A stretch of DNA of 59,127 nt from an uncultured Candidatus Bathyarchaeia archaeon (GTDB taxonomy: Archaea > Thermoproteota > CALKCG01 > B24 > JAWCPE01): positions 1-59,127 of the forward strand of contig CAYNFI010000007.1 of the NCBI GenBank assembly GCA_964396445.1, read 5' to 3'. The first letter of the stretch is position 1. Each line of letters opens with the position of its first letter. Shown here piece by piece: positions 1 to 59,127 of this stretch. The translations under genes were made by a program, and so were the position numbers. The notes beneath the pieces were generated by a model. The model was not told where the DNA came from, did not search any database, and worked only from the letters and a program-made list of their open reading frames with translations.

Positions 1-27
1 CAAAGCAAAACCAGGTTATGTTTAGCT

Positions 28-291
28 CTAAGCACTTTCAGCCATAAGCCATTGAACTGGTACATCTTGGTAGGTGCCATCTGGAAGCCTTCTTCTAATA
101 GTGATAGGTAGAACGCGTTGAAGAAGTTCATATGCGGCTATATCGATGGGGCTAGTTAAGCCCTTAGGGGGTTTCACTAAAACCGGCGCACCCATAGCTA
201 TCTGCAGAGCCCTAGCTCCGATAATCCGAGCCTTCTCGAACCTTGTGAGTTTCGGAGGACCTATGAGCCCGATACCTTCGCTAAGCTTCAA
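28..291 (-). CDS. rpo6: DNA-directed RNA polymerase subunit Rpo6 (RpoK/omega)
   Basis: Signature [22 protein letters not shown] and [12 protein letters not shown]; TTG start preceded by GAGGT SD-like motif. Confidence 0.95.
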
Positions 292-520
292 CGATACCTC
301 ACTCTCAAACCGGGGTTTCTTTACACCCTGATCTTAAAACATCCTCTTCCCTCAATGCCTGCAACTCCTTCACCGCGAGTTCTCAGCGAATAGGTAAAGC
401 CCTTCAAGGGTCTCATCTATACCCCTAAGGACAAACATGTGGTTTTAACACCCGAAGCCTAGATAACTGGGTAGGCATCCAAACCTACCTTGATATTTAA
501 ATATATCGGTTTTCATGTTG

Positions 521-641
521 GGCTTTGTAGAAATCCTCTCGCCGAATTCCTCTACGTGCTTAACAGATGCATGGCCCGGTCGACCGCTTGCCTCCTTTTT
601 GACAGGGGTTAGATGACGCTGGCGAGGATTTCTACAGGGCT
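521..641 (+). ncRNA. Putative ~120-nt structured non-coding RNA
   Basis: 13-bp perfect inverted repeat TGTAGAAATCCTC (526-538)/GAGGATTTCTACA (624-636), extended by G-U and G-C pairs; starts ~20 nt downstream of TATA-like TTTAAATATA (496-505); no ORF. Confidence 0.35.
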
Positions 642-1048
642 GGTTTTCAGGGATTGGTATGGTGACTCTTGACTGATATTCCTGTATAAACCTTACTCGT
701 TGATTAGAATCATACTAATGTGTATGCGAGGTTGCTACTCTTAGATGATCTTCAAAAGGGTAAACCTTATCGTTACATTCCTCCCCGGCGTCTCATCCCT
801 CGCTGTTTTTTCCACTGATCGACGTACAAAGCGCACGACATCTTCACCTCGCACTTCTTACATGCAGCTCTTATAGAGGTCCATTTATGAGGACAGCTCC
901 CGGACAAAAATATTCACCCACTTATTTCTTATGCAGGCTAGCATAAAAAGGGAATGGTGCTAGAAGTGTATTTTTAGGGTTTCATCAAATCCTAAAACGG
1001 TTCTGTCACAGGCCCCAACTTCTCCTGTAGGAATGCTTAAGAGTTCCA

Positions 1049-2173
1049 GTGAAGTCTCTCTTTCTAACTGTTTGGTGGTCGGAGGAGTTGACTCCGCGAG
1101 ACCGTGTAATAGCTGTCTTTAAGGGTTTGAAGCCCGATAAGGTTCCGTGGCAGCCTAGGCTTCATCACTGGTACGCCGTGAACAAGAAGCTTGGAACCCT
1201 CCCTGCGAAGTATAGGGATGCAGGCATCCTAGAGGTCTACGACGACCTTAAGGCTTCACCTCGGTCCTATCACTTCTTCAATGCTACAATACGTATTGTA
1301 CAAGGTGGAGATGTGAAGGTTAAGACTTGGGAAGACGAATTCACTATCAGCACGAAGTATGAAACGCCGAAAGGATCGCTTAGGGAGATGCAGAGAAAGA
1401 CAGAGCATGGAATCGCCTCCTATCATATCGAATATCCGGTAAAAAGCGTTGAGGACTTGCTCATCCTCGCCTACGTCATAGGTCATCAAAGCTTCGAGTT
1501 TGACATGCCGCTTTACGAAGCGGCGCGTAGGGAGGTAGGTGAAAGGGCTGAACCGATCGTAAGTGTACCACACCTTCCAATCCAGAGGCTTATAATATAC
1601 TATATGGGTTTCAAAGCGACGGTGCAAGCCTTATGGAAGTACCCTGATAAAGTAGAAGACTTCTTAAGCATACTAGACTTATCGGATGATATACGCTTCA
1701 AGATCGTAGGGAGTTCACCCATAAGGATCGTTAACTTCGGAGACAATATACACCACGACCTAGTTTCACCTCCATGGTTTAGGAAGTATGTCCTACCCTA
1801 CTACTGGCGGAGAACCCGTGAACTCCATGAAGTCGGGAAGTACTGTACATCACATTGGGATGGTCGGGTTGGAAAACTCCTATCATATGTACGCCAAACG
1901 GGTCTAGATGGAATCGAGTGTCTCACTCCACAGCCCCAGGGAGACGTTACGCTGGAGGAGATGAAGGAAGCCCTAGGCGATATGGTCCTCATCGACGGTC
2001 TACCCGCAACACACTTCCTCCCACAAGTATCAAATGCGGAGCTCAAGGCTTTCGCCGAGAAAGTGCTAATGATGTTCTCACCACGTCTTATACTGGGTGT
2101 ATCAGACATGCTCCCACCTGGGGGTGACATTGAAAAAATCCGCCTTATATCGGAAATGGTAGAAGCCTTCTAA
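1049..2173 (+). CDS. Uroporphyrinogen decarboxylase / MtaA-CmuA-like TIM-barrel protein
   Basis: 374 aa; GDNIH, SHWDG, DGIECLTP, ILGVSDMLPPG motifs typical of the UroD/MtaA fold. Confidence 0.75.
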   Translation: MKSLFLTVWWSEELTPRDRVIAVFKGLKPDKVPWQPRLHHWYAVNKKLGTLPAKYRDAGILEVYDDLKASPRSYHFFNATIRIVQGGDVKVKTWEDEFTISTKYETPKGSLREMQRKTEHGIASYHIEYPVKSVEDLLILAYVIGHQSFEFDMPLYEAARREVGERAEPIVSVPHLPIQRLIIYYMGFKATVQALWKYPDKVEDFLSILDLSDDIRFKIVGSSPIRIVNFGDNIHHDLVSPPWFRKYVLPYYWRRTRELHEVGKYCTSHWDGRVGKLLSYVRQTGLDGIECLTPQPQGDVTLEEMKEALGDMVLIDGLPATHFLPQVSNAELKAFAEKVLMMFSPRLILGVSDMLPPGGDIEKIRLISEMVEAF

Positions 2174-2228
2174 CTCCCCTAAGTTAATCGATAAACCTTA
2201 ATCTAGATGAGCATAAAAATCCTAACCA

Positions 2229-3305
2229 GTGCTTCAATTGAACGCGAGAGAGAATTTCCTCCGCGCCGCTGAATTCCAAACCCCTGAGTGGATTCCCTGC
2301 TCTGTATCCCTCTCTCCTCCAATCTGGCATCTGTATCGTGAAAGGCTAGAGGAGGTGGTTGTCAGGTATCCCTCGATCTTCGGGGTATACAAGAGGGGAA
2401 GCGTTGACTTCGATAACTTCGGTATCCGCTATAAGGGTAATAGATTTGAGGATGAATGGGGATGCCTCTGGCATTTCCTGATAGACGGTCTTCAAGGTCA
2501 GGTTGTAAGGCATCCTCTAAGCAATTTAGACGCCTTCGATTCATACAAGCCACCAGACCCAATTGCCCTGAATACGGTGCCAGCTGAAGGCTTTCCTCCA
2601 ACCCCAGGAAGCTTCAAGGAGGCATGTAGGGCAGTTGAGGAGGCGAGGCAGGCTAGAAGGTTAACGGTAGGTTCATGTCCCCACGGCTTCATGTTCCAGC
2701 GGCTCTACTACCTCCGGGGTTTCACGAACCTCATGAAGGACTTCGTCATGGAGCCACCGGCGCTTAGGAAGCTTGTAGAAATGGTTTCGAATTACAATCT
2801 AATGCTTATCCAGAGATGGCTTCAAGTTGGCGTTGATGCCATGTTTTTCGGAGACGACCTCGGAGCCCAAGACAGGCTTGCGGTCAATCCACGGGCATTC
2901 AGGAAATGGATCCTCCCAGCCTATTCTAAAATGTTTGAAGGAGTACGTGAAGCTAAGGCACATGTGCACCTTCACAGCGATGGGCACGTCATGGAGGTTT
3001 GTGAAGACCTAGTAGAAGTCGGTGTAACGATGTTGAACATCCAAGACATTGTAAATGGAATCCCTAAGATACGGAAGGCGCTTAAAGGCAGAGTCTGCGT
3101 GGACATAGACATTGATAGACAGAAAATCCTTCCCTTCGGAAAGCCGGAAGAGGTTGAGAGACATGTAGAAGAAACTGTTTCAGCCTTGAGATCACTTGAA
3201 GGCGGTCTCATGGTCACAGTGGGCATCTATCCTCCAACGCCATTAGAGAACATAGAAGCCCTCTGCAGAACCCTTGAAAGGCTGGGAGGAGGAATTAAGT
3301 ATTAG
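2229..3305 (+). CDS. Uroporphyrinogen decarboxylase / MtaA-CmuA-like protein
   Basis: 358 aa; DEWGCLW, FGDDLGAQ, HLHSDGH, C-terminal PPTPLENIEA motifs. Confidence 0.8.
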   Translation: MLQLNARENFLRAAEFQTPEWIPCSVSLSPPIWHLYRERLEEVVVRYPSIFGVYKRGSVDFDNFGIRYKGNRFEDEWGCLWHFLIDGLQGQVVRHPLSNLDAFDSYKPPDPIALNTVPAEGFPPTPGSFKEACRAVEEARQARRLTVGSCPHGFMFQRLYYLRGFTNLMKDFVMEPPALRKLVEMVSNYNLMLIQRWLQVGVDAMFFGDDLGAQDRLAVNPRAFRKWILPAYSKMFEGVREAKAHVHLHSDGHVMEVCEDLVEVGVTMLNIQDIVNGIPKIRKALKGRVCVDIDIDRQKILPFGKPEEVERHVEETVSALRSLEGGLMVTVGIYPPTPLENIEALCRTLERLGGGIKY

Positions 3306-3399
3306 AAGGCTTCAAAATTCATTCCTTAAAGCGTACCTTCCAAGGCTTTATCAAGCTCAACCAGTGTTCTGGCAAGATGGATAAGCTCTATATAAAACC

Positions 3400-3594
3400 C
3401 TAAACCTCACGAAGCTCACATTTCAGGCTTTTTAAGAGTTCCTCAGCCTGTTCAGGGCTCACCTTCAGCGTGTAGAGCTTTCCACGTGTCCTCAACTTGA
3501 GCTTAACAACCTCCTTCAATCGCTTTACCCTACAGTGTTCAGCCTGCTCTGCAAGGCTGAGAAACATATTTACGTCGTGAACCTCAGTAGGCAT
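3400..3594 (-). CDS. rpl38e: 50S ribosomal protein eL38
   Basis: 64 aa; VKLKLRTRGKLYTLKV matches the eL38 KFKVRxSRxLYTL pattern. Confidence 0.88.
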   Translation of the reverse strand: MPTEVHDVNMFLSLAEQAEHCRVKRLKEVVKLKLRTRGKLYTLKVSPEQAEELLKSLKCELREV

Positions 3595-3947
3595 TCCGTT
3601 TCACACATCCTTATACGCTTACTAAACCAACTCAACGCATCTATTAAGTTCTTCCCCCCTCGAATAACAATACGTGAGCAGTTTGTAAAGATGGGGATTA
3701 CGCAACTCTAATCATGTTAAGATAAACGGGGTGTATATATTTGTTCTAGAGCAAGGCTTAGGCGGCTTTTAAGGGTCGAAGCTCCCTGAAGCATGTCTTA
3801 CAAAGCCCATGGTGGACGTAACATTTAGAGCATACTAGGCGGCTACATCGCCTACATTTGAAAACAGCGGTTCTCCAGCCACATATGAGGCAGGTCTTCA
3901 TCGAAGCCCCAACGTTTATGTACCCTAATGAATGCCTTTGTTAGCAT

Positions 3948-4748
3948 TTAGCTTTTAACAGAGACCAATTTCTTAACTACAAGCCCGGCAACCTTCTTCC
4001 CAGACAGGAGCATGCCTCCAAAAATTGGGCCCATTCTTGGAGTCTGGTGTAGGGCTGCAACAGCCATCCCAGCGGCGAATAGACCAGGACAGACTTCCCC
4101 TGTCTTCTCAACTGTCAGAACCTCAGCCATAGGAGCCCACATCGCCTTCTCCCCGGGAACCGCGAGGTTGAGCTCAGGGATCTTCCTCGAAGCTACGCTC
4201 AGAACCTCCGCGTCGTGACCTGTGCAGTCGATGACGGCCCTCGCCTTAACAGCCAGTGGATCAACGTGGAGCCCAGCCATGGTAACCGCGGTCCATTGTA
4301 CAACGACACCCTTTACCTCAGGTGGAGAATTCCTGTAGATGAGGTCGTCGACGACCACGCCGAGGATTATCCGAGCCCCAGCGTCTAAGGCACCTGAAGC
4401 CAGTTTCGCGATCATCTCCGCGGTGTCAACGACGTATACACCCTCACCCATGGGTTCGAGGCGGCATCCAACTTCACGGAGGATATCGTCCGCAGGTGCC
4501 TGTACCACAACCTTATGGAAGAGCATGCCACCGCCACCGATTCCTCCTCCGAAGGATAACCGCCTTTCGAAGAGCACAACCTTTAGCCCAGAGTTGGCTA
4601 AGTAGCGTGCAGCCGTTAAACCTGCGGGACCAGCTCCTACAACTACGACATCTGTCTCAGAGAGGCTCACCCAGTCCTCTGCAGATTTCTGGACGATGAA
4701 GCGGGTTATGAGGGCTTCATCAACAGCCTTGATTCCCTCAGCCTTCAC
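3948..4748 (-). CDS. thi4: Sulfide-dependent adenosine diphosphate thiazole synthase (non-Cys THI4)
   Basis: [23 protein letters not shown] (His where suicide THI4 has Cys), [14 protein letters not shown]. Confidence 0.93.
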
Positions 4749-4808
4749 ATAACCACCTCGGTACAGGGACAGAGGTACATGAGCCTTATATTAACCTAGC
4801 CTTCATCA

Positions 4809-5276
4809 TCAAAGCCTCATAAAATAATGGATCTGCCGCGCTACCTCTTGAAAGCCAATCTTGGGATAGAACCTTTGTGCAGCCTCGTTCTGCTCCAAGG
4901 CTTCAACCTTGGCATACTCTATACCACTCTCCTTAAAATACCTAAGAGCTGTTCTCATCAACTGTTCTCCAACACCACGTCTACGGTACATCGGTAAAAC
5001 CGCCATGTTGGGAATACGCCCAACCCTGGTTTCACGGTCAAGAATTGTTGTTACATAGCCTATAACCCTTCCATCCTCCTCGGCGACGAATACGCCCTCT
5101 GAATTCGCCTGAACGTCGGCTTCTACACTGCGCCGCTTACGCCACCGCCAATCAGTTTCACCTAGTCTACCGAAGACTCTCTCGATGTTCTGATCGATTG
5201 AAACACCAGCGAAACATACGACGGTTATGTCCATGACGGTTTCCACGTCAGTTTCACGGAATTGCCTAATGATCAC
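4809..5276 (-). CDS. GNAT family N-acetyltransferase
   Basis: AVLPMYRRRGVGEQL acetyl-CoA motif A; NEAAQRFYPKIGF motif B. Confidence 0.85.
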   Translation of the reverse strand: MIIRQFRETDVETVMDITVVCFAGVSIDQNIERVFGRLGETDWRWRKRRSVEADVQANSEGVFVAEEDGRVIGYVTTILDRETRVGRIPNMAVLPMYRRRGVGEQLMRTALRYFKESGIEYAKVEALEQNEAAQRFYPKIGFQEVARQIHYFMRL

Positions 5277-5401
5277 GTAGGATCTCCTCCCCAGTATTGC
5301 ATCTCAATACCTAGAATAAATAATAAATTTTGACCCAGTCCTTTATGATGTGTAGGGAAACGACTTTTATATCCTTAATGAAAGAAAGGTCGCTATAGAA
5401 G

Positions 5402-5989
5402 GTGACTGGTTTGGGTTCAGGGAAGTGGGTTAGGAGCTTTATTGCCTTCGACATAATTAACGAGGAGGTTTTGCAGGGGCTCACCCAGATGCAGAAGCTT
5501 CTCATTGAGACGGGAAACGACTTAAAAGTAGTTGAAGCTGCGAATATACACGTCACACTCCGCTTCCTCGGGGAACTTTCACCCGACTTGATCGAATCGG
5601 TTGGCGAAGAGATGGCGAAGGTAGTGTTTAAACCGTTTAAGATCGAGCTGCGTGGATTGGGTGTATTCAAGGATTTCCGCTACATCACCGTTGTCTGGGT
5701 AGGGATAGGAAGGGGTGTAGACGAGCTGAGGATAGTCTATAACCAACTGGAACCTAGGCTGCGGAAACTAGGGATAAGACCAGATGATAAAGGATTCAGC
5801 CCTCACATTACGATAGCAAGGGTAATGGCTGTTCATAACAGGGAGCGGCTTGTTAACTTGGTCAAGGGAAATGCTGAGCATGTGTTTGGAATCTTTGAAG
5901 GTAATTCGTTGAGGTTGAAGAAAAGCGTGTTAACCCCTATGGGACCGGTATACAGCACGCTGAAAGAAGTTAGGCCTATTGAAGGTTAA
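5402..5989 (+). CDS. thpR: RNA 2',3'-cyclic phosphodiesterase (2H family)
   Basis: RSFIAFDI, two HxT motifs (HVTL, HITI); directly upstream of cca as usual in archaea. Confidence 0.92.
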   Translation: MTGLGSGKWVRSFIAFDIINEEVLQGLTQMQKLLIETGNDLKVVEAANIHVTLRFLGELSPDLIESVGEEMAKVVFKPFKIELRGLGVFKDFRYITVVWVGIGRGVDELRIVYNQLEPRLRKLGIRPDDKGFSPHITIARVMAVHNRERLVNLVKGNAEHVFGIFEGNSLRLKKSVLTPMGPVYSTLKEVRPIEG

Positions 5990-6055
5990 GGATACCTTGA
6001 AATACTGAGCTACGTGTTTAAATCACGTTACAGAAGCCTTACGTAAAAGCATTGT

Positions 6056-7486
6056 ATGCAGGAAGTGCAGAACGCTTTGGAAGATATCCTCTCCCAAGTT
6101 CTTAGATTGGTAACACCAGGGAAGGATGAAGCCCTTAAGGTGACTGAATTATCGGAAAAGGTTAGGAACCGAGTTGAAAGGTTCACCGATGAGGTTGGCT
6201 TGAAAGCTGACGTGATGGTCTACGGCTCTGTGGCGAAGGGGACATGGATAAGTGGCGAAGTTGACGTGGATATATTCCTAAGGGTTTCCCCATCCCTGCC
6301 TCGGAAGGAAATGGCTGAGAAATCGTTGACTATAGGCAAGAGGGCTGTTGAGGTACTAGGCGGTTCTTGGGTTGAACGTTACGCTGAACACCCATATGTG
6401 GAGGGGTGGGTTGAGGGGGTGAGAATTAACATCGTGCCATGTTACGCCGTGGCTAAGGGTCGATGGCTTAGCGCCGTTGACCGAAGTCCCTTCCACACAG
6501 AGTATGTACGACTGAAGCTAGATGCTGACAAGAGGATGGAAGTGAGACTTTTAAAAAAGTTAATGCGTGGTATCAACGTCTACGGGGCTGACATAAAAAT
6601 TGGGGGATTCAGCGGATACTTATGCGAGCTTCTTATCATTCACTACGGTGGTTTTATAAAAACCCTAGAGGCGGTAAACCTTTGGAAGCGAGGTGAAGTC
6701 ATCGACATCGAGAACCACTTTAAAGGTAAAGTGGGGGAAGCCATAAGGCTCTTCCCCGAACCCCTCATTGTCGTAGATCCAGTTGATGAGACGAGGAACG
6801 TTGCAAGCGCCGTTTCTTTTTCAAAGCTCTGCGAGTTTATAGCAGCTGCTAAATACTTCCTAGAAAAACCAAGCATCGAGTTCTTTTCCCCCTCTGAACC
6901 GACCATTCCCAAACCTAAGGAGCTATCTGATGTCTTAAAGATCCGTGGCTCAGCCATGCTCTTCATAGGTTTCGGGAGGGTTGAAGCAGTTCCCGATATT
7001 TTATGGGGACAGATGTACCGAAGCCTAAGAGCGATTTCAAGGCTTTTACATCAACATGGCTTCAATATTTTAAGAACAACTGCATGGAGTGATGAACGCT
7101 CCCTCAACGTCCTTATCCTTGAGATAGACCGAAAGGTTCTCCCCAACGTTAAACTCCATTTTGGCCCCCCCGTGTGGGCTTTAGAGAGCAAAGGTTTCCT
7201 TGAGAAGTACGTTGGGAATTCCATAGTCGTTGCGGGTCCGTGGATAAGAGATGAAAGGTGGGTTGTCGAGGTTCTAAGGAAGCATGTTGATGCCGCTGAT
7301 ATCCTGAGAGAGGCTTTAAAAGATGGGGGTCTTAGCGTAGGGATCAGGGGTAGAGTAGCTCAGACCCTAAGAGAAGGCTTTAGAGTCCTTATTAATGAAG
7401 AAGTTGAAGAACTCTGTATCGGAAACAAAGCTTTCACATCCTTCCTAACACAGTACTTGAAAGGTATACCAGTTTGGCTTAGGTAA
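6056..7486 (+). CDS. cca: Class I archaeal CCA-adding enzyme
   Basis: GSVAKGTWISGEVDVDIF nucleotidyltransferase motif, YAEHPYV, AVDRSPFHT, GGFSGYLCELL, VDPVDETRNVA. Confidence 0.95.
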   Translation: MQEVQNALEDILSQVLRLVTPGKDEALKVTELSEKVRNRVERFTDEVGLKADVMVYGSVAKGTWISGEVDVDIFLRVSPSLPRKEMAEKSLTIGKRAVEVLGGSWVERYAEHPYVEGWVEGVRINIVPCYAVAKGRWLSAVDRSPFHTEYVRLKLDADKRMEVRLLKKLMRGINVYGADIKIGGFSGYLCELLIIHYGGFIKTLEAVNLWKRGEVIDIENHFKGKVGEAIRLFPEPLIVVDPVDETRNVASAVSFSKLCEFIAAAKYFLEKPSIEFFSPSEPTIPKPKELSDVLKIRGSAMLFIGFGRVEAVPDILWGQMYRSLRAISRLLHQHGFNILRTTAWSDERSLNVLILEIDRKVLPNVKLHFGPPVWALESKGFLEKYVGNSIVVAGPWIRDERWVVEVLRKHVDAADILREALKDGGLSVGIRGRVAQTLREGFRVLINEEVEELCIGNKAFTSFLTQYLKGIPVWLR

Positions 7487-7519
7487 GATAAGATCCAAGG
7501 CAAAACGCTGCGTTAAACT

Positions 7520-8296
7520 ATGTCCCAATATAGTAAACTACCACTGGAATGTTTCATAGAAAACACGACGTACGGCTTGATACTTAGTTACCCGATATAT
7601 AAAGCATCCGAGGTTTGCCAGAGGGTTGCTGAGATGAGATGCCTCGGTGTCCACGCCGTAGAGCTTGTCGGTGAAAAGCACGTTTACGAGATGCCTATTC
7701 TGGGGAAAGGCTGCGTAGGTATCGTGGTGAAAGCCTACACTGATGCTGGGGAAGTAGCTTTAAAAGTGAGACGTCTTGATGCGGACAGGGGGAGTATGCT
7801 CAGGGAAGCCGAAGCCATACGTAGGGTCAACAGCCTAAACATAGGTCCTAGGCTTCAAGGAGCGAGTGCAAACTTCATCGTTATGGAGTATATACAGGGA
7901 AAGCTTCTCCCTGTATGGGTTGAAACACTGAAGGGAAGAGGGAAAGTTGCAAGGCTTAGAAAAGTGTTAAGGATGATCCTTGAAGATTGCTTCAAACTGG
8001 ATATGGCAGGGATTGACCATGGAGAACTCAGCTTTGCACCTAAGCATATAATAATCGAAGCTACGGATAGGCCTAGGATCATCGATTTTGAAACTGCAAG
8101 CTTCACAAGGAGACCGTCAAACGTGACTTCGATAAGTCAATACCTCTTCATCGGAAGCAAAACGGCGAAAAACATTCGGAGGATTCTGGGAAAAATCGAT
8201 GATACGGCATTAATCAAAGTACTTAAAGCCTATAAAAACGATAAGAGCCGTGAGAGTTTCCAAAGGATCATCACCATTTCCCAACTAAAACCGTGA
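7520..8296 (+). CDS. Archaeal Ser/Thr protein kinase (RIO/Bud32-like)
   Basis: LGKGCVGIV, VALKVRRLDA, IVMEYI, HGELS, IIDFETAS. Confidence 0.85.
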   Translation: MSQYSKLPLECFIENTTYGLILSYPIYKASEVCQRVAEMRCLGVHAVELVGEKHVYEMPILGKGCVGIVVKAYTDAGEVALKVRRLDADRGSMLREAEAIRRVNSLNIGPRLQGASANFIVMEYIQGKLLPVWVETLKGRGKVARLRKVLRMILEDCFKLDMAGIDHGELSFAPKHIIIEATDRPRIIDFETASFTRRPSNVTSISQYLFIGSKTAKNIRRILGKIDDTALIKVLKAYKNDKSRESFQRIITISQLKP

Positions 8297-8479
8297 AGCC
8301 TAATGTGATTATCCTTTAATTAAAGCCTTAATCCTCGCTGTGGCTGAACATGATCTGTATACGGGATCATATGATAGACATAAATACCATTCAGTTAGGA
8401 AGCCTTATTGTTGAGGTTACTGCTTAAAAAAACATCCCTGAAGCTTAAATAAGGGTAAATCACCTTAATGTGAAACGCT

Positions 8480-8609
8480 GGGGCCGTCGTTCAGCTTGGT
8501 CTAGGTCTATCCGCCAAGAGGATCCCAGTGCACTTAGATGCGGGGAGCCTGGGGCGCGATGGAGCACAGACCGCTGGTGATCGTGGGTTCAAATCCCACC
8601 GGTCCCACC
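8480..8609 (+). tRNA. tRNA-Pro(GGG) with three introns (8503-8518, 8529-8547, 8555-8571)
   Basis: Acceptor GGGGCCG/CGGTCCC, T-arm GTGGG-TTCAAAT-CCCAC; removing 16+19+17 nt gives a 78-nt cloverleaf with anticodon GGG at 8551-8553; each intron folds as a bulge-helix-bulge; TATA-like CTTAAATA upstream. Confidence 0.88.
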
Positions 8610-8662
8610 TAGTCATAACCTAGGCTAACTGAGTTCTAGCACATCCAGCAGTAGCAGATTGC

Positions 8663-9991
8663 TTAAACGATTGTTTTGGCTACGCTGCTGTAGTATTCTC
8701 TGTCAAATCTAGCCAGTTCCTCGGGCATCTTCGACCAGGCTTGCGCTGTACGCCAGATACATACATAGTTTTCTAGAGCTACTCTGATGTCATCACTTGT
8801 AGGTACAACGTTGTGGTATCCAGGTAATCCCATGGACCCATAGTAGCACCACAGCCCTACGGCGTTACTGACCTGATATCCGCTTACGGTATAGCGTAGG
8901 AACTCCTCTCTCTGAAGCCCGTCACGTCCAGCCTCTCCACTTAGCACGTAATCAGCATAGGCATAGACGAAGGGAAGTGTGACGCGGCAGGTTCCGAAGG
9001 GCTCAGTACTCGAATGGAGATACAGTAGGCGGTCTCCAAGAATGGCTCTGGCGCGTCGAATCATGTAGTAACCAGGACGAAAATCATCGCGGTGTCCACA
9101 CCAGCCGTCGAAGTAAAGTCCATCAACACCATACTCGCTTAGAACACGCTGCATCTCGGCGAAGACATCTGGGGCATTAGAGTAGTACGGGCTGAGGTAG
9201 ACTACAAACTTCATACCAAGCCTATGGGCTTCATCGCGCACCCTGGTGAACTCATTCATGTCAGCTGGCACTGGATGGTCTGTCTCCCAAGGCTTAGGAT
9301 GTTTATACCTCGCACCGGGAGGGTTCTCAGCCCATTCAGGCGCATCAGCTGCCCAAGCTTCGTGAACCGTAAATATCTTACAGTATCTGGCGTCGCTGTG
9401 AATGATCTCGTTTGAGGGATAAGGATCTTGAGCGCTTCCTTCATGGGCAACGGATTCACAGAACTTCCCCGGATCACGCTCACGCGGGGGACATACTGAA
9501 ACCCAAAGCTCATCCCATCGTGCTAAATGAGTTAGAATAGACCAGCTCTCCGTGTCTATACCTTCCACCTCGGTAGGCCTCGGGGGAATACCGTAGAAGC
9601 CGCAGCCTCCCATAGGGTCTAGAAGAAGCCTGTTACCCCTCACTTCTTGCGCATAACGGGGTTGAAAATACCCGGTGAACGAAAGTCGGAGGTGTTGTTG
9701 AGGTGTAAAAACAAACGTGGAATCGCCTTGCACGGTTAAGCGTAGACCATTGCCTTGGAATATGCAGCGAAAAGGTGATTGATGGATGAATTTCCAAGGA
9801 GAAAGGTGAGGGGGAAGCTGACAACTTATCAACCTTCTCTTCACACCTATTCGTTGTTCGACGTCAAAAAAACCATTGCTTTCGAGGATTACTTTTGTCC
9901 CAGTAGTGAGAACTGTGAACCCTGTAACATCGGTTTGAACTTGTTTAATGCCCATATCCATGAGAACTCGGTCATCTAGTTCTAAATCCAT
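8663..9991 (-). CDS. Hypothetical protein with putative glycoside-hydrolase-like TIM barrel
   Basis: 442 aa; C-terminal HRLGMKFVVYLSP...GVDGLYFDG pattern seen in GH-like barrels; family not determinable by eye. Confidence 0.55.
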   Translation of the reverse strand: MDLELDDRVLMDMGIKQVQTDVTGFTVLTTGTKVILESNGFFDVEQRIGVKRRLISCQLPPHLSPWKFIHQSPFRCIFQGNGLRLTVQGDSTFVFTPQQHLRLSFTGYFQPRYAQEVRGNRLLLDPMGGCGFYGIPPRPTEVEGIDTESWSILTHLARWDELWVSVCPPRERDPGKFCESVAHEGSAQDPYPSNEIIHSDARYCKIFTVHEAWAADAPEWAENPPGARYKHPKPWETDHPVPADMNEFTRVRDEAHRLGMKFVVYLSPYYSNAPDVFAEMQRVLSEYGVDGLYFDGWCGHRDDFRPGYYMIRRARAILGDRLLYLHSSTEPFGTCRVTLPFVYAYADYVLSGEAGRDGLQREEFLRYTVSGYQVSNAVGLWCYYGSMGLPGYHNVVPTSDDIRVALENYVCIWRTAQAWSKMPEELARFDREYYSSVAKTIV

Positions 9992-10166
9992 ATCAACCCT
10001 CTGTAATTAAGTTAGGTTACCATGAATACTTAAGGTTTCTTTCGAGTGCTCAAGGATTCGGCGCGTGACTAGTTCACAGGTATCTACTTCCCAGCCATCC
10101 TGGAACACTGTTTACAACATAATAAAGCTGAAAAGAAGGGTATGACTGTAGGTTTTTCTGATTTAT

Positions 10167-11192
10167 ATGGCGATTAGAGTTGGCGTTGTTGGCTGTGGAA
10201 GCGTCAGTTGGGAGCATGTTAGGAGGTTAAGTCTTCTAGGCGGAGGCGAGGCTAGGGTGATGGCTCTCTGCGACGTGGCGGGGGATAGGGCTGAGAGCCT
10301 TAGAGGTTTCATAAACCGGTTTAGGAACATAACACCTGAGCCGTTGGAATCTGAAGCTACCTTCGTAAACTACGATGAAATGCTTCGTAAAGCTGAACTG
10401 GACGCCGTCATCGTTTGTACACCCCATACTCTACATCATGACCATGTATTAAAGGCGCTTCGAAACGATTTGCATGTACTTGTGGAGAAGCCTATGGCGG
10501 TCTCAGTTATAGAGGCTGAGGCGATGAACGCTGAGGCATTAAAGCGCCACCGAGTGCTTACAGTCGGTTATCAAAGACATTGCCAGCCCGAGTGCTTATT
10601 TGCCCGGCTGAAAATCCTGAGCGGTGAGCTTGGTGAGCCTCATATAATCGTAGGCTGGCTTATTCAAAACCTCTTAGCTGCGGGAAGGTTTTACCAAGAC
10701 CCAACTTTATCGGGTGGAGGGCAGATAAAAGCTTCGGGGACACACCTTATAGACCTCATCCTATGGATGACGGAAACGGAGCCTGTTAAGGTAAAGGCTT
10801 TCATGGACTTAGCGGGTGCCCCTGTGGACATCTACGCCGTTCTAGCCGTGCAGCTTTCCAGCGGAGCCCTCGCCTCAATCACCATCTCGGGGGGACATCC
10901 AAGACTTCACACAGGCGTAACTGACGAGGTTAGGGTATGGTGTGCCAAAGGCGGAGTTCACGTATTAGGTGGAGAAGCCTACATCGAAAACGTTGAAGGC
11001 AATGTCACGAAAATAGATCGGGCTAAACTCCCTAAGACAAGCCCAAACCCCGATGTCAATTTCATACGAGCAATATTGGGAAAGGAGGAGAACCTTATAC
11101 CTGGTATATGCGGGGTAAAAGCCACGAAGCTTGAGGAAATGGCCTACGCCAACGTTGGTCAACCCATCCCGAACAGGCTTAAAAGAGCCTAA
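10167..11192 (+). CDS. Gfo/Idh/MocA family NAD(P)-dependent oxidoreductase
   Basis: VGVVGCG, VCTPHTLH, HVLVEKPMA, GTHLIDL. Confidence 0.9.
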   Translation: MAIRVGVVGCGSVSWEHVRRLSLLGGGEARVMALCDVAGDRAESLRGFINRFRNITPEPLESEATFVNYDEMLRKAELDAVIVCTPHTLHHDHVLKALRNDLHVLVEKPMAVSVIEAEAMNAEALKRHRVLTVGYQRHCQPECLFARLKILSGELGEPHIIVGWLIQNLLAAGRFYQDPTLSGGGQIKASGTHLIDLILWMTETEPVKVKAFMDLAGAPVDIYAVLAVQLSSGALASITISGGHPRLHTGVTDEVRVWCAKGGVHVLGGEAYIENVEGNVTKIDRAKLPKTSPNPDVNFIRAILGKEENLIPGICGVKATKLEEMAYANVGQPIPNRLKRA

Positions 11193-11232
11193 ACTTCGAA
11201 GAAATAAAATCCAGAGGGATTTTCACATCTTT

Positions 11233-12297
11233 TTATGAAAGGTTCCAATACGGCAATAAAGTACGCTTTACAGTTGCTATAATTTCCTCCGTATGGGCTT
11301 TGAGTGTCTGAGGCATTAAAACTGTTTTCTCCCTAACATCAAGCGGGATACCCGCCATTGCCCCAATCACTGCTGGAACGGTTTTCGCTAGAGCAATGTA
11401 TTCATAGCCTCCTTCGAGAGTAGCAAGGAGTTTCCCAGCGCAGTTTTTACCCGCAAACTCTAAGGCTTTTTCAAAGAGATTCACATAACCTTGAGCTGAA
11501 AGCCCGAGTCCGGTTAACGGGTCGTCTTGATGAGCATCGAAGCCTGCTGACACCAGGATAAACTGTGGCCTATACTGCTTAGTTATGGGTGAGACTACTT
11601 CCCTTATCATCTTCATATAAACCTCGTCGCTGGTGTGTGGAGGAAGGGGGAAATTAACCTTATAACCTACTCCATCCCCAACTCCAATCTCATTCACATG
11701 CCCCGTCCCAGGGAAGATTTGGTCTTGGTGAAAGCTTACATAGAATACCTTGGATGTATCGTCGAAGATTTCCTGAACTCCATTACCATGGTGGGCGTCT
11801 AAGTCAAGGATCATAACCCTTTCGTAGCCCTGTTTCTCGATGAGGTAAGCAGCGGCTATGGCGATGTTGTTGAAGAGACAGAATCCGTACGGATAATCAC
11901 GCCCGGCGTGATGTCCAGGCGGTCTCACTAAGGCAAAGGAATTCACGAATTTCCCGTTAAGGATAAGCTCACAGCCCTTCAACGCTCCACCAACGGCGTA
12001 GAGGGCAGCTTCGAAACTTCGAGGACTACAGACAACACCAGCACCCCAGGAGCCGAGGAGTCCGCCTCCCCGACTGCAGAAGTCTTCTACGAGGTTTATG
12101 TACGAAGGGTCGTGGACAAGTCGAAGTTCCTCTCGGGAAGCCTTCCGTGGGGTAACAAGGGTGCATTCGCCAGATTGAAGAAGTTTAGAGCGTTCTAAGC
12201 CCTTGAGGATGGCTTCAAGCCGGCTTCTAGATTCCGGGTGCGAGGGTCCGGTGTCATGGGCGAGGTATATGTCATCGTAGATGATGGAGGTCCGCAA
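11233..12297 (-). CDS. Histone deacetylase / AcuC family Zn-dependent deacetylase
   Basis: HPESRSRL, RPPGHHA, DLDAHHGNG, SAGFDAHQDDPL, LEGGY all intact. Confidence 0.92.
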   Translation of the reverse strand: MRTSIIYDDIYLAHDTGPSHPESRSRLEAILKGLERSKLLQSGECTLVTPRKASREELRLVHDPSYINLVEDFCSRGGGLLGSWGAGVVCSPRSFEAALYAVGGALKGCELILNGKFVNSFALVRPPGHHAGRDYPYGFCLFNNIAIAAAYLIEKQGYERVMILDLDAHHGNGVQEIFDDTSKVFYVSFHQDQIFPGTGHVNEIGVGDGVGYKVNFPLPPHTSDEVYMKMIREVVSPITKQYRPQFILVSAGFDAHQDDPLTGLGLSAQGYVNLFEKALEFAGKNCAGKLLATLEGGYEYIALAKTVPAVIGAMAGIPLDVREKTVLMPQTLKAHTEEIIATVKRTLLPYWNLS

Positions 12298-12412
12298 GTG
12301 TCACCGCACCAGCTTCACGTTGTTACAAGGCTCCTTCCTGAACCATAAACTTATCAACACCTTTAACACTCCCTGCATCATTCTAGTGAAAAAGGAAGGG
12401 GTAGTTTTACGG

Positions 12413-14056
12413 TTACATCCATGGATACATGCAGCCTTTTTCAGCCTGTTCACAGAATTGGTACCATAGGGCTAGGGGTCCCCGTTTATAGTTGTATCTG
12501 GGCTCAGGGGGCTTCCAGTTATTGAGCCTTTCCTCTATTTGCTTAGCTGTAAGCTTTACGTCTATCCGTCTATGAACTAGGTCTAGATCAATGATGTCTC
12601 CGTTTTCAACGGCGGCGAGGGGTCCCCCTAGCATGGCTTCAGGGGATACATGAAGCACGTTTGTGCCAAAGCATGTTCCACTCGTACGCCCATCTGACAC
12701 CCTAACCATGTCTCGGACACCCTTTTTCACGAGAACGGTTGGGATCGGCAGCATACCGGATTCAGGCATACAGGCGGCTTTAGGTCCCTGATACCTATGA
12801 ATAAGCACGTGGTCCTCCGCGACCTCTAGGTTCTCACGCATCAGTGCTTTGTAAGCTTCCTCCCCAGTGTTGAAGACAAGGGCTGGTCCCCTATGTTGAA
12901 GAAGCTCCCGATTAAGGCTGGCTGAATGCTTTAAAACGGCGCCGTTAGGCGCGAGGTTACCCCTTAGAACAGCGAGACCTCCTTCACCGAGGATCGGCTT
13001 ATCGATTGAATGAACAATGTTCCCATCCGAGACCTTAATCCCTGTAAGGTTTTCGCCGAGGGTTTTACCCGTCACCGTCATAACATCTAGGTTGAGTAGG
13101 GGTTCAAGCGCCTTCATAACAACTGGAACCCCGCCTGCCCTATGGATGTCCGCAACCACACCCTGCCCGCTTGGCTTAACATCCACGATAAACGGTGTCT
13201 CCCGGCTGACCTCATCGAACCTTTCAAGGGGAAGACTTATTTCAAGTTGCTTTGCCAAGGCTATGAGGTGAATCACGGCGTTTGTTGAACCTCCCATAGC
13301 CATAAGCAACCTAACAGCATTCTCTATGGCCTTAACCGTCATGATATCCCGAGGCTTCACATCTTCCCTTAACAAATGCATCAAAGCCCTGCCGCTTTCC
13401 TCAGCCTTTTGGTAAAGTTGGGCGTATACAGCAGGGGTTGTGGCTGAGCCGGGTAAAGACATTCCCAGAGCCTCAGCCATTACCTGCATGGTGTTCGCGG
13501 TTCCAAGGGGACCGCAGGCACCTGAACATGGGCAGACGCTACGTTTGAACTCACTCCAATCCTTTTCGCTGATAAGGCCTCCCCTGTACATGGCTTCAGC
13601 CTTTATACCATCAGTGCAGCAGACAACATCTTCACCCCTCCATCTCCCAGGCAGCATTGTACCGCCTAACACGAATATAGACGGCAGGTTTACACGTGCG
13701 CAGCCCATGAGAAGCGCTGGCACATCCTTATCGCAGGTACATATGAATGAGGCGGCATCGGCTGGCTCTGAGAGGAACACGGCTTCGGTTTCCAAGGCGA
13801 GGAGGTTACGGTTTGGAAGGGTTTGTCCAGGGCATAGGGAAAGCGTACCGTACTCAAGGGGGAAACCTCCAGCAGACCAAACTCCCCGTTTCACAGCCTC
13901 AGCTACAAGCTTAAGATGGTTATGACCGGGGTTCCATTCACTCCACGTGTTAACCACGTTAACAACCGGATGCTGTAAGTCGTGGTCTGTGAAACCCCCT
14001 GTCTTGATAAGCTCCTTAAGGAGCCACCCCATTTCCTGGCTTCTAAGCTTCCTCAT
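12413..14056 (-). CDS. ilvD: IlvD/Edd family dehydratase (dihydroxy-acid or sugar-acid)
   Basis: CTCDKDVP, CPCSGACGPLGTANTM, GGSTNAVIHL, SDGRTSGT, HVSPEA; substrate not determinable. Confidence 0.8.
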   Translation of the reverse strand: MRKLRSQEMGWLLKELIKTGGFTDHDLQHPVVNVVNTWSEWNPGHNHLKLVAEAVKRGVWSAGGFPLEYGTLSLCPGQTLPNRNLLALETEAVFLSEPADAASFICTCDKDVPALLMGCARVNLPSIFVLGGTMLPGRWRGEDVVCCTDGIKAEAMYRGGLISEKDWSEFKRSVCPCSGACGPLGTANTMQVMAEALGMSLPGSATTPAVYAQLYQKAEESGRALMHLLREDVKPRDIMTVKAIENAVRLLMAMGGSTNAVIHLIALAKQLEISLPLERFDEVSRETPFIVDVKPSGQGVVADIHRAGGVPVVMKALEPLLNLDVMTVTGKTLGENLTGIKVSDGNIVHSIDKPILGEGGLAVLRGNLAPNGAVLKHSASLNRELLQHRGPALVFNTGEEAYKALMRENLEVAEDHVLIHRYQGPKAACMPESGMLPIPTVLVKKGVRDMVRVSDGRTSGTCFGTNVLHVSPEAMLGGPLAAVENGDIIDLDLVHRRIDVKLTAKQIEERLNNWKPPEPRYNYKRGPLALWYQFCEQAEKGCMYPWM

Positions 14057-14287
14057 ATGAAATCTACCTCACACACCATCGTTTACCCTAGGCTAATAAA
14101 TTTTAGAAGCCTCCTCAAACCACATACCTTATGAAAAACATTGTTAGACTTAGGAGACATCCCGAGGTATGGAAAGATAAAGGGGTAGTTGTTTATGCAC
14201 TGAGTGGAGTGACCTGTTTTACACTAGGTCGAAAGCTACCAGGATTCCTAGTATGATCATAATCAAGCCCGCCATTAAATGTAACAG

Positions 14288-15310
14288 TTACGTGTTCTTT
14301 TGCTTCCATTGAGTCATCCTTCCTAAGGATGAAAAGCCGAGGTAGGCTAGGGTGGTTATCAGGATTAGTGGGGTTATGAAGATGAGGTTGTAGTACAGGA
14401 GTATGGGGATGGCTAGGGCTTGGGTCTCGCTCTCCGCTAAGAGTCCGAGTATGAATAAGTATGGTCCACCTGCGCATGGGAGCTCGAAGAGGCATACGGC
14501 GAAGCCTGTCAGGAAGACTCCTGAGGGACTCATAACGCTGGTTAGGATGTCGTCGAGCTTGGGTCTCCAGGAGCGTGGGACCTCCATAACAAAACCTAGG
14601 CTACCGTACCAGAGGAAGTCTTTGAGGTTGAGTAATCCCAGGAGTATGGCAAGGATTCCAACAGCCCTGTAGAACCAGTAGGATAAGCCGCTGACCTGTA
14701 GCGCTGAGAAGAGACCGATACCGAAGAGGAAGTAGGCAATGTAGATCGATGTTACGAAGGCGATGGCTGACCTGATGAGCCTCTTCCGATCTTGGAAGGC
14801 ATAGGAGAGGAAGCCCAGTAGAACGAGGAGAACCGATATGGCACAGGGGTTGACGGCGTCGACTAAAGCCGCTCCCGTGACGACGAGTAGGGATAAGAGC
14901 GTTAATCCCCTCCCCTCTGGCGATGGGCATGGGGAACCCGTCTCTAGGAGGCTGACAACCCTCTCCTCAAGTTCTTCTAAGACCTCTTTATCCCCTGTAA
15001 GGCAGTGGTCTCCAAGAAAGATGGCTGGGATGATCCTTCGATCCTGTTGAACCCTGTACCTCTCAAACAACCTGTTTAGGAGCAGGAGGTTGCTCCTGTT
15101 ACCATAGACTTCAAACCTGTGGACATCCAACTGGGGGTATGTCTCCTCCAGCTGTTCTATGAGAGGCTCAACTTTGGCGCAGGCAACACAGCCAACACCA
15201 TAGAAGAAGTACATGCAAACCCTGCTCCCTCCAACAGGGGCTGCAAACAGAGGAATTACGACCGTGAGGAGCATAAAAAAGGAACGCGTTTCCTCATCCC
15301 AATCCCTCAC
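14288..15310 (-). CDS. Thioredoxin (CxxC) - DsbD/CcdA transmembrane domain fusion
   Basis: N-terminal hydrophobic segment, GCVAC thioredoxin motif, then ~6 TM helices with the conserved Cys pair in DAVNPCA and ELPCAGGPY. Confidence 0.8.
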   Translation of the reverse strand: MRDWDEETRSFFMLLTVVIPLFAAPVGGSRVCMYFFYGVGCVACAKVEPLIEQLEETYPQLDVHRFEVYGNRSNLLLLNRLFERYRVQQDRRIIPAIFLGDHCLTGDKEVLEELEERVVSLLETGSPCPSPEGRGLTLLSLLVVTGAALVDAVNPCAISVLLVLLGFLSYAFQDRKRLIRSAIAFVTSIYIAYFLFGIGLFSALQVSGLSYWFYRAVGILAILLGLLNLKDFLWYGSLGFVMEVPRSWRPKLDDILTSVMSPSGVFLTGFAVCLFELPCAGGPYLFILGLLAESETQALAIPILLYYNLIFITPLILITTLAYLGFSSLGRMTQWKQKNT

Positions 15311-15469
15311 TTTCGCTTAGAAACCTTAGACGTACGCTATCAGATGGCGTGAACTTCATTTCTAAAATGCCCTCGAACACCACTGTGACATGCATCTATC
15401 TGAAAGAAGCGGGTTCGATGGAAGCCTCGTGGACTTAGCGGGTTTAGTGGATGAGGTTGTAGACATTTC

Positions 15470-15742
15470 CTATGATTCCAGACCCTTCTGCTTCCTCAAT
15501 AATCGGGACGCTCGCCTGAACCTAACCAAGGATAAGACAGCATCGAATATGAAGAACAAGAGAACGTACAATCTACCCCAAAACGATAAGTCTAACTTAA
15601 AACCCGCCTCATAGGTAAGGTAAAAGAACCAAGTAGTGTAGATAAAACTCAGTATGGTGAAGAAGCAGAAACCAAAAAAGAATAGAGTTCTTCTCCTCTC
15701 TAGTTGACGAAGAGACGACACTTGACCATCATCACTTGTCAA
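15470..15742 (-). CDS. Small 2-TM membrane protein with basic C-terminus (candidate immunity protein)
   Basis: 90 aa, two hydrophobic helices, Arg/Lys tail; TTG start overlaps the TGA stop of the upstream precursor gene. Confidence 0.55.
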   Translation of the reverse strand: MTSDDGQVSSLRQLERRRTLFFFGFCFFTILSFIYTTWFFYLTYEAGFKLDLSFWGRLYVLLFFIFDAVLSLVRFRRASRLLRKQKGLES

Positions 15743-16491
15743 TAAGGCTCACATCGGCAATTCACCCATTCCACACAACACAGTTGTTGACAGAAAGGGC
15801 AAAGTAATGCAAAGAATAGACAAATAGCACAGTCCACAGGGTTTGGTGTCAAGAAACAAAGCAGGCAGTGCCAAGCGCCTTCTGTAGAGCAATGAGAAAG
15901 GCAGGTTGCCAAGCATTCAATGTTGTACACGCTGCAGCCATCGCATTTGCAGATTTCGCCTGGGAGGCACTCTTCGGTGCAGGGGTAGGAGGAGGTCGTT
16001 CCCACTCCATCACCGAAGAGTAGCTCACCGTTCTCACTTTTGGCTAGGAGCCTAATAACTTGGTTTTCCACATCGACGATGAAGGCTTGAGCGGTTATCT
16101 TAATATCAGAGGCTATGAATGCAACTAAACCCATGGTCTTATTTACTCCACTAAATATTATGCCCATCGCAAGCACTTCCAGCATAGTGCTATTAACTAC
16201 CATCTTGGCTCTCATCGCTATAGAGTTGTTAACTAAAGGTGTGTACCCCCTCCCAATGAGTGCTGACTTAACGTTTTTGTAGTCTTGGGAGCCTAGGGCT
16301 AGGGCTACGGCGATGTTCCTCTCCTCTCCTTCAAGAACTTCTACATTCTCCACTTGTACATTTGGGGGACAGGAGCCGCAAGGAGTTTCACTCGCAGCCC
16401 TTATCGGGCTGTACACTGAGGACAAGCCTAAGGAGCCTACAAGAAGGATGAGAAACATGGACGCAACCTGAACATGTCTATTGCTCTCCAT
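15739..16491 (-). CDS. Secreted precursor with Cys-rich C-terminal peptide (halocin C8-like architecture)
   Basis: Signal peptide (FLILLVGSLGLSSVYSPIRAA), ~130-aa Cys-free middle, 18 Cys in the last ~83 aa. Confidence 0.65.
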   Translation of the reverse strand: MESNRHVQVASMFLILLVGSLGLSSVYSPIRAASETPCGSCPPNVQVENVEVLEGEERNIAVALALGSQDYKNVKSALIGRGYTPLVNNSIAMRAKMVVNSTMLEVLAMGIIFSGVNKTMGLVAFIASDIKITAQAFIVDVENQVIRLLAKSENGELLFGDGVGTTSSYPCTEECLPGEICKCDGCSVYNIECLATCLSHCSTEGAWHCLLCFLTPNPVDCAICLFFALLCPFCQQLCCVEWVNCRCEPY

Positions 16492-16572
16492 AATATCACT
16501 CCTTAAACAGAACCTCGCTTATCAAGCATATAATATTAAATATATCTCATATATATCTTTCGGTTACATTGC

Positions 16573-16766
16573 TGATACTGACAAGATAAGGCTTGACCTT
16601 TGACTAGTCAGGCCTATAGGCCTGGTTTTGGGGTAGGTTCCTGTGTCAGAGTTGGATTTGCTCATCTTTCCGGGGGAAAACGTGGCTAGGCTACATCCTA
16701 GGATGACAGCCGAGGCAGATTAACCCATTGACTAGTCAAAGACAGAACCTTATCTTGTCAGTATCA
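16573..16766. mobile_element. MITE, 194 bp, 38-bp imperfect TIRs, 6-bp TSD CATTGC
   Basis: TGATACTGACAAGATAAGG (16573-16591) is the exact reverse complement of 16748-16766; TTTGACTAGTCA (16599-16610) matches 16729-16740; CATTGC directly flanks both ends (16567-16572, 16767-16772); no ORF. Confidence 0.85.
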
Positions 16767-16882
16767 CATTGCTTGATACCGCTTGGCACAATGGTTCCCC
16801 TTAGGTTAATAAGGTTTCAAAAGCGATTTCAGGCACACACCTTATTTTAAACAAGCAGGGTGTATATATAATCGGTGAAACG

Positions 16883-18259
16883 ATGCCAATCCACCCGATA
16901 GAGTACAGGTATGGAAGCCCAGAGATGAGGAAGGTCTTCAGCCGCGAAAGCTGGCTTGAGAAGATGCTTAAGGTTGAAGCCGCCCTTGTACAGGCATACG
17001 CTGACGTTGGGGAAATACCTGAAGACGCCGCTAGGTACATTTCTGAACGGGCTTCGACAAGTTACGTGAGCGTTGAAGCCGTTGACAGGATCGAACGTGA
17101 GATCGGACATGAAATCATGGCTGTCGTGAAAGCTTTAGCCGAGGTCTCAGAGCCATACGGGGGATTCATCCACATGGGTGCTACCTCCAACGACATCACG
17201 GACTCTGTGCTCGCGCTGCAGCTTAAAGAAGCCATCAAGATCGTGAGAAAAGACCTAGCTGAGCTCGCCGGGGTCTTAGTCGGTAAGGCTGAGACGTATA
17301 AGGACACAGTATGCTTAGGGAGAACCCATGGAATCGCGGCTTTACCGATGCCTTTCGGCTTCAAGTTCGCGGTTTGGGCTTCAGAGGTAACACGCCATAT
17401 TAAGAGGCTCAGCCAGTGCGAGGATAGGGTTTGCGTTGGAAAGATGAGCGGAGCCGTTGGCACCATGGCTGGGTTTGGACCCAACGCTTTAAGGATTCAG
17501 GAAACCGTCATGGAGAGGTTAGGGATAAGACCGGCTACGATCGCCACGCAGGTTGTACCCCGCGATGGGCTTGCAGAGTTCATAACCCTCCTCGGAGTCA
17601 TCGCATCCACCCTTGACAAGATTGCGAATGAGGTGCGCAACCTGCAGAGAACGGAGATCCGTGAGGTGGAGGAGCCGTTCCGCGAGGAGCGGCAGGTTGG
17701 ATCAAGTTCCATGCCTCACAAGAGGAACCCGGAGAAATCGGAGAAGGTCTGCGGCTTAGCCCGGGTTATCAGAGGCTTCACCGTTACAGCTTTAGAGAAC
17801 ATCGTCCTCGAGCATGAAAGGGATCTCACAAACAGTTCTTGTGAAAGGGTCATGGTCCCAGAAGTCTGTATTCTCCTCGATGAGCAGTTGAAGACGATCT
17901 TAAAAGTTCTAAAGGGCCTCATCGTCTACCCGGAGAACATGGTGAAGAACCTTGAGGCAACAAGGGGATTAATTATGTCCGAAGCTATAACGCTGACGCT
18001 GGCAAAAAAGGGTCCTGGAAGGCAGTGGGCGCACGAGGTTGTCCGAAGATGCTCCATGGAAGCCTGGAAACGCCAAGTCACACTCCCCGATGTGTTGAAG
18101 CAAAACCCAGAGGTAACTCAGTACTTAAGTGAGCAGGAGATCGATGCTTTAATGGACCCGGTAAACTACCTCGGAAAGGCGAAGGAACAGATCGGAAAAG
18201 TCACCGCGTATGTACGTTCAACCCTCCCTCAACTCGTTGATACAACGCATAATCCTTAA
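16883..18259 (+). CDS. purB: Adenylosuccinate lyase
   Basis: HMGATSNDI, GRTHG, GKMSGAVG, GSSSMPHKRNP. Confidence 0.95.
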   Translation: MPIHPIEYRYGSPEMRKVFSRESWLEKMLKVEAALVQAYADVGEIPEDAARYISERASTSYVSVEAVDRIEREIGHEIMAVVKALAEVSEPYGGFIHMGATSNDITDSVLALQLKEAIKIVRKDLAELAGVLVGKAETYKDTVCLGRTHGIAALPMPFGFKFAVWASEVTRHIKRLSQCEDRVCVGKMSGAVGTMAGFGPNALRIQETVMERLGIRPATIATQVVPRDGLAEFITLLGVIASTLDKIANEVRNLQRTEIREVEEPFREERQVGSSSMPHKRNPEKSEKVCGLARVIRGFTVTALENIVLEHERDLTNSSCERVMVPEVCILLDEQLKTILKVLKGLIVYPENMVKNLEATRGLIMSEAITLTLAKKGPGRQWAHEVVRRCSMEAWKRQVTLPDVLKQNPEVTQYLSEQEIDALMDPVNYLGKAKEQIGKVTAYVRSTLPQLVDTTHNP

Positions 18260-18297
18260 GAATGGATGCAACTCATAAGGCGATCCAAGGCGGTTTC

Positions 18298-19437
18298 ATG
18301 AGCGAATACCTCCTCATGCTCCCTGGACCTACGAACGTGGACCCTCGAGTTTCAAAAGCCATGCTTAAACCTTTAATCAACCATAGAGGACCGAGCTTTC
18401 ACAGGTTCTACGCCGAGGTTGAGGAGAAGCTAAGATACGTTTTCGAAACGAGGAACTCTGTCATACCACTCACATCCTCGGGAACAGGTGGAATGGACTT
18501 CGCAGTAAGCAACATTGTCTCCGAGGGAGATAGGGTTCTCATACCCACATTCGGTTTCTTCTGTGAGAGAGTTGCCAAGGCTGTGGAAGCCTTTGGCGGT
18601 CAACCCGTTAAAGTGCCTACAGAATGGGGATGCACGGTAAGCGCGGAGCAGGTCGTGGCAACTCTTGAGAGGGAGCGGGATGTAAAGGCAGTGGTCATCG
18701 TGAACAATGAAACCTCAACAGGTGTTAAAGTGCGGGAGCTACGTGAGATCGGGAAATTCACCAAGGAGAGAGGCATCTTCCTCATCGTGGACGCCATTTC
18801 CATACTCGGCGGCGACAAGTTACCCGTGGATGAATGGGGTATAGACGTATGTGCTACAGCAAGCCAGAAATGCCTAGCCTGCCCACCTGGTTTAGCCCTC
18901 GTATCCGTCAGTGATAGAGTGGTTGACCTAGTGAAAAGGAAACCAGCTCGGACAAGCTACTTCAACTTAAGCGACTACCTAACCTACATGGAGCGGGGTG
19001 AAACCCCGTACACACCGAGCCTACCCCTATTCTACGCCCTCAACGAGGCCTTAGACATGGTTATGGAAGAAGGCTTGGAGAAAAGGTTTGAGCGACATAG
19101 GAGATGCGCTGAAGCTTTCTACCACGCTGTTGAAAGGCTTGGGCTTCAACCATTTCCAAGGGATAAAGCCGACCGCTCAAACACCGTCGTCGCCGTCCAT
19201 AAGCCTCAGACCATAGACCTGGTCTCACTGGTGAAGACCATGATGGAGAGGTATAACGTGGTCATAGCTTCTGGGGTAGGGGTTATAAGGGAAAAAGTCT
19301 TCAGGATCGGAAGCATGGGCGTGGTTTCCTCTAGAGAAGTCACGGCGACGGTTAAAGCCCTTGAAGGCTCCCTGTTGAAGCTTGGTTACTCGGTTGATGT
19401 TGGCTCAGCGTTGGAAGAAGCCTTAAAACACCTTTAG
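18298..19437 (+). CDS. Class V aminotransferase (alanine/serine-glyoxylate family)
   Basis: LMLPGPTNV, NETSTG, VDAISILGG, ASQKCLACPPG (PLP Lys); start placed at ATG 18298 rather than 18262. Confidence 0.88.
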   Translation: MSEYLLMLPGPTNVDPRVSKAMLKPLINHRGPSFHRFYAEVEEKLRYVFETRNSVIPLTSSGTGGMDFAVSNIVSEGDRVLIPTFGFFCERVAKAVEAFGGQPVKVPTEWGCTVSAEQVVATLERERDVKAVVIVNNETSTGVKVRELREIGKFTKERGIFLIVDAISILGGDKLPVDEWGIDVCATASQKCLACPPGLALVSVSDRVVDLVKRKPARTSYFNLSDYLTYMERGETPYTPSLPLFYALNEALDMVMEEGLEKRFERHRRCAEAFYHAVERLGLQPFPRDKADRSNTVVAVHKPQTIDLVSLVKTMMERYNVVIASGVGVIREKVFRIGSMGVVSSREVTATVKALEGSLLKLGYSVDVGSALEEALKHL

Positions 19438-19444
19438 GCTTGGA

Positions 19445-19744
19445 ATGATCCAAGCTTTGACCAAGCGGATGGCAAGGGTGCACGTTTACATCTCAGGTAT
19501 GGTTCAAGGCGTCTTCTTCAGGGTGAACACTCAACGGATGGCTGTGAGGCTTGGGATACGCGGCTGGGTTAGAAACCTCCGCGATGGCAGGGTTGAGGCT
19601 GTCTTTGAAGGTGAAAAGGATAAGGTTGATGAAATGCTTCGATGGTGCAGGATTGGACCTGAAGGCGCGGTTATCCTCAGCGTCGATTTCACGGAGGAAC
19701 CATACACCGGCGAATTCCAGGTTTTCCAAATAAAGTACCAGTAA
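19445..19744 (+). CDS. acyP: Acylphosphatase
   Basis: SGMVQGVFFR, GWVRNLRDGRVE. Confidence 0.93.
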   Translation: MIQALTKRMARVHVYISGMVQGVFFRVNTQRMAVRLGIRGWVRNLRDGRVEAVFEGEKDKVDEMLRWCRIGPEGAVILSVDFTEEPYTGEFQVFQIKYQ

Positions 19745-19764
19745 AACCATAGGTGGATCTAGGT

Positions 19765-20439
19765 ATGAAAATATTAGCTATCACAGATATCCATGGAGAC
19801 ATAGGTTCAGCGGAGAAACTGAGAAATAGAGCTTGGGGTGAAGGTGTGGACATCGTGGTAATAGCTGGGGACATTACAGGTAAGACGATGAGTGGGTTTG
19901 GTACATTAGACGATGCCATAAAGATGCTTAAGGTCTTCCACCCATACCCAACTTTCTTCATACCCGGTAACTGCGACCCTCCATCCCTTACTGAAGTCGA
20001 CTCCCTTAACAACGCCCATTGTGTACATGGAAAACCTAGGAGTGTACAAGGCTTCTACATCCTCGGCGTTGGAGGAGGCGTGACGAGCCCTTTTAAAACT
20101 CCCTTTGAGCAAGGTGAAGAACAGTTTACGGAAACGTTGAGGACGAGTTTAACCTCCTTGAAAGCCGATGGAAAGCTTGTTTTCATAACTCATATGCCAC
20201 CGAAGGATACGGAGCTTGACTTAGTAACTCCCTTAGGGCCGCATGTTGGAAGCATAGCGGTGCGGAGGTTCATCGAGCAACAGGTTCCTTTGATCACTGT
20301 TTGCGGACATATGCATGAAAGGAGGGGGGTTGACAAGGTCGGTAACACGCTTGTACTGAACCCTGGACCTGCCAGTCGGGGTTTCTACGCCTTTATCAGC
20401 CTTAACGGCATGCCGGATATCAGGCTGGGAAAGGTTTAA
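19765..20439 (+). CDS. Calcineurin-like metallophosphoesterase
   Basis: TDIHG, AGDIT, PGNCD, THMPP, CGHMHE. Confidence 0.9.
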   Translation: MKILAITDIHGDIGSAEKLRNRAWGEGVDIVVIAGDITGKTMSGFGTLDDAIKMLKVFHPYPTFFIPGNCDPPSLTEVDSLNNAHCVHGKPRSVQGFYILGVGGGVTSPFKTPFEQGEEQFTETLRTSLTSLKADGKLVFITHMPPKDTELDLVTPLGPHVGSIAVRRFIEQQVPLITVCGHMHERRGVDKVGNTLVLNPGPASRGFYAFISLNGMPDIRLGKV

Positions 20440-20446
20440 ACCATGC

Positions 20447-21295
20447 TTGCAAGGCTTTATAAAACCAGCTAAATTTCGGAGTGTTAAAGCTTTGCCTATT
20501 CAGAGGGGTGACTTCATCCTCCTCGACTACGCCGCGAGGGTTAAGGAAACAGGAGATATCTTTGACACAACCTTAGAGGAAGAGGCGAGGAAGCAGGGAC
20601 TCTACCGCAGCGGCACACTTTACGAACCTATACTCGTCGTCGTCGGCGAAGGCTGGGTACTGAAGGGACTCGATGAAGCTCTTGTTGGCGTAGAGGAGGG
20701 GAAGCCTAGTAGCATCGAGGTTCCACCGGAGAAGGGGTTAGGTCCGAGGGACCCAGCTAAGATCAAGCTTATCCCACTGAGGAAGTTCATGGCTAGAGAT
20801 GTCCAGCCTAGAACAGGTATGCAGGTTGAAGTCGATGGTAGAACAGGTGTTGTAAGGTCTGTAGGAGCTGGGCGCGTGCAAGTTGATTTCAACCCCATAC
20901 TCGCTGGTAAAACTATAGTATACGAGGTTACAGTTAGGAAGGCACTCAAGGTTAGAGAGGAGAGGATGAAGGCACTCATCCACAGACGTATCCCATCAGT
21001 GGCAACCGAGAAGCTTACGGTGGGGATGAGGGGGGGAGAGGCACGGATCACAGTCCCGGAAGAAGCATTCCTCACAGATGGGTTACAGATAATAAAACGC
21101 GGTTTAGCCGTGGATTTTGAAAAGTTCTTCCCTGAAGTAAATAAAACAACCTTCATTGAGACATTTACGAGGAAGGTCGAGGTTAAGCCTGAGCCTAAGC
21201 CAGAGCCTGAGCCTTTGAAAGCTGAGAGAACTGAGAAGCCTGAAGCTGAGGCTTCTAAGCCAGCGGTAGTCAAAGCGAAAACTGTGGCTGAATAA
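20447..21295 (+). CDS. slyD: Long-type FKBP peptidyl-prolyl isomerase (SlyD-like) with charged Pro/Glu/Lys tail
   Basis: GDFILLDY, IFDTT, VQVDFNPILAGK; true start may be TTG at 20492. Confidence 0.88.
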   Translation: MQGFIKPAKFRSVKALPIQRGDFILLDYAARVKETGDIFDTTLEEEARKQGLYRSGTLYEPILVVVGEGWVLKGLDEALVGVEEGKPSSIEVPPEKGLGPRDPAKIKLIPLRKFMARDVQPRTGMQVEVDGRTGVVRSVGAGRVQVDFNPILAGKTIVYEVTVRKALKVREERMKALIHRRIPSVATEKLTVGMRGGEARITVPEEAFLTDGLQIIKRGLAVDFEKFFPEVNKTTFIETFTRKVEVKPEPKPEPEPLKAERTEKPEAEASKPAVVKAKTVAE

Positions 21296-21302
21296 CCTTT
21301 AC

Positions 21303-21767
21303 CTACATTAACTTTCTAAGCATCGAAACGGTTAATAGGGTTCGTCCTTCAGGGCATGACGTCCTTCCATTAACAGTGATTATCTTATACTTATCACCGG
21401 GAACCAGTCCTTCAGGGTTGCATACACTGAAATTCTCACAGCCTCTTCGACCACAGTTTTGAGGGTACACTGTAACTAAAGCACCCTCTATAGCCATCCC
21501 CACGTTAACAACTCCAGAAATCTCAGCCTCTTTAACTTCAACAACCCTCACCCCTCCCTCATGCAACTTGCAGGCAAAGGCTTTATCCCTAACCTTCATA
21601 ATCTTATAGACCCTACCCGCCTCGAGGTTTCCCATGCAGACATGGAAGAGCTTACATTTTTCACATACTTGGGCTGGACCGAGGTGGATAAACCGAAACC
21701 CCAGCTCTGCCTGCTTAACTCCACACAACGTCACCCTAACGACATTACCATGGATATCTTCAGCCAT
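21303..21767 (-). CDS. UPF0179 family Cys-rich protein
   Basis: CEKCKLFHVC...LEAGRVYKI...CKLHEGGVRVVEV and a second Cys cluster. Confidence 0.8.
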   Translation of the reverse strand: MAEDIHGNVVRVTLCGVKQAELGFRFIHLGPAQVCEKCKLFHVCMGNLEAGRVYKIMKVRDKAFACKLHEGGVRVVEVKEAEISGVVNVGMAIEGALVTVYPQNCGRRGCENFSVCNPEGLVPGDKYKIITVNGRTSCPEGRTLLTVSMLRKLM

Positions 21768-21787
21768 ACCCTCTAAACCCCTCTCGC

Positions 21788-22053
21788 CTAAACCCGTTTC
21801 AAAACCTTATTCGGGGTAAGGATGATATGAACCCTAGTATAAGTGATTCCCGTGGCACGATGTCAACAAATTGGCAGTCATGAACCGTCGGTATAACAGG
21901 GACATCACAATATCTCTTATGGAGTCCCAAAATTTCTTCATCCCCGTAACCTCCACCGTTCCCTAGGCGCTGGAATTCACAGTTAACAGCAACGCAGCCT
22001 GTAACGATCACATCAGGTCGAAAGCCATCGCATGCATTGGAGGTAACGTCACA
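21788..22053 (-). pseudogene. C-terminal remnant of a 5-formyltetrahydrofolate cyclo-ligase-like gene
   Basis: PDVIVTGCVAV...RLGNGGGYGDEE...PTVHDCQFVDIVPRE, then a frameshift into TRVHIILTPNKVLKRV*; N-terminal half absent. Confidence 0.7.
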
Positions 22054-23391
22054 CTACAGCCTCTTTACGAGTTTAGCGATGAATAGTCCGTTACTGTTGT
22101 TTATATGGGGGTAAAGCCGTTTACACATCGATAAACCTCTAAGGGCTGGAAGGCCTATTCTGGAATCCAACTTGACAGGTTCAAAAGTAGGATGGTGTTT
22201 AAGGAACTTCTCCACAAGCATTTCGTTTTCCTCCACTGTTATGCTACTGGTGGAGTAGATTAGGAACCCTCCCTCCTTCACGTAATTCGCGCATGTTTCA
22301 ATGATCTTCCACTGAACCCTAGTAAACCTTTGAACATCGTCGTAGCTTAAACTCCACTTTAAGTGAGGGTTTCTCGCAAAGGTACCTGTCCCTGTGCATG
22401 GTGGGTCGATGAAAACAACATCTGCATCCAAGCCTATAGGCAGCAGTCTTTGAGCATCAGCTATGATGAGTTCACCGTTTGAAACACCCATCCTTTCTAT
22501 CTCAATCTTCCATAGCCTCCCCCGTCGCCTAGAGCTGTCTACAGAGCAGATTAACCCTTTATTTGCCATGAGTTGAGCCATGTGGCTCGTTTTCACCCCA
22601 GGCGCCGCACATACATCTAAAACCTTCAAACCTTCCCTAAACCCTGCGACTTCAACTGCATAGCAACTTGAAAAATCTTCGAGGCTCAATAGCCCTCTTC
22701 TATAGGCCTCGGTTCTTACAATGGGGACCTTTGTTTCCGTAACCGCGTAGACGTGAGCCAGCCCTGGGACTTTTCTAAGTTTAAGTCCCTCCCTACCCAC
22801 CTGCTCAAGGAGAAAACCCTCCTCATCCCTTAATGTGTTAAGCCTTAAGTATGTTGGCAATGTCATCATACTGCTTTTTAAAAAACCTAATGCTTGAACC
22901 CTTCCAAGGAGCCTAAAACAGTACTTTACGAACCATTCAGTGTTGTAAGTCGTTAGGCTTAGCTTCTTGAACTCAGGGAGGTTTTGGATAGGCTTTGACG
23001 CGTTTAAATTAAGAATTCTTCCCAAGTCTTCTTCAACTGGCATCATAGCCTTCCAGCCTAGGATTTCCCTTGCTGCTTTAACGTAGGTTAAGGGTACAGT
23101 GATCCTTCGAGGACTAAGTCTTGTCTCATAGATGTAGACTCTTAAGAAAGCCTTGACACCCAAGGGGGTTTGGTTAAGCCTCTCCTCATCAACAACCGTC
23201 TTCAGGAAGTGGTCGATGAGGTTTAGCCTCTTTAAGGTCTCAAAGACCATTCTATTCGCTGCCCGCGTAGCCTCAACATCAGTAACACCAAGCTGTTTCA
23301 CAGTTCTATGTAGCGCAGCCTTAGGGCTCAGGTTTTCAAGCTCAACCCAGCTCAAGGTCTCAATGGCAACAGCCAAGGCTTCGCTTAGCAT
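22054..23391 (-). CDS. RsmB/NOP2 family RNA m5C methyltransferase with NusB-like N-terminal domain
   Basis: VLDVCAAPGVKT, FIDPPCTGTG, YSTSSITVEENE. Confidence 0.88.
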   Translation of the reverse strand: MLSEALAVAIETLSWVELENLSPKAALHRTVKQLGVTDVEATRAANRMVFETLKRLNLIDHFLKTVVDEERLNQTPLGVKAFLRVYIYETRLSPRRITVPLTYVKAAREILGWKAMMPVEEDLGRILNLNASKPIQNLPEFKKLSLTTYNTEWFVKYCFRLLGRVQALGFLKSSMMTLPTYLRLNTLRDEEGFLLEQVGREGLKLRKVPGLAHVYAVTETKVPIVRTEAYRRGLLSLEDFSSCYAVEVAGFREGLKVLDVCAAPGVKTSHMAQLMANKGLICSVDSSRRRGRLWKIEIERMGVSNGELIIADAQRLLPIGLDADVVFIDPPCTGTGTFARNPHLKWSLSYDDVQRFTRVQWKIIETCANYVKEGGFLIYSTSSITVEENEMLVEKFLKHHPTFEPVKLDSRIGLPALRGLSMCKRLYPHINNSNGLFIAKLVKRL

Positions 23392-23793
23392 TGACCTCCA
23401 CTCAAACTATTAATTTCCTAATACAGCTTCCCTAACCATTGCATAAGATCCTCATGAAGAGACAAAGGGGGGAAGTCTAGATGATGGCTTTTACACAGTG
23501 ACATACTAGGCTTCGACTCCACTATTTTATCCGATACCAACCCTCCTAAAGACCTAACCACAACTTCCCCTATGCATGTCGCCGCTCCACTGTTATAGAC
23601 AGTGTACTCAAATTATGCATCATTATCTTCCCAGTATAACCGTTAATAGGAATTCTCAGGAGTTCATCGCTGTCCCCAGTAAGCACTGAATTTATCCTAG
23701 GTTTACTTGAAGATAGTGACGATGAGCATAAGGAGACTAACAACCTATATACCTGTCACAGTGAGATCTTTTAAGACTGATTAAAAGCTTACG

Positions 23794-26445
23794 TTGATGG
23801 TGGGAATGCCTGCTAGAACTCTTGAAGACTTCATATACGCGAAGAAGGAGCTTAAAGACGTTATGAAAGAAGCTCCCACAGTTGAAACTACTAAACACGA
23901 GGAAACTAAGGTGGAGAACACTGTAACTAAACCTGAGGTCCAGACCCCAATGAAGCTGGGGAAGTCATACGTGGTTTCAGCCTCCTACGAGGGGGGGAAG
24001 CGTAAGGCATATCTTAAGCTTTACAACGAGGATGAAGAGAAGATTTACCTATGGTATGATAATACAGGACATCAGCCGTATTGTCTCTCAGACTTAACTC
24101 CAGAGGAGCTGAGTACACTTGAGGCCCTTATGAAGCATCCAAGCTTCGACCACTTCGAAACCGTGGTGAAGTTTGACCCGCTGGAGGATAAGGAGAAGAC
24201 TCTAACAAAGGTTGTAGCTAAAGACCCTTTAGCGATAGGTGGCAGGCCTTCAGGATGTATAAGGGATATCCTACCAAAAGCTTGGGAAGCCGATATAAAG
24301 TACTACGAGAACTTCATCTTCGACAGGGATATTAAGGTGGGAATGCCCTACGACATCGAGGATGGAAGCCTCGTTGAGGCGAAATACACACCACCAGCCG
24401 AGGTTTTAAAGTCCATTACCAAGCTCTTCGAGAGGGAGCCTAGAGAGCTGCAGGAGCATATTCAGCGATGGGTTAACCTCCTCGAATGCCCTACACCAAG
24501 TTTCAGGAGGGTAGCTCTCGACATCGAGGTAGCTTCCGATGTTGCTACAAGGGTTCCAAACCCAGAGGAAGCCAACGACCCTGTCATCGCCGTTGCTTTA
24601 GTCGGCTCAGATGGGTGGAGGAGGATATTGATACTGAGGAGGAGGGGAGTTGAAGAAGGTACGGCAACGGTGGATGAAGAGCTTGTATACCACGACCGAG
24701 AAACAGACCTACTGTTGAGTGTTTTCAAAACCCTCCTCGATTATCCCTTCGTTATCACTTTCAACGGAGACGACTTCGACTTACGCTACCTTTTCCACAG
24801 AGCTGAGAATCTAGGTTTTTCGAGGGAACAGATACCTATAGAGCTGGGAAGGGATTTTGCACTTGTCAAGAATGGTGTACACATAGACCTTTACAAATTC
24901 TTCTTTAATCGTTCCATACAGGTCTATGCCTTCAGCCAAAAATACAGGGAAACAACTCTTACGGATATAGGTGAATCCCTCCTAGGCATAGGGAAGGTCG
25001 AGCTTGGGAAACCGGTGACGGAGCTCTCTTACACAAACCTCGCTGATTACTGCCTACGGGATGCTGATTTAACGTATAGGCTGACATCATTGGAAAACGA
25101 CCTTGTCATGAAGCTTATTCTCGTCTTAGCTAGGATCAGCCGTATGCCTATGGAGGACCTTTCAAGACAGGGAGTTTCAGGGTGGATCAGAAACCTCCTC
25201 CGCTACGAGCATAGACGTAGAAACTGGCTTATCCCACGTTCAGAGGATGTGCTTTCCGCGAAGGGTATAGCCACAACTAGGGCCATCATAGAGGGGAAGA
25301 AGTACCGGGGAGCGGAGGTAATTGAGCCCAAAGCAGGGGTATACTTCAACATCTCCGTCCTAGACTTCCAATCCATGTACCCATCCATCATCAAGCAGTA
25401 CAACCTCAGCTTTGAAACCGTGCGCTGCCCTCACCCTGAATGTATGGAGAATAAGGTTCCAGATACCACCCACTGGGTATGTAAGAAGCGGAGGGGAATT
25501 TCAAGTCTTGTGATAGGTTCCTTAAAAGACCTAAGGGTGAAATGGTATAAGCCTAAATCAAGGGATAAGACGCTTCCTAAACCTGTAACCGACTGGTATA
25601 ACACGATATCCAACAGCCTTAAGGTTTTACTCAACGCCGCGTATGGTGTTTTCGGTTCAGAAGCCTTCTTCCTCTACTGCCCACCCGTCGCTGAAGCTAC
25701 GGCTTCAATTGGTAGATATGCTATCATGGAGACCGTGAAAAAAGCTCAAGCTCTAGGGGTTGACGTTGTCTACGGAGACACAGACTCAATATTCCTCGAA
25801 GCCCCGACTTCTCAGCAGATAAGAGACTTAATGGAATGGTCTGAAGTCAGCCTCGGAATGGAGCTCGACATCGATAAAGTATACCGATACGCGGTTTTCA
25901 GCTTGAGGAAAAAGAACTACATGGGTGTTTTCCCCGATGGAAGCGTTGACATAAAGGGTTTAACTGGGAAGAAGAGGAACACCCCAGAATTCTTGAAGAA
26001 AGCTTTCTTCGATATGATCGCCATCCTCAGCGAGGTTCAATCCATCGAGGGCTTCGAGGAAGCTAAAAAGAAAATCAATGACCTTGTTAAAACCTGCTAT
26101 TCAAAGCTTAAGAAACGCGAGTATTCCCTCCAAGACCTCGCCTTCAACATCATGATCAGCCGTTCCCCAGAAGGTTATGTAAAGACCACCCCACAACACG
26201 TTAAAGCAGCGCAGCAACTGGCAAAGACAGGAAGGCGGGTAACGGCGGGGGACATCATATCCTTCGTAAAGGTTTCAGGCACCCCCGGCGTAAAGCCCAT
26301 CCAACTCGCAAGCCTCGACGAAGTTGATGTTGATAAATACGTGGAGTACGTGCAAAACACATTTCAACAAGTCCTCGACGCCTTGGACATAGACATACAC
26401 AGCATCTTCGGGACGACACGCCTAGACCTCTTCATACCAAGCTGA
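23794..26445 (+). CDS. polB1: Family B DNA polymerase, PolB1 group
   Basis: Exo motifs ALDIEV and FNGDDFD; pol motifs DFQSMYPS, KVLLNAAYG, YGDTDS; KGLTGKKRNTP typical of TACK PolB1; no intein. Confidence 0.92.
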   Translation: MMVGMPARTLEDFIYAKKELKDVMKEAPTVETTKHEETKVENTVTKPEVQTPMKLGKSYVVSASYEGGKRKAYLKLYNEDEEKIYLWYDNTGHQPYCLSDLTPEELSTLEALMKHPSFDHFETVVKFDPLEDKEKTLTKVVAKDPLAIGGRPSGCIRDILPKAWEADIKYYENFIFDRDIKVGMPYDIEDGSLVEAKYTPPAEVLKSITKLFEREPRELQEHIQRWVNLLECPTPSFRRVALDIEVASDVATRVPNPEEANDPVIAVALVGSDGWRRILILRRRGVEEGTATVDEELVYHDRETDLLLSVFKTLLDYPFVITFNGDDFDLRYLFHRAENLGFSREQIPIELGRDFALVKNGVHIDLYKFFFNRSIQVYAFSQKYRETTLTDIGESLLGIGKVELGKPVTELSYTNLADYCLRDADLTYRLTSLENDLVMKLILVLARISRMPMEDLSRQGVSGWIRNLLRYEHRRRNWLIPRSEDVLSAKGIATTRAIIEGKKYRGAEVIEPKAGVYFNISVLDFQSMYPSIIKQYNLSFETVRCPHPECMENKVPDTTHWVCKKRRGISSLVIGSLKDLRVKWYKPKSRDKTLPKPVTDWYNTISNSLKVLLNAAYGVFGSEAFFLYCPPVAEATASIGRYAIMETVKKAQALGVDVVYGDTDSIFLEAPTSQQIRDLMEWSEVSLGMELDIDKVYRYAVFSLRKKNYMGVFPDGSVDIKGLTGKKRNTPEFLKKAFFDMIAILSEVQSIEGFEEAKKKINDLVKTCYSKLKKREYSLQDLAFNIMISRSPEGYVKTTPQHVKAAQQLAKTGRRVTAGDIISFVKVSGTPGVKPIQLASLDEVDVDKYVEYVQNTFQQVLDALDIDIHSIFGTTRLDLFIPS

Positions 26446-26524
26446 TCACTTAGTTTTAAAGGGTAACCGAAACTTTTTTCTCTTCTAAGAAACTTTACGC
26501 TTTCTCAAGCGAGGTTGTGAATGA

Positions 26525-28489
26525 ATGCGGGAACTTCGTTTCCGTCAAATCCATCTCGATTACCACACGTCGCCGTTGATAGAGGATGTAGGACAGGACT
26601 TCGACGCTGAGGAGTTCGCCCAAACCTTAAAAAACGCCTCAGTTAACTCGGTTACCTGTTTCGCTAAATGCCATCATGGTATGTCCTATTACCCAACTAA
26701 AGTTGGTGTGATGCATCCCCATTTAAAGATCGACCTTCTCGGGCAAATGGTGGAAACCTGCCATGGAATAGGCATAGGGACACCGGTCTACATCAGCGTA
26801 GGCGTTGACAACTACATGGGTGAAAGACATCCTGAATGGCTTCAATGCGACCAAAAGGGGTATTTAGCTAGGCCAGCACCTTATGAACCTGGCTGGTACT
26901 GGTTATGCCACAATTCACCATACGTGGATTATGTAGCCGCTCAAACAAAGGAAGTCCTCAGCAACTACGATGTTGACGGCGTCTTCTTCGACATCGTTAT
27001 ACAGAAAAGCCCAGGTTGCCTATGTCCCTCCTGCCGCAGTTCGATGACGAACTTAGGCATGGATATAGGCAGTGATGCAGATTTGCGAAAGCATACAACC
27101 AGGGTAATGGCTAACTTCCTTAAGCGTATGGAGAAGATTGTACACGACGTAAAGCCCGAGGCCTCACTCTTCTTTAACCCGAGAGTCTCCGTCTGCTTTA
27201 GGGCTGAACAAAAGTACTACACACATGTCGAGATCGAGTCGCTTCCAACCGCGTTCTGGGGATACCATCACTTCCCATACTACCTCAGATTCTGCCGCAC
27301 TTTAGGGATGGAAATCCTAGGGATGACGGCACGCTTCCATAAAAATTGGGCTGATTTTGGCGGGATTAAAACCCGCGCACAGCTGGAGTATGAGTGCGCT
27401 ACAATGTTAGCTGGAGGAGCTAAATGCTCTATAGGAGACCAGCTCCACCCGAGGGGTAAGCTAGACGAAGCGGTCTACGCGCTCATAGGGTCAGTTTACG
27501 GAGATGTGGCTTCTAAAGAACCTTGGTGCGTAGACGCTAAGCCTAAGGTACAGGTTGCCATCCTTGTGCTGGAAAGTCCCGAAGGAAGCCTAGAAATGAG
27601 TGAAGCGAGTGAGGGAGCTATGAAGATGCTTCTAGAGCTTAAACACCAGTTCAACATCATCGACCCTGAAGAAGATTTTCAGAAATACGAAGTGCTCATA
27701 CTCCCAGACACCGGACGTATAAGTGAAGAGACAGTTACGAAGCTTCAGGGATTCCTAGATGCGCGGGGAAAGCTGCTCTTAAGCTATGAGGCTACCTTAA
27801 ACCATGAGACCAAGGAATTTTCATGCCCTGGTATCGGTGTGAAATACGTGCAGCCCTCAACTTATAGCCCAGACTTCATTCATCTCGGGGAGACTTTATC
27901 CCATACGCTTCCAAACCTTGACTTTGTCATGTATGAACGAGGCGCCTACGTTAAGCCAATGGATGGTACAGAAACCCTCGCTGAGGTTTATAACCCCTAT
28001 TTTAACAGGACCTTCAAGGCGTTCACATCACATTTCCAAAGTCCTGTTGACAGGAAATCCCCGTATCCAGCGGTTACGCGGCGTGAAAACATTGTATATG
28101 TTTACAGCCCCATCTTCCAAGCTTATTATCAACACGGATACTATGTGTACAAATCCATCGTCGAGAACTGCCTTAAACTATTGCTACCCAGAAGATTCGT
28201 CAACTCAAATGCGCCACCCTCTTCGGAGGTATCCCTCATGGAGCAACCTGGAAGACTCATAGCCCACATCGTAAACTATCAGCCTCAACGTCGGGGGAAA
28301 CACGTTGAGTACATAGAGGAAGCCTACCCAACAAGGGATGTAAAGCTGCAGATTTTAACTGAAACCTGCCCAACAAGAGTTTATCTAGCACCCTCAAGAG
28401 AAAACCTGGAATTCCTCTTCAACAAACCCTACACATCATGTATCATACCTGAGGTTAAGGTTCATCAAATGGTTATCTTTGAAGTGTAA
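26525..28489 (+). CDS. Putative glycoside hydrolase (GHL6/alpha-L-fucosidase-like) with beta-galactosidase trimerisation-like domain
   Basis: RQIHLDYHT, FAKCHHGMSYYPT, DGVFFDI, GDQLHPRG. Confidence 0.75.
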   Translation: MRELRFRQIHLDYHTSPLIEDVGQDFDAEEFAQTLKNASVNSVTCFAKCHHGMSYYPTKVGVMHPHLKIDLLGQMVETCHGIGIGTPVYISVGVDNYMGERHPEWLQCDQKGYLARPAPYEPGWYWLCHNSPYVDYVAAQTKEVLSNYDVDGVFFDIVIQKSPGCLCPSCRSSMTNLGMDIGSDADLRKHTTRVMANFLKRMEKIVHDVKPEASLFFNPRVSVCFRAEQKYYTHVEIESLPTAFWGYHHFPYYLRFCRTLGMEILGMTARFHKNWADFGGIKTRAQLEYECATMLAGGAKCSIGDQLHPRGKLDEAVYALIGSVYGDVASKEPWCVDAKPKVQVAILVLESPEGSLEMSEASEGAMKMLLELKHQFNIIDPEEDFQKYEVLILPDTGRISEETVTKLQGFLDARGKLLLSYEATLNHETKEFSCPGIGVKYVQPSTYSPDFIHLGETLSHTLPNLDFVMYERGAYVKPMDGTETLAEVYNPYFNRTFKAFTSHFQSPVDRKSPYPAVTRRENIVYVYSPIFQAYYQHGYYVYKSIVENCLKLLLPRRFVNSNAPPSSEVSLMEQPGRLIAHIVNYQPQRRGKHVEYIEEAYPTRDVKLQILTETCPTRVYLAPSRENLEFLFNKPYTSCIIPEVKVHQMVIFEV

Positions 28490-28540
28490 TAGATATTTAG
28501 AAGTATGAGAAACGTATGTGAGGTTCGGGGTGATACGTGT

Positions 28541-29581
28541 ATGCCAAGGTTTTCAATTGAGCAGTTAACAGAGCTTGGTTTAAGCATCTTCAGAGCTGTG
28601 GGCGCTCCGGATAATGAAGCTCAGATCGTAACAGAACTGTTGGTTAAGGCGAATCTAACTGGGCACGATTCACACGGTGTCTTAAGGATACCGGAGTACG
28701 TTCGCGCGGTTAGGGAAGGCAGGATAAAACCTGGAGCTAAAGTCGAAGTCGCCGCTGAAACACCTTCAACGGCTTCGATCAACGGTAACTGGGGTTTCGG
28801 TCAGGTTGTCGCCACAAGGTCTATGGAAGTCGCCTTGGATAAGGCTACTAACACTGGGATTGGTGCCGTTGGTGTCTTAAACTGCAACCATGTTGGTAGG
28901 CTGGCCGATTACACAATGATGGCTTTAGCCCACGACATGATCGGGATCATGGTGACGAACAGCTTCCCACTAGTCGCACCCTTCGGTGGAATCGATCGCA
29001 TGCTTAACCCTAGCCCCATAAGCGTAGCCATCCCCACTGGGACTGCGAAACCCTTCGTCCTCGATATATCGACAGGCGCTGTAGCTGAGGGTAAGGTTAG
29101 GGTGAAGATGCGTAGAGGCGAGAAGGTTCCCCTAGGCTGGATAATCGACAAGGACGGTAAACCGACGGATGACCCAGCAGACTTTTACCGAGGAGGAGCC
29201 ATCCTACCCCTTGGTGGAAACCTCGGCTACAAAGGTTTCGGCTTAGGGCTCTTCATAGACCTCATGAGCGGCGCTCTCACAGGAGTCGGATGTGCCTCGA
29301 GTAAGGAATTTAAGGGCGGCAACGGCGTCTTCGCGATTGTCGTAAACATCGCTTGCTTCACACCTGTAGAAAGGTTCAAGGAGAGAGTTGACAACGCTAT
29401 CCAAGCCATTAAATTATCTAAGAAAGCACCAGGGTTCACGGAGATCCTTATACCAGGTGAACCTGAGTTGGCGGAGGAGGAAAGGAGGCTGAGAGAAGGC
29501 ATCTTCATCGAGGATGAGACTTGGCGGCAAATATCTGCCACGGCAAGAGAACTCGGAGTGGCCACAACACTTGACGGTTAG
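28541..29581 (+). CDS. Ldh_2 family NAD(P)-dependent oxidoreductase (malate/L-sulfolactate dehydrogenase-like)
   Basis: GHDSHGVLR, NCNHVGRL, LDISTG, GYKGFGL; ATG 28541 with GGGGTGA SD. Confidence 0.88.
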   Translation: MPRFSIEQLTELGLSIFRAVGAPDNEAQIVTELLVKANLTGHDSHGVLRIPEYVRAVREGRIKPGAKVEVAAETPSTASINGNWGFGQVVATRSMEVALDKATNTGIGAVGVLNCNHVGRLADYTMMALAHDMIGIMVTNSFPLVAPFGGIDRMLNPSPISVAIPTGTAKPFVLDISTGAVAEGKVRVKMRRGEKVPLGWIIDKDGKPTDDPADFYRGGAILPLGGNLGYKGFGLGLFIDLMSGALTGVGCASSKEFKGGNGVFAIVVNIACFTPVERFKERVDNAIQAIKLSKKAPGFTEILIPGEPELAEEERRLREGIFIEDETWRQISATARELGVATTLDG

Positions 29582-29734
29582 ATGAACCCTGTTTTCTCCT
29601 ACAGCTTCTACATCCCTAAACAGGTTGAACCCTTTGCTAAAGTGCTTTCGAAAGAGCGTTAACGCGAGAAAGCATGGAAAACCTTATATACCGTAACCAT
29701 GCAATCCATGTCCAAGGAAATGGAGGAATTCTGC

Positions 29735-29887
29735 ATGGCTAAGTGTCCGAAAGATGGGACCGAAGTGGCTAAGCCCACAAAGGAGTGGAATGTAGCGCCG
29801 AAGAGCAAGAAGGGTCCGAAACTTCACGTTAAGATGTGGAAATGTCCTAAATGTGGGCATACGTGGAGAGAGGCCGCAAAAGTCTAG
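29735..29887 (+). CDS. Cren7-like small basic chromatin protein with Zn-ribbon knuckles
   Basis: 50 aa, Lys-rich; PTKEWNVAPKSKKG resembles Cren7 PxKxWxLAPKGRKG; CPKD and CPKC knuckles; GGAGG SD at 29722-29726. Confidence 0.65.
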   Translation: MAKCPKDGTEVAKPTKEWNVAPKSKKGPKLHVKMWKCPKCGHTWREAAKV

Positions 29888-29981
29888 ACGCTCCAAAAAA
29901 ACGCTACACCCCCCCTTCTTTTTTCCTTCCAACATCTGTACTCCGATGTTTTACTGTACTAGTTTCTACCTTATCGAAGCC

Positions 29982-30503
29982 CTAAACGCATAGAGCTGCG
30001 AGGGAGAAAGTATCAGTTCTTCCTAAAACAGATAGCCCGGCATATCTACCGAGGATATCAACCCTGAGTTCCCTATCATAATTTTCAAGGTCAACCTTTC
30101 GGTTGATGAGGGCAGCAAGTTCCCTGATTATCTCGCTTTTATGGAAAAGCGTATACCGCCTCTTTTCAACAGTCATCCTCCATGTTTCACTTTCATCTAT
30201 CCTGCCACGGAGCTGCTTCACAGCCATCTTCATGGACTCCATGTCTGAGAAAGACCATAGCTCAACGGGAACCCATTTAAGGCAGAAGGTGAAGATTTCA
30301 GGTTTTTCTCTGAATAGGCTTCTAAGTCCGTGAACAACATTGAATGGGTTTAGGCTTGTCTTCACCCCTATTATGCCTCTGGCTAAGGTTCTCTCAACCC
30401 TAGGCTTGGAGTCGCCTAACGATTTAAGCAGGGTTAAAACCTCAGATCTCGCCCCCGAGTACTGGTCTTCGCCATAAGAAACGAGAAGGTTGTAATCGTA
30501 CAT
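29982..30503 (-). CDS. THUMP-domain RNA-binding protein
   Basis: TWRMTVEKRR...KVDLENYDRELRVDILG THUMP-like core. Confidence 0.75.
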   Translation of the reverse strand: MYDYNLLVSYGEDQYSGARSEVLTLLKSLGDSKPRVERTLARGIIGVKTSLNPFNVVHGLRSLFREKPEIFTFCLKWVPVELWSFSDMESMKMAVKQLRGRIDESETWRMTVEKRRYTLFHKSEIIRELAALINRKVDLENYDRELRVDILGRYAGLSVLGRTDTFSLAALCV

Positions 30504-30545
30504 ATTCTGTATGAGCCTACCAGAGTAGGGTCTATGTGAACACTC

Positions 30546-32192
30546 TCAGAAATCAGGCTTAGGTTTTCCAAGCTTCCTGTCGAGGCAGGCTTTGACGAAG
30601 CCATAGTATGCTGGGTCTGGTTTACCAGGGCGGCTTTTAAACTCAGGGTGGAACTGTGTACCCATATAGAAATAATGGTTTGGCAGCTCGAATACCTCGA
30701 TTCGGCGACTGTCAGGACTTATCCCCGAGAAAATCATTCCATGTTTCTGTAAAGTATCCCAGAAGATGGGGTTTACCTCCCATCTATGTCGGTGACGTTC
30801 GACGATGACGTTTGACTTATAAAGATTATAGGCGATGGTATCAGGCTTGATCATAACCTCGTGAGCCCCCAGCCTCATAGTAGCCCCCTTATACTCTAAA
30901 CCACGCTGCTCAGGCATGAGGTCGAGGATGGGGTTCGGAGTTTCAGGGTCGTTCTCCGTGCTGTTCGCTCTTTGAAGCCCGCAAACATGACGGGCAAAAG
31001 CTACAATAGCCATCTGGAAACCGAAGCATACGCCTAAGAATGGTATATTCTGCTCCCGCGCATAGTTGGTGACTAGGATCTTCCCCTCGGTTCCTCTCAT
31101 GCCGAAACCTGGGGGAACGAGGATGCCGTCGTAGTTCAGTAGCTTATCCAAGGAGGTGCTATCTTTCTCAAAACGCTCTGTTTCAATTAAGTCAATGTCT
31201 ACTCGGGCACCGCAGGCGGCACCCGCGTGACCTATAGCTTCGTTGATGCTGATGTACGAGTCTGCTAGAGTAGTGTATTTTCCACACATAGCTAGCTTTA
31301 ATTCGTTAACTGGTTTGAGGAATGAGGTGATAATGGTTTCCCACCGTGACCAGTTCGGATTATTGGCTTCTAAACCTAGTCTTTTAAGGATGTATTCACC
31401 CATCCCCTGCTTGTCAAGGATGAGAGGGACCTCATAGATGCAGTCGACGTTATAAGAGCAGAAGACAGCGGCTTCAGGGATTGTACCGAAGAGAGCGATC
31501 TTCCCCCGCGTCTCAGGACCTATCATTCTAGGGCATCTGGCAACGATGACATCGGGTTGTATCCCTATACGGCGGAGTTCGTTTACACTATGTTGAAGGG
31601 GTTTAGTCTTCTCCTCCCCTGTCACGTCTAGGACTGGGACTAAGGCTACGTGTATGTAGAGTGTGTTCTCAAAGCCTTTTTCAACCCTGAACTGGCGTAT
31701 GGCTTCAAGGTAAGGTAATCCCTCAATGTCGCCAACGGTTCCACCGACCTCGGTTAGTATAATTTCAACGTGGGAACGGTTTGCCACCGTGGAAATACGC
31801 CTTTTAATTTCATCGGTGATGTGAGGCACGATCTGGACGCACTTACCGAGGTAGTCTCCTCGACGCTCCCCTTCAATAACCGCCCAATAAACTTGCCCAG
31901 TGGTGATGTTCTGATCCTTGGGAAGGTTCATGTCTAAAAATCTCTCGTAATGACCCATGTCTAAGTCGATTTCTCCACCATCTTCCGTAACGAAGACTTC
32001 CCCATGTTGAAAAGGGTTCATTGTACCGCAATCCACGTTCAAGTAGGGGTCGATCTTTATTGTGGTAACCCTGAACCCCCTAACTTGAAGCATCTTCCCA
32101 GTGGAAGCCATGACGATACCCTTTCCAACGCTAGAAAGGACGCCGCCTGTGATGAAGATATACCGAGCCACGGAGACCACCTCATCCAGCAA
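30546..32192 (-). CDS. pyrG: CTP synthase
   Basis: TGGVLSSVGKG, KIDPYLNVD, GVCFG (catalytic Cys), QFHPEF; start may be GTG at 32171. Confidence 0.96.
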   Translation of the reverse strand: MLDEVVSVARYIFITGGVLSSVGKGIVMASTGKMLQVRGFRVTTIKIDPYLNVDCGTMNPFQHGEVFVTEDGGEIDLDMGHYERFLDMNLPKDQNITTGQVYWAVIEGERRGDYLGKCVQIVPHITDEIKRRISTVANRSHVEIILTEVGGTVGDIEGLPYLEAIRQFRVEKGFENTLYIHVALVPVLDVTGEEKTKPLQHSVNELRRIGIQPDVIVARCPRMIGPETRGKIALFGTIPEAAVFCSYNVDCIYEVPLILDKQGMGEYILKRLGLEANNPNWSRWETIITSFLKPVNELKLAMCGKYTTLADSYISINEAIGHAGAACGARVDIDLIETERFEKDSTSLDKLLNYDGILVPPGFGMRGTEGKILVTNYAREQNIPFLGVCFGFQMAIVAFARHVCGLQRANSTENDPETPNPILDLMPEQRGLEYKGATMRLGAHEVMIKPDTIAYNLYKSNVIVERHRHRWEVNPIFWDTLQKHGMIFSGISPDSRRIEVFELPNHYFYMGTQFHPEFKSRPGKPDPAYYGFVKACLDRKLGKPKPDF

Positions 32193-32649
32193 CAGTTATG
32201 ATAATCATAAACACGTTGGGCAAGCATAAAAAATCTTTCACCCACGATGAAAACGGGTGGTAGTAGTCAAACTTGGAATTCTCTCTTGGATAGCGTGGTC
32301 CCTTCTAATTACCGTACGCAATGCAGGAACCCTATTCCTTATAGCCTTAGGGATGATGATAATCCTGTTAGGGTCGTCGAAAACCTGTTTGCCGAAAAAC
32401 CTAAAACTACACAATGTCTTAAATGCGATTATGACTGGTACAGAGGAAACCTAGGTTTTATATCCAACAATTTCCCTGAAGATTTTTCACTGGATCTACC
32501 TGGTGGATAACATGATGTGGCATGTCAAACTTTTAATAGTGGAGGCGCTGAATGATGAATAGTAACATTAAAATACGACCCTTAGGGAGTTTAACAGGAC
32601 AATTTCTTGGAGCGGTTGGTGAAGTACTGTTTCGTTTCTGGGGGAAACG

Positions 32650-33294
32650 TTGATGCACTCTTTGGGTAGACATGAGCTGATGCATACTGGGACGACCACT
32701 GTAGGACTCGTCTGTAAAGACGGTGTTATCCTTTCCTCAGATACCCGTGTAACGATGGGTTTCTATGTTGCGCATAAACATGGTAAGAAGGTGTTTAAAG
32801 TCGCAGACCACATGGCTATGACCATAGCTGGCACAGCTGCTCATGGACAGAACGTGGTTGAACTCTTAAAAGCTAACGCCAGCCTCTATAAACTCCACAA
32901 TGGTAGACCTATGCCTATTAATACTGCGGCTAGGTTAGCCGCCAACATTCTCTTCGGTCAGAGGTATGCCCCCCTCTCTTTACAAGCGATAATAGGTGGA
33001 GTCGACGACTCTGGTCCACGTCTGTATGCACTTGACCCCTTCGGAAGTGTCACAGAGGAGAAGTGTTTCTCAACTGGATCTGGTTCCCCTATAGCTTATG
33101 GGTTACTGGAGGATGAGTATAAAGACCAATTAAGTGTTGATGAAGTTTTACCTCTAGCCGTGAAGGCTGTGAACTCGGCGATGAAAAGAGACATCGCAAG
33201 CGGAGACAGCTTTGATGTAGCCGTGATCTCTAAGAGTGGTTACAGAGAGCTCTCAGAGGAGGAAAAGAAGGCGCTTCTCGTTAAGGTTTCATAG
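32650..33294 (+). CDS. psmB: Proteasome beta subunit
   Basis: Short propeptide ending TG/TTTVG, GSGSP, RDIASG. Confidence 0.95.
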   Translation: MMHSLGRHELMHTGTTTVGLVCKDGVILSSDTRVTMGFYVAHKHGKKVFKVADHMAMTIAGTAAHGQNVVELLKANASLYKLHNGRPMPINTAARLAANILFGQRYAPLSLQAIIGGVDDSGPRLYALDPFGSVTEEKCFSTGSGSPIAYGLLEDEYKDQLSVDEVLPLAVKAVNSAMKRDIASGDSFDVAVISKSGYRELSEEEKKALLVKVS

Positions 33295-33306
33295 AACGGT
33301 GGTTGG

Positions 33307-35229
33307 TTGAAGAGCCAGTTCAACGACATGTCTGTAAAGATACGGGAGATTATACTGGAGCGTGTACCTAGAGATGCTGAGATTACGAGGATTAACTTCG
33401 AAGGAGCGAAGCTGGCTCTATACGCTAAGAAGCCTGAGGTGCTTCTATCGGAGAAAAGCTACGTCATACCGAGCATCGTCAGCCTCATAAGGAAGAGAAT
33501 CGTCGTCCGCAGCGACCCTTCAATAAGAGGGTCCGAGAAGGAAACTGAGGCTATAATCAGGGAGGTTATTCCCAAGGAAGCCGATGTGACGAACGTCACC
33601 TTCGACCCTACGGTCGGCGAGGTGGTAATAGAGGCTAAGAGGGTTGGTCTTGCCGTAGGAACTAATGGTTCAAACCTGCAGGAGATCATGCGTAGAGCTA
33701 GGTGGAGCCCAAGGGTTCTAAGAACCCCTCCTATACCATCGAAGATCATAGCCAACATCAGACATCTGATGTACACGGAGAGCAAGGAGCGGGAGAGAAT
33801 CCTTATGGGTATAGGAGAGATGGTCTTCAGGCCAACTGTGTTCAAGACGAAGGAAGTCTTACTAACTGGTCTAGGAGGCTTCAGGGAAGTTGGGAGGTCA
33901 TGCATACTTGTTCAGACAAAGGAGAGTAAGGTTCTTCTTGATTGCGGTTTAAACCCGGGTGCACCTGGACCCCCTATGGTCTTCCCATATCTTAACGTTG
34001 ACGGCTTAAACCTCGATTCCTTGGATGCCGTTGTGATCTCCCATAGCCACCTTGACCACTGCGGTGTGTTACCGATCCTTTATAAGTACGGCTACGATGG
34101 ACCAGTTTACTGCTCAGAGCCCACTTTAAGCCTTATGACCCTCGGGCAACTTGACTACCTTGACGTCTTATCGAAGGAGGGTGCGATGGCTCCCTATGAC
34201 CAGAAAGACATACGGGAGATGGTGCTCCATGCCTCCCCTATTCGATACGGCTTCGTCCTCGACATAGCCCCTGACATGAAGCTGCAGCTGTGGAATGCCG
34301 GGCATATACTAGGCTCTTCGATAGTACACCTTCACATAGGTGAAGGATTCCACAACATAGTCTTCACAGGGGACTTCAAGTATGGGAAGACCATGCTCTT
34401 CGACCCCTCAGCCTCAAGCTTTCCAAGAGTTGAAACCCTGATCGTGGAATCAACATACGGGGCTTCGGAGGATGTCATGCCTCTGAGGGAAGAGGTTGAG
34501 GGGAGGTTTGTGAAACTCCTCAACGAAACCCTGGAAAAGAGGGGAAAGGTTCTCATCCCAACCCCCGCTATAGGACGGGCTCAGGAAATCATGATGGTTA
34601 TCGATGAGTATATGCGGCGGAAACAGTTGATAGAGGTCCCAGTCTACGTTGAGGGTATGATCAACGAAGCCACGGCGATCCACACCGCGTATCCTGAGTA
34701 TATGGCTAGGGAGCTTCGGGATAAGATTCTCTACGAAGACGTAAACCCTTTCAAATCAGAGTACTTTACCATCATCAATAATCCGGAGGAGAGACCGCAT
34801 ATCATCGCTGGTGAGCCGTGTATAATTTTAGCCACATCTGGGATGCTTGAAGGAGGACCTGCTGTTGAATACTTCAAGCAACTGGCACCTGAGGCGAATA
34901 ATACCCTGATCTTCGTAAGCTATCAGATCGAGGGAACTCTTGGAAGACGTATAAGGAATGGTTTAAGGGATGTCGCTCTCATAGACAGTGGAGGTAAGAT
35001 GCAGGTTCATAAAGTGAACATGCGGGTAGAAGCCGTTGAAGGTTTCAGCGGGCATTCAGATAGACGCCAGATCCTCGGATACATACGAATGCTTGCTCCG
35101 AGACCTGAGAGGATTGTTGTATGCCACGGTGAAGAGGCGAAGACGCTTAGCGTTGCCAATGCCATACAAAGAATGTATAGATTACCAGCCACAGCACCGG
35201 CAAACCTTGAAACCCTTAGGCTTAAGTGA
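33307..35229 (+). CDS. fttA: aCPSF1/FttA beta-CASP ribonuclease with N-terminal KH domains
   Basis: KH region, GGFREVGRS, SHSHLDHCG, AGHILGS, GFSGHSD; downstream of psmB as is conserved in archaea. Confidence 0.93.
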   Translation: MKSQFNDMSVKIREIILERVPRDAEITRINFEGAKLALYAKKPEVLLSEKSYVIPSIVSLIRKRIVVRSDPSIRGSEKETEAIIREVIPKEADVTNVTFDPTVGEVVIEAKRVGLAVGTNGSNLQEIMRRARWSPRVLRTPPIPSKIIANIRHLMYTESKERERILMGIGEMVFRPTVFKTKEVLLTGLGGFREVGRSCILVQTKESKVLLDCGLNPGAPGPPMVFPYLNVDGLNLDSLDAVVISHSHLDHCGVLPILYKYGYDGPVYCSEPTLSLMTLGQLDYLDVLSKEGAMAPYDQKDIREMVLHASPIRYGFVLDIAPDMKLQLWNAGHILGSSIVHLHIGEGFHNIVFTGDFKYGKTMLFDPSASSFPRVETLIVESTYGASEDVMPLREEVEGRFVKLLNETLEKRGKVLIPTPAIGRAQEIMMVIDEYMRRKQLIEVPVYVEGMINEATAIHTAYPEYMARELRDKILYEDVNPFKSEYFTIINNPEERPHIIAGEPCIILATSGMLEGGPAVEYFKQLAPEANNTLIFVSYQIEGTLGRRIRNGLRDVALIDSGGKMQVHKVNMRVEAVEGFSGHSDRRQILGYIRMLAPRPERIVVCHGEEAKTLSVANAIQRMYRLPATAPANLETLRLK

Positions 35230-35437
35230 GTTGAATGGAAGCTGAGCCACGGTAGCAGATAATGCATCCTAGGTATATTTCGACTAGAGGAAGCAGATTT
35301 ATTTTCCTGTTAAAGGGCTTCGACTATATGTAAAGAATGAAAAACTTTTCGCCTCTAAGAGCTGAAGTTATTTCGGTATAGATGAGGTTTATGACAAGGT
35401 ATAAATACAGTCACGGGATATCTATAAGATTGGAGGT

Positions 35438-35887
35438 ATGTGCATGAGTTTCCTGTTAAGCCAGAAGGATAGACAGAGGATCATCGACGCGTTGAACGCA
35501 GACCTATCCGCGGAGATTGCTGCTATTATACAGTATTCACACCATCACTTTACGGCCGAGGGATTGGAAAGCCCAGCAATCATCGAAATCTTCAGCGCAA
35601 CAGCGAAGGATGAGATGGAGCATATGGAAAAGCTTTCGGAAAGGATTGTCTATTTCGGAGGATTGCCGACGACAAAGCCTGGACCTATGAAAACAGGGGG
35701 AGACCTTAGGAAAATGATACAGGATGACCTCGACGCTGAGAATGGTGCGATTAAACAGTACAAGGAGCATGTTAAACTATGCTCTGAAGTGGGAGACACA
35801 ACCACAAGACTTATGCTTGAGGAGATCCAAAGCGACGAGGAAGGACACGCAGATACCTGGGAAACCATACTTGCAAAGAGAATATAG
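35438..35887 (+). CDS. Ferritin-like / bacterioferritin-like di-iron protein
   Basis: AEIAAIIQY, DEMEH, AENGAIKQY, DEEGH ExxH motifs. Confidence 0.85.
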   Translation: MCMSFLLSQKDRQRIIDALNADLSAEIAAIIQYSHHHFTAEGLESPAIIEIFSATAKDEMEHMEKLSERIVYFGGLPTTKPGPMKTGGDLRKMIQDDLDAENGAIKQYKEHVKLCSEVGDTTTRLMLEEIQSDEEGHADTWETILAKRI

Positions 35888-35960
35888 GTGAATTTCTTCA
35901 GGATTTTCCATTAAGAAATTACCCTATTTTTTCTTCTACTTTCTACTTGGTTACGTGATC

Positions 35961-35988
35961 TGGAAAGCTAGGAAGGGATTTGAACCCT
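35961..35988 (-). repeat. Second, more degenerate copy of the tRNA 3' end (T-arm)
   Basis: AGGGATTTGAACCCT (35974-35988) identical to 39402-39416; preceded by TGGA as in the tRNA CCA end. Confidence 0.5.
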
Positions 35989-36112
35989 TAACTAGGATAT
36001 AAAGAGTTGATATCCATTACATCTAACAGGGGAACATTAGTCCAATAATATCATATATGTGAATGACTTTTCAATATTTTTACCTTGAAGTAAGGTTATA
36101 AAAAAATGCTTA

Positions 36113-36143
36113 TATGGAGCCTCGGGATAGATTCACATCCTCG
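36113..36143 (-). repeat. Degenerate att-like direct repeat of the tRNA-Thr 3' end
   Basis: 25/31 identity to 39388-39418, first 15 bp (TATGGAGCCTCGGGA) identical. Confidence 0.75.
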
Positions 36144-36351
36144 TTTACATCCTCGACTTCGTAGCGGAGAAAGGCAGAGACTCTAGCGATGTTGACTACA
36201 TTGACTAGTGGATTTGGCTAGCTCTTATGTTTCATCGTCCAATAGCTTCCAAAGATCAGTTAGTAAGCTGGCTAGCAACAATATCAGTTTTGGAGCCAGC
36301 TAGACCCTCCAGAACGTAGCAAATGCTAAGAGTCTCCTCCAATCGAGCTAG

Positions 36352-36861
36352 CTACTGGTTCTCAAGTAGCTTCTTCCTCAAGAACTCTCTGCGTTGTCCT
36401 CTATCCATCTTCTCAATTTCAGACTTTAATTTCTCCTCTATAAGCCTCATCTTGCTTCTAGTGTACAACGCATCATATACCACACCAGCCTTTTCTACCG
36501 CCTCATGATCGTCTTTGGCAATGATGGAGATTCCACTCATAACTGCTTCCAGTCCAGTCGCCTCTGGGGCAGCCTCCATTCTACCTGTGTCAGCGGCGCG
36601 AACAATTTTTGCCAATTCCAATACTGCCAGATCCTTTATCTCATATTTTTCAATGATTGCGTCAAAGCTACATTTCTCGCCATGATGGCCCAGTTCAACA
36701 CCTTGGACATCATAAGGAGTGGCGTTCTCCTTCTTGGATGTCTCCAGAACCTCCTCAGTTGACACGAAGATGAACTCTGCTCTAGGGTCAACAAATCTTT
36801 TAATCAGCCATGGACAGGCTGTTCTATCCACGTGAACGTGTTCACGTGTTACCCATTTCAA
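36352..36861 (-). CDS. Chromate resistance protein ChrB-like
   Basis: MKWVTRE.VHVDR.ACPWLIKRFVDP, LGHHGEKCSFDA, IVRAADT. Confidence 0.85.
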   Translation of the reverse strand: MKWVTREHVHVDRTACPWLIKRFVDPRAEFIFVSTEEVLETSKKENATPYDVQGVELGHHGEKCSFDAIIEKYEIKDLAVLELAKIVRAADTGRMEAAPEATGLEAVMSGISIIAKDDHEAVEKAGVVYDALYTRSKMRLIEEKLKSEIEKMDRGQRREFLRKKLLENQ

Positions 36862-37007
36862 CTATTTTCACCATCCTCTACTGATTTCATCTTCACTCTC
36901 GTCTAATAAATATGTACTATTTCCTTTTTCAATTATATGTCGGGAAACCAGTTGTACTCGGATCCGGCTTGTTTTCGCAAAAGAAAAAATTAATTAACTA
37001 CTCCTCC

Positions 37008-37027
37008 CATCCCTATGGAGGGGATAT
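37008..37027 (+). promoter_or_regulatory. Putative CsoR-type operator
   Basis: C-tract/G-tract pseudo-palindrome ATCCC-TATGGAG-GGGAT ~10 bp upstream of the csoR ATG. Confidence 0.5.
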
Positions 37028-37037
37028 TACTGTGAGT

Positions 37038-37298
37038 ATGCATAAGAAAAGCGAAGACATCATAAAACGTCTTGCCAAGGTAGAAGGCCACGTGCGTGGA
37101 ATATCTAAGATGGTTCAAGAGGACAAGGACTGCCCAGCTATACTTCTTCAGATTGCCGCTGTGCAGTCTGCTCTAGGCAAGATAAGTCAGATAATGCTTG
37201 AGGATCATGTTGAGACATGCGTTGCTAAGGCGATTAAAGAGGGACGCGGAGAGGCAGCAATTCAAGAACTCAAAGAAGCAATAGCCCGCCTTATATGA
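37038..37298 (+). CDS. csoR: CsoR/RcnR family metal-sensing repressor
   Basis: RLAKVEGHVRGI, C(PAI)...H(VET)C metal ligands; start placed at ATG 37038. Confidence 0.9.
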   Translation: MHKKSEDIIKRLAKVEGHVRGISKMVQEDKDCPAILLQIAAVQSALGKISQIMLEDHVETCVAKAIKEGRGEAAIQELKEAIARLI

Positions 37299-37325
37299 CT
37301 CAGAATACAAAATGGCGACTAAACT

Positions 37326-39167
37326 ATGAATAGATTAGATGTGGCTCTCTTCGGCTTCTGTCTAACACTAACAGTAGTCAGCGGTCTCCTTCAAATATCA
37401 GGTCTTCAGCTAAAATTTTGGGCTGATATCTTATCTCTAATTGCAGCTCTTGTAGGCGGATCACTAATCATTTTAGAGTCCGTTAGAGCACTTCTTCACA
37501 GAAATTTCGGTATTGACATCTTAGCCAGCTTCGCCATATGGATTTCTGTTCTGGTGGGGGAGTATCTTGCCGCAGCAGTTGTCGTGATAATGCTGAATGG
37601 AGGGGGACTGCTCGAAGAATATGTTGCTGGCAGATCCTCAAGGGCAATAGAGAATCTAATCAAATCAGCGCCTATGACTGCACGCGTCCACAGAGATGGA
37701 AAGGAGATCGAAGTCTCTCTTGACGATGTTAAAGTGGATGAGACAGTTTATGTGAATCCTGGCGAAAGGATTCCCGTCGATGGCATTGTTGTGAAAGGAA
37801 ACGGTTTGGCAAATCAAGCAATAATTACAGGTGAGTCTGTTCCTTCGGAGAAATTCATAGGAACCACCGTCTACGCGAATACAATATTAGAGAATGGAAC
37901 ACTCGATATCCGCGTAGCAAAAAAGTCTAATGATACAGTCTTTGCACATATCATTAGGCAGGTTGAGGAAGCTCAGCTCAGAAAGGCACCTGTGGAGAGG
38001 CTTGCAGACAGGTATGCACGCTGGTTTGCACCAATAATCCTTTCAGTGGCCATCATTACCCAGCTGGTTATTAATAACTTAATATCTACAGCAGCTGTGC
38101 TCGTCATCTCATGTCCCTGAGCGTTAACGCTGGCAACGCCAACGGCGGTAGCAGCAGGGTTGGGGAACTCAACTCGCAACGGTGTACTGATACGGGCAGG
38201 AACATATCTTGAAGAGGTTGGGCGATGCAATGTCGTTATCCTAGATAAAACAGGGACAATCACATTGGGCGAGCCTGAAGTGGCAGATATAAAACCTCTC
38301 GGAGGCAAGACCATCACAGATGTTCTTTCAATCGCTGCTACAGCAGAACAGAGATCTGAACACTCCCTAGCCAAAGCAGTGATTGATAAGGCAAGAGAAC
38401 ATGGAGTAGTCTTTGCTTACCCCGATGAGCTTCAGGTGAAACCTGGTCATGGAATGGTCGCAAAACATTCTGGACACACGATCCTCGTGGGCAACTTGAA
38501 CCTTATGGGCGAGTATGGTGTTGTGTTGAATGATGAGTCTGTTAATTATATGAATGTTGAAGCTGCTTTAGGTCGGACAGTCGTGGTTGTAGCAGAAGAT
38601 ACGAATGTTGTGGGGTTGATAAGTATAGCTGACACTTTAAGGGAGGGGGTCAAAAACGATGTCACAAAGATAAAGCAGGTGGGGGTTGAAAAAGTTGTGA
38701 TGTTGTCAGGAGACACGCTTCCAGTTGCCAGAAAAGCGGCCAGTCAAGTCGGAATAGGTGAGGTGCATGCCAACCTTCTTCCGGAGGACAAGGTGAAGTA
38801 TGTTGAAGAGTATAGAAGAGAGGGAAACCGCGTCATCGTTGTTGGCGATGGCATCAACGACGCCCCAGCCTTAGCTTCTGCAAACGTCGGGATAGCAATG
38901 GGTATTACTGGAACAGATGTGGCGATGGAGACAGCTGGAATTGTTCTAATGACAGATGACTTGAGTAAAGTTGCTAAGACTATGCATTTGAGTAGAAAAG
39001 TGTTATCTATAGTGAAACAGAATGTCATTTTCGCTTTGTGTGTTAATGTAACTGGATTATTCTTATCTACTCAGGGGTTCATAGGTCCTGTGATAGCATC
39101 TGTCATTCATGAGGGCAACGCTCTCATTGTGGCCTTGAATTCGTTAAGGCTGCTTGGCCGAATCTGA
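37326..39167 (+). CDS. Heavy-metal P1B-type ATPase in one frame interrupted by an in-frame TGA at 38118-38120 (CP*)
   Basis: TGES, ISCP*ALTLATP, DKTGT, SEHSLA, GDGIND, HEG; the two ORF-track pieces are in the same frame (39-nt gap without stops). Confidence 0.85.
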
Positions 39168-39389
39168 CCTTAATTCTGTGCACAAGACATTAGTTTCAGC
39201 TAGCTTATTTTAACTGTTGTCAGTGGATTAGCGCATGATGGTCTGAGAGAGCACGCACAGGCGTAGTTCGTCACGACCTCGGCTTTCCGAGGCTTCAAAC
39301 ACCACACTTACGTGGGTAAGAAATCTCGAATTTGACGTTGAATCATGGCTATTTCGCCAAAATATAGATAGATTATTTTTCTTCTTTTA

Positions 39390-39465
39390 TGGAGCCTCGG
39401 GAGGGATTTGAACCCTCGACCTACAGCTTACGAGACTGTTGCTCTGCCAGCTGAGCTACCGAGGC
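39390..39465 (-). tRNA. tRNA-Thr(CGT), intronless, CCA encoded
   Basis: GCCTCGG/CCGAGGC acceptor, anticodon loop CT-CGT-AA, GGTTCAAATCC T-arm, 76 nt. Confidence 0.95.
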
Positions 39466-39548
39466 GCTTACAGGGTCTCATTGATTCATGTATGATAAAA
39501 AGATTGCTTGGGAAATGTTTAAAGGAGGCTTTTAAAATTTAGGTTTTT

Positions 39549-39671
39549 GGGTCGCTGACCATAGGGTGTGGGTCCTACCCGCTCTCGTTCCGAACGCGGA
39601 AGTCAAACCATACCACGTTTCCTGCCTCTGTAGTGCGGAAGCCTACGTGAGGTGGGAAATGTTAGCGACCC
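39549..39671 (+). rRNA. rrf: 5S rRNA (stand-alone, divergent from tRNA-Thr)
   Basis: Helix I GGGTCGCTGAC/GTTAGCGACCC, CCATAG, TCCGAAC..GGAAGTCAA signatures; 123 nt; TATA-like TTTAAA upstream. Confidence 0.92.
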
Positions 39672-39763
39672 ACTACTTTCAGCAACCTTCAGATGTCCGT
39701 GAACGGAAATACTAATCACTTAAATATAAGAGCATTTTTATGTAGTGGGAGAACGGAACACAC

Positions 39764-40912
39764 ATGTCCTCCTTAACGTACTTGGTTGGATTAACAGACC
39801 TTAGCCAAATCCTTCCTTCGGGGGAAGGAGACATCGTCGGCATGATCATTCAGATGCTTTTCATCCTCCTCTTCGTCTTCACCATGTTCTACGGTCAGCG
39901 GATGCAGTCTTGGACCATGCTGAGGCATATCGATTCATCCCTTAAGAGGTTAAAGGTTTTAAAGGATGAGGCTAGGAGAATCACGATTGAAACGCTTAAA
40001 GGCTCCGCGAACCTAGACCGCGATATCACCCCTGACATTGACCGGTTCCTCGAATACTTCTGGATACCCCCTAACAACGTAGACCCAGTGGGAATCATAC
40101 CAAAGATCGAACACTTATTGAATGTCCGTGATGAAAGATCGAGGAATGAAATAAAAGCGCTAGTTCCATCTGCTGACGAAGCCCAGATCAGTAACCTGGA
40201 AAACCTCATTGAATACAGCCTTTTCCTAAATACCCTCTACCGGTTAGTCAGACATTACTACATCTACGGTAAAAAGACAATGAGCATCTTCATCATCTAT
40301 CAACTTGAAGCCCAACTTCCTATGATAATACAGGAAGCAGAAGCGGTTATGGGAACTGTTCATGCCTTTCAATTTGGTCAACCGATCGGTGATGGCGCCG
40401 GCGCCCTCGTCGCAGCCAAGCTCATGTATGGCGCTGAGAAGAGGCTTATAGCTAAGGATACGCTGGCTTCATATGTATCTCTTAACGATAGAAAGCTGAT
40501 CGTTTTAAAAGCTCAAGGTCCAGGAGGTAACGTTGGAAAGCTCGGAGATGCCTTAGAGCGAGTTCTTGACGAGAACACGGGTAGGGTTTCAGTGGTGATC
40601 ATGGTCGATGCAACCGTTAAGTTTGAAGGTGATAATACGGGTGATGTCTCTGAGGGTATCGGTGCAGCCATCGGGGGCATCGGCGTTGACAAGTACAAGA
40701 TCGAGGAAACCGTTAAGAAGCATGGAGTTCCCCTCTACGCGATTCTCATAAAAGAATCGATTCAGGAGGCATATACCCTGATGAGGAAAGACATCTATAA
40801 GGGCGTCGACGAAGCCATCAACAGGGTTCGGAGGCTAGTCACCGAGAAAGCAGCGGTTAACGATTTAGTCGTAGTCCTCGGAGTCGGTAACACAGGAGGT
40901 ATTGGACAGTAA
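39764..40912 (+). CDS. DUF1512 family protein
   Basis: N-terminal TM, GQPIGDGAGALVA, KAQGPGGNVG, GVGNTGGIGQ. Confidence 0.75.
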   Translation: MSSLTYLVGLTDLSQILPSGEGDIVGMIIQMLFILLFVFTMFYGQRMQSWTMLRHIDSSLKRLKVLKDEARRITIETLKGSANLDRDITPDIDRFLEYFWIPPNNVDPVGIIPKIEHLLNVRDERSRNEIKALVPSADEAQISNLENLIEYSLFLNTLYRLVRHYYIYGKKTMSIFIIYQLEAQLPMIIQEAEAVMGTVHAFQFGQPIGDGAGALVAAKLMYGAEKRLIAKDTLASYVSLNDRKLIVLKAQGPGGNVGKLGDALERVLDENTGRVSVVIMVDATVKFEGDNTGDVSEGIGAAIGGIGVDKYKIEETVKKHGVPLYAILIKESIQEAYTLMRKDIYKGVDEAINRVRRLVTEKAAVNDLVVVLGVGNTGGIGQ

Positions 40913-40915
40913 ATA

Positions 40916-41332
40916 GTGAGCCGTCGGGGGATGTTTATGGCTGAGGGTAGTCCTAGTAAAGGCGTTGGGGTTCTGACAACCCTCTTCGCCGTCGTCTTCA
41001 TGCTTTTCACGTTATCGATATTTCTTCTATACCTATCAACTGACGCCTACTCTCGTGGAAGATACGATCAGGGACTTTACTACCTTCTCTTCGGAGTTTT
41101 AGGGTTTGCTATATCAACCTATCTTCTCACACAGACTAGGGGGAGGACGATGGCTGTGATGAATCGTAAGCCGTCTAGAACTCTTACATTAATGGAGTGC
41201 ATCCAGTGTGGTTTCAAGACGATCAGAGGTTTCCAGAAGGGAGACTTTGTGCTTAAAGAGGCTGAGAACTGCCCTAAATGCAGTAAACCAATGATTATGT
41301 CATCGGTCTACCTAGATGAAAGAAGGGATTAG
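40916..41332 (+). CDS. Membrane protein with C-terminal Zn ribbon
   Basis: Two TM helices then CIQC...F.KGDFV...CPKC. Confidence 0.65.
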   Translation: MSRRGMFMAEGSPSKGVGVLTTLFAVVFMLFTLSIFLLYLSTDAYSRGRYDQGLYYLLFGVLGFAISTYLLTQTRGRTMAVMNRKPSRTLTLMECIQCGFKTIRGFQKGDFVLKEAENCPKCSKPMIMSSVYLDERRD

Positions 41333-42225
41333 GTTAAGACAGCGCGGTCATCCTTGGTTATCAAGACCGTATGCTCAGCCTGCGTAACCACACAGCCGCT
41401 TCGCTCCCTTAATACTTGGTAGCCTCTGATGAATTTCGAAGCCTTAAGCACATCCCATGCATTCCCAAACCTAAGGCTTGGTTTATAACCTCTAAACCAA
41501 CGTTCGGCGAAGGGGAGGCCACGCCGCTCATCCCAAAGCTTCCTGAGTAGAAGGTCATGGTCTACGCTTCGCTGCTTCCTATACTGAGTGCAGCGGTATA
41601 TCCGTGTATCAGATAAGCCTATAACTTGACCTGAGGCTTCATTTAGTGTAGCGAAGGGTTCGACAGCGTAGACACCGTCGACCTGAAACCGATTCCCATT
41701 TTGGCCGCTGACATTTGGGATGGAAACGCCCGCGTGTATAGTGTATCTCTTAACCTCATGCCCGGAAAGATTCCAAATTGGCTTGAACCCATGTTTCTTC
41801 ACGGTGGGCTCAATTATGTCCCCAATCTGCCCTACATGAACCCCTGGACCGATAGCCTTAACGGCTTTCTCAAGGGCATCTTCAACGGCATACTTTAAGG
41901 CTTCAAACTTTTCGTTGAAGACTATGGTGGTGGCTGTGTCAGCGATGTAACCGTCCACATGGACGCCTATATCAACTTTCACAACTGAACCCCATGGTAT
42001 CACCCTAGGGTCGTCCACTGCCGCCGTGTCATGGGCTGCAACATCGTTTATACATACATTGCATGGGAAGGCTGATCTGCCGCCCTTATTGGATATGAGG
42101 GTTTCAAGCCGCTCACAGATATTAAAAACCTTAACGCCTTCAGTTACAACCTTTTCAGCTTCCATTCGAATTTCAGCAGCGATTCTACCAGCCCTTATGT
42201 AGCTGTTTAGAACGTTCTCATCCAT
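41329..42225 (-). CDS. map: Type II methionine aminopeptidase
   Basis: AFPCN, AAHDT, DIGVHVDGYIADTA, SGHEV, AVEPFAT, QAEHTV. Confidence 0.95.
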   Translation of the reverse strand: MDENVLNSYIRAGRIAAEIRMEAEKVVTEGVKVFNICERLETLISNKGGRSAFPCNVCINDVAAHDTAAVDDPRVIPWGSVVKVDIGVHVDGYIADTATTIVFNEKFEALKYAVEDALEKAVKAIGPGVHVGQIGDIIEPTVKKHGFKPIWNLSGHEVKRYTIHAGVSIPNVSGQNGNRFQVDGVYAVEPFATLNEASGQVIGLSDTRIYRCTQYRKQRSVDHDLLLRKLWDERRGLPFAERWFRGYKPSLRFGNAWDVLKASKFIRGYQVLRERSGCVVTQAEHTVLITKDDRAVLT

Positions 42226-42324
42226 ATAAACACCGTGCGAAGTGTGCTTTAAGGTTACTTACGCCAAGCATCAGACAACCTTAACTAGAAACGGATTTAA
42301 ACTTGACGGATTGAGTCTCAGTAG

Positions 42325-43371
42325 ATGAGCACCGTTACGATTATATTAATCTTTAGCACTCATACCCGCGTAAATCATGTTGGAGGGGTGTTCACGGTAG
42401 ATAGGTTCAAGTTCTTGGTTACGGAGAAGATCGATGAAGCCGGGTTGAAAATTCTCGAAGGTGCAGGTGAGGTCGTCTTCGCCTCCGGGACGTCAGAAGA
42501 AACCTTAATCAGGGAAAGTAGGGATGTAGACGCGATCATCATAAGGGCCTTAGGCAGAATCACCGTAGGTGTTCTCAGCAACGCTTTAAATCTGAGGGTT
42601 GTTGGACGGCATGGCGTAGGCGTCGACAACGTTGATGTTGAAGCAGCGACTAAGCGTGGAGTCATCGTTGTCTATACACCCGATGTAAACAGTGAAGCTG
42701 TAGCCGACCATACCTTCGGCTTAATAATCGCTTCAGCTCGGAGGATAGCTCAAGCAGACCACGCCCTGAGAACCAGAGCAGAGTGGAAGTTCCGGTATGA
42801 GTGTATAGGAACAAATGTATACGGTAAAACACTCGGTATCATTGGGCTTGGGAGGATAGGGCGTAGGGTAGCTAAAAGGGCTTATGGCTTCAAGATGCGA
42901 ATCTTAGCCTACGACCCGTATGTCACCGCCAGCCCTGCCGAGGATTTAAACGTTGAGATCGTAGACCTCAAAACCCTGTTGAGTCTTTCAGACTTCGTCA
43001 CCATCCATGTGCCGTTAACGAAGGAAACCCACGGACTGCTCGGTGAGGAAGAACTCAGCCTCATGAAGAAGGAAGCCTTCCTCATTAACGCTGCGAGAGG
43101 CGGTGTCATCGATGAATCGGCTTTAGTTAAAGCCTTGGCTTTGGGTAGGCTAGCTGGCGCGGCCCTAGATGTCTTTAGTAAGGAACCACCCGACCCCGAG
43201 AACCCCTTGTTTAAAATGGATAATGTGGTAGTCACTCCACATATGGCAGCCCACACAAAGGAAACCTTAAGAGATATGGCTGTCACGGTGGCAACAGACG
43301 TAGTTCAAGCCTTAATAGGCGAAATTCCGAGAAACATCGTTAACCCAGAGGTTTTAGAAGTGTTAAAGTAG
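42325..43371 (+). CDS. D-2-hydroxyacid dehydrogenase (SerA-like catalytic domains, no ACT domain)
   Basis: GVGVDNVD, GLGRIG, INAARGG, DVFSKEP, TPHMA; true start probably near 42388. Confidence 0.85.
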   Translation: MSTVTIILIFSTHTRVNHVGGVFTVDRFKFLVTEKIDEAGLKILEGAGEVVFASGTSEETLIRESRDVDAIIIRALGRITVGVLSNALNLRVVGRHGVGVDNVDVEAATKRGVIVVYTPDVNSEAVADHTFGLIIASARRIAQADHALRTRAEWKFRYECIGTNVYGKTLGIIGLGRIGRRVAKRAYGFKMRILAYDPYVTASPAEDLNVEIVDLKTLLSLSDFVTIHVPLTKETHGLLGEEELSLMKKEAFLINAARGGVIDESALVKALALGRLAGAALDVFSKEPPDPENPLFKMDNVVVTPHMAAHTKETLRDMAVTVATDVVQALIGEIPRNIVNPEVLEVLK

Positions 43372-43542
43372 AAACCTAAACGTTAAAACGTTGTTTTCTA
43401 CGATGAGTTTTGCACCCCTTTGCAAATTGGAAAGTAAATCTTCTATGCTATGTTTATAAGTAGGAGCCTAAACTGTATGTGAAGACCGGTTTCGACGCGG
43501 TGAAAATTACCGTGAAGACTAAGGAGTGGGAAGCGGTGGTAG

Positions 43543-45525
43543 ATGGACCTAATATGGATTCCTTTGGCAGGGGGAACCCTTGCGATGTTCGCCGTCGCTC
43601 TCCTAGCCTGGTCCATCGACAAGGAGCCTACTGGAACGCCGCAAATGCTTGAAATCGCAGGTTACATCCAAGAGGGCGTCAAAGCCTTCATAAAAAGGCA
43701 GTATGGAACCATCACAATCTTTACCGCGTTAATGATCATTCCATTAGTCATCTTTTTTAAAGATATTAGGGTGGTTCTCGCCTTCATATTCGGCGCCTCT
43801 CTTTCCCTACTAGCAGCCTATGTCGGTTTACGGGTTGCCATAAAAGCCAACGTAAGAACCGCCAACGCCGCAGGAATCTCTTCAACAAAGGCATTCACGC
43901 TCGCTTTCAAAGGCGGTGCCGTAATGGGACTCTCAGTTGTAGGATTAAGCCTCCTCGGAGTTACCCTGCTTATTTGGCTCTATCAAGACCCAAACTTAAT
44001 AATCGCCTTCGGCTTCGGTGCCAGTCTAACGGCTCTGTTCGCCCAACTAGGCGGAGGCATTTTCACCAAAGCAGCTGACATGGCGGCTGACCTAGTTGGT
44101 AAGATAGAGAACCGCATCCGCGAAGATGACCCCCGCAACCCCGCGGTAATCGCTGATCAAGTTGGTGATAACGTCGGTGACTGCGCTGGAAGAGGCTCTG
44201 ACCTCTTTGAATCCATAAGCGATGACTATATCACCTCAATGATTCTAGGCACTATACTGCTCAGCCAGCTAGGAGTAAACGCTTTAATGTTCCCCCTAGT
44301 GCTTGGAGCCTCAGGGGTATTAGCAACCATATTAGGAGTACTCGTAATCATAGTTTTGCGAAAGACGAAACCTATCATGTCTTTCAACATCGGTCTCTTC
44401 ACAACCACGATCTTCTGCATACTAGGGGCGTTTCTATCTGTTACAGCGTTGCTTCATGATGTAACCGTGTTCTACGCCGTGGTAAGCGGCTTAGTGGCAA
44501 GTCTCGCGGTTTGCCTAGTCGTACAGTACTATACAGGAGTGAATGGAGGACCTGTGAGAAGAATGGCGGAGTCCTCGGAGCGGGGAGCAGCTATTAATAT
44601 TATCACAGGATTATCCTACGCATTTCAAAGCCCATTCCTACCATTTCTAGTCGTCTTAGCCGTCATACTTTTCTCCTACTTCATAACTAATGGTTCGCTT
44701 TACGGCATCGTCGCAGCGAATCTCGGAACAGACCTAGCCATAGGCATAATCATGTCAAGCGACACCTTTGGGCCTATAACCGACAACGCGGCTGGCATAG
44801 CTGAGATGTCTGGCGTAAGGGTGCAAAATGGAGGAGCACTGGAAGAGCTCGATGCTATGGGTAACACCACAAAGGCTTATACAAAAGCTTTCGCTACGGC
44901 ATCAGCCACGGTGTCTACTATAGTGATCTTCACCACCTACGGTGAAATCGTGCAGTTCCAATCAATCAGCCTCAGTCTTCTAAGCCCCGTCATCCTCATA
45001 GGACTCCTTTTAGGAGCGGCTTTCCCCTTCCTATTCTCTTCCCTCGCGATTGGGGCTACTGGGAAAAACGCCTATCGAATGGTGGACGAAGTGAGACGTC
45101 AACTAAGGGAGAACCCGGCGATCATTCAAGGTAAAGCCAAACCTGACTATGCACGTTGCGTGGACATTGGGACTAGGAAAGCGCTCGTGGGGATGATTGC
45201 GCCTGGTATGCTAGCTGTTGTTGCACCCATCGCTGTAGGACTCCTGCTAGGAAAATACGCTTTAGGCGCCATGCTACTAGGGGGATTAGCTACATCAGCC
45301 CTGCTTTCGCCTTTCTTCACCTTCAGTGGAGGCATGTGGGATAACGCGAAGAAATACGTTGAGAGGCAATTCTGGATGAAGGGAACGCCAACACACACCG
45401 CGGCTGTAATCGGTGACACCGTCGGCGACCCGTTAAAGGACGTTGCTGGTCCATCCCTTAACATATTTATGAAGCTCACAAACATGACCGCGCTGCTGAT
45501 GACCCCTATACTCCTTCTACTTTAA
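43543..45525 (+). CDS. hppA: Membrane-bound H+-translocating pyrophosphatase, predicted K+-independent
   Basis: GGGIFTKAADMAADLVGKIE, EDDPRNP, GNTTKA (Lys at the K+-dependence site), GDTVGDPLKD. Confidence 0.92.
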   Translation: MDLIWIPLAGGTLAMFAVALLAWSIDKEPTGTPQMLEIAGYIQEGVKAFIKRQYGTITIFTALMIIPLVIFFKDIRVVLAFIFGASLSLLAAYVGLRVAIKANVRTANAAGISSTKAFTLAFKGGAVMGLSVVGLSLLGVTLLIWLYQDPNLIIAFGFGASLTALFAQLGGGIFTKAADMAADLVGKIENRIREDDPRNPAVIADQVGDNVGDCAGRGSDLFESISDDYITSMILGTILLSQLGVNALMFPLVLGASGVLATILGVLVIIVLRKTKPIMSFNIGLFTTTIFCILGAFLSVTALLHDVTVFYAVVSGLVASLAVCLVVQYYTGVNGGPVRRMAESSERGAAINIITGLSYAFQSPFLPFLVVLAVILFSYFITNGSLYGIVAANLGTDLAIGIIMSSDTFGPITDNAAGIAEMSGVRVQNGGALEELDAMGNTTKAYTKAFATASATVSTIVIFTTYGEIVQFQSISLSLLSPVILIGLLLGAAFPFLFSSLAIGATGKNAYRMVDEVRRQLRENPAIIQGKAKPDYARCVDIGTRKALVGMIAPGMLAVVAPIAVGLLLGKYALGAMLLGGLATSALLSPFFTFSGGMWDNAKKYVERQFWMKGTPTHTAAVIGDTVGDPLKDVAGPSLNIFMKLTNMTALLMTPILLLL

Positions 45526-45610
45526 AGGCGATTATCCGTAGAAAACGGGTCTTGAAAAAAGTCAAAACATATTTAAGTCTTGGGGATTTATAGCAGTTCA
45601 GGTGATTTGG

Positions 45611-46624
45611 ATGGTGAGACCAAAGGTTTTTGTCACACGGCGTCTACTACCGCCCTACCTCGAAGTGCTAAGGGAGGCATGCGATGTTGAAGTTTACCCC
45701 GGTGAGGGACCTCCATCAAGGATGGAGTTAATGGAGAAGGTAAAGGGTTTAGACGGGCTTCTATGCCTCCTCACAGATAAGATCGACGGTGAGCTTATGG
45801 ACGCTGCTCCCAAACTTGTAGTCGTAAGCACTATGAGTGTTGGCTACGAGCATGTTGATGTACCCGAGGCTACGAAGAGGGGAATATATGTAACCTACAC
45901 CCCAGGTGTTTTAACAGAAGCCACAGCTGACTTCGCATGGACCCTTCTTATGACTGCGGCGCGGAGGATTACCGAGGCGGATAGATTCATCCGCGCGCGG
46001 CAGTGGAAGATCGGTTGGATACCGACCTTCATGCTCGGCAGTGGTGTTTATGGTAAAACTTTAGGCATAATTGGAATCGGTAGGATCGGTGCTGCTTTGG
46101 CATTAAGGGCTAAGGGCTTCGGCATGAGATGCCTTTACTACGACATCTTTAAGCCACCATCTGAGAGGGAGAAAGAGTTGGGGGTAGAGTATCGACCCCT
46201 TGACCAACTCCTTAAAGAAGCGGACTTTGTAAGCATTCATGTGGCTCTGACAAAGGAGACATACCATATGATTGGTGAGAAAGAGCTTAGGCTGATGAAA
46301 CCAACGGCTTACCTGATAAACACAGCCCGAGGCGCGGTTGTTGATGAGAAAGCTTTAGCTAAAGCGTTAAAGGAGAAATGGATCACTGCGGCTGGTATCG
46401 ACGTCTTCGAGAAGGAGCCTATTGACCCTGAAAACCCGTTACTGGAACTTGACAACGTTGTCTTGGCACCTCATATCGCAAGCGCCACGATGGAGGCACG
46501 GTCCAAGATGGCTGAGGTAGCGGCGAAGAACGTCGTAGCCGTCCTTAAGGGTGAGATGCCTCCTTTCCTAGTAAACCCCGATGTACTCAAGGTTAGACCC
46601 TTAGATAAAGCTCGAAGGGTCTAA
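45611..46624 (+). CDS. gyaR: Glyoxylate reductase / D-2-hydroxyacid dehydrogenase
   Basis: PKVFVTR, SVGYEHVD, TPGVLTEATAD, APHIASAT; ATG 45611 with GGTGAT SD. Confidence 0.85.
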   Translation: MVRPKVFVTRRLLPPYLEVLREACDVEVYPGEGPPSRMELMEKVKGLDGLLCLLTDKIDGELMDAAPKLVVVSTMSVGYEHVDVPEATKRGIYVTYTPGVLTEATADFAWTLLMTAARRITEADRFIRARQWKIGWIPTFMLGSGVYGKTLGIIGIGRIGAALALRAKGFGMRCLYYDIFKPPSEREKELGVEYRPLDQLLKEADFVSIHVALTKETYHMIGEKELRLMKPTAYLINTARGAVVDEKALAKALKEKWITAAGIDVFEKEPIDPENPLLELDNVVLAPHIASATMEARSKMAEVAAKNVVAVLKGEMPPFLVNPDVLKVRPLDKARRV

Positions 46625-46644
46625 CCCCTCGGTGGGTTCTAAGC

Positions 46645-47571
46645 ATGTTCGCCGTTTTTCTCTCCCACAAGGGACTCAAGCTGTCCGCGGTTTTCCCTTG
46701 GAAAACCGGCATCGTAAGCTTCATGGCTTACCCCTCTATGATGAAGGGGGAGGGGGATGTTTGCGGTTACCTCCGAACGCTCGCTGAAGACGCCTTCTTT
46801 GAAGGCGTAGAGGTATGTAACCTCACGGATGCCCAGTGGAACTCTGTTAAACCCCTGCTCGCTGAGAAGACGGTTGGTAGAGGTCTGCAGCCAGACCTAC
46901 TCATGGGTAAACTTGACATCAACGCTCTTGAAGAAGAGGCTCGTCAGAAGGCTGTAAACTACGTGATTCGGGAGGTCGATATCGCGGCTAAACGGGGTAT
47001 ACAAACAGTTGCCCTATGCTCAGGCCCAGACCCAGGGGTCGACAAGAGGGGTCAAGCCAAGGAACTCCTCATCGATTCCCTAAACCTGATCTGTGACAAA
47101 GCTGCTAGGCTAAATGTCACCATCCTCATCGAACCCTTCGATAGGGATTATGATAAAAAGCTGCTTATCGGACCTCTAGATGAGGCTGTGGACATCGTGG
47201 ACAACGTTAGACGGAGATATGAAAACATAGGAGTTTTATGGGACTTAAGCCACGCCCCTATGCTTAACGAAGCCCCGGAGGTTTTGGAGAAGGCTAGGGA
47301 CTTCTTGACACATGTACACATCGGATGTGCCAAGCGGGTTGGTGATAAGTACGTGGACAGTCACCCAACCTTCTATACGGAAGGCGCCGTGAACACAGTG
47401 AACGATGTTAAAACACTCCTGAAAACACTGTATAACATCGGTTACAGGAGGATGGTGAGCTTCGAGGTGAGACCTGAGGAGCGTCAGACGAGTGAGGCGG
47501 CCATAAACTGCGCTAAGGGTGTGCTCGTTTCAGCCTATCAAAAAATGGCTTCCGAGGTTCTTTCAAAGTAG
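46645..47571 (+). CDS. Sugar phosphate isomerase/epimerase (xylose-isomerase-like TIM barrel)
   Basis: LIEPFD, DLSHA, HVHIG, DSHP, SFEV metal-binding motifs. Confidence 0.8.
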   Translation: MFAVFLSHKGLKLSAVFPWKTGIVSFMAYPSMMKGEGDVCGYLRTLAEDAFFEGVEVCNLTDAQWNSVKPLLAEKTVGRGLQPDLLMGKLDINALEEEARQKAVNYVIREVDIAAKRGIQTVALCSGPDPGVDKRGQAKELLIDSLNLICDKAARLNVTILIEPFDRDYDKKLLIGPLDEAVDIVDNVRRRYENIGVLWDLSHAPMLNEAPEVLEKARDFLTHVHIGCAKRVGDKYVDSHPTFYTEGAVNTVNDVKTLLKTLYNIGYRRMVSFEVRPEERQTSEAAINCAKGVLVSAYQKMASEVLSK

Positions 47572-47577
47572 TTCGGA

Positions 47578-48654
47578 GTGAGGGGAAGCTTGGTCGGAAA
47601 AGTAAGGCTGGCTTTCCTCGGTTGCGGTTGGATGGGTCAAAGGGTGCACCTACCCAACTTCCTAAAGCTGGATGACTGTGAGATCGTAGCCTTATGTGAA
47701 CTCCGGGAAAAGCTTGGGAAGGCTGTGGCGGGTAAACACGGTATTCCACGTTACTATAGGTCTCATGAAGAACTGATGCCTTTAGAGGACATCGACGCCG
47801 TCGTCAGCATTACAAACGACGACCTTCACGCCCCAATAGCCATAGACCTCTTGAAGTCAGGTAAACACTGCTATACAGAGAAGCCGATGGCCACGAACGT
47901 TGAGGATGCAAGGAGCATGGTAAACGCTTCTGAAAAAGCAGGTAGGAAGCTCATGATTGCCTACATGAAGCGTTACGACCCGGGTTGCATCAGAGCCAAG
48001 GAGGTTATCGATGCGCTAAGGGTCTCACAGGAGCTCGGTCGGATCACTTTCGTCCGCGTCCACGACTTCGGAGGCGAATGGGTCTGCAACATCGATGAGC
48101 CCATGGTCACCACAGATGAAACTTATCCAAAAGCTGACCGTAGACCACCAAAATGGCTTCCGGAAGACCAGGTACAGAGGTTTTACGGTTTTAATAATGT
48201 TTTCTGCCATGACATTAACCTCCTCCGCTGGTTTCTCGGAGACCCAGTTGAGGTTAGGTACTCAATTTTCCACGATGGGTACAACAACTCTATTATAGGT
48301 TACGAAGACTTCAACGTTAGCTTCGAAACCGGTCACATATCATCCAGGTTCTGGGATGAGGAAGTTAAGGTCTATTTCCAACACGGCTGGGTTGACGTTA
48401 AAGTACCCCCGCCCTTACTCCGCAACGTGCCAGCCGATGTTTACGTGTATAAGGCCGGTAGCGTCCAGAGAATGGAAGTCCCATATGCAAGCTGGACTTG
48501 GTCCTTTAAAAACGAAGCTGAACACTTCATCCAGTGCATCCTTAAAGACCAGGAACCCCTAACTAGTGGACATGACTCCTTTAAGGACACAGTGGTTGTA
48601 GAGGCGATTTACCGAAGCTTTCTGGAAGGAACCAGTGTAAAGCTCTTTTTCTAA
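47578..48654 (+). CDS. Gfo/Idh/MocA family oxidoreductase
   Basis: AFLGCGWMG, YTEKPMA, CHDINLL. Confidence 0.88.
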   Translation: MRGSLVGKVRLAFLGCGWMGQRVHLPNFLKLDDCEIVALCELREKLGKAVAGKHGIPRYYRSHEELMPLEDIDAVVSITNDDLHAPIAIDLLKSGKHCYTEKPMATNVEDARSMVNASEKAGRKLMIAYMKRYDPGCIRAKEVIDALRVSQELGRITFVRVHDFGGEWVCNIDEPMVTTDETYPKADRRPPKWLPEDQVQRFYGFNNVFCHDINLLRWFLGDPVEVRYSIFHDGYNNSIIGYEDFNVSFETGHISSRFWDEEVKVYFQHGWVDVKVPPPLLRNVPADVYVYKAGSVQRMEVPYASWTWSFKNEAEHFIQCILKDQEPLTSGHDSFKDTVVVEAIYRSFLEGTSVKLFF

Positions 48655-48855
48655 AATGGCATAGAAAGGGAAGTGAAAAACGTAAATTCACAGAGATAAG
48701 CTTGTGAGCTATATCCTTCTTTTCCGTTGGAAACTACTCTTTTAGGATTGTAAATAAAGTATCTTTGAATTAACCGATGCGCCTATAAACCTGAGGATGG
48801 AAAAAGTTCGGTCTCCTCCTCATGGTTTTGATTAGCAATCATAGTGGATGCATTT

Positions 48856-49323
48856 TTATTGCAAGGCTTGTTTTATTACTTTCTTCAGTCCTTCACAGGA
48901 TTGGTTAAATTCATCAGTATCGTAGATGGACGTAGTCGTCACCTTCTCAGCGATCTTCTCAACCTCATCTTCTCCAAACCTTTGTTTAGCAGCCTCGATG
49001 TTGCAGTGCTTCAACAGGGTTGAGATCCCCTTCTCCGCGCCTGCTTCAACTGCCACGTCAGCGACGAGCTTCTGAAGCCTTTGCTCCTCATCAGCTCCCT
49101 CCATTATAGCGCCTATCGCTATGTCTGCGGCTAATGAACCAGCAGCGTAGGTGACGATGTCGTTTAAATGGTCAAGAACCTTCCCCTTTGAAAAGCCTTT
49201 TCTAAAGAGCGCATCGGTAACCTTCTTCATTACATGCTCTTGAAAAGCAAGGTCGTTTATTACCTCTGTTAAGCTTTTCCTCATAGCGTCTAGGAATACT
49301 CTCTCGAAGGCTTCGACTGCCAT
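48856..49323 (-). CDS. Hypothetical helical protein
   Basis: 155 aa, ATG with upstream GGGTGTG; no recognisable motif. Confidence 0.55.
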   Translation of the reverse strand: MAVEAFERVFLDAMRKSLTEVINDLAFQEHVMKKVTDALFRKGFSKGKVLDHLNDIVTYAAGSLAADIAIGAIMEGADEEQRLQKLVADVAVEAGAEKGISTLLKHCNIEAAKQRFGEDEVEKIAEKVTTTSIYDTDEFNQSCEGLKKVIKQALQ

Positions 49324-49556
49324 ATCCTAATTCACACACCCTCTTAATATTTGGTTATTATGTGGTTTGCACATTGCTTTTAAATCCTACGCTACCAACT
49401 TTAAGGCGTCCATTCAGTCAACTTCCGAGAGACGTGGTAAAACCAAGTTTCTAAGACGTATCAGAAATCCGTGAATCAATTCTCCGTTAATTTTACATTA
49501 GTGTTTAATAACATTAGTGAAAAATGCTTCGACTAGCCGGTTAGGAGGTAAAAAAG

Positions 49557-50147
49557 TTACTCCGTTTTGATAAAGTGGAGTCTCCAAGACTTGATCGGCT
49601 CATGCCAAACCCTCTCGAATTTAATATCTTTCAGTTTGATGATGAAGCCTTCTACGTACTCTTTCACTATGGTTCCTGGGAAGAGATGTCCACCATAGGC
49701 GTTTCCAGCATGGTCTGCTACGGCGATGTGGATGTGCGGCATAAGCTTTCCCTCTTCAATCCCGATTGTACCACTTCCTGAAACAAGTTCCAGTCCTGTC
49801 GGTGTTGTGACTGTATTTACATGGAATACCCCCTTGTCCGAGAGGAAATAGCCTATGGAAGCTCTCCTGATCGTTCCCAGCATAGCCGGTATGATGGCGG
49901 GGTAAATTTTATCCTTGTAGACCTTAGCCTTCAGGCAGTTGTAGAGGTCTCCGCCCGAGTCTACCCTCCAAGCCACGATCTCCTCAACCTGACATGGAGA
50001 GGAATCGATATGCTTAAGGTAATACTCAAGCGGCTTCTTTGTTACGGAGTTCGAGGAGGTGTATGCAATCCCATCCCCTAAAGTCCTTTCCTCTTGCTCT
50101 ACCTGCTCTAACTCCCTGATCTCTTCAACCAAATCCTTCGTCACCAT
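49557..50147 (-). CDS. DUF296/PPC-domain protein with N-terminal extension
   Basis: GLELVSGSGTI, PHIHIAVAD, AYGGHL. Confidence 0.8.
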   Translation of the reverse strand: MVTKDLVEEIRELEQVEQEERTLGDGIAYTSSNSVTKKPLEYYLKHIDSSPCQVEEIVAWRVDSGGDLYNCLKAKVYKDKIYPAIIPAMLGTIRRASIGYFLSDKGVFHVNTVTTPTGLELVSGSGTIGIEEGKLMPHIHIAVADHAGNAYGGHLFPGTIVKEYVEGFIIKLKDIKFERVWHEPIKSWRLHFIKTE

Positions 50148-50428
50148 GATACACGGGTAGGAAGCCGTTTAAAACGGTTATTCACATTTTCAGGATTATT
50201 TAAAGGCTTCAACTCTTTTCTCTTTTCTGACATAACTAGAATAGGCTTGTTCGCTTGAAGACACTGACAAGTAAGAGAAACCATATTTACCAGGTAACCA
50301 AACATCGGGTTAGTACAGGTGAAAAAGGTACTCTAACCATCCTGTAAACTAGTGAGTTAGACTGAGTGTAGTCCATTCCTTTAAAGGCTTAAGCTCTTCA
50401 ACATCGTTATTTTATAAACGGGGTTTGA

Positions 50429-51265
50429 ATGGTTTCACCTTCCTCAGACAAAGTCATTAATGAAGAGGGAAGACGGTACCACATCAACGTTAAACCAGGA
50501 GAGCTTGCGAGGTTCCTTCTCATCCCAGGAGCTCCTGAAAGAGCGGTTAGGATCGCGGAGTTCTGGGATGACGCCCGGGAAGTAGCGTATCATAGGGAAT
50601 TCAGGTCCTTCACTGGGCGATACAAGGGCGTTGAGTTATCAGCTATCTCAAGCGGAATAGGTCCCTCAAGCATGGCGATAGTCGTCAACGAGGTCGCTAA
50701 CCTGGGTGTTCACACCCTTATCAGGGTCGGAAGTACAGGTGCCATACAGGAGGACATTGGATGCGGTGAAGTCATTATATCAACTTCAGCGGTTCGCTTA
50801 GATGGAACAAGCCAAAGCTATGTCATACCCGAGTACCCAGCCAACTCAAGCTACGAAACCCTGTTGGCTCTTGTAGAGGCTGCTGAGTCCTTGGGAATCC
50901 GATACCATTTAGGGATTACAGCGACGACCTCTGATTTTTACGCGGGACAGGGAAGACCTGCTTCCAGGGGCTTTCATAGATTAGAAACCAATGGTTTAAT
51001 CCAAAACCTGCGAAGAGCCAATGTTCTCAACTTTGAGATGGAAACGGCGACGTTGTTCGTTTTAAGTAATCTTTTCAATCTCAGAGCGGGTTCCGTATGT
51101 GCCGTTTACGCCAACAGATGCTCCAACATCTTTAAACCAGGAGCTGGGGAGGAAGAGTGCATAAGGGTAGCGAACGAAGCCGTCGTCATTCTTAACGTAT
51201 GGGACAAGGAGAAGCAACAACATGGGAAAAAGTGGTTTTATCCAGGTCTTTTAAAGATGAGGTGA
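50429..51265 (+). CDS. udp: Uridine phosphorylase
   Basis: YHINVKPGE, PGAPER, HREFRSFTG, GIGPSS, RVGSTG, NFEMETA. Confidence 0.9.
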   Translation: MVSPSSDKVINEEGRRYHINVKPGELARFLLIPGAPERAVRIAEFWDDAREVAYHREFRSFTGRYKGVELSAISSGIGPSSMAIVVNEVANLGVHTLIRVGSTGAIQEDIGCGEVIISTSAVRLDGTSQSYVIPEYPANSSYETLLALVEAAESLGIRYHLGITATTSDFYAGQGRPASRGFHRLETNGLIQNLRRANVLNFEMETATLFVLSNLFNLRAGSVCAVYANRCSNIFKPGAGEEECIRVANEAVVILNVWDKEKQQHGKKWFYPGLLKMR

Positions 51266-51409
51266 CTGAAGTAACCAGTCGTTGCGATGGTCCTTAAAGC
51301 CCATAAAGAGTGAAATCGGGAGAGGATTGTATAGATTTTACACCTTTCTTCTACATTGGATGATAGAGAACAAGATAGGCGAGGAGCCAGTTTTAAAAAT
51401 TGCAATAAG

Positions 51410-52483
51410 CTACTTCAGAGTTGAAAAACTGAGTTTCCTTAAAGCGTTTGCTACAGCCTTCCCACCGTTTCTTTCACATAGCTCCTGTGCTACGGCTAAA
51501 TCTACTCGTTTAGGCTCTTCACCCCATAACCTTTGAAAGTTCTCTGCGTAGACCCTCTTCAAAACGCCTTCTGGTAGGTTAAGGCCAAGGTAAGGCAGCT
51601 CATACCGGGTTAAGAGACTGTCCGCGTATGTGGGTGTGTGGAATTCCTCCTCTGACTCTAAGAGGTTTCGTACAAGCCATACACGGGCGATTGATTCTTG
51701 AACCTCTTGCCACGCCATTATATCTGTTCCGAAAAGTGTACGGTTCTGATACTTGATGAAGAACTCCCTCCACGCGTCTCTTCTCCGTGAAATGTTATAC
51801 ATAAGCTCGACTCCGAGAGCTAGGTCGAGATGTGCGTTACTATATCGGTCTAGGAAATCTGCGGCCCTCTTAAGGTTGGATGACATGAAGTTGAAGTGGC
51901 ATAAAACGATCTTCAAATAAGGATGGGCGTCGAGGACGTTCTCAATCTCCCTGTAAAGCTCCTCTTTCGAAGGGTAATCTCCGAGGTAGTAAACCCAGCC
52001 ACGCTCCTTCGCCCAGTCTGGAGCCTGAGCTTCATCCCAGAACTCTTCAGGGTCGGCAACATGGCATAGAACTGGGTAGCCATAATCTTCGCATACATCC
52101 CAAAGGCCCTTATAGTAGTCCGAGTCTAGGGACGTGTGCTTATCCCGAGGGACAGGCTTTGAACCCATTTCACCGATTCCGTCAAACCCAGCCTCAATAA
52201 GGGAGCCAATATAATCAACCCAGTTTATCCTGAGCAGCTTTTCAGCCTCGCCAGACCATGGCACAAATCCACCGGCGTAGAATAGGCTTGGGTGCTTAAC
52301 CTTAAGATAGAGCCCTGTTAAGCCGCCGGAAATGCACATCTTATTAAGTCGACACTCGGATAAAATCTCAGGTATCGACTCGCTTATTTTCTTCAGATCA
52401 TCCTCGGTTACAAGGTTTCCACTTGGGTTAACGTGAACATGGCAATCGATGACATGCATGTCCGCGAAATCGGAAATCCTCAC
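51410..52483 (-). CDS. Amidohydrolase_2 family metal-dependent hydrolase
   Basis: IDCHVH, LCHVAD, LCHF, LFGTD. Confidence 0.8.
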   Translation of the reverse strand: MRISDFADMHVIDCHVHVNPSGNLVTEDDLKKISESIPEILSECRLNKMCISGGLTGLYLKVKHPSLFYAGGFVPWSGEAEKLLRINWVDYIGSLIEAGFDGIGEMGSKPVPRDKHTSLDSDYYKGLWDVCEDYGYPVLCHVADPEEFWDEAQAPDWAKERGWVYYLGDYPSKEELYREIENVLDAHPYLKIVLCHFNFMSSNLKRAADFLDRYSNAHLDLALGVELMYNISRRRDAWREFFIKYQNRTLFGTDIMAWQEVQESIARVWLVRNLLESEEEFHTPTYADSLLTRYELPYLGLNLPEGVLKRVYAENFQRLWGEEPKRVDLAVAQELCERNGGKAVANALRKLSFSTLK

Positions 52484-52859
52484 TTAGCTATGCCACCTGT
52501 TTTACTATTTACATCCTCGAACCGCATTAGATAAGTCTTCTCCAATCCGATCTTTTTGATCATCGAAAACGATTGACCACGTTATTCCTTCCACTCTCAA
52601 AGCGATCAATCCATGCCTATAGAGGCATGAGGAAAACTCGTTGCAAATTTAAGGTTTTCTACATGATACAACCCTAGTCAGAGGGAGCGCTTGACATTCT
52701 GCCTATGGGCTACAACCTATCCCAGCATCGTGCCTGAAGGCTAGCTCAATAACTTTGGGAGGAAACACGTTGACTTCTGCTCCTATGAATGCCTGCGGAT
52801 AGGTTACACATCTTACCGACAATAAGACGTTTTAAGTTGAGCCCAACGCTGCAGTTCTT

Positions 52860-53039
52860 TCATCCCCAGTTACGTCCTGCCTTGAAGATTTCGCTCCAGC
52901 ATTGCCTGCAGATAGGGCGTGTCAGTCCCCCGACGTAGATCAGAAGCTGGATGTCATAGTTTGAGCAGCCTGGCTTCCAAGGGTTCGCGCATGTCTCCCT
53001 GTAGACATCATGTCCAGCGTTTCTATTCTTCCTAACCAC
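52860..53039 (-). CDS. Unannotated 59-aa Cys4 (Zn-finger-like) protein
   Basis: MVRKNRNAGHDVYRETCANPWKPGCSNYDIQLLIYVGGLTRPICRQCWSEIFKAGRNWG; GTG start with GGAGGTGA SD directly after the polB2 stop; below the ORF-track cutoff. Confidence 0.7.
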   Translation of the reverse strand: MVRKNRNAGHDVYRETCANPWKPGCSNYDIQLLIYVGGLTRPICRQCWSEIFKAGRNWG

Positions 53040-53056
53040 CCAGCCGTATCACCTCC

Positions 53057-55306
53057 TTACAACTCTTTCCCGAGGGACATGAGTTCGCGGAGAATCTCCT
53101 TCTCCCTTTCATCTCTGATTTCCTTAAGGAAGCCTCGTGCGGGGGACTTGTACCCAAGCTGCTCCCTTGTGAAGCCGTTCCAGCCTAGGATCGTCTCAGC
53201 AACGTCGAGGAGCATCTCTTGATACTTCACATGGTCGTAGTAGTGATGGTTGCTGTTTATGAGTTGAGCTGGCATAACCCTCCTTAAGGGGTTTGGATGC
53301 TCGGCGTTGACGAGGAGGAAGTCTATTGGATGACTGTCCCGGAGCATATTGAGTTCATTGAATTTCTTCCCCTTCTGAACCATCTGGATGGCAGCGGAGA
53401 CATGGGGAAACATAGATCGGTAACCGTCTATAGGCTTCCTGAGCATCTTCCGGACCACAAGCTTCTCAGCCGGGACCTCCCCGTCAGCTATCTTCCCTAG
53501 ACACTCAACTACGTATTCGCGTGCCCTGAGATACTGCAATTCCCGAACCTGCTCCGCATCCTCGGCTTTGAACAGTATCTCCATAAGCCTTGTCTGGAAA
53601 TCCTTCAGGAACTCGGGGTAGTCGCGTCTCCTCAACTCAATGCCTCTGTAATAGAGTTCACTGTTCACCAGCTTCCCGAAGTAGTGGCGGACTGATTCAA
53701 TGTTCGGGTCCGCCTCCTGCGCCAAGAGGACGAGGAACTTGTAGTGATGGTCTAAGGCTATGGGAAGCCCGACTTCCCCCTGTATCTTCGCCGCTAAGCC
53801 CTCGTATTCTGACCGTGTGGCGTTGAGTTTCTTGACGAAGATGGAGTCGCAGTCCGCGTACACGACCTTAAAGCCTTCGCGGAGAGCGATGTTCAGCGTC
53901 TTCACCAAGATGTTTCTTGAAACGTTGTTGATCTCGCTATACGCGTACACGCTTCCAAACCTATTTACGTCGCATCCGCTGAAGCCGTAGATGCATACGA
54001 GTATCTGCTTCAAGGCGGATTGTCTTTGCTCGCACCAAAGCCATTCCCGGCTATCCCTAGGATACTTTCTACGTAAGCGTTTGAAGTGGAGGCGTCGGTC
54101 TAAGAACCTCTTCGTGAACTCTCCTAGAAAGCCGGGTCGTGACTTGTCGATGCCTTTTGGGGTAACGGTTTCATAGGAGATGTTGTAGGCGATCAGGATG
54201 TTAGGGAACATGGACTCATAGTCAAGTTCAGCCACGTTTTCGTGGAGGCCCATCGCAGGGGAGAGGATGAGCCCGCCGCGGTCGCGGAAGATAAGGTCCT
54301 TAGCCGTCACCCTGAATCGGGGGTAGTTACGCAGCTTAGGGATTAGGATATTTTTTCGGAGGGCTTCGTAGCACTGCCTCGAATCTATGGCTCGACCGGC
54401 ACGCCATCGAGACGCCAAACCTGGAGGGGCGATTGTGAAACGGCTTTCCTCAACGATGCCCGCGACGCCGTCGTGGAGGAAATCGCCGAGCTGAAGCGTT
54501 ACCCTGCCCTGTAAGGCGCGGTGATAGGGTTCCCTCATCCCTTGATGGGCCGCGGGCTCCCTCCCAAGCTGAACGTTAAGGCATAGCTTCTGAACCCTCT
54601 TCATCAGGTATGGCAGCGTTACCTCATCGCAGTCTGGGGCGACGAGGAAGTCTGGGTTGCTTTTTTGAACGATGTCCGCGAGGGACTGGATGATCCGCGG
54701 TTCATCCCCGGTTAATGAGCTGGTTGCGTCAAGCGCTTCGTTGAAAACCGTGATCTCCGCTATGGGGTCTTCTTCAGGGTCCGGTGTCAACCTCTCGCTT
54801 TGGGCTTCTATCTGGAAAATCAGTGAGGTGAAGGGGGGCGGCTGAAACTCCACGCCGTCGTCGAGAACAGTTACCTCCTTTATTTTCCCGTCATGGTCGT
54901 ATTCCACCTCCACCTTGTTGGTGGGAGCGAAGGCTTTTGAGAACAGGTATCTCTGTACGTGGAGGATGTCCGTGTTAAACCATTCCTCAACGCCGTTAAC
55001 CCTTTCCAAGTCTCTTAAAACCCGTTTAAACCCACTCGCCTTATCGACGGAGACGTGGACTACCCCGCTTTTCTCCCTTGAGACAACCGAGGGGTACCTC
55101 CACTCAACCCTTGCGTCCACGATGTTTGGATGGCTCATTATCAGCGTAGCGGCTTCCTCAGCGTTAACATCGTCTTTGAACTTAACGTAGAAATCCGGCT
55201 GGTATAGGTCCCGTAGTTTAACGGCTTTTCCTTCAACGGTTTTAATCCATAGAATAGCTTCGTCGTCCTCTATGTACGTGTCCAGTATCCAGCCTACGGT
55301 CTTCAT
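53057..55306 (-). CDS. polB2: Family B DNA polymerase, PolB2 group (exonuclease-degenerate)
   Basis: Motif A LDYESMFPNI, motif B KQILVCIYGF, motif C YADCDS; ExoI FQIE (Asp lost), ExoII degenerate; RGIELRRRD. Confidence 0.82.
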   Translation of the reverse strand: MKTVGWILDTYIEDDEAILWIKTVEGKAVKLRDLYQPDFYVKFKDDVNAEEAATLIMSHPNIVDARVEWRYPSVVSREKSGVVHVSVDKASGFKRVLRDLERVNGVEEWFNTDILHVQRYLFSKAFAPTNKVEVEYDHDGKIKEVTVLDDGVEFQPPPFTSLIFQIEAQSERLTPDPEEDPIAEITVFNEALDATSSLTGDEPRIIQSLADIVQKSNPDFLVAPDCDEVTLPYLMKRVQKLCLNVQLGREPAAHQGMREPYHRALQGRVTLQLGDFLHDGVAGIVEESRFTIAPPGLASRWRAGRAIDSRQCYEALRKNILIPKLRNYPRFRVTAKDLIFRDRGGLILSPAMGLHENVAELDYESMFPNILIAYNISYETVTPKGIDKSRPGFLGEFTKRFLDRRLHFKRLRRKYPRDSREWLWCEQRQSALKQILVCIYGFSGCDVNRFGSVYAYSEINNVSRNILVKTLNIALREGFKVVYADCDSIFVKKLNATRSEYEGLAAKIQGEVGLPIALDHHYKFLVLLAQEADPNIESVRHYFGKLVNSELYYRGIELRRRDYPEFLKDFQTRLMEILFKAEDAEQVRELQYLRAREYVVECLGKIADGEVPAEKLVVRKMLRKPIDGYRSMFPHVSAAIQMVQKGKKFNELNMLRDSHPIDFLLVNAEHPNPLRRVMPAQLINSNHHYYDHVKYQEMLLDVAETILGWNGFTREQLGYKSPARGFLKEIRDEREKEILRELMSLGKEL

Positions 55307-55326
55307 AACCCCCGCCGGGGATCCTT

Positions 55327-56463
55327 TCAGGGCTGGACCTGCAGCCGCGCTGGTACGGCAGGCTTCTTAAGCTCCTCTCTAAGCTTCTCAACGTCGGTCC
55401 TTAGGAGCATGAAGCCCTTACCCAGGTCCTCGATAGCCCTACGGTTGTCCACGGTGGCTGTTAGAAGCATGACGTCGAGGACCGTCGGTATCTTTGCCCG
55501 GCTCATAGCTCCCATCTCGCCGCTCCAAACCCTCACCAGGGCGTCGAGGGCTTCCCTACGCTCGTGGTCCCTGAGGGCTTCACGGTAATCCCTCTTCAGG
55601 TTACCCAATTCTTCTCGGAACCTTGTTCGAAACGGTATGGTCACTCTACCCATATCGAAGCCTCCTAAGCTGAATGTGAAGCTGATCCTTCTCGGTGGAT
55701 TACTCGGGTGCTTAACTAGGAGTGCTTGGATGGAGGGGGAGCTGGGTTCAGGTTTCCTCAGATGCACTAGGATGTTTGCCGCGTGGTGTAGGTACTTTCC
55801 CCCCTCCGGCTTAGGAACCCGCCCGCCACCGCACGGTCTAGGCCTACAGCTGGCGATGAGGGCTACGTGGTTTCGGCTACATGCCTGGCATAGCTTTGAG
55901 ACGATGTTCTGGAGACGCTTTATCCTCTCCAGTCTTTCAAACACCGCTCCCTTTGAGTCCTGGCGGTCGAAGAGCTTAGCGACGTTGTGGACTACAAGGG
56001 TCTTCACATCTTTGTCCCGCTTAATAGCCTCTACGACGTTTTCCACAACCTGCTCCTCATGCTCATCGCTGAAGGCGAAGAAAACCTTGATCCTGTCAAG
56101 GGCTGTGAAAGGGTCGAGTTCAGAGGCTTTTAGGAGGGTTGTAAGCCGGTGAACATCGAGAACGGTCTTCTCCTCCCTGTAGTTCCCACAGTTTAGGTAG
56201 AGGGCTTCGCCTTCGAAGCCCTGCTTATCGATTGGGCGTAGGGTGTTGACGAGGACTTGATGTAGTATTAGGTCTACCCCGCTTTCTCGGTCTCCGTAGA
56301 AGAGGTAGAAGGCTCCTGGTTGAATCCCCCCGCCCAGCAGGGAATCTAGGTCGGCGTTGCCCGTTGTCAGCCTATGTTCATCCCGCTTCTCTTGGAGAAC
56401 GGTGAAGGCGGTGACGAAGTCTTTGTCAGACTGCATCGATGTGTTTCCCCTGTGAGGGTTCAT
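55327..56463 (-). CDS. Inactive RadA/RecA-like protein fused to a small helical PolB2-associated domain
   Basis: RLTTGNADLDSLLGGG RadA start, Walker A degenerate (GDRESGVD, no Lys), GGKYLHHAANI; C-terminal 108 aa begin MGRVTIPFR behind an internal AGGAGG SD. Confidence 0.75.
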   Translation of the reverse strand: MNPHRGNTSMQSDKDFVTAFTVLQEKRDEHRLTTGNADLDSLLGGGIQPGAFYLFYGDRESGVDLILHQVLVNTLRPIDKQGFEGEALYLNCGNYREEKTVLDVHRLTTLLKASELDPFTALDRIKVFFAFSDEHEEQVVENVVEAIKRDKDVKTLVVHNVAKLFDRQDSKGAVFERLERIKRLQNIVSKLCQACSRNHVALIASCRPRPCGGGRVPKPEGGKYLHHAANILVHLRKPEPSSPSIQALLVKHPSNPPRRISFTFSLGGFDMGRVTIPFRTRFREELGNLKRDYREALRDHERREALDALVRVWSGEMGAMSRAKIPTVLDVMLLTATVDNRRAIEDLGKGFMLLRTDVEKLREELKKPAVPARLQVQP

Positions 56464-56591
56464 TCAGCTTTTACGGTAACGGGCTCCCCAGCCTCCTCGG
56501 TTTTAACGGTTTTTAGGTCTAGCTGAGACCGTTGACACCCCGTTGTCACAGGCTCTCCACGCACCTTTTCTCTCCGATTTTCCCTCAGCAC
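56460..56591 (-). CDS. Possible 43-aa linker ORF between radA and the RadA paralog
   Basis: GTG 1 nt after the radA stop; TGA overlaps the next ATG (ATGA); exactly fills the gap. Confidence 0.3.
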   Translation of the reverse strand: MLRENRREKVRGEPVTTGCQRSQLDLKTVKTEEAGEPVTVKAE

Positions 56592-56592
56592 C

Positions 56593-57591
56593 CTAGTTTG
56601 ATTCCTCTAAACCCCTCTGATCCCTCTCCTGAACGTCTTCTATGCCCTCACCTGTTATGATGAAGGCTGCGGGTTCCTCGTTGGATGGAAGGGATGGGCT
56701 GTCGATGACCGTGGCATGTCTCAGGTTCGCCTTACACTTCCTCAGGTAGATGCGATGGGTTGAAGCGTGGGCTAACACGTTTCCACCCGCTGGGCGGTTG
56801 GGGTCCCCGAAGAAGGCTTGGGGGTTCGCTATAACCTGGTTCGTTACCACGACGGCTAGGTTGTAAACCTCAGCTATTCTAAGGAGCCTATGCACGTGCA
56901 TGTTCAGCTTCTGCTGCCTCTCAGCTAAGGATTCCCTTCCAAGGTACTCGCCTCGGAAGTGGCTTACTATGGAGTCGACGACCACCAGCTTAACCCCCTC
57001 CTTCTCGATGACCTTAGGGCAGCTTTCTACGATGAGCATTTGATGGTCGCTGTTGTAGGCACGGCTGTAGATGACGTTCTTCAAAGCACCTTCAGGGTTA
57101 AGCTCCAAGCCCTGAGCCATGGCGTAGACACGCTGAGGGGCGAAGGTTCCCTCGGTGTCGATGAAGAGGGCTTTACCCTCTAAGCCGCCTCCGGCCACTG
57201 GTAGCTGGCATGTGACGCTGAGCTCCATGCATATCTGGCTTTTCCCAGAGCCGAACTCCCCAGCCAGTTCAGTGATAGCCTGCGTTTCAACGCCTCCTCC
57301 AAGCATGGCGTCCAAGGCTTGACTTCCCGTCGTCAGCTTCATAGCCAGCCTCCTCCTCTCATAGAGCTCGTAGGAGGAGATGAAGTCCACCGAGACCAGG
57401 TCTCTGGCGGCGTCAACGACTTTTTCAGCCACATCGTAGCCTAAACCCGCCCTGCTGATCAATTCCCTCACCGGCGTAGCCACAACGCTTTCAACGGTGT
57501 GGTATCCCGCCTCGCGGAGCCTACTCACCGTCGCTGACCCTACACTGCTTACCTCCTTGAGCTTCTCAACGGGCAGCAATTGCGCGGTCAT
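56593..57591 (-). CDS. radA: DNA repair and recombination protein RadA
   Basis: N-terminal HhH, GEFGSGKSQ Walker A, FIDTEGTF, VVVDS, FRGEYLGR, GGNVLAHAST; ATG 57591 with GGTGGTGA SD. Confidence 0.93.
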   Translation of the reverse strand: MTAQLLPVEKLKEVSSVGSATVSRLREAGYHTVESVVATPVRELISRAGLGYDVAEKVVDAARDLVSVDFISSYELYERRRLAMKLTTGSQALDAMLGGGVETQAITELAGEFGSGKSQICMELSVTCQLPVAGGGLEGKALFIDTEGTFAPQRVYAMAQGLELNPEGALKNVIYSRAYNSDHQMLIVESCPKVIEKEGVKLVVVDSIVSHFRGEYLGRESLAERQQKLNMHVHRLLRIAEVYNLAVVVTNQVIANPQAFFGDPNRPAGGNVLAHASTHRIYLRKCKANLRHATVIDSPSLPSNEEPAAFIITGEGIEDVQERDQRGLEESN

Positions 57592-57630
57592 CTTTTGGTC
57601 ACCACCGATCGGTGAACTCGGTGAAGGCTC

Positions 57631-57669
57631 GATATATAGAGCCACGTACCACTTGGGGGGGAGGGGGGT
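57631..57669 (-). promoter_or_regulatory. Putative radA promoter (TATA-like TATATAT) with adjacent G7-A-G6 tract
   Basis: TATATA at 57633-57638, ~45 bp upstream of the radA ATG; GGGGGGGAGGGGGG at 57655-57668. Confidence 0.4.
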
Positions 57670-57728
57670 CTCCTCTACTTCGTGGAAAATTTTAGAGAAT
57701 TAAGTAGGGAGCAAGAAGGTGTTGACTG

Positions 57729-58034
57729 CTATGTATACTCTATCTTTCTGAAGAACTCCTCTAGGTGTTTCACCAAGGCGTTGTCCAGGTTTATCGCATA
57801 CTTCTTCGGTCGAAGAGGAAGCCCCTTTACCCAACCGATTCTAACGAGTTCTGTGACATGCCTTCTGATGTCTACGGCTTTAAGCGGGGTCTTCCGCTCT
57901 AACTCGTACATAGTAAACGCGTGGTGGGGGTTCCTTAATAGTAGGCGTAGAATCTTCAACTTCGCGGGGCTGCCTACGCCTAACTCCATGACTTCAGCGA
58001 TATCTGTTCTAGGCTCTAGCTTCATGTAGACCAC
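57729..58034 (-). CDS. Winged-helix-turn-helix protein (ArsR-like)
   Basis: SPAKLKILRLLL...FTMYELERKT...IRRHVTELVRIGWV; overlaps the cdc6 3' end. Confidence 0.75.
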   Translation of the reverse strand: MVYMKLEPRTDIAEVMELGVGSPAKLKILRLLLRNPHHAFTMYELERKTPLKAVDIRRHVTELVRIGWVKGLPLRPKKYAINLDNALVKHLEEFFRKIEYT

Positions 58035-59127
58035 TCTTCACACGTTCATGTATGTTGTTGAGGAACCTATCCAGGTCCTCCGTTGTAACCCCGCTTATCC
58101 CTATCTGAGAGAGGCTTTTAATGTCGATTATGCCCCTGTCAGAAAGGTCTTGAACGTATTCCTCAACTTCCTCCACTGGTTTAAACCCGTATTCCTCGTA
58201 TACAACGGCGACCATGTCCCTGATCTCCCGTAGTGGAACGTACGGGGAGCCTCTACGCCTTAAAGCCCTCACCGCAGCGAGCAGTATGAGCTTCTCAGTA
58301 TCAGGTAGGCTTAGAATATCCTCTGTCGTTATCACCGGATACGTCTCACTGATGACTCTCCTCACATGTTCAGGCCGTATCTCCCCGCTTCCCTGGTTCT
58401 CCGCTAGGGTACCGGAGTAGAGAAGTAGGTCCAGGGCATACCTCATATCCCCGTTGACGGGCGGTCGCGCGGTCACGTCGGCTATAAACTCGAGGACGTC
58501 GATGGAGCACGCGCCCGGGTGTAAGGCTTCCTCAACCCTCTTCTCAAGTATCTCAGCGACCTGTGTGGAGGTGTACGCTGGGAAGGGTACATAGCTCCTT
58601 CCTAAAGTGCTTAACTCCGCCACGTCGAGGAGGTCGTGGAATTTCTTATCCCTAGCGAGGAAAGTGGCTCCGACAACGCCGCATGGCCTGTCAAGTGTAA
58701 GCTCGTTCAACCGTGTAAGGTCGTAGATTATACCCTCGTCTTTAAAATGCCTTACGTAGTAGTCAACCTCGTCGATGGTTAGGAGGATGCGTTTCCTCCT
58801 AGTCTGAAGGTATTCGACGAGGTTTCTCAGCATCTCCTCAGCGCTTAGGCTTGTTGATACAAGGTTTGGGTCAACCTTTTCAAGGAGGCTTCTGTAGAGG
58901 ATAACCCTTCTTCCCCCCTCAAGTCTCAGGTTGACGTAGAGATGCTTCACGTCCACACCGTGGCTCCTAGCTTCCCTCTCAAAGCTGTCGCCGAAGAATC
59001 TAAGGGTGCAGGTTTTCCCCGTACCAGCTGGACCGATGATCTGGGTTACGCGGAGGAAGGATTCACCTTTTTTCTCAATGACGTTTCCGTAGATACTCCA
59101 GAGCATCTCAACCTGCTTAGACCTATG
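58009..59127 (-). CDS. cdc6: Orc1/Cdc6 AAA+ initiator (5'-truncated by the window edge)
   Basis: GPAGTGKT Walker A, IDEVD Walker B, GDMRYALDLL sensor 2, C-terminal wH domain; frame stays open to the edge (HRSKQVEM). Confidence 0.92.
   Translation of the reverse strand, partial: HRSKQVEMLWSIYGNVIEKKGESFLRVTQIIGPAGTGKTCTLRFFGDSFEREARSHGVDVKHLYVNLRLEGGRRVILYRSLLEKVDPNLVSTSLSAEEMLRNLVEYLQTRRKRILLTIDEVDYYVRHFKDEGIIYDLTRLNELTLDRPCGVVGATFLARDKKFHDLLDVAELSTLGRSYVPFPAYTSTQVAEILEKRVEEALHPGACSIDVLEFIADVTARPPVNGDMRYALDLLLYSGTLAENQGSGEIRPEHVRRVISETYPVITTEDILSLPDTEKLILLAAVRALRRRGSPYVPLREIRDMVAVVYEEYGFKPVEEVEEYVQDLSDRGIIDIKSLSQIGISGVTTEDLDRFLNNIHERVKSGLHEARA

Follow-up and report, generated by a model that had tools for sequence, protein, structure and literature searches.

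A recent TGC-to-TGA change at a metal-binding cysteine codon very probably inactivated a CsoR-linked heavy-metal ATPase in a Bathyarchaeia population

The gene for a P1B-type heavy-metal efflux ATPase, linked to a CsoR-type repressor gene on an accessory islet of a Bathyarchaeia genome, is interrupted by an in-frame TGA codon, and it was very probably inactivated by a recent single-base nonsense mutation (TGC to TGA). The TGA is a real base change that is confined to a single lineage, and the search for recoding signals found none. An earlier note on this DNA had left the choice between selenocysteine and a nonsense mutation undecided. The nonsense part of that statement was strengthened by TGY codons in all close homologs, by the confinement of the TGA to one lineage and by the failure to find a SECIS element, while the selenocysteine part lost ground.

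Results

The ATPase gene and its interruption

Positions 37326 to 39167 on the plus strand of the window (i.e., the whole stretch of 59,127 nt that was analyzed) form a single frame of 613 codons, in which the TGA at codon 265 is the lone interruption (Table 1). The codons around the stop are TCA TGT CCC TGA GCG TTA (S-C-P-*-A-L) and, when read through, the flanking residues are VISCP-X-ALTLATPTAVAAGLGNSTR, where X denotes the TGA codon. The protein read through the TGA is covered end to end by TIGR01525 (heavy-metal P-type ATPase; 565 bits against a cut-off of 346, E 2e-169), scores 475 against TIGR01512 (cut-off 313) and contains the Pfam domains E1-E2_ATPase and Hydrolase; an HMA domain (PF00403) was not found in it by Pfam. 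The earlier description of S-C-P-*-A-L within a 613-codon frame, with both halves otherwise intact, agrees with the sequence and with this full-length match. Downstream of the TGA, the P-domain motifs DKTGT and GDGIND are found at residues 307-311 and 507-512, respectively, the N-domain motif SEHS at residues 344-347 (38355-38366) and the TM6 motif HEG at residues 595-597 (39108-39116).

The profile match above the curated cut-off and the presence of the catalytic motifs TGES, DKTGT and GDGxND identify the protein as a P1B-type ATPase, while the TM4 CPx motif is not intact in an uninterrupted ORF and instead reads S-C-P-TGA. The ATPase is a P1B-type member by descent and a broken copy as encoded. 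Gene callers predict the upstream half as a separate product of 264 aa (10 contigs) and the downstream half as a product of 300 or 335 aa. Alignment with 22 homologous proteins, down to 48% identity, showed a cysteine at the TGA position in every one of them (S-C-P-C or A-C-P-C), which bears out the earlier claim that the stop falls exactly on the second cysteine of the CPC motif.

In most members of the clade to which this ATPase belongs, the P1B-signature "HP" of the N domain is replaced by "HS". The clade also combines S-C-P-C in TM4 with HEGN in TM6, a mix of P1B-1/2-like and P1B-4-like signatures, and the transported metal can therefore not be read from the motifs. Cu(I) or another thiophilic metal is the probable substrate of the pump, with a specificity that the motifs leave uncertain.

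Table 1. Positions of the ATPase gene, its in-frame TGA and neighboring features in the window
Feature	Position	Strand	Evidence or remark
Partial direct copies of the 3' part of tRNA-Thr	35968-35988 (90%), 36109-36143 (80%)		repeat families D3, D4
ChrB_C-domain gene, divergent from csoR	36352..36861	-	PF09828, E 1.6e-48
CsoR/RcnR-family metal-sensing repressor gene, 88 aa, ends in TGA	37032..37298	+	PF02583, E 1e-25
ATPase codons 1-264: MA, MB, M1, M2, actuator domain (TGES 168-171), M3, start of M4 ending S-C-P	37326..38117	+	motif and profile matches
In-frame TGA, second Cys of the TM4 CPC metal-binding motif	38118..38120	+	alignment to homologs
ATPase codons 266-613 and own TGA stop: rest of M4, P domain, N domain, M5, M6	38121..39167	+	open frame collinear with homologs
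3' intergenic region, expected place of a SECIS	39168..39389	+	about 94% identical to that of the TGC sister
tRNA-Thr(CGT), right border of the islet	39390..39465	-	tRNA detection

Presence of the TGA in independent assemblies

The same TGA was found in seven contigs, L082-L087 and L091, each of which comes from a different assembly and shows 0 to 2 differences from the window over 2.5 to 3.3 kb. Contigs L082-L087, which represent five JGI samples and one ENA assembly, are identical to the window from 36900 to 39400, apart from a synonymous C/T difference in L086. Contig L091, from another and older JGI sample, has kept the TGA with two differences in 3328 bases. Only three differences were seen within the TGA lineage, namely the synonymous C/T in L086, an L4V change in the ATPase of L091 and a TAA instead of TGA as the csoR stop in L091 (contig position 5, corresponding to window position 37297). 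The TGA was also found, with no differences across the site and at a depth of about 10 to 25, in Logan contigs of runs X1-X4 and X11. These runs, deposited between 2017 and 2020, are metagenomes of sediment and freshwater sediment that come from different samples and studies, and the Logan evidence consists of assembled contigs from five run assemblies. No RNA run was found to contain the gene. The TGA carriers form a near-clonal population of Bathyarchaeia, present in several sediment metagenomes.

As these independent assemblies all show TGA, a read error, which the earlier note had considered as a source of the base, is excluded. An artefact of sequencing or assembly is likewise excluded, given that the identical base was recovered in the seven contigs of different assemblies and, at the depth stated, in the five Logan assemblies.

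Distribution of the TGA among relatives

The named homologs of the ATPase are from Candidatus Bathyarchaeota or Thermoproteota MAGs, which places the organism in Bathyarchaeia. The nearest relative (P0002/L081; 96% amino acid identity), referred to here as the sister strain, carries TGC at this codon; the JGI sample from which it originates belongs to a numbering series that also includes four of the TGA samples. Run X10 also carries this TGC strain. In two outgroups the codon is TGC (L088) and TGT (L001). One C-to-A change thus distinguishes the TGA from the TGC that the sister strain and L088 share, in line with the earlier remark that a single base separates TGC or TGT from TGA.

All nine Bathyarchaeia relatives with 70-96% amino acid identity have TGY at this codon, and recurrence of the UGA in orthologs of other lineages, by which selenoproteins may be recognized, was not observed among them. 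Among 139 fetched loci, the pattern C-P-TGA-A-L-T was confined to the seven contigs that belong to the lineage of the window. When the N-terminal fragment was used as a query, no divergent protein ending at S-C-P came up; the sole match (P0122) belongs to the same lineage and has one L4V change. The earlier note had also raised the possibility of a TGA in close homologs, and none has it: all have cysteine (TGY), with the TGA in one near-clonal lineage only. Since the TGA occurs only in the lineage of the window and the relatives all have TGY, it arose by one recent C-to-A substitution on a single terminal branch.

Substitutions in the two halves of the gene

Pairwise dN/dS against the sister strain was 0.31 for the whole gene, 0.51 for the part upstream of the TGA and 0.20 for the part downstream of it, where the frame shows no further lesion. 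When changes were polarized with the two DNA outgroups, L088 and L001, 13 synonymous and 16 nonsynonymous changes were assigned to the window lineage, as compared to 5 and 6, respectively, in the sister strain; the ratio of nonsynonymous to synonymous changes is therefore the same (16:13 versus 6:5) on what is a short branch. The number of unique residues (11 in the window versus 4 in the sister strain) was not accepted as a sign of relaxed constraint, because the window branch is longer and has this same ratio. As the ratios are equal and the branch is too short, the test does not separate continued selection from recent death of the gene, and dN/dS does not discriminate between the readings.

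Search for recoding signals

TGA terminates 10 of the 44 long ORFs in the window, including those of the ATPase and csoR, which rules out a genome-wide reassignment of this codon, and the ATPase gene is the only long frame in the window that is split by TGA. A BHB mini-intron was likewise ruled out, as the gene is collinear base for base with that of the TGC sister strain and has no inserted bases. No genes for selenocysteine machinery (tRNA-Sec, PSTK, SepSecS, aSelB or SelD) were found in the window, where the only tRNA gene encodes tRNA-Thr.

The usual place of an archaeal SECIS element is the 3' UTR. The 222-nt 3' region of the ATPase gene is nearly the same in the window and in the sister strain (L081 3340-3560), including its one clear hairpin (39276-39296), which indicates that no new element was gained along with the TGA. 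This non-coding stretch is as conserved between the two strains as the coding region. In the euryarchaeal SECIS, a GAA_A bulge is flanked by two stems, and three S:S pairs lie above the bulge (PMC13188914). On both strands of the whole window, a permissive scan gave 0 matches to the GAA_A pattern, which describes the euryarchaeal type and from which a Bathyarchaeota SECIS may differ, and an Rfam scan of 37300-39480 (E<=10) found no SECIS family, the eukaryote-like model included. For the 70 nt that follow the UGA, folding is no stronger than for shuffled sequence (z -0.57) and weaker than for the corresponding segment in the sister strain, and a bacterial-type SECIS directly after the UGA was ruled out by this unexceptional fold. 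The earlier statement that no convincing SECIS was found was thus upheld by pattern scan, Rfam scan and folding alike.

Genomic neighborhood

The ATPase gene starts 27 nt after csoR, for which an 88-aa gene call is also found on L082-L087. The ligand pattern of CsoR is Cys-His-Cys, which marks Cu(I)-type sensors. The trio of chrB_C, csoR and the ATPase gene is also present in the relatives L081 and L088. About 3.3 kb upstream of the tRNA-Thr gene, two partial copies of this tRNA were found, for which the matching segment of the tRNA end is 39384-39418; these copies look like successive att scars at the left border of the islet. The islet has no integrase, and the unit formed by the three genes fits a small integrated accessory islet. 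The location of the ATPase gene in an islet flanked by tRNA-Thr-derived repeats indicates that it is accessory and dispensable.

Past the 3' non-coding stretch, the sister strain L081 carries a different tRNA-like sequence (GGAGCCCCGGGCGGG...), which suggests that not all strains carry the islet at the same tRNA gene. A 5S rRNA gene was observed at 39551-39670, beside tRNA-Thr and away from any 16S or 23S gene in the window.

Discussion

Probable inactivation by a young nonsense mutation

The proposed course of events is that TGC changed to TGA in the ATPase gene and that the mutant allele became fixed in one near-clonal Bathyarchaeia population. Translation would then end after S-C-P in TM4, and the predicted 264-residue product would be without the second metal-ligand cysteine, the DKTGT phosphorylation site, the nucleotide-binding domain and M5/M6. 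Lacking these parts, such a product could not pump, and the truncated ATPase would be non-functional. The remaining frame would still be intact since the lesion is young. Some findings count against a nonsense mutation: the intact downstream frame, together with the dN/dS in this part, would also fit a gene under selection, and the stop is located exactly on a metal-binding cysteine, which is the usual place of selenocysteine.

Alternative explanations

In the alternative that the UGA encodes selenocysteine, a working pump would have a C-P-U site in TM4, produced by a Bathyarchaeota-type system (PSTK-aSelB, SepSecS and tRNA-Sec) together with a SECIS of an undescribed type. The exact alignment of the UGA with a metal-ligand cysteine and the intact frame downstream are both as expected for a selenoprotein. 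Moreover, a selenocysteine system with a PSTK-aSelB fusion has been reported in diverse Bathyarchaeota (PMC8762117; PMC9499178), so that taxonomy alone does not exclude selenocysteine; the earlier list of archaea with selenocysteine (Methanococcales, Methanopyrus and Asgard lineages) was incomplete in this regard (PMC8762117). A family of bacterial selenocysteine-containing heavy-metal ATPases also exists (TIGR01525, UxxC; PMC13188914), but in these known ATPases selenocysteine is found in the N-terminal HMA CxxC motif, a domain that the ATPase described here does not have, and the 11 known archaeal selenoprotein families do not include an ATPase (PMC13188914). Neither the GAA_A pattern, Rfam nor folding revealed a SECIS, and since the 3' region is about the same as that of the TGC sister strain, a change from cysteine to selenocysteine would need a SECIS that existed beforehand. 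With the TGA confined to one near-clonal lineage and no second long TGA-split frame in the 59-kb window, selenocysteine is considered very unlikely. If it were true, a P-type ATPase would for the first time have a C-P-U transport site within the membrane, and the protein would define a new, twelfth archaeal selenoprotein family.

Low-level readthrough of UGA is a general property of ribosomes, and a near-cognate tRNA-Cys, tRNA-Trp or tRNA-Arg could occasionally read through this codon, so that a little full-length pump is made and the allele is a hypomorph rather than a null. The intact downstream frame and the persistence of the allele in samples deposited from 2017 to 2020 are compatible with such a leaky stop, but a young neutral lesion in a clonal population would account for this persistence equally well, and no readthrough-promoting structure follows the stop; we regard a leaky stop as unlikely. 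A pump reassembled from two separately made halves, the second starting from TTG 38160 or ATG 38265, would agree with the downstream products of 300 or 335 aa predicted by gene callers. However, the break lies inside TM4, the second cysteine ligand would be lost, 13 to 48 residues around the conserved ALTLATP stretch would go missing, and no relative has such an organization, which together make a working split pump highly improbable.

Implications

The TGA is a real but ordinary finding: in a clonal sediment population, an accessory metal-efflux gene was very probably lost through a single substitution. It provides a clean example that an in-frame TGA at a cysteine codon is not evidence for selenocysteine, because TGC and TGT are one step away from TGA. 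In annotation, the two ORF fragments should be marked as one pseudogene. The TGC and TGA alleles occur in the same JGI sample series, and the pair could therefore be tracked over time as a natural gene loss.

Comparison with known systems

The nearest solved structures to the ATPase are Archaeoglobus fulgidus CopA (PDB 3J08; full-length match, E 1e-104) and the P1B-4 pump sCoaT of Sulfitobacter (PDB 7QBZ; full-length match, E 1e-99). Like these P1B-type ATPases, the protein described here has TGES, DKTGT, GDGxND and the TM4 CPx in place. Unlike them, it is encoded without an N-terminal HMA domain, the second cysteine of its CPC motif is replaced by a stop, its P1B-4-like HEGN in TM6 is combined with S-C-P-C in TM4, and "HS" replaces "HP" in its N domain.

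The bacterial selenocysteine-containing cation-transporting ATPase (ABB15669.1; PMC13188914, PMC1976440) belongs to the same superfamily and likewise has an in-frame UGA in place of a metal-binding cysteine. In that protein, selenocysteine is part of a UxxC motif in the N-terminal metal-binding domain, a SECIS directly follows the UGA and the hosts are bacteria, whereas here an archaeal protein with no HMA domain has the UGA in TM4, and the search for a SECIS found none. The gene shares more with ordinary nonsense pseudogenes of accessory or island genes, i.e., a codon that is one base away from that of the nearest relative, occurrence in one clonal lineage, no recoding signal and location in a dispensable island gene. 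There is no material difference from such pseudogenes, and the case is notable only in that the codon of a functionally critical cysteine was hit.

Follow-up and report, generated by a model that had tools for sequence, protein, structure and literature searches.

A Bathyarchaeia PolB2 locus that is probably a translesion-synthesis operon merged with a recombinase module

The minus-strand locus at positions 52860–59127 of the window (the entire 59,127-nt stretch of DNA analysed here) is probably an archaeal translesion-synthesis operon (a PolB2 'mutasome') that lies in the chromosome, belongs to an early-branching, DxD-keeping type and has merged with a recombinase module. The six co-directional ORFs that a sequence-only reading had described as a cassette are all present; that inventory was sound for its six genes but overlooked a seventh component, PPB2, and a promoter at 57632–57690. 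The core of the locus (PolB2, iRadA and PPB2) is the already described archaeal PolB2 mutasome operon (PolB2/Dpo2–iRadA–PPB2/arCOG07300; Makarova 2014; Timinskas 2025, PMC11791011). Since most of the architecture has been published, including orc1/cdc6, MarR-like and DUF72 neighbours of PolB2 and TACK members that retain DxD (PMC11791011), the novelty first claimed for the locus was overstated. What goes beyond the published description is radA as the first gene of the array, a conserved promoter, the membership of a small Cys4 (Zn-ribbon) gene and an FxxA motif in iRadA, none of which is mentioned in the text or top-20 neighbour table of PMC11791011.

The polB2 gene (53057–55306, minus strand) encodes a 749-aa protein with intact motifs A (LDYESMFPN) and C (YADCDS, DxD) and the PolB2-type motifs RDRGG and ALKxILVC. 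Its ExoI motif reads FQIE, the Asp being lost, and the ExoII and ExoIII motifs are absent from the homologous positions, in agreement with the earlier proposal of a proofreading-less polymerase, which is probably active. Its best NCBIfam hits are end-to-end matches to the PolB2-type models NF004416 (232 bits) and NF004418 (188 bits), compared with 109 bits over the polymerase domain alone for the PolB3-type NF004421, and the profile check that had been suggested therefore points to PolB2, with the caveat that both PolB2 scores lie under the curated cut-offs of their models, which counts against the assignment. The protein is also homologous to the PolB2 entries of PMC11791011, and we interpret it as an early-branching PolB2 with DxD and a dead exonuclease. 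A separate, normal PolB1, whose exonuclease motifs are all intact, is encoded at 23794–26445, as had been reported (NF004417, 1137 bits).

The 'dead RadA paralog' of the sequence-only reading is iRadA, a RadA core that is ATPase-dead and lacks the HhH domain. Its ORF (55327–56463, minus strand) comprises the iRadA domain (55654–56463) and an in-frame fusion to PPB2 (55327–55653). The protein matches Rad51 over residues 31–241 (1.9e-18) and carries GDRESG-VD at the position of the P-loop, with no Lys/Ser, which supports the inactivity predicted for it. In the AF2 model, core residues 19–262 have high pLDDT and return RAD51/RadA as top Foldseek matches, followed by a low-confidence linker (267–275) and three helices (278–366). 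An FxxA-type polymerisation motif is kept (DFVTAF), and [FY]xx[AG] is found in 37 of 54 iRadA homologs. PPB2, the C-terminal 108 residues, begins with the arm MGRVTIPFR, conserved as (M/L)GR(I/V)T.PFR, and resembles stand-alone ORFs of 92–107 aa that other loci carry between their iRadA and PolB genes (71–76 bits). An internal AGGAGG (55666–55661) followed by an ATG at 55653 also allows PPB2 to be made on its own; PMC11791011 already describes such fusions, together with the internal SD and the MGRT arm. The small helical partner of PolB2 is PPB2, as judged by the junction sequence and the AF2 model, and the winged-helix protein was rejected as a candidate for it.

The array is led by radA (56593–57591, minus strand; ORF to 57645), encoding a canonical recombinase that is intact, as first read: it scores 421.8 bits against NF003301 (cut-off 259), possesses an HhH domain and Walker A (GEFGSGKS), and aligns over its full length with RadA of S. 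solfataricus (2bke, 307 bits). The true start is most likely the ATG at 57591 (332 aa), because it is the one called in the sister strain L081 and leaves the TATA box upstream. In the window, the gap between radA and iRadA is 129–156 nt, which could hold an internal promoter; co-transcription is therefore not assured. In two relatives radA is present in two full copies, which counts against a settled role for the array copy, and S. islandicus PolB2 showed no in silico pairing with active RadA (PMC11791011), which counts against a RadA link.

Upstream of radA, on the same strand, lies a conserved promoter module (57632–57690) in which ATTTTC (57690–57685) is followed by a C-tract CCCCCCTCCCCCCC (57668–57655), GGTACGTGG (57650–57642) and TATATAT (57638–57632), a signature that can be summarised as C6TC7, GGTACGTGG and TATA; the radA ATG is 41 nt downstream of the TATA box. 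The exact C-tract occurs once in the window. Among related loci, a C-tract was present in 29 of 55 array promoters versus 12 of 312 control upstream regions (53 % vs 4 %; Fisher p 1e-18), the motif sits ahead of whichever gene leads (radA, else iRadA), and matches to an nhmmer promoter model were essentially confined to the region upstream of the first array gene. This model, built on the genome loci, was then run on an independent metagenome sample of RadA-centred loci (576 kb), where it matched upstream of cys4-radA (five), upstream of orc1 (two) and divergent from orc1 (one), and nowhere else. The Sulfolobus ANTTTC element is only weakly enriched (A[CT]TTTC[AG], 22 % vs 5 %), which counts against the preferred reading. 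Together, these data point to a deeply conserved promoter common to the array and, in relatives, to orc1 and the Zn-ribbon–radA unit; its position ahead of orc1 in L116 and L160 suggests autoregulation, as reported for orc1-2 in the Sulfolobus regulon paper. The notion of one regulated unit thus gains comparative support from the motif shared by radA/cys4 and the orc1 of relatives, but the radA–iRadA gap speaks against it. In many loci with the motif, neither orc1 nor a winged-helix gene lies within 7–10 kb (L010, L011, L052–L058), which counts against the link to these regulators.

The orc1/cdc6 gene (58009–59127, minus strand) is truncated by the window edge, its N-terminal 27 codons lying outside; the L081 contig, which is 99.3 % identical, carries the full 399-aa protein, and beyond the edge, past orc1/cdc6 and the winged-helix gene, are two DUF72 genes. 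Pfam matches comprise Cdc6_lid (3.6e-21), AAA_22 and Cdc6_C, the score against TIGR02928 (167.5 bits) is under the cut-off of 181, and Walker A (GPAGTGKT) and Walker B (DEVD) are intact. The best PDB matches are of the Orc1-1 type (1fnn, 2qby_A and 2v1u; 106–115 bits), compared with 45 bits for ORC2/Orc1-2 (1w5s). The protein thus appears to resemble initiator-type Orc1-1 rather than Orc1-2, so the parallel previously drawn with Sulfolobales Orc1-2 is functional at best, and this likeness counts against a role as a damage-response regulator of that kind. The adjacent winged-helix (ArsR/MarR-like) gene (57729–58034, minus strand; 98–101 aa) starts within the end of orc1. Its sequence match is weak (MarR_2, E 0.0066); an AF2 model (single-sequence, pLDDT 68.6) resembles ArsR/MarR-type regulators (Foldseek 1ub9, TM 0.69). 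The family is conserved and occurs in 13 genome loci, solely directly after orc1, with overlaps of mostly 8–17 nt (range 8–53; one 4-nt gap), suggesting a translationally coupled pair just upstream of the array. Both proteins are candidate regulators that may bind the promoter.

At the other end, cys4 (52860–53039, minus strand) starts 17 nt past the polB2 stop with its own GGAGG ribosome-binding site and encodes a putative Zn-ribbon of 59 aa with four Cys (consensus C.NPW..C...PIC..CW...EW). It is intact in L081 and has 130 representative relatives; it follows PolB2 in L018 and L037 and lies directly upstream of radA in 11 of 67 RadA-centred loci, behind the same C-tract promoter motif. By these neighbourhoods, the gene is a member of the PolB2/radA set.

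We propose that one conserved promoter drives radA, iRadA~PPB2 (plus free PPB2 from the internal start), polB2 and the Zn-ribbon gene. Following damage, the Orc1 paralog and/or the winged-helix protein would act on C-tract promoters, in some lineages including that of orc1 itself, and RadA and a PolB2–iRadA–PPB2(x3) complex would then be produced together. Dpo2 is induced by damage, is able to extend mismatches, has no exonuclease and is dependent on Orc1-2; by analogy with the S. islandicus enzyme, PolB2 would extend primer ends opposite lesions or mismatches without proofreading, and it is likewise by analogy that we infer damage induction and regulator binding for the array. iRadA would bind PolB2 and, because its own FxxA motif is kept, may also dock the complex at the end of a RadA filament.

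In a survey of 80 species-level genomes, 62 loci had enough flank to be judged, and in 51 of these PolB is immediately preceded by iRadA/PPB2. Canonical radA directly precedes iRadA in 21–23 of 48 related loci, often with gaps of 18–30 nt, and radA is first in about half of the 48 genomes (Bathyarchaeia, Nitrososphaeria, Brockarchaeota and Geothermarchaeales); among 40 loci flanked by 3 kb or more, Orc1 is upstream of the array in 16 and the winged-helix gene in 13. NJ trees of RadA and PolB2 recover the same pairs, agree in their major clades and are largely congruent (Spearman 0.68), suggesting vertical co-inheritance. The neighbourhood comparison proposed earlier thus favours a regulator–recombinase–polymerase arrangement conserved across classes over a junction accident. 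Passive juxtaposition, in which a housekeeping radA and orc1 happen to adjoin a normal PolB2 operon and share neither regulation nor function with it, would fit a RadA that scores above its equivalog threshold and represents the same ortholog as the RadA that is non-adjacent in L003, an initiator-like Orc1, a PolB nearby in about 7 of 62 loci seen from the RadA side, and housekeeping flanking genes that differ between loci. We consider it unlikely, however, given the conserved order and short radA–iRadA gaps in several classes, a promoter motif that shifts to the first gene and recurs before orc1, and a Zn-ribbon gene that accompanies the unit in two different positions.

It is more doubtful still that the locus serves recombination-dependent or alternative replication, with Orc1 on an ORB-like site (short dyad plus G-string) and RadA, iRadA, PPB2 and PolB2 starting or restarting synthesis there or at broken forks rather than bypassing lesions, as suggested by Makarova et al. 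(2014), who proposed a link to origin regulation and pointed out the requirement for RadA in origin-less Haloferax. That requirement, the similarity to Orc1-1, and an RPA-like gene and helicase in some arrays would agree with such a role. The other strand of the C-tract is a G-string beside the partly palindromic GGTACGTGG, presumably a likeness to ORB elements, which we treat as a lead only. Yet the element is at a promoter-like fixed distance upstream of the TATA box and start codon, is usually single-copy, and is accompanied by neither an AT-rich unwinding region nor an inverted ORB pair, and in Sulfolobus both genetic and biochemical work ascribes to PolB2 a role in translesion extension. 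A recently acquired island or mobile element with its own Orc1, recombinase and polymerase is very improbable. The compositional shift noted earlier is real (GC 0.52–0.55 vs ~0.48 elsewhere in 1-kb windows; GC3 0.65 vs 0.52 in the window outside the locus, sd 0.045), a tyrosine recombinase adjoins DUF72–orc1 in L034 and L047, flanking genes vary, and frequent PolB2 transfer among archaea has been inferred (PMC11791011). The foreign origin that the shift was taken to hint at is not indicated, however: 32 of 36 related loci share a GC3 excess that follows host GC from 0.22 to 0.82, a property of the family rather than of the genome, and therefore no sign of recent import. The window and the 4.1 kb beyond it, where the earlier reading had suggested looking, contain no integrase, tRNA, att site or edge repeat; 2.9 million viral contigs yielded one weak match, and the congruent trees form coherent clades. 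Together with the housekeeping flanks, the missing integrase and the near-absence of viral homologs support a chromosomal setting.

The preferred reading, a PolB2 mutasome operon merged with a recombinase module, shares with the published operon its three co-oriented components, dead exonuclease, RD(K/R)GG motif, an iRadA without HhH and P-loop, the PPB2 MGRxT arm and an iRadA–PPB2 fusion with internal SD that fits the published description. It differs in that radA comes first in about half of the relatives, a Zn-ribbon gene is in the unit, the C-tract/GGTACGTGG promoter is common with orc1, and iRadA keeps FxxA. Like the Sulfolobales Orc1-2 regulon (DDRE 5'-ANTTTC-3'), it links an Orc1/Cdc6 protein genetically to a damage-tolerance PolB2 and has a promoter-proximal element upstream of the TATA box; unlike that regulon, it has an Orc1-1-like Orc1, an element made of a C-tract plus GT(A/G)CGT, a dedicated winged-helix partner encoded with Orc1, and radA inside the unit (the main text of the paper on the Sulfolobus regulon has no mention of 'radA').

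Other likenesses are more distant. Eukaryotic Pol zeta (Rev3–Rev7x2–Pol31–Pol32), a parallel drawn in PMC11791011, is likewise a multisubunit B-family translesion extender with an inactive exonuclease, but its accessory subunits are unrelated and include no recombinase paralog. ImuA–ImuB–DnaE2 is analogous only in combining a degenerate RecA-like protein and an error-prone polymerase in one damage-inducible cassette; it has a C-family polymerase and a Y-family-like ImuB, and no PPB2, Orc1 or RadA gene. With the E. coli Pol V mutasome (UmuD'2C–RecA–ATP, under LexA/RecA SOS control), the locus shares a recombinase, a recombinase-derived subunit, a small oligomeric subunit bearing an N-terminal arm and an error-prone polymerase under common control, a shared logic of co-regulating recombinase and translesion polymerase rather than homology; its polymerase is B-family rather than Y-family, LexA and UmuD are absent, and a dedicated dead paralog serves as the recombinase-like subunit. 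Finally, the modelled iRadA core can be superposed on RAD51 and RAD51 paralogs (BCDX2/CX3; for example PDB 9svx, 9q29) with TM ~0.7. Those paralog complexes cap RAD51 filaments, and iRadA, with a donor FxxA, could similarly bind a recombinase filament end; capping by iRadA is deduced from the motif, and iRadA differs in being ATPase-dead and tied to a polymerase.

The six tightly packed, co-directional minus-strand ORFs that the sequence-only reading had placed at 52860–59127 are present, with intergenic gaps of −26 to 129 nt: orc1 (58009–59127), a wHTH gene (57729–58034), radA (56593–57591), a fused ORF encoding an ATPase-dead RadA paralog and a small third subunit (iRadA~PPB2, 55327–56463), polB2 (53057–55306) and a Zn-ribbon (Cys4) gene (52860–53039). 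Profile and motif analysis upheld the core that had been proposed, i.e. an intact RadA, a RadA paralog without a P-loop and a PolB with motifs A and C but FQIE at ExoI. Archaeal operons of PolB2, iRadA (ATPase-dead and without the N-terminal domain) and PPB2 have been described (Makarova 2014, PMC4104785; Timinskas 2025, PMC11791011), and the window shares with them iRadA, the PPB2 fusion, an internal Shine–Dalgarno (SD) sequence and a dead exonuclease. Already published are the operon family itself, iRadA-PPB2 fusions with an internal SD sequence, TACK PolB2 members that keep DxD and branch next to PolB3, and the enrichment of orc1/cdc6, MarR_2, HTH_20, DUF72 and SRAP genes near the operons (PMC4104785/PMC11791011). 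Absent from the literature searched are a radA that regularly opens the array, the Zn-ribbon member, an FxxA motif retained in iRadA and a shared C-tract/GGTACGTGG promoter, including its occurrence on orc1.

We place the window polymerase in the PolB2 group on the basis of profiles, motifs and operon partners, with profile scores that fall below the curated cut-offs. The best NCBIfam models were NF004416 (232 bits) and NF004418 (188 bits), both below cut-off and aligned end to end; PolB1- and PolB3-type models matched the polymerase half of the protein only. A haloarchaeal PolB2 fragment from the PMC11791011 supplement, used as a positive control, scored 812 bits on NF004418. The best PDB match (5mdn) pointed to PolB3; however, the PDB holds no PolB2 structure, and the profile comparison with its positive control favours PolB2, so the PolB3 assignment was rejected. 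The PolB2 motifs RD(K/R)GG and ALKxILVxC(Y/F)G are present. Among the entries available from PMC11791011, the protein aligns with a Nitrososphaeraceae entry classed there as PolB2 'DTD', and motif strings recovered a related DTD entry (MPZ08283.1) from the available part of its supplement.

Motif A (LDYESMFPN) and motif C (YADCDS) are retained, while the suspected loss of the exonuclease was borne out at all three sites: ExoI reads FQIE (Asp to Gln), the position of ExoII (NxxxFD) reads DCDEVT, and ExoIII (YxxxD) cannot be made out where homology would place it. The separate PolB1 noted at 23794–26445 is indeed normal, with three intact exonuclease motifs and 1137 bits on NF004417. The PolB2s of this clade are probably fully competent, non-proofreading polymerases, as far as their sequences indicate. 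The steric-gate Tyr of motif A is replaced by Phe (SMFPN, residues 365–368), and motif B (ALKQILVCIYG, residues 433–441) has lost the Asn-Ser of KxxxNSxYG, a change common to haloarchaeal PolB2. Only some members of the operon family have a clamp-binding (PIP) motif in PolB2 or iRadA; a candidate here, the clade-conserved C-terminal KP(R/K)x(F/W)(L/I)xEL, is without the canonical Q and the position-4 hydrophobic residue. In the 99.3 % identical sister contig (L081), PolB2 stops 15 codons earlier (53057–53101; GAG to TAG), suggesting that the C-terminal tail is dispensable or variable.

The iRadA~PPB2 ORF lies 20 nt upstream of polB2 in the same orientation. Its Rad51 domain spans residues 31–241, its P-loop reads GDRESG-VD instead of GxxxxGK[ST], and a Pfam scan returned no match to the N-terminal HhH domain (HHH_5). 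An AF2 model (pLDDT 83) comprises a RadA core (residues 19–262) that superposes on RAD51/RadA in Foldseek, a low-confidence linker (267–275) and three helices (278–366). Published PPB2 proteins are three-helix proteins of ~90 aa whose N-terminal MGRT arm inserts between PolB2 and iRadA (PMC4104785, PMC11791011). Here, the last 108 residues of the ORF begin with MGRVTIPFR and have an internal start of their own (AGGAGG-N7-ATG, ATG at 55653). The junction (M/L)GR(I/V)T.PFR is kept among homologues, and the region matches stand-alone ORFs of 92–107 aa found between iRadA and PolB elsewhere (71–76 bits). Judged from sequence and model, this domain has the features expected of PPB2, namely three helices, a length of ~90–110 aa, an MGRT arm and another Arg at about position 9. 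The wHTH was considered as the small helical partner and rejected: PPB2 forms the C-terminal part of the iRadA ORF, and the wHTH, of ArsR/MarR-type fold, is always coupled to orc1. Pfam PF26485.1, which may be a PPB2 model, is precomputed together with Rad51 on many iRadA~PPB2 homologues (e.g. P0122) and is not assigned to the window protein's own cluster. In the place that corresponds by homology to the polymerisation motif of RadA/RAD51, iRadA carries a donor FxxA motif (FVTA), and [FY]xx[AG] occupies this site in 37 of 54 iRadA homologues.

The RadA of the array is, by profile, a canonical archaeal recombinase, scoring 421.8 bits on NF003301 (cut-off 259) and 399 bits on TIGR02236 (cut-off 361), with an HHH_5 match, Walker A GEFGSGKS and a full-length match to 2bke (307 bits). 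Translation most likely starts at the ATG at 57591 (332 aa), given the gene call in L081 and the TATA box that this start leaves in front; an exact-sequence look-up of the GTG-start version found no match. Neighbour-joining trees of RadA and PolB2, built from one set of loci, agree in their sister pairs and in their two major clades (Spearman 0.68). In one locus (L003), radA lies 9 kb off on the opposite strand, yet its product pairs with the adjacent RadA of L006 just as their PolB2s do. This congruence indicates that the cassette RadA is the ordinary RadA ortholog and that the block has been inherited mostly vertically.

Gene order proved to be conserved across several lineages. We scanned one genome per GTDB species, using a simple ORF caller and the taxonomy labels of the database records, and obtained 80 loci from Bathyarchaeia, Nitrososphaeria, Geothermarchaeales, Brockarchaeota, Thermoproteales relatives and Asgard lineages. 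Among the 62 loci with enough upstream DNA, an iRadA~PPB2 fusion directly precedes PolB in 33 and separate iRadA and PPB2 genes do so in 18. A full-length, Walker-A-positive RadA lies immediately upstream of iRadA in 21–23 of 48 loci, often with gaps of 18–30 nt. Further upstream, Orc1 is found in 16/40 loci and the wHTH in 13/40, always directly after orc1 and mostly with an overlap of 8–17 nt, and DUF72 adjoins orc1 or radA in about ten loci. The arrays are flanked by housekeeping genes that vary by locus. One contig labelled 'Patescibacteria group bacterium' (L057, DATLAV010000200.1) also has an iRadA-PPB2-PolB2 array; its motifs cluster with Bathyarchaeia GNN-type loci, so this is probably a binning error.

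The orc1 ORF runs past the window edge, and the full 399-aa protein was obtained from L081, which was recovered by a PolB sequence look-up and has two DUF72 genes further upstream. Its Walker motifs are intact. The control of the damage response by Orc1-2 in Sulfolobales had been cited as background for the locus; the protein here is nearer Orc1-1-type structures (1fnn, 115 bits; 2qby_A, 112 bits; 2v1u, 106 bits) than ORC2 (1w5s, 45 bits) and, on this comparison, does not appear to belong to the Cdc6/Orc1-2 paralog cluster. In Sulfolobus, Orc1-2 binds ANTTTC and activates dpo2, and Raymann et al. inferred that Thaumarchaeota have lost Orc1-2. Given this inferred loss and the Orc1-1-like similarity, the Sulfolobus Orc1-2 model would serve only as a functional analogy. 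The wHTH protein returned a weak MarR_2 match, and a model of modest confidence has an ArsR/MarR-like fold. Directly upstream of DUF72-orc1, two Bathyarchaeia loci (L034, 1–1143; L047, 2–583) encode a tyrosine recombinase whose C-terminus bears a double Zn ribbon, and members of this family also occur in L023 and one more locus.

Upstream of radA, on the minus strand, we detected a C-tract (CCCCCCTCCCCCCC, 57668–57655) followed by AAGT, then GGTACGTGG (57650–57642) followed by CTC, and a TATA box (TATATAT, 57638–57632) with the ATG 41 nt downstream; a single ATTTTC lies at 57690–57685. Within the 59-kb window the exact C-tract has a single occurrence, and a second C-tract at 46745, inside a plus-strand gene, was taken as chance. 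Across related loci, the element precedes the first gene of the array, be it radA or, where radA is absent, iRadA. Distant loci have CT-rich tracts with TGCGT and TTAA(A/G), often with A[CT]TTTC[AG] just 5′ of the tract. Pyrimidine runs of ≥9 nt that include ≥7 C mark 29 of 55 array promoters, compared with 12 of 312 other upstream regions drawn from the same loci (Fisher p 1e-18). A[CT]TTTC[AG] is likewise enriched (22 % versus 5 % of controls, p 1e-4), whereas ANTTTC is not (27 % versus 19 %, not significant). The dominant conserved element, C-tract plus GT(A/G)CGT, differs from the ANTTTC of the Sulfolobales Orc1-2 regulon.

An nhmmer model built from the genome loci matched almost only array-promoter positions in 1.1 Mb. 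In an independent sample of 80 RadA-centred metagenome loci (576 kb), it identified eight sites, five directly upstream of a Cys4 gene preceding radA, two directly upstream of orc1 (L116 and L160) and one divergent from orc1 in L116, all eight with identical spacing to a TATAAATA box; under a stricter model, 1.7 Mb contained no strong match off target. This specificity, together with the location of the eight sites, indicates that the element is a specific promoter type, recognised here by sequence, that is common to orc1 and the (cys4-)radA(-iRadA~PPB2-polB2) unit. Many motif-bearing loci have no orc1/wHTH within 7–10 kb. The radA-iRadA gap of the window (129–156 nt) could hold an internal promoter, and scans for sigma-70 promoters and intrinsic terminators are uninformative for an archaeon.

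The Cys4 protein (59 aa, four cysteines) returned no family match in profile searches. Exhaustive HMMER searching, in contrast to a word-index search that gave none, retrieved about 130 representative relatives, for which the consensus is C.NPW..C...PIC..CW...EW. The domain stands alone in 98 of them, and in 32 it makes up the C-terminus of coiled-coil proteins measuring roughly 110–310 aa. The fusions of ~200–310 aa include P0231, P0233, P0237, P0242, P0251 and P0344, and one is CdvA-like (PF18822, 3e-13), which hints at a link between the domain and cell-division proteins. Only the window, L018 and L037 have the gene after polB2; 11 of 67 RadA-centred loci have it immediately before radA, typically as orc1-wHTH-[motif]-cys4-radA, suggesting that it belongs to the transcription unit in two permuted positions. 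In L081, the ORF is intact with one residue different. A 376-nt gap (52484–52859) separates its stop from the next gene (Amidohydro_2, 51410–52483); this gap returned no ORF, RNA family or repeat, and no oligo-T lies directly past the Cys4 stop.

The shift in GC content that had been taken as a hint of foreign origin is real; it does not indicate recent import. GC3 is 0.65–0.68 in radA, iRadA~PPB2 and polB2 and 0.60 in orc1, against 0.50–0.55 in the neighbouring genes and a mean of 0.52 (sd 0.045) in the rest of the window. A mobile island is an unlikely explanation, since the excess is family-wide: of 36 related loci, 32 have a cassette GC3 above that of the flanks (median +0.089, Wilcoxon p 2e-7), at host GC3 values from 0.22 to 0.82. 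The borders are also clean, as we found no integrase in the cassette flank of the window or in the 4.1 kb beyond its edge seen in L081, no tRNA nearer than the one at 39.4 kb and no border repeats; Rfam and tRNA scans of the cassette itself were empty, and a viral-contig scan gave practically no matches to the family. On these grounds, an imported island was rejected as the cause of the shift. Dpo2 reportedly promotes GC-to-AT changes and is found in crenarchaea of low GC content. The sole RNA genes detected in the window are a minus-strand tRNA-Thr(CGT) and a plus-strand 5S rRNA, ~85 nt apart at 39390–39670.

Passive juxtaposition of housekeeping genes is made less likely by an order that is conserved, gaps that are tiny in relatives and a promoter that relocates to the leading gene. 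A role connected with origins or recombination-dependent replication (Makarova 2014) would fit an initiator-like Orc1 and an element that looks like a G-string plus dyad, but the element has the behaviour of a promoter, and evidence from Sulfolobus favours translesion synthesis. The Dpo2 of S. islandicus, which has no proofreading, is induced by damage, extends termini that are mismatched or paired with lesions, and accounts for targeted mutagenesis. The likeness to the bacterial imuA-imuB-dnaE2 mutasome that had been suggested for the locus holds for its logic and not for its parts: Pol V and ImuA-ImuB-DnaE2 employ a Y- or C-family polymerase under LexA, whereas the window polymerase belongs to family B, and none of the six cassette products scanned is a LexA, UmuD, ImuB or DnaE2.

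We propose that the array is one damage-responsive unit controlled at the C-tract promoter by the adjacent Orc1 and/or wHTH. A further-reaching, tentative and still doubtful reading is that the locus is one part of an SOS-like damage regulon of Bathyarchaeia, Nitrososphaeria and relatives, organised unlike that of Sulfolobus, with the initiator-like Orc1 paralog and its coupled wHTH autoregulating via the C-string/GGTACGTGG element. They would switch on a unit of Zn-ribbon protein, RadA and the PolB2-iRadA-PPB2 mutasome, joined in some lineages by an RPA-like protein. Multimer models from other species have three PPB2 copies (PolB2-iRadA-PPB2(x3)) and a PolB2 loop in the acceptor pocket of iRadA; the same modelling gave no good PolB2-RadA pair in S. 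islandicus and did not involve iRadA's own motif (PMC11791011). With PolB2 filling that pocket, iRadA could use its donor FxxA to tether the polymerase complex to the end of a RadA filament, capping it and bringing the polymerase to the 3′ end. The proposed tethering would resemble RAD51 paralog complexes capping filaments in recent structures, and a capping iRadA would be the archaeal counterpart both of these caps and of RecA*-activated Pol V.

PolB2 is the enzyme of damage-induced mutagenesis in the only archaeon tested, and its holoenzyme and control outside Sulfolobales are known from computation only. The arrays are carried by widespread lineages that are uncultured or hard to grow, among them relatives of ammonia oxidisers. 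In the variant described here, a PolB2 that is probably fully active and lacks proofreading is joined by both accessory subunits, the main recombinase, a small Zn-ribbon protein, a pair of candidate regulators and a sharply defined promoter element of about 40 bp; the variant bears on the old question of whether an SOS-like response couples recombination to mutagenic synthesis in archaea beyond Sulfolobales. Should the regulatory link fail, the locus would still stand as a well-annotated representative of an operon family already published; if regulon and filament docking both hold true, its interest rises sharply.

An RPA/RFA-like protein of 530–575 aa that is not present in the window recurs in other arrays (L013, 6784–8505; L061, 766–2361; L103, 5157–6884; L085, 4430–6142; L116, 1–1647, minus strand). 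Its N-terminal 220 residues contain an OB fold and a Zn ribbon (NF005554, 1e-21), and its C-terminal 350 residues returned no match. The gene separates radA from iRadA in three loci, immediately follows radA in one and lies behind the divergent copy of the promoter motif in L116. An 81-aa ORF between motif and iRadA in L003 (8664–8909) is a remnant of this gene, and a comparable ORF in L006 is probably spurious. Two loci carry two full-length, Walker-A-positive radA genes: L103 (1199–2149 and 4175–5167), where the copies are 71 % identical and each lies behind a C-tract promoter, and L116 (4092–5048 and 7581–8090), where a 108-aa ORF and a DEAD/ResIII helicase gene come next in the array. The RadAs closest to that of the window (55–60 % identity) come from L083 (1577–6887), L084, L090 and L091, in which radA is followed by a distant family B polymerase of 740–782 aa, with a divergent iRadA-like gene in L083 and L084; these loci may represent another RadA-linked PolB variant.
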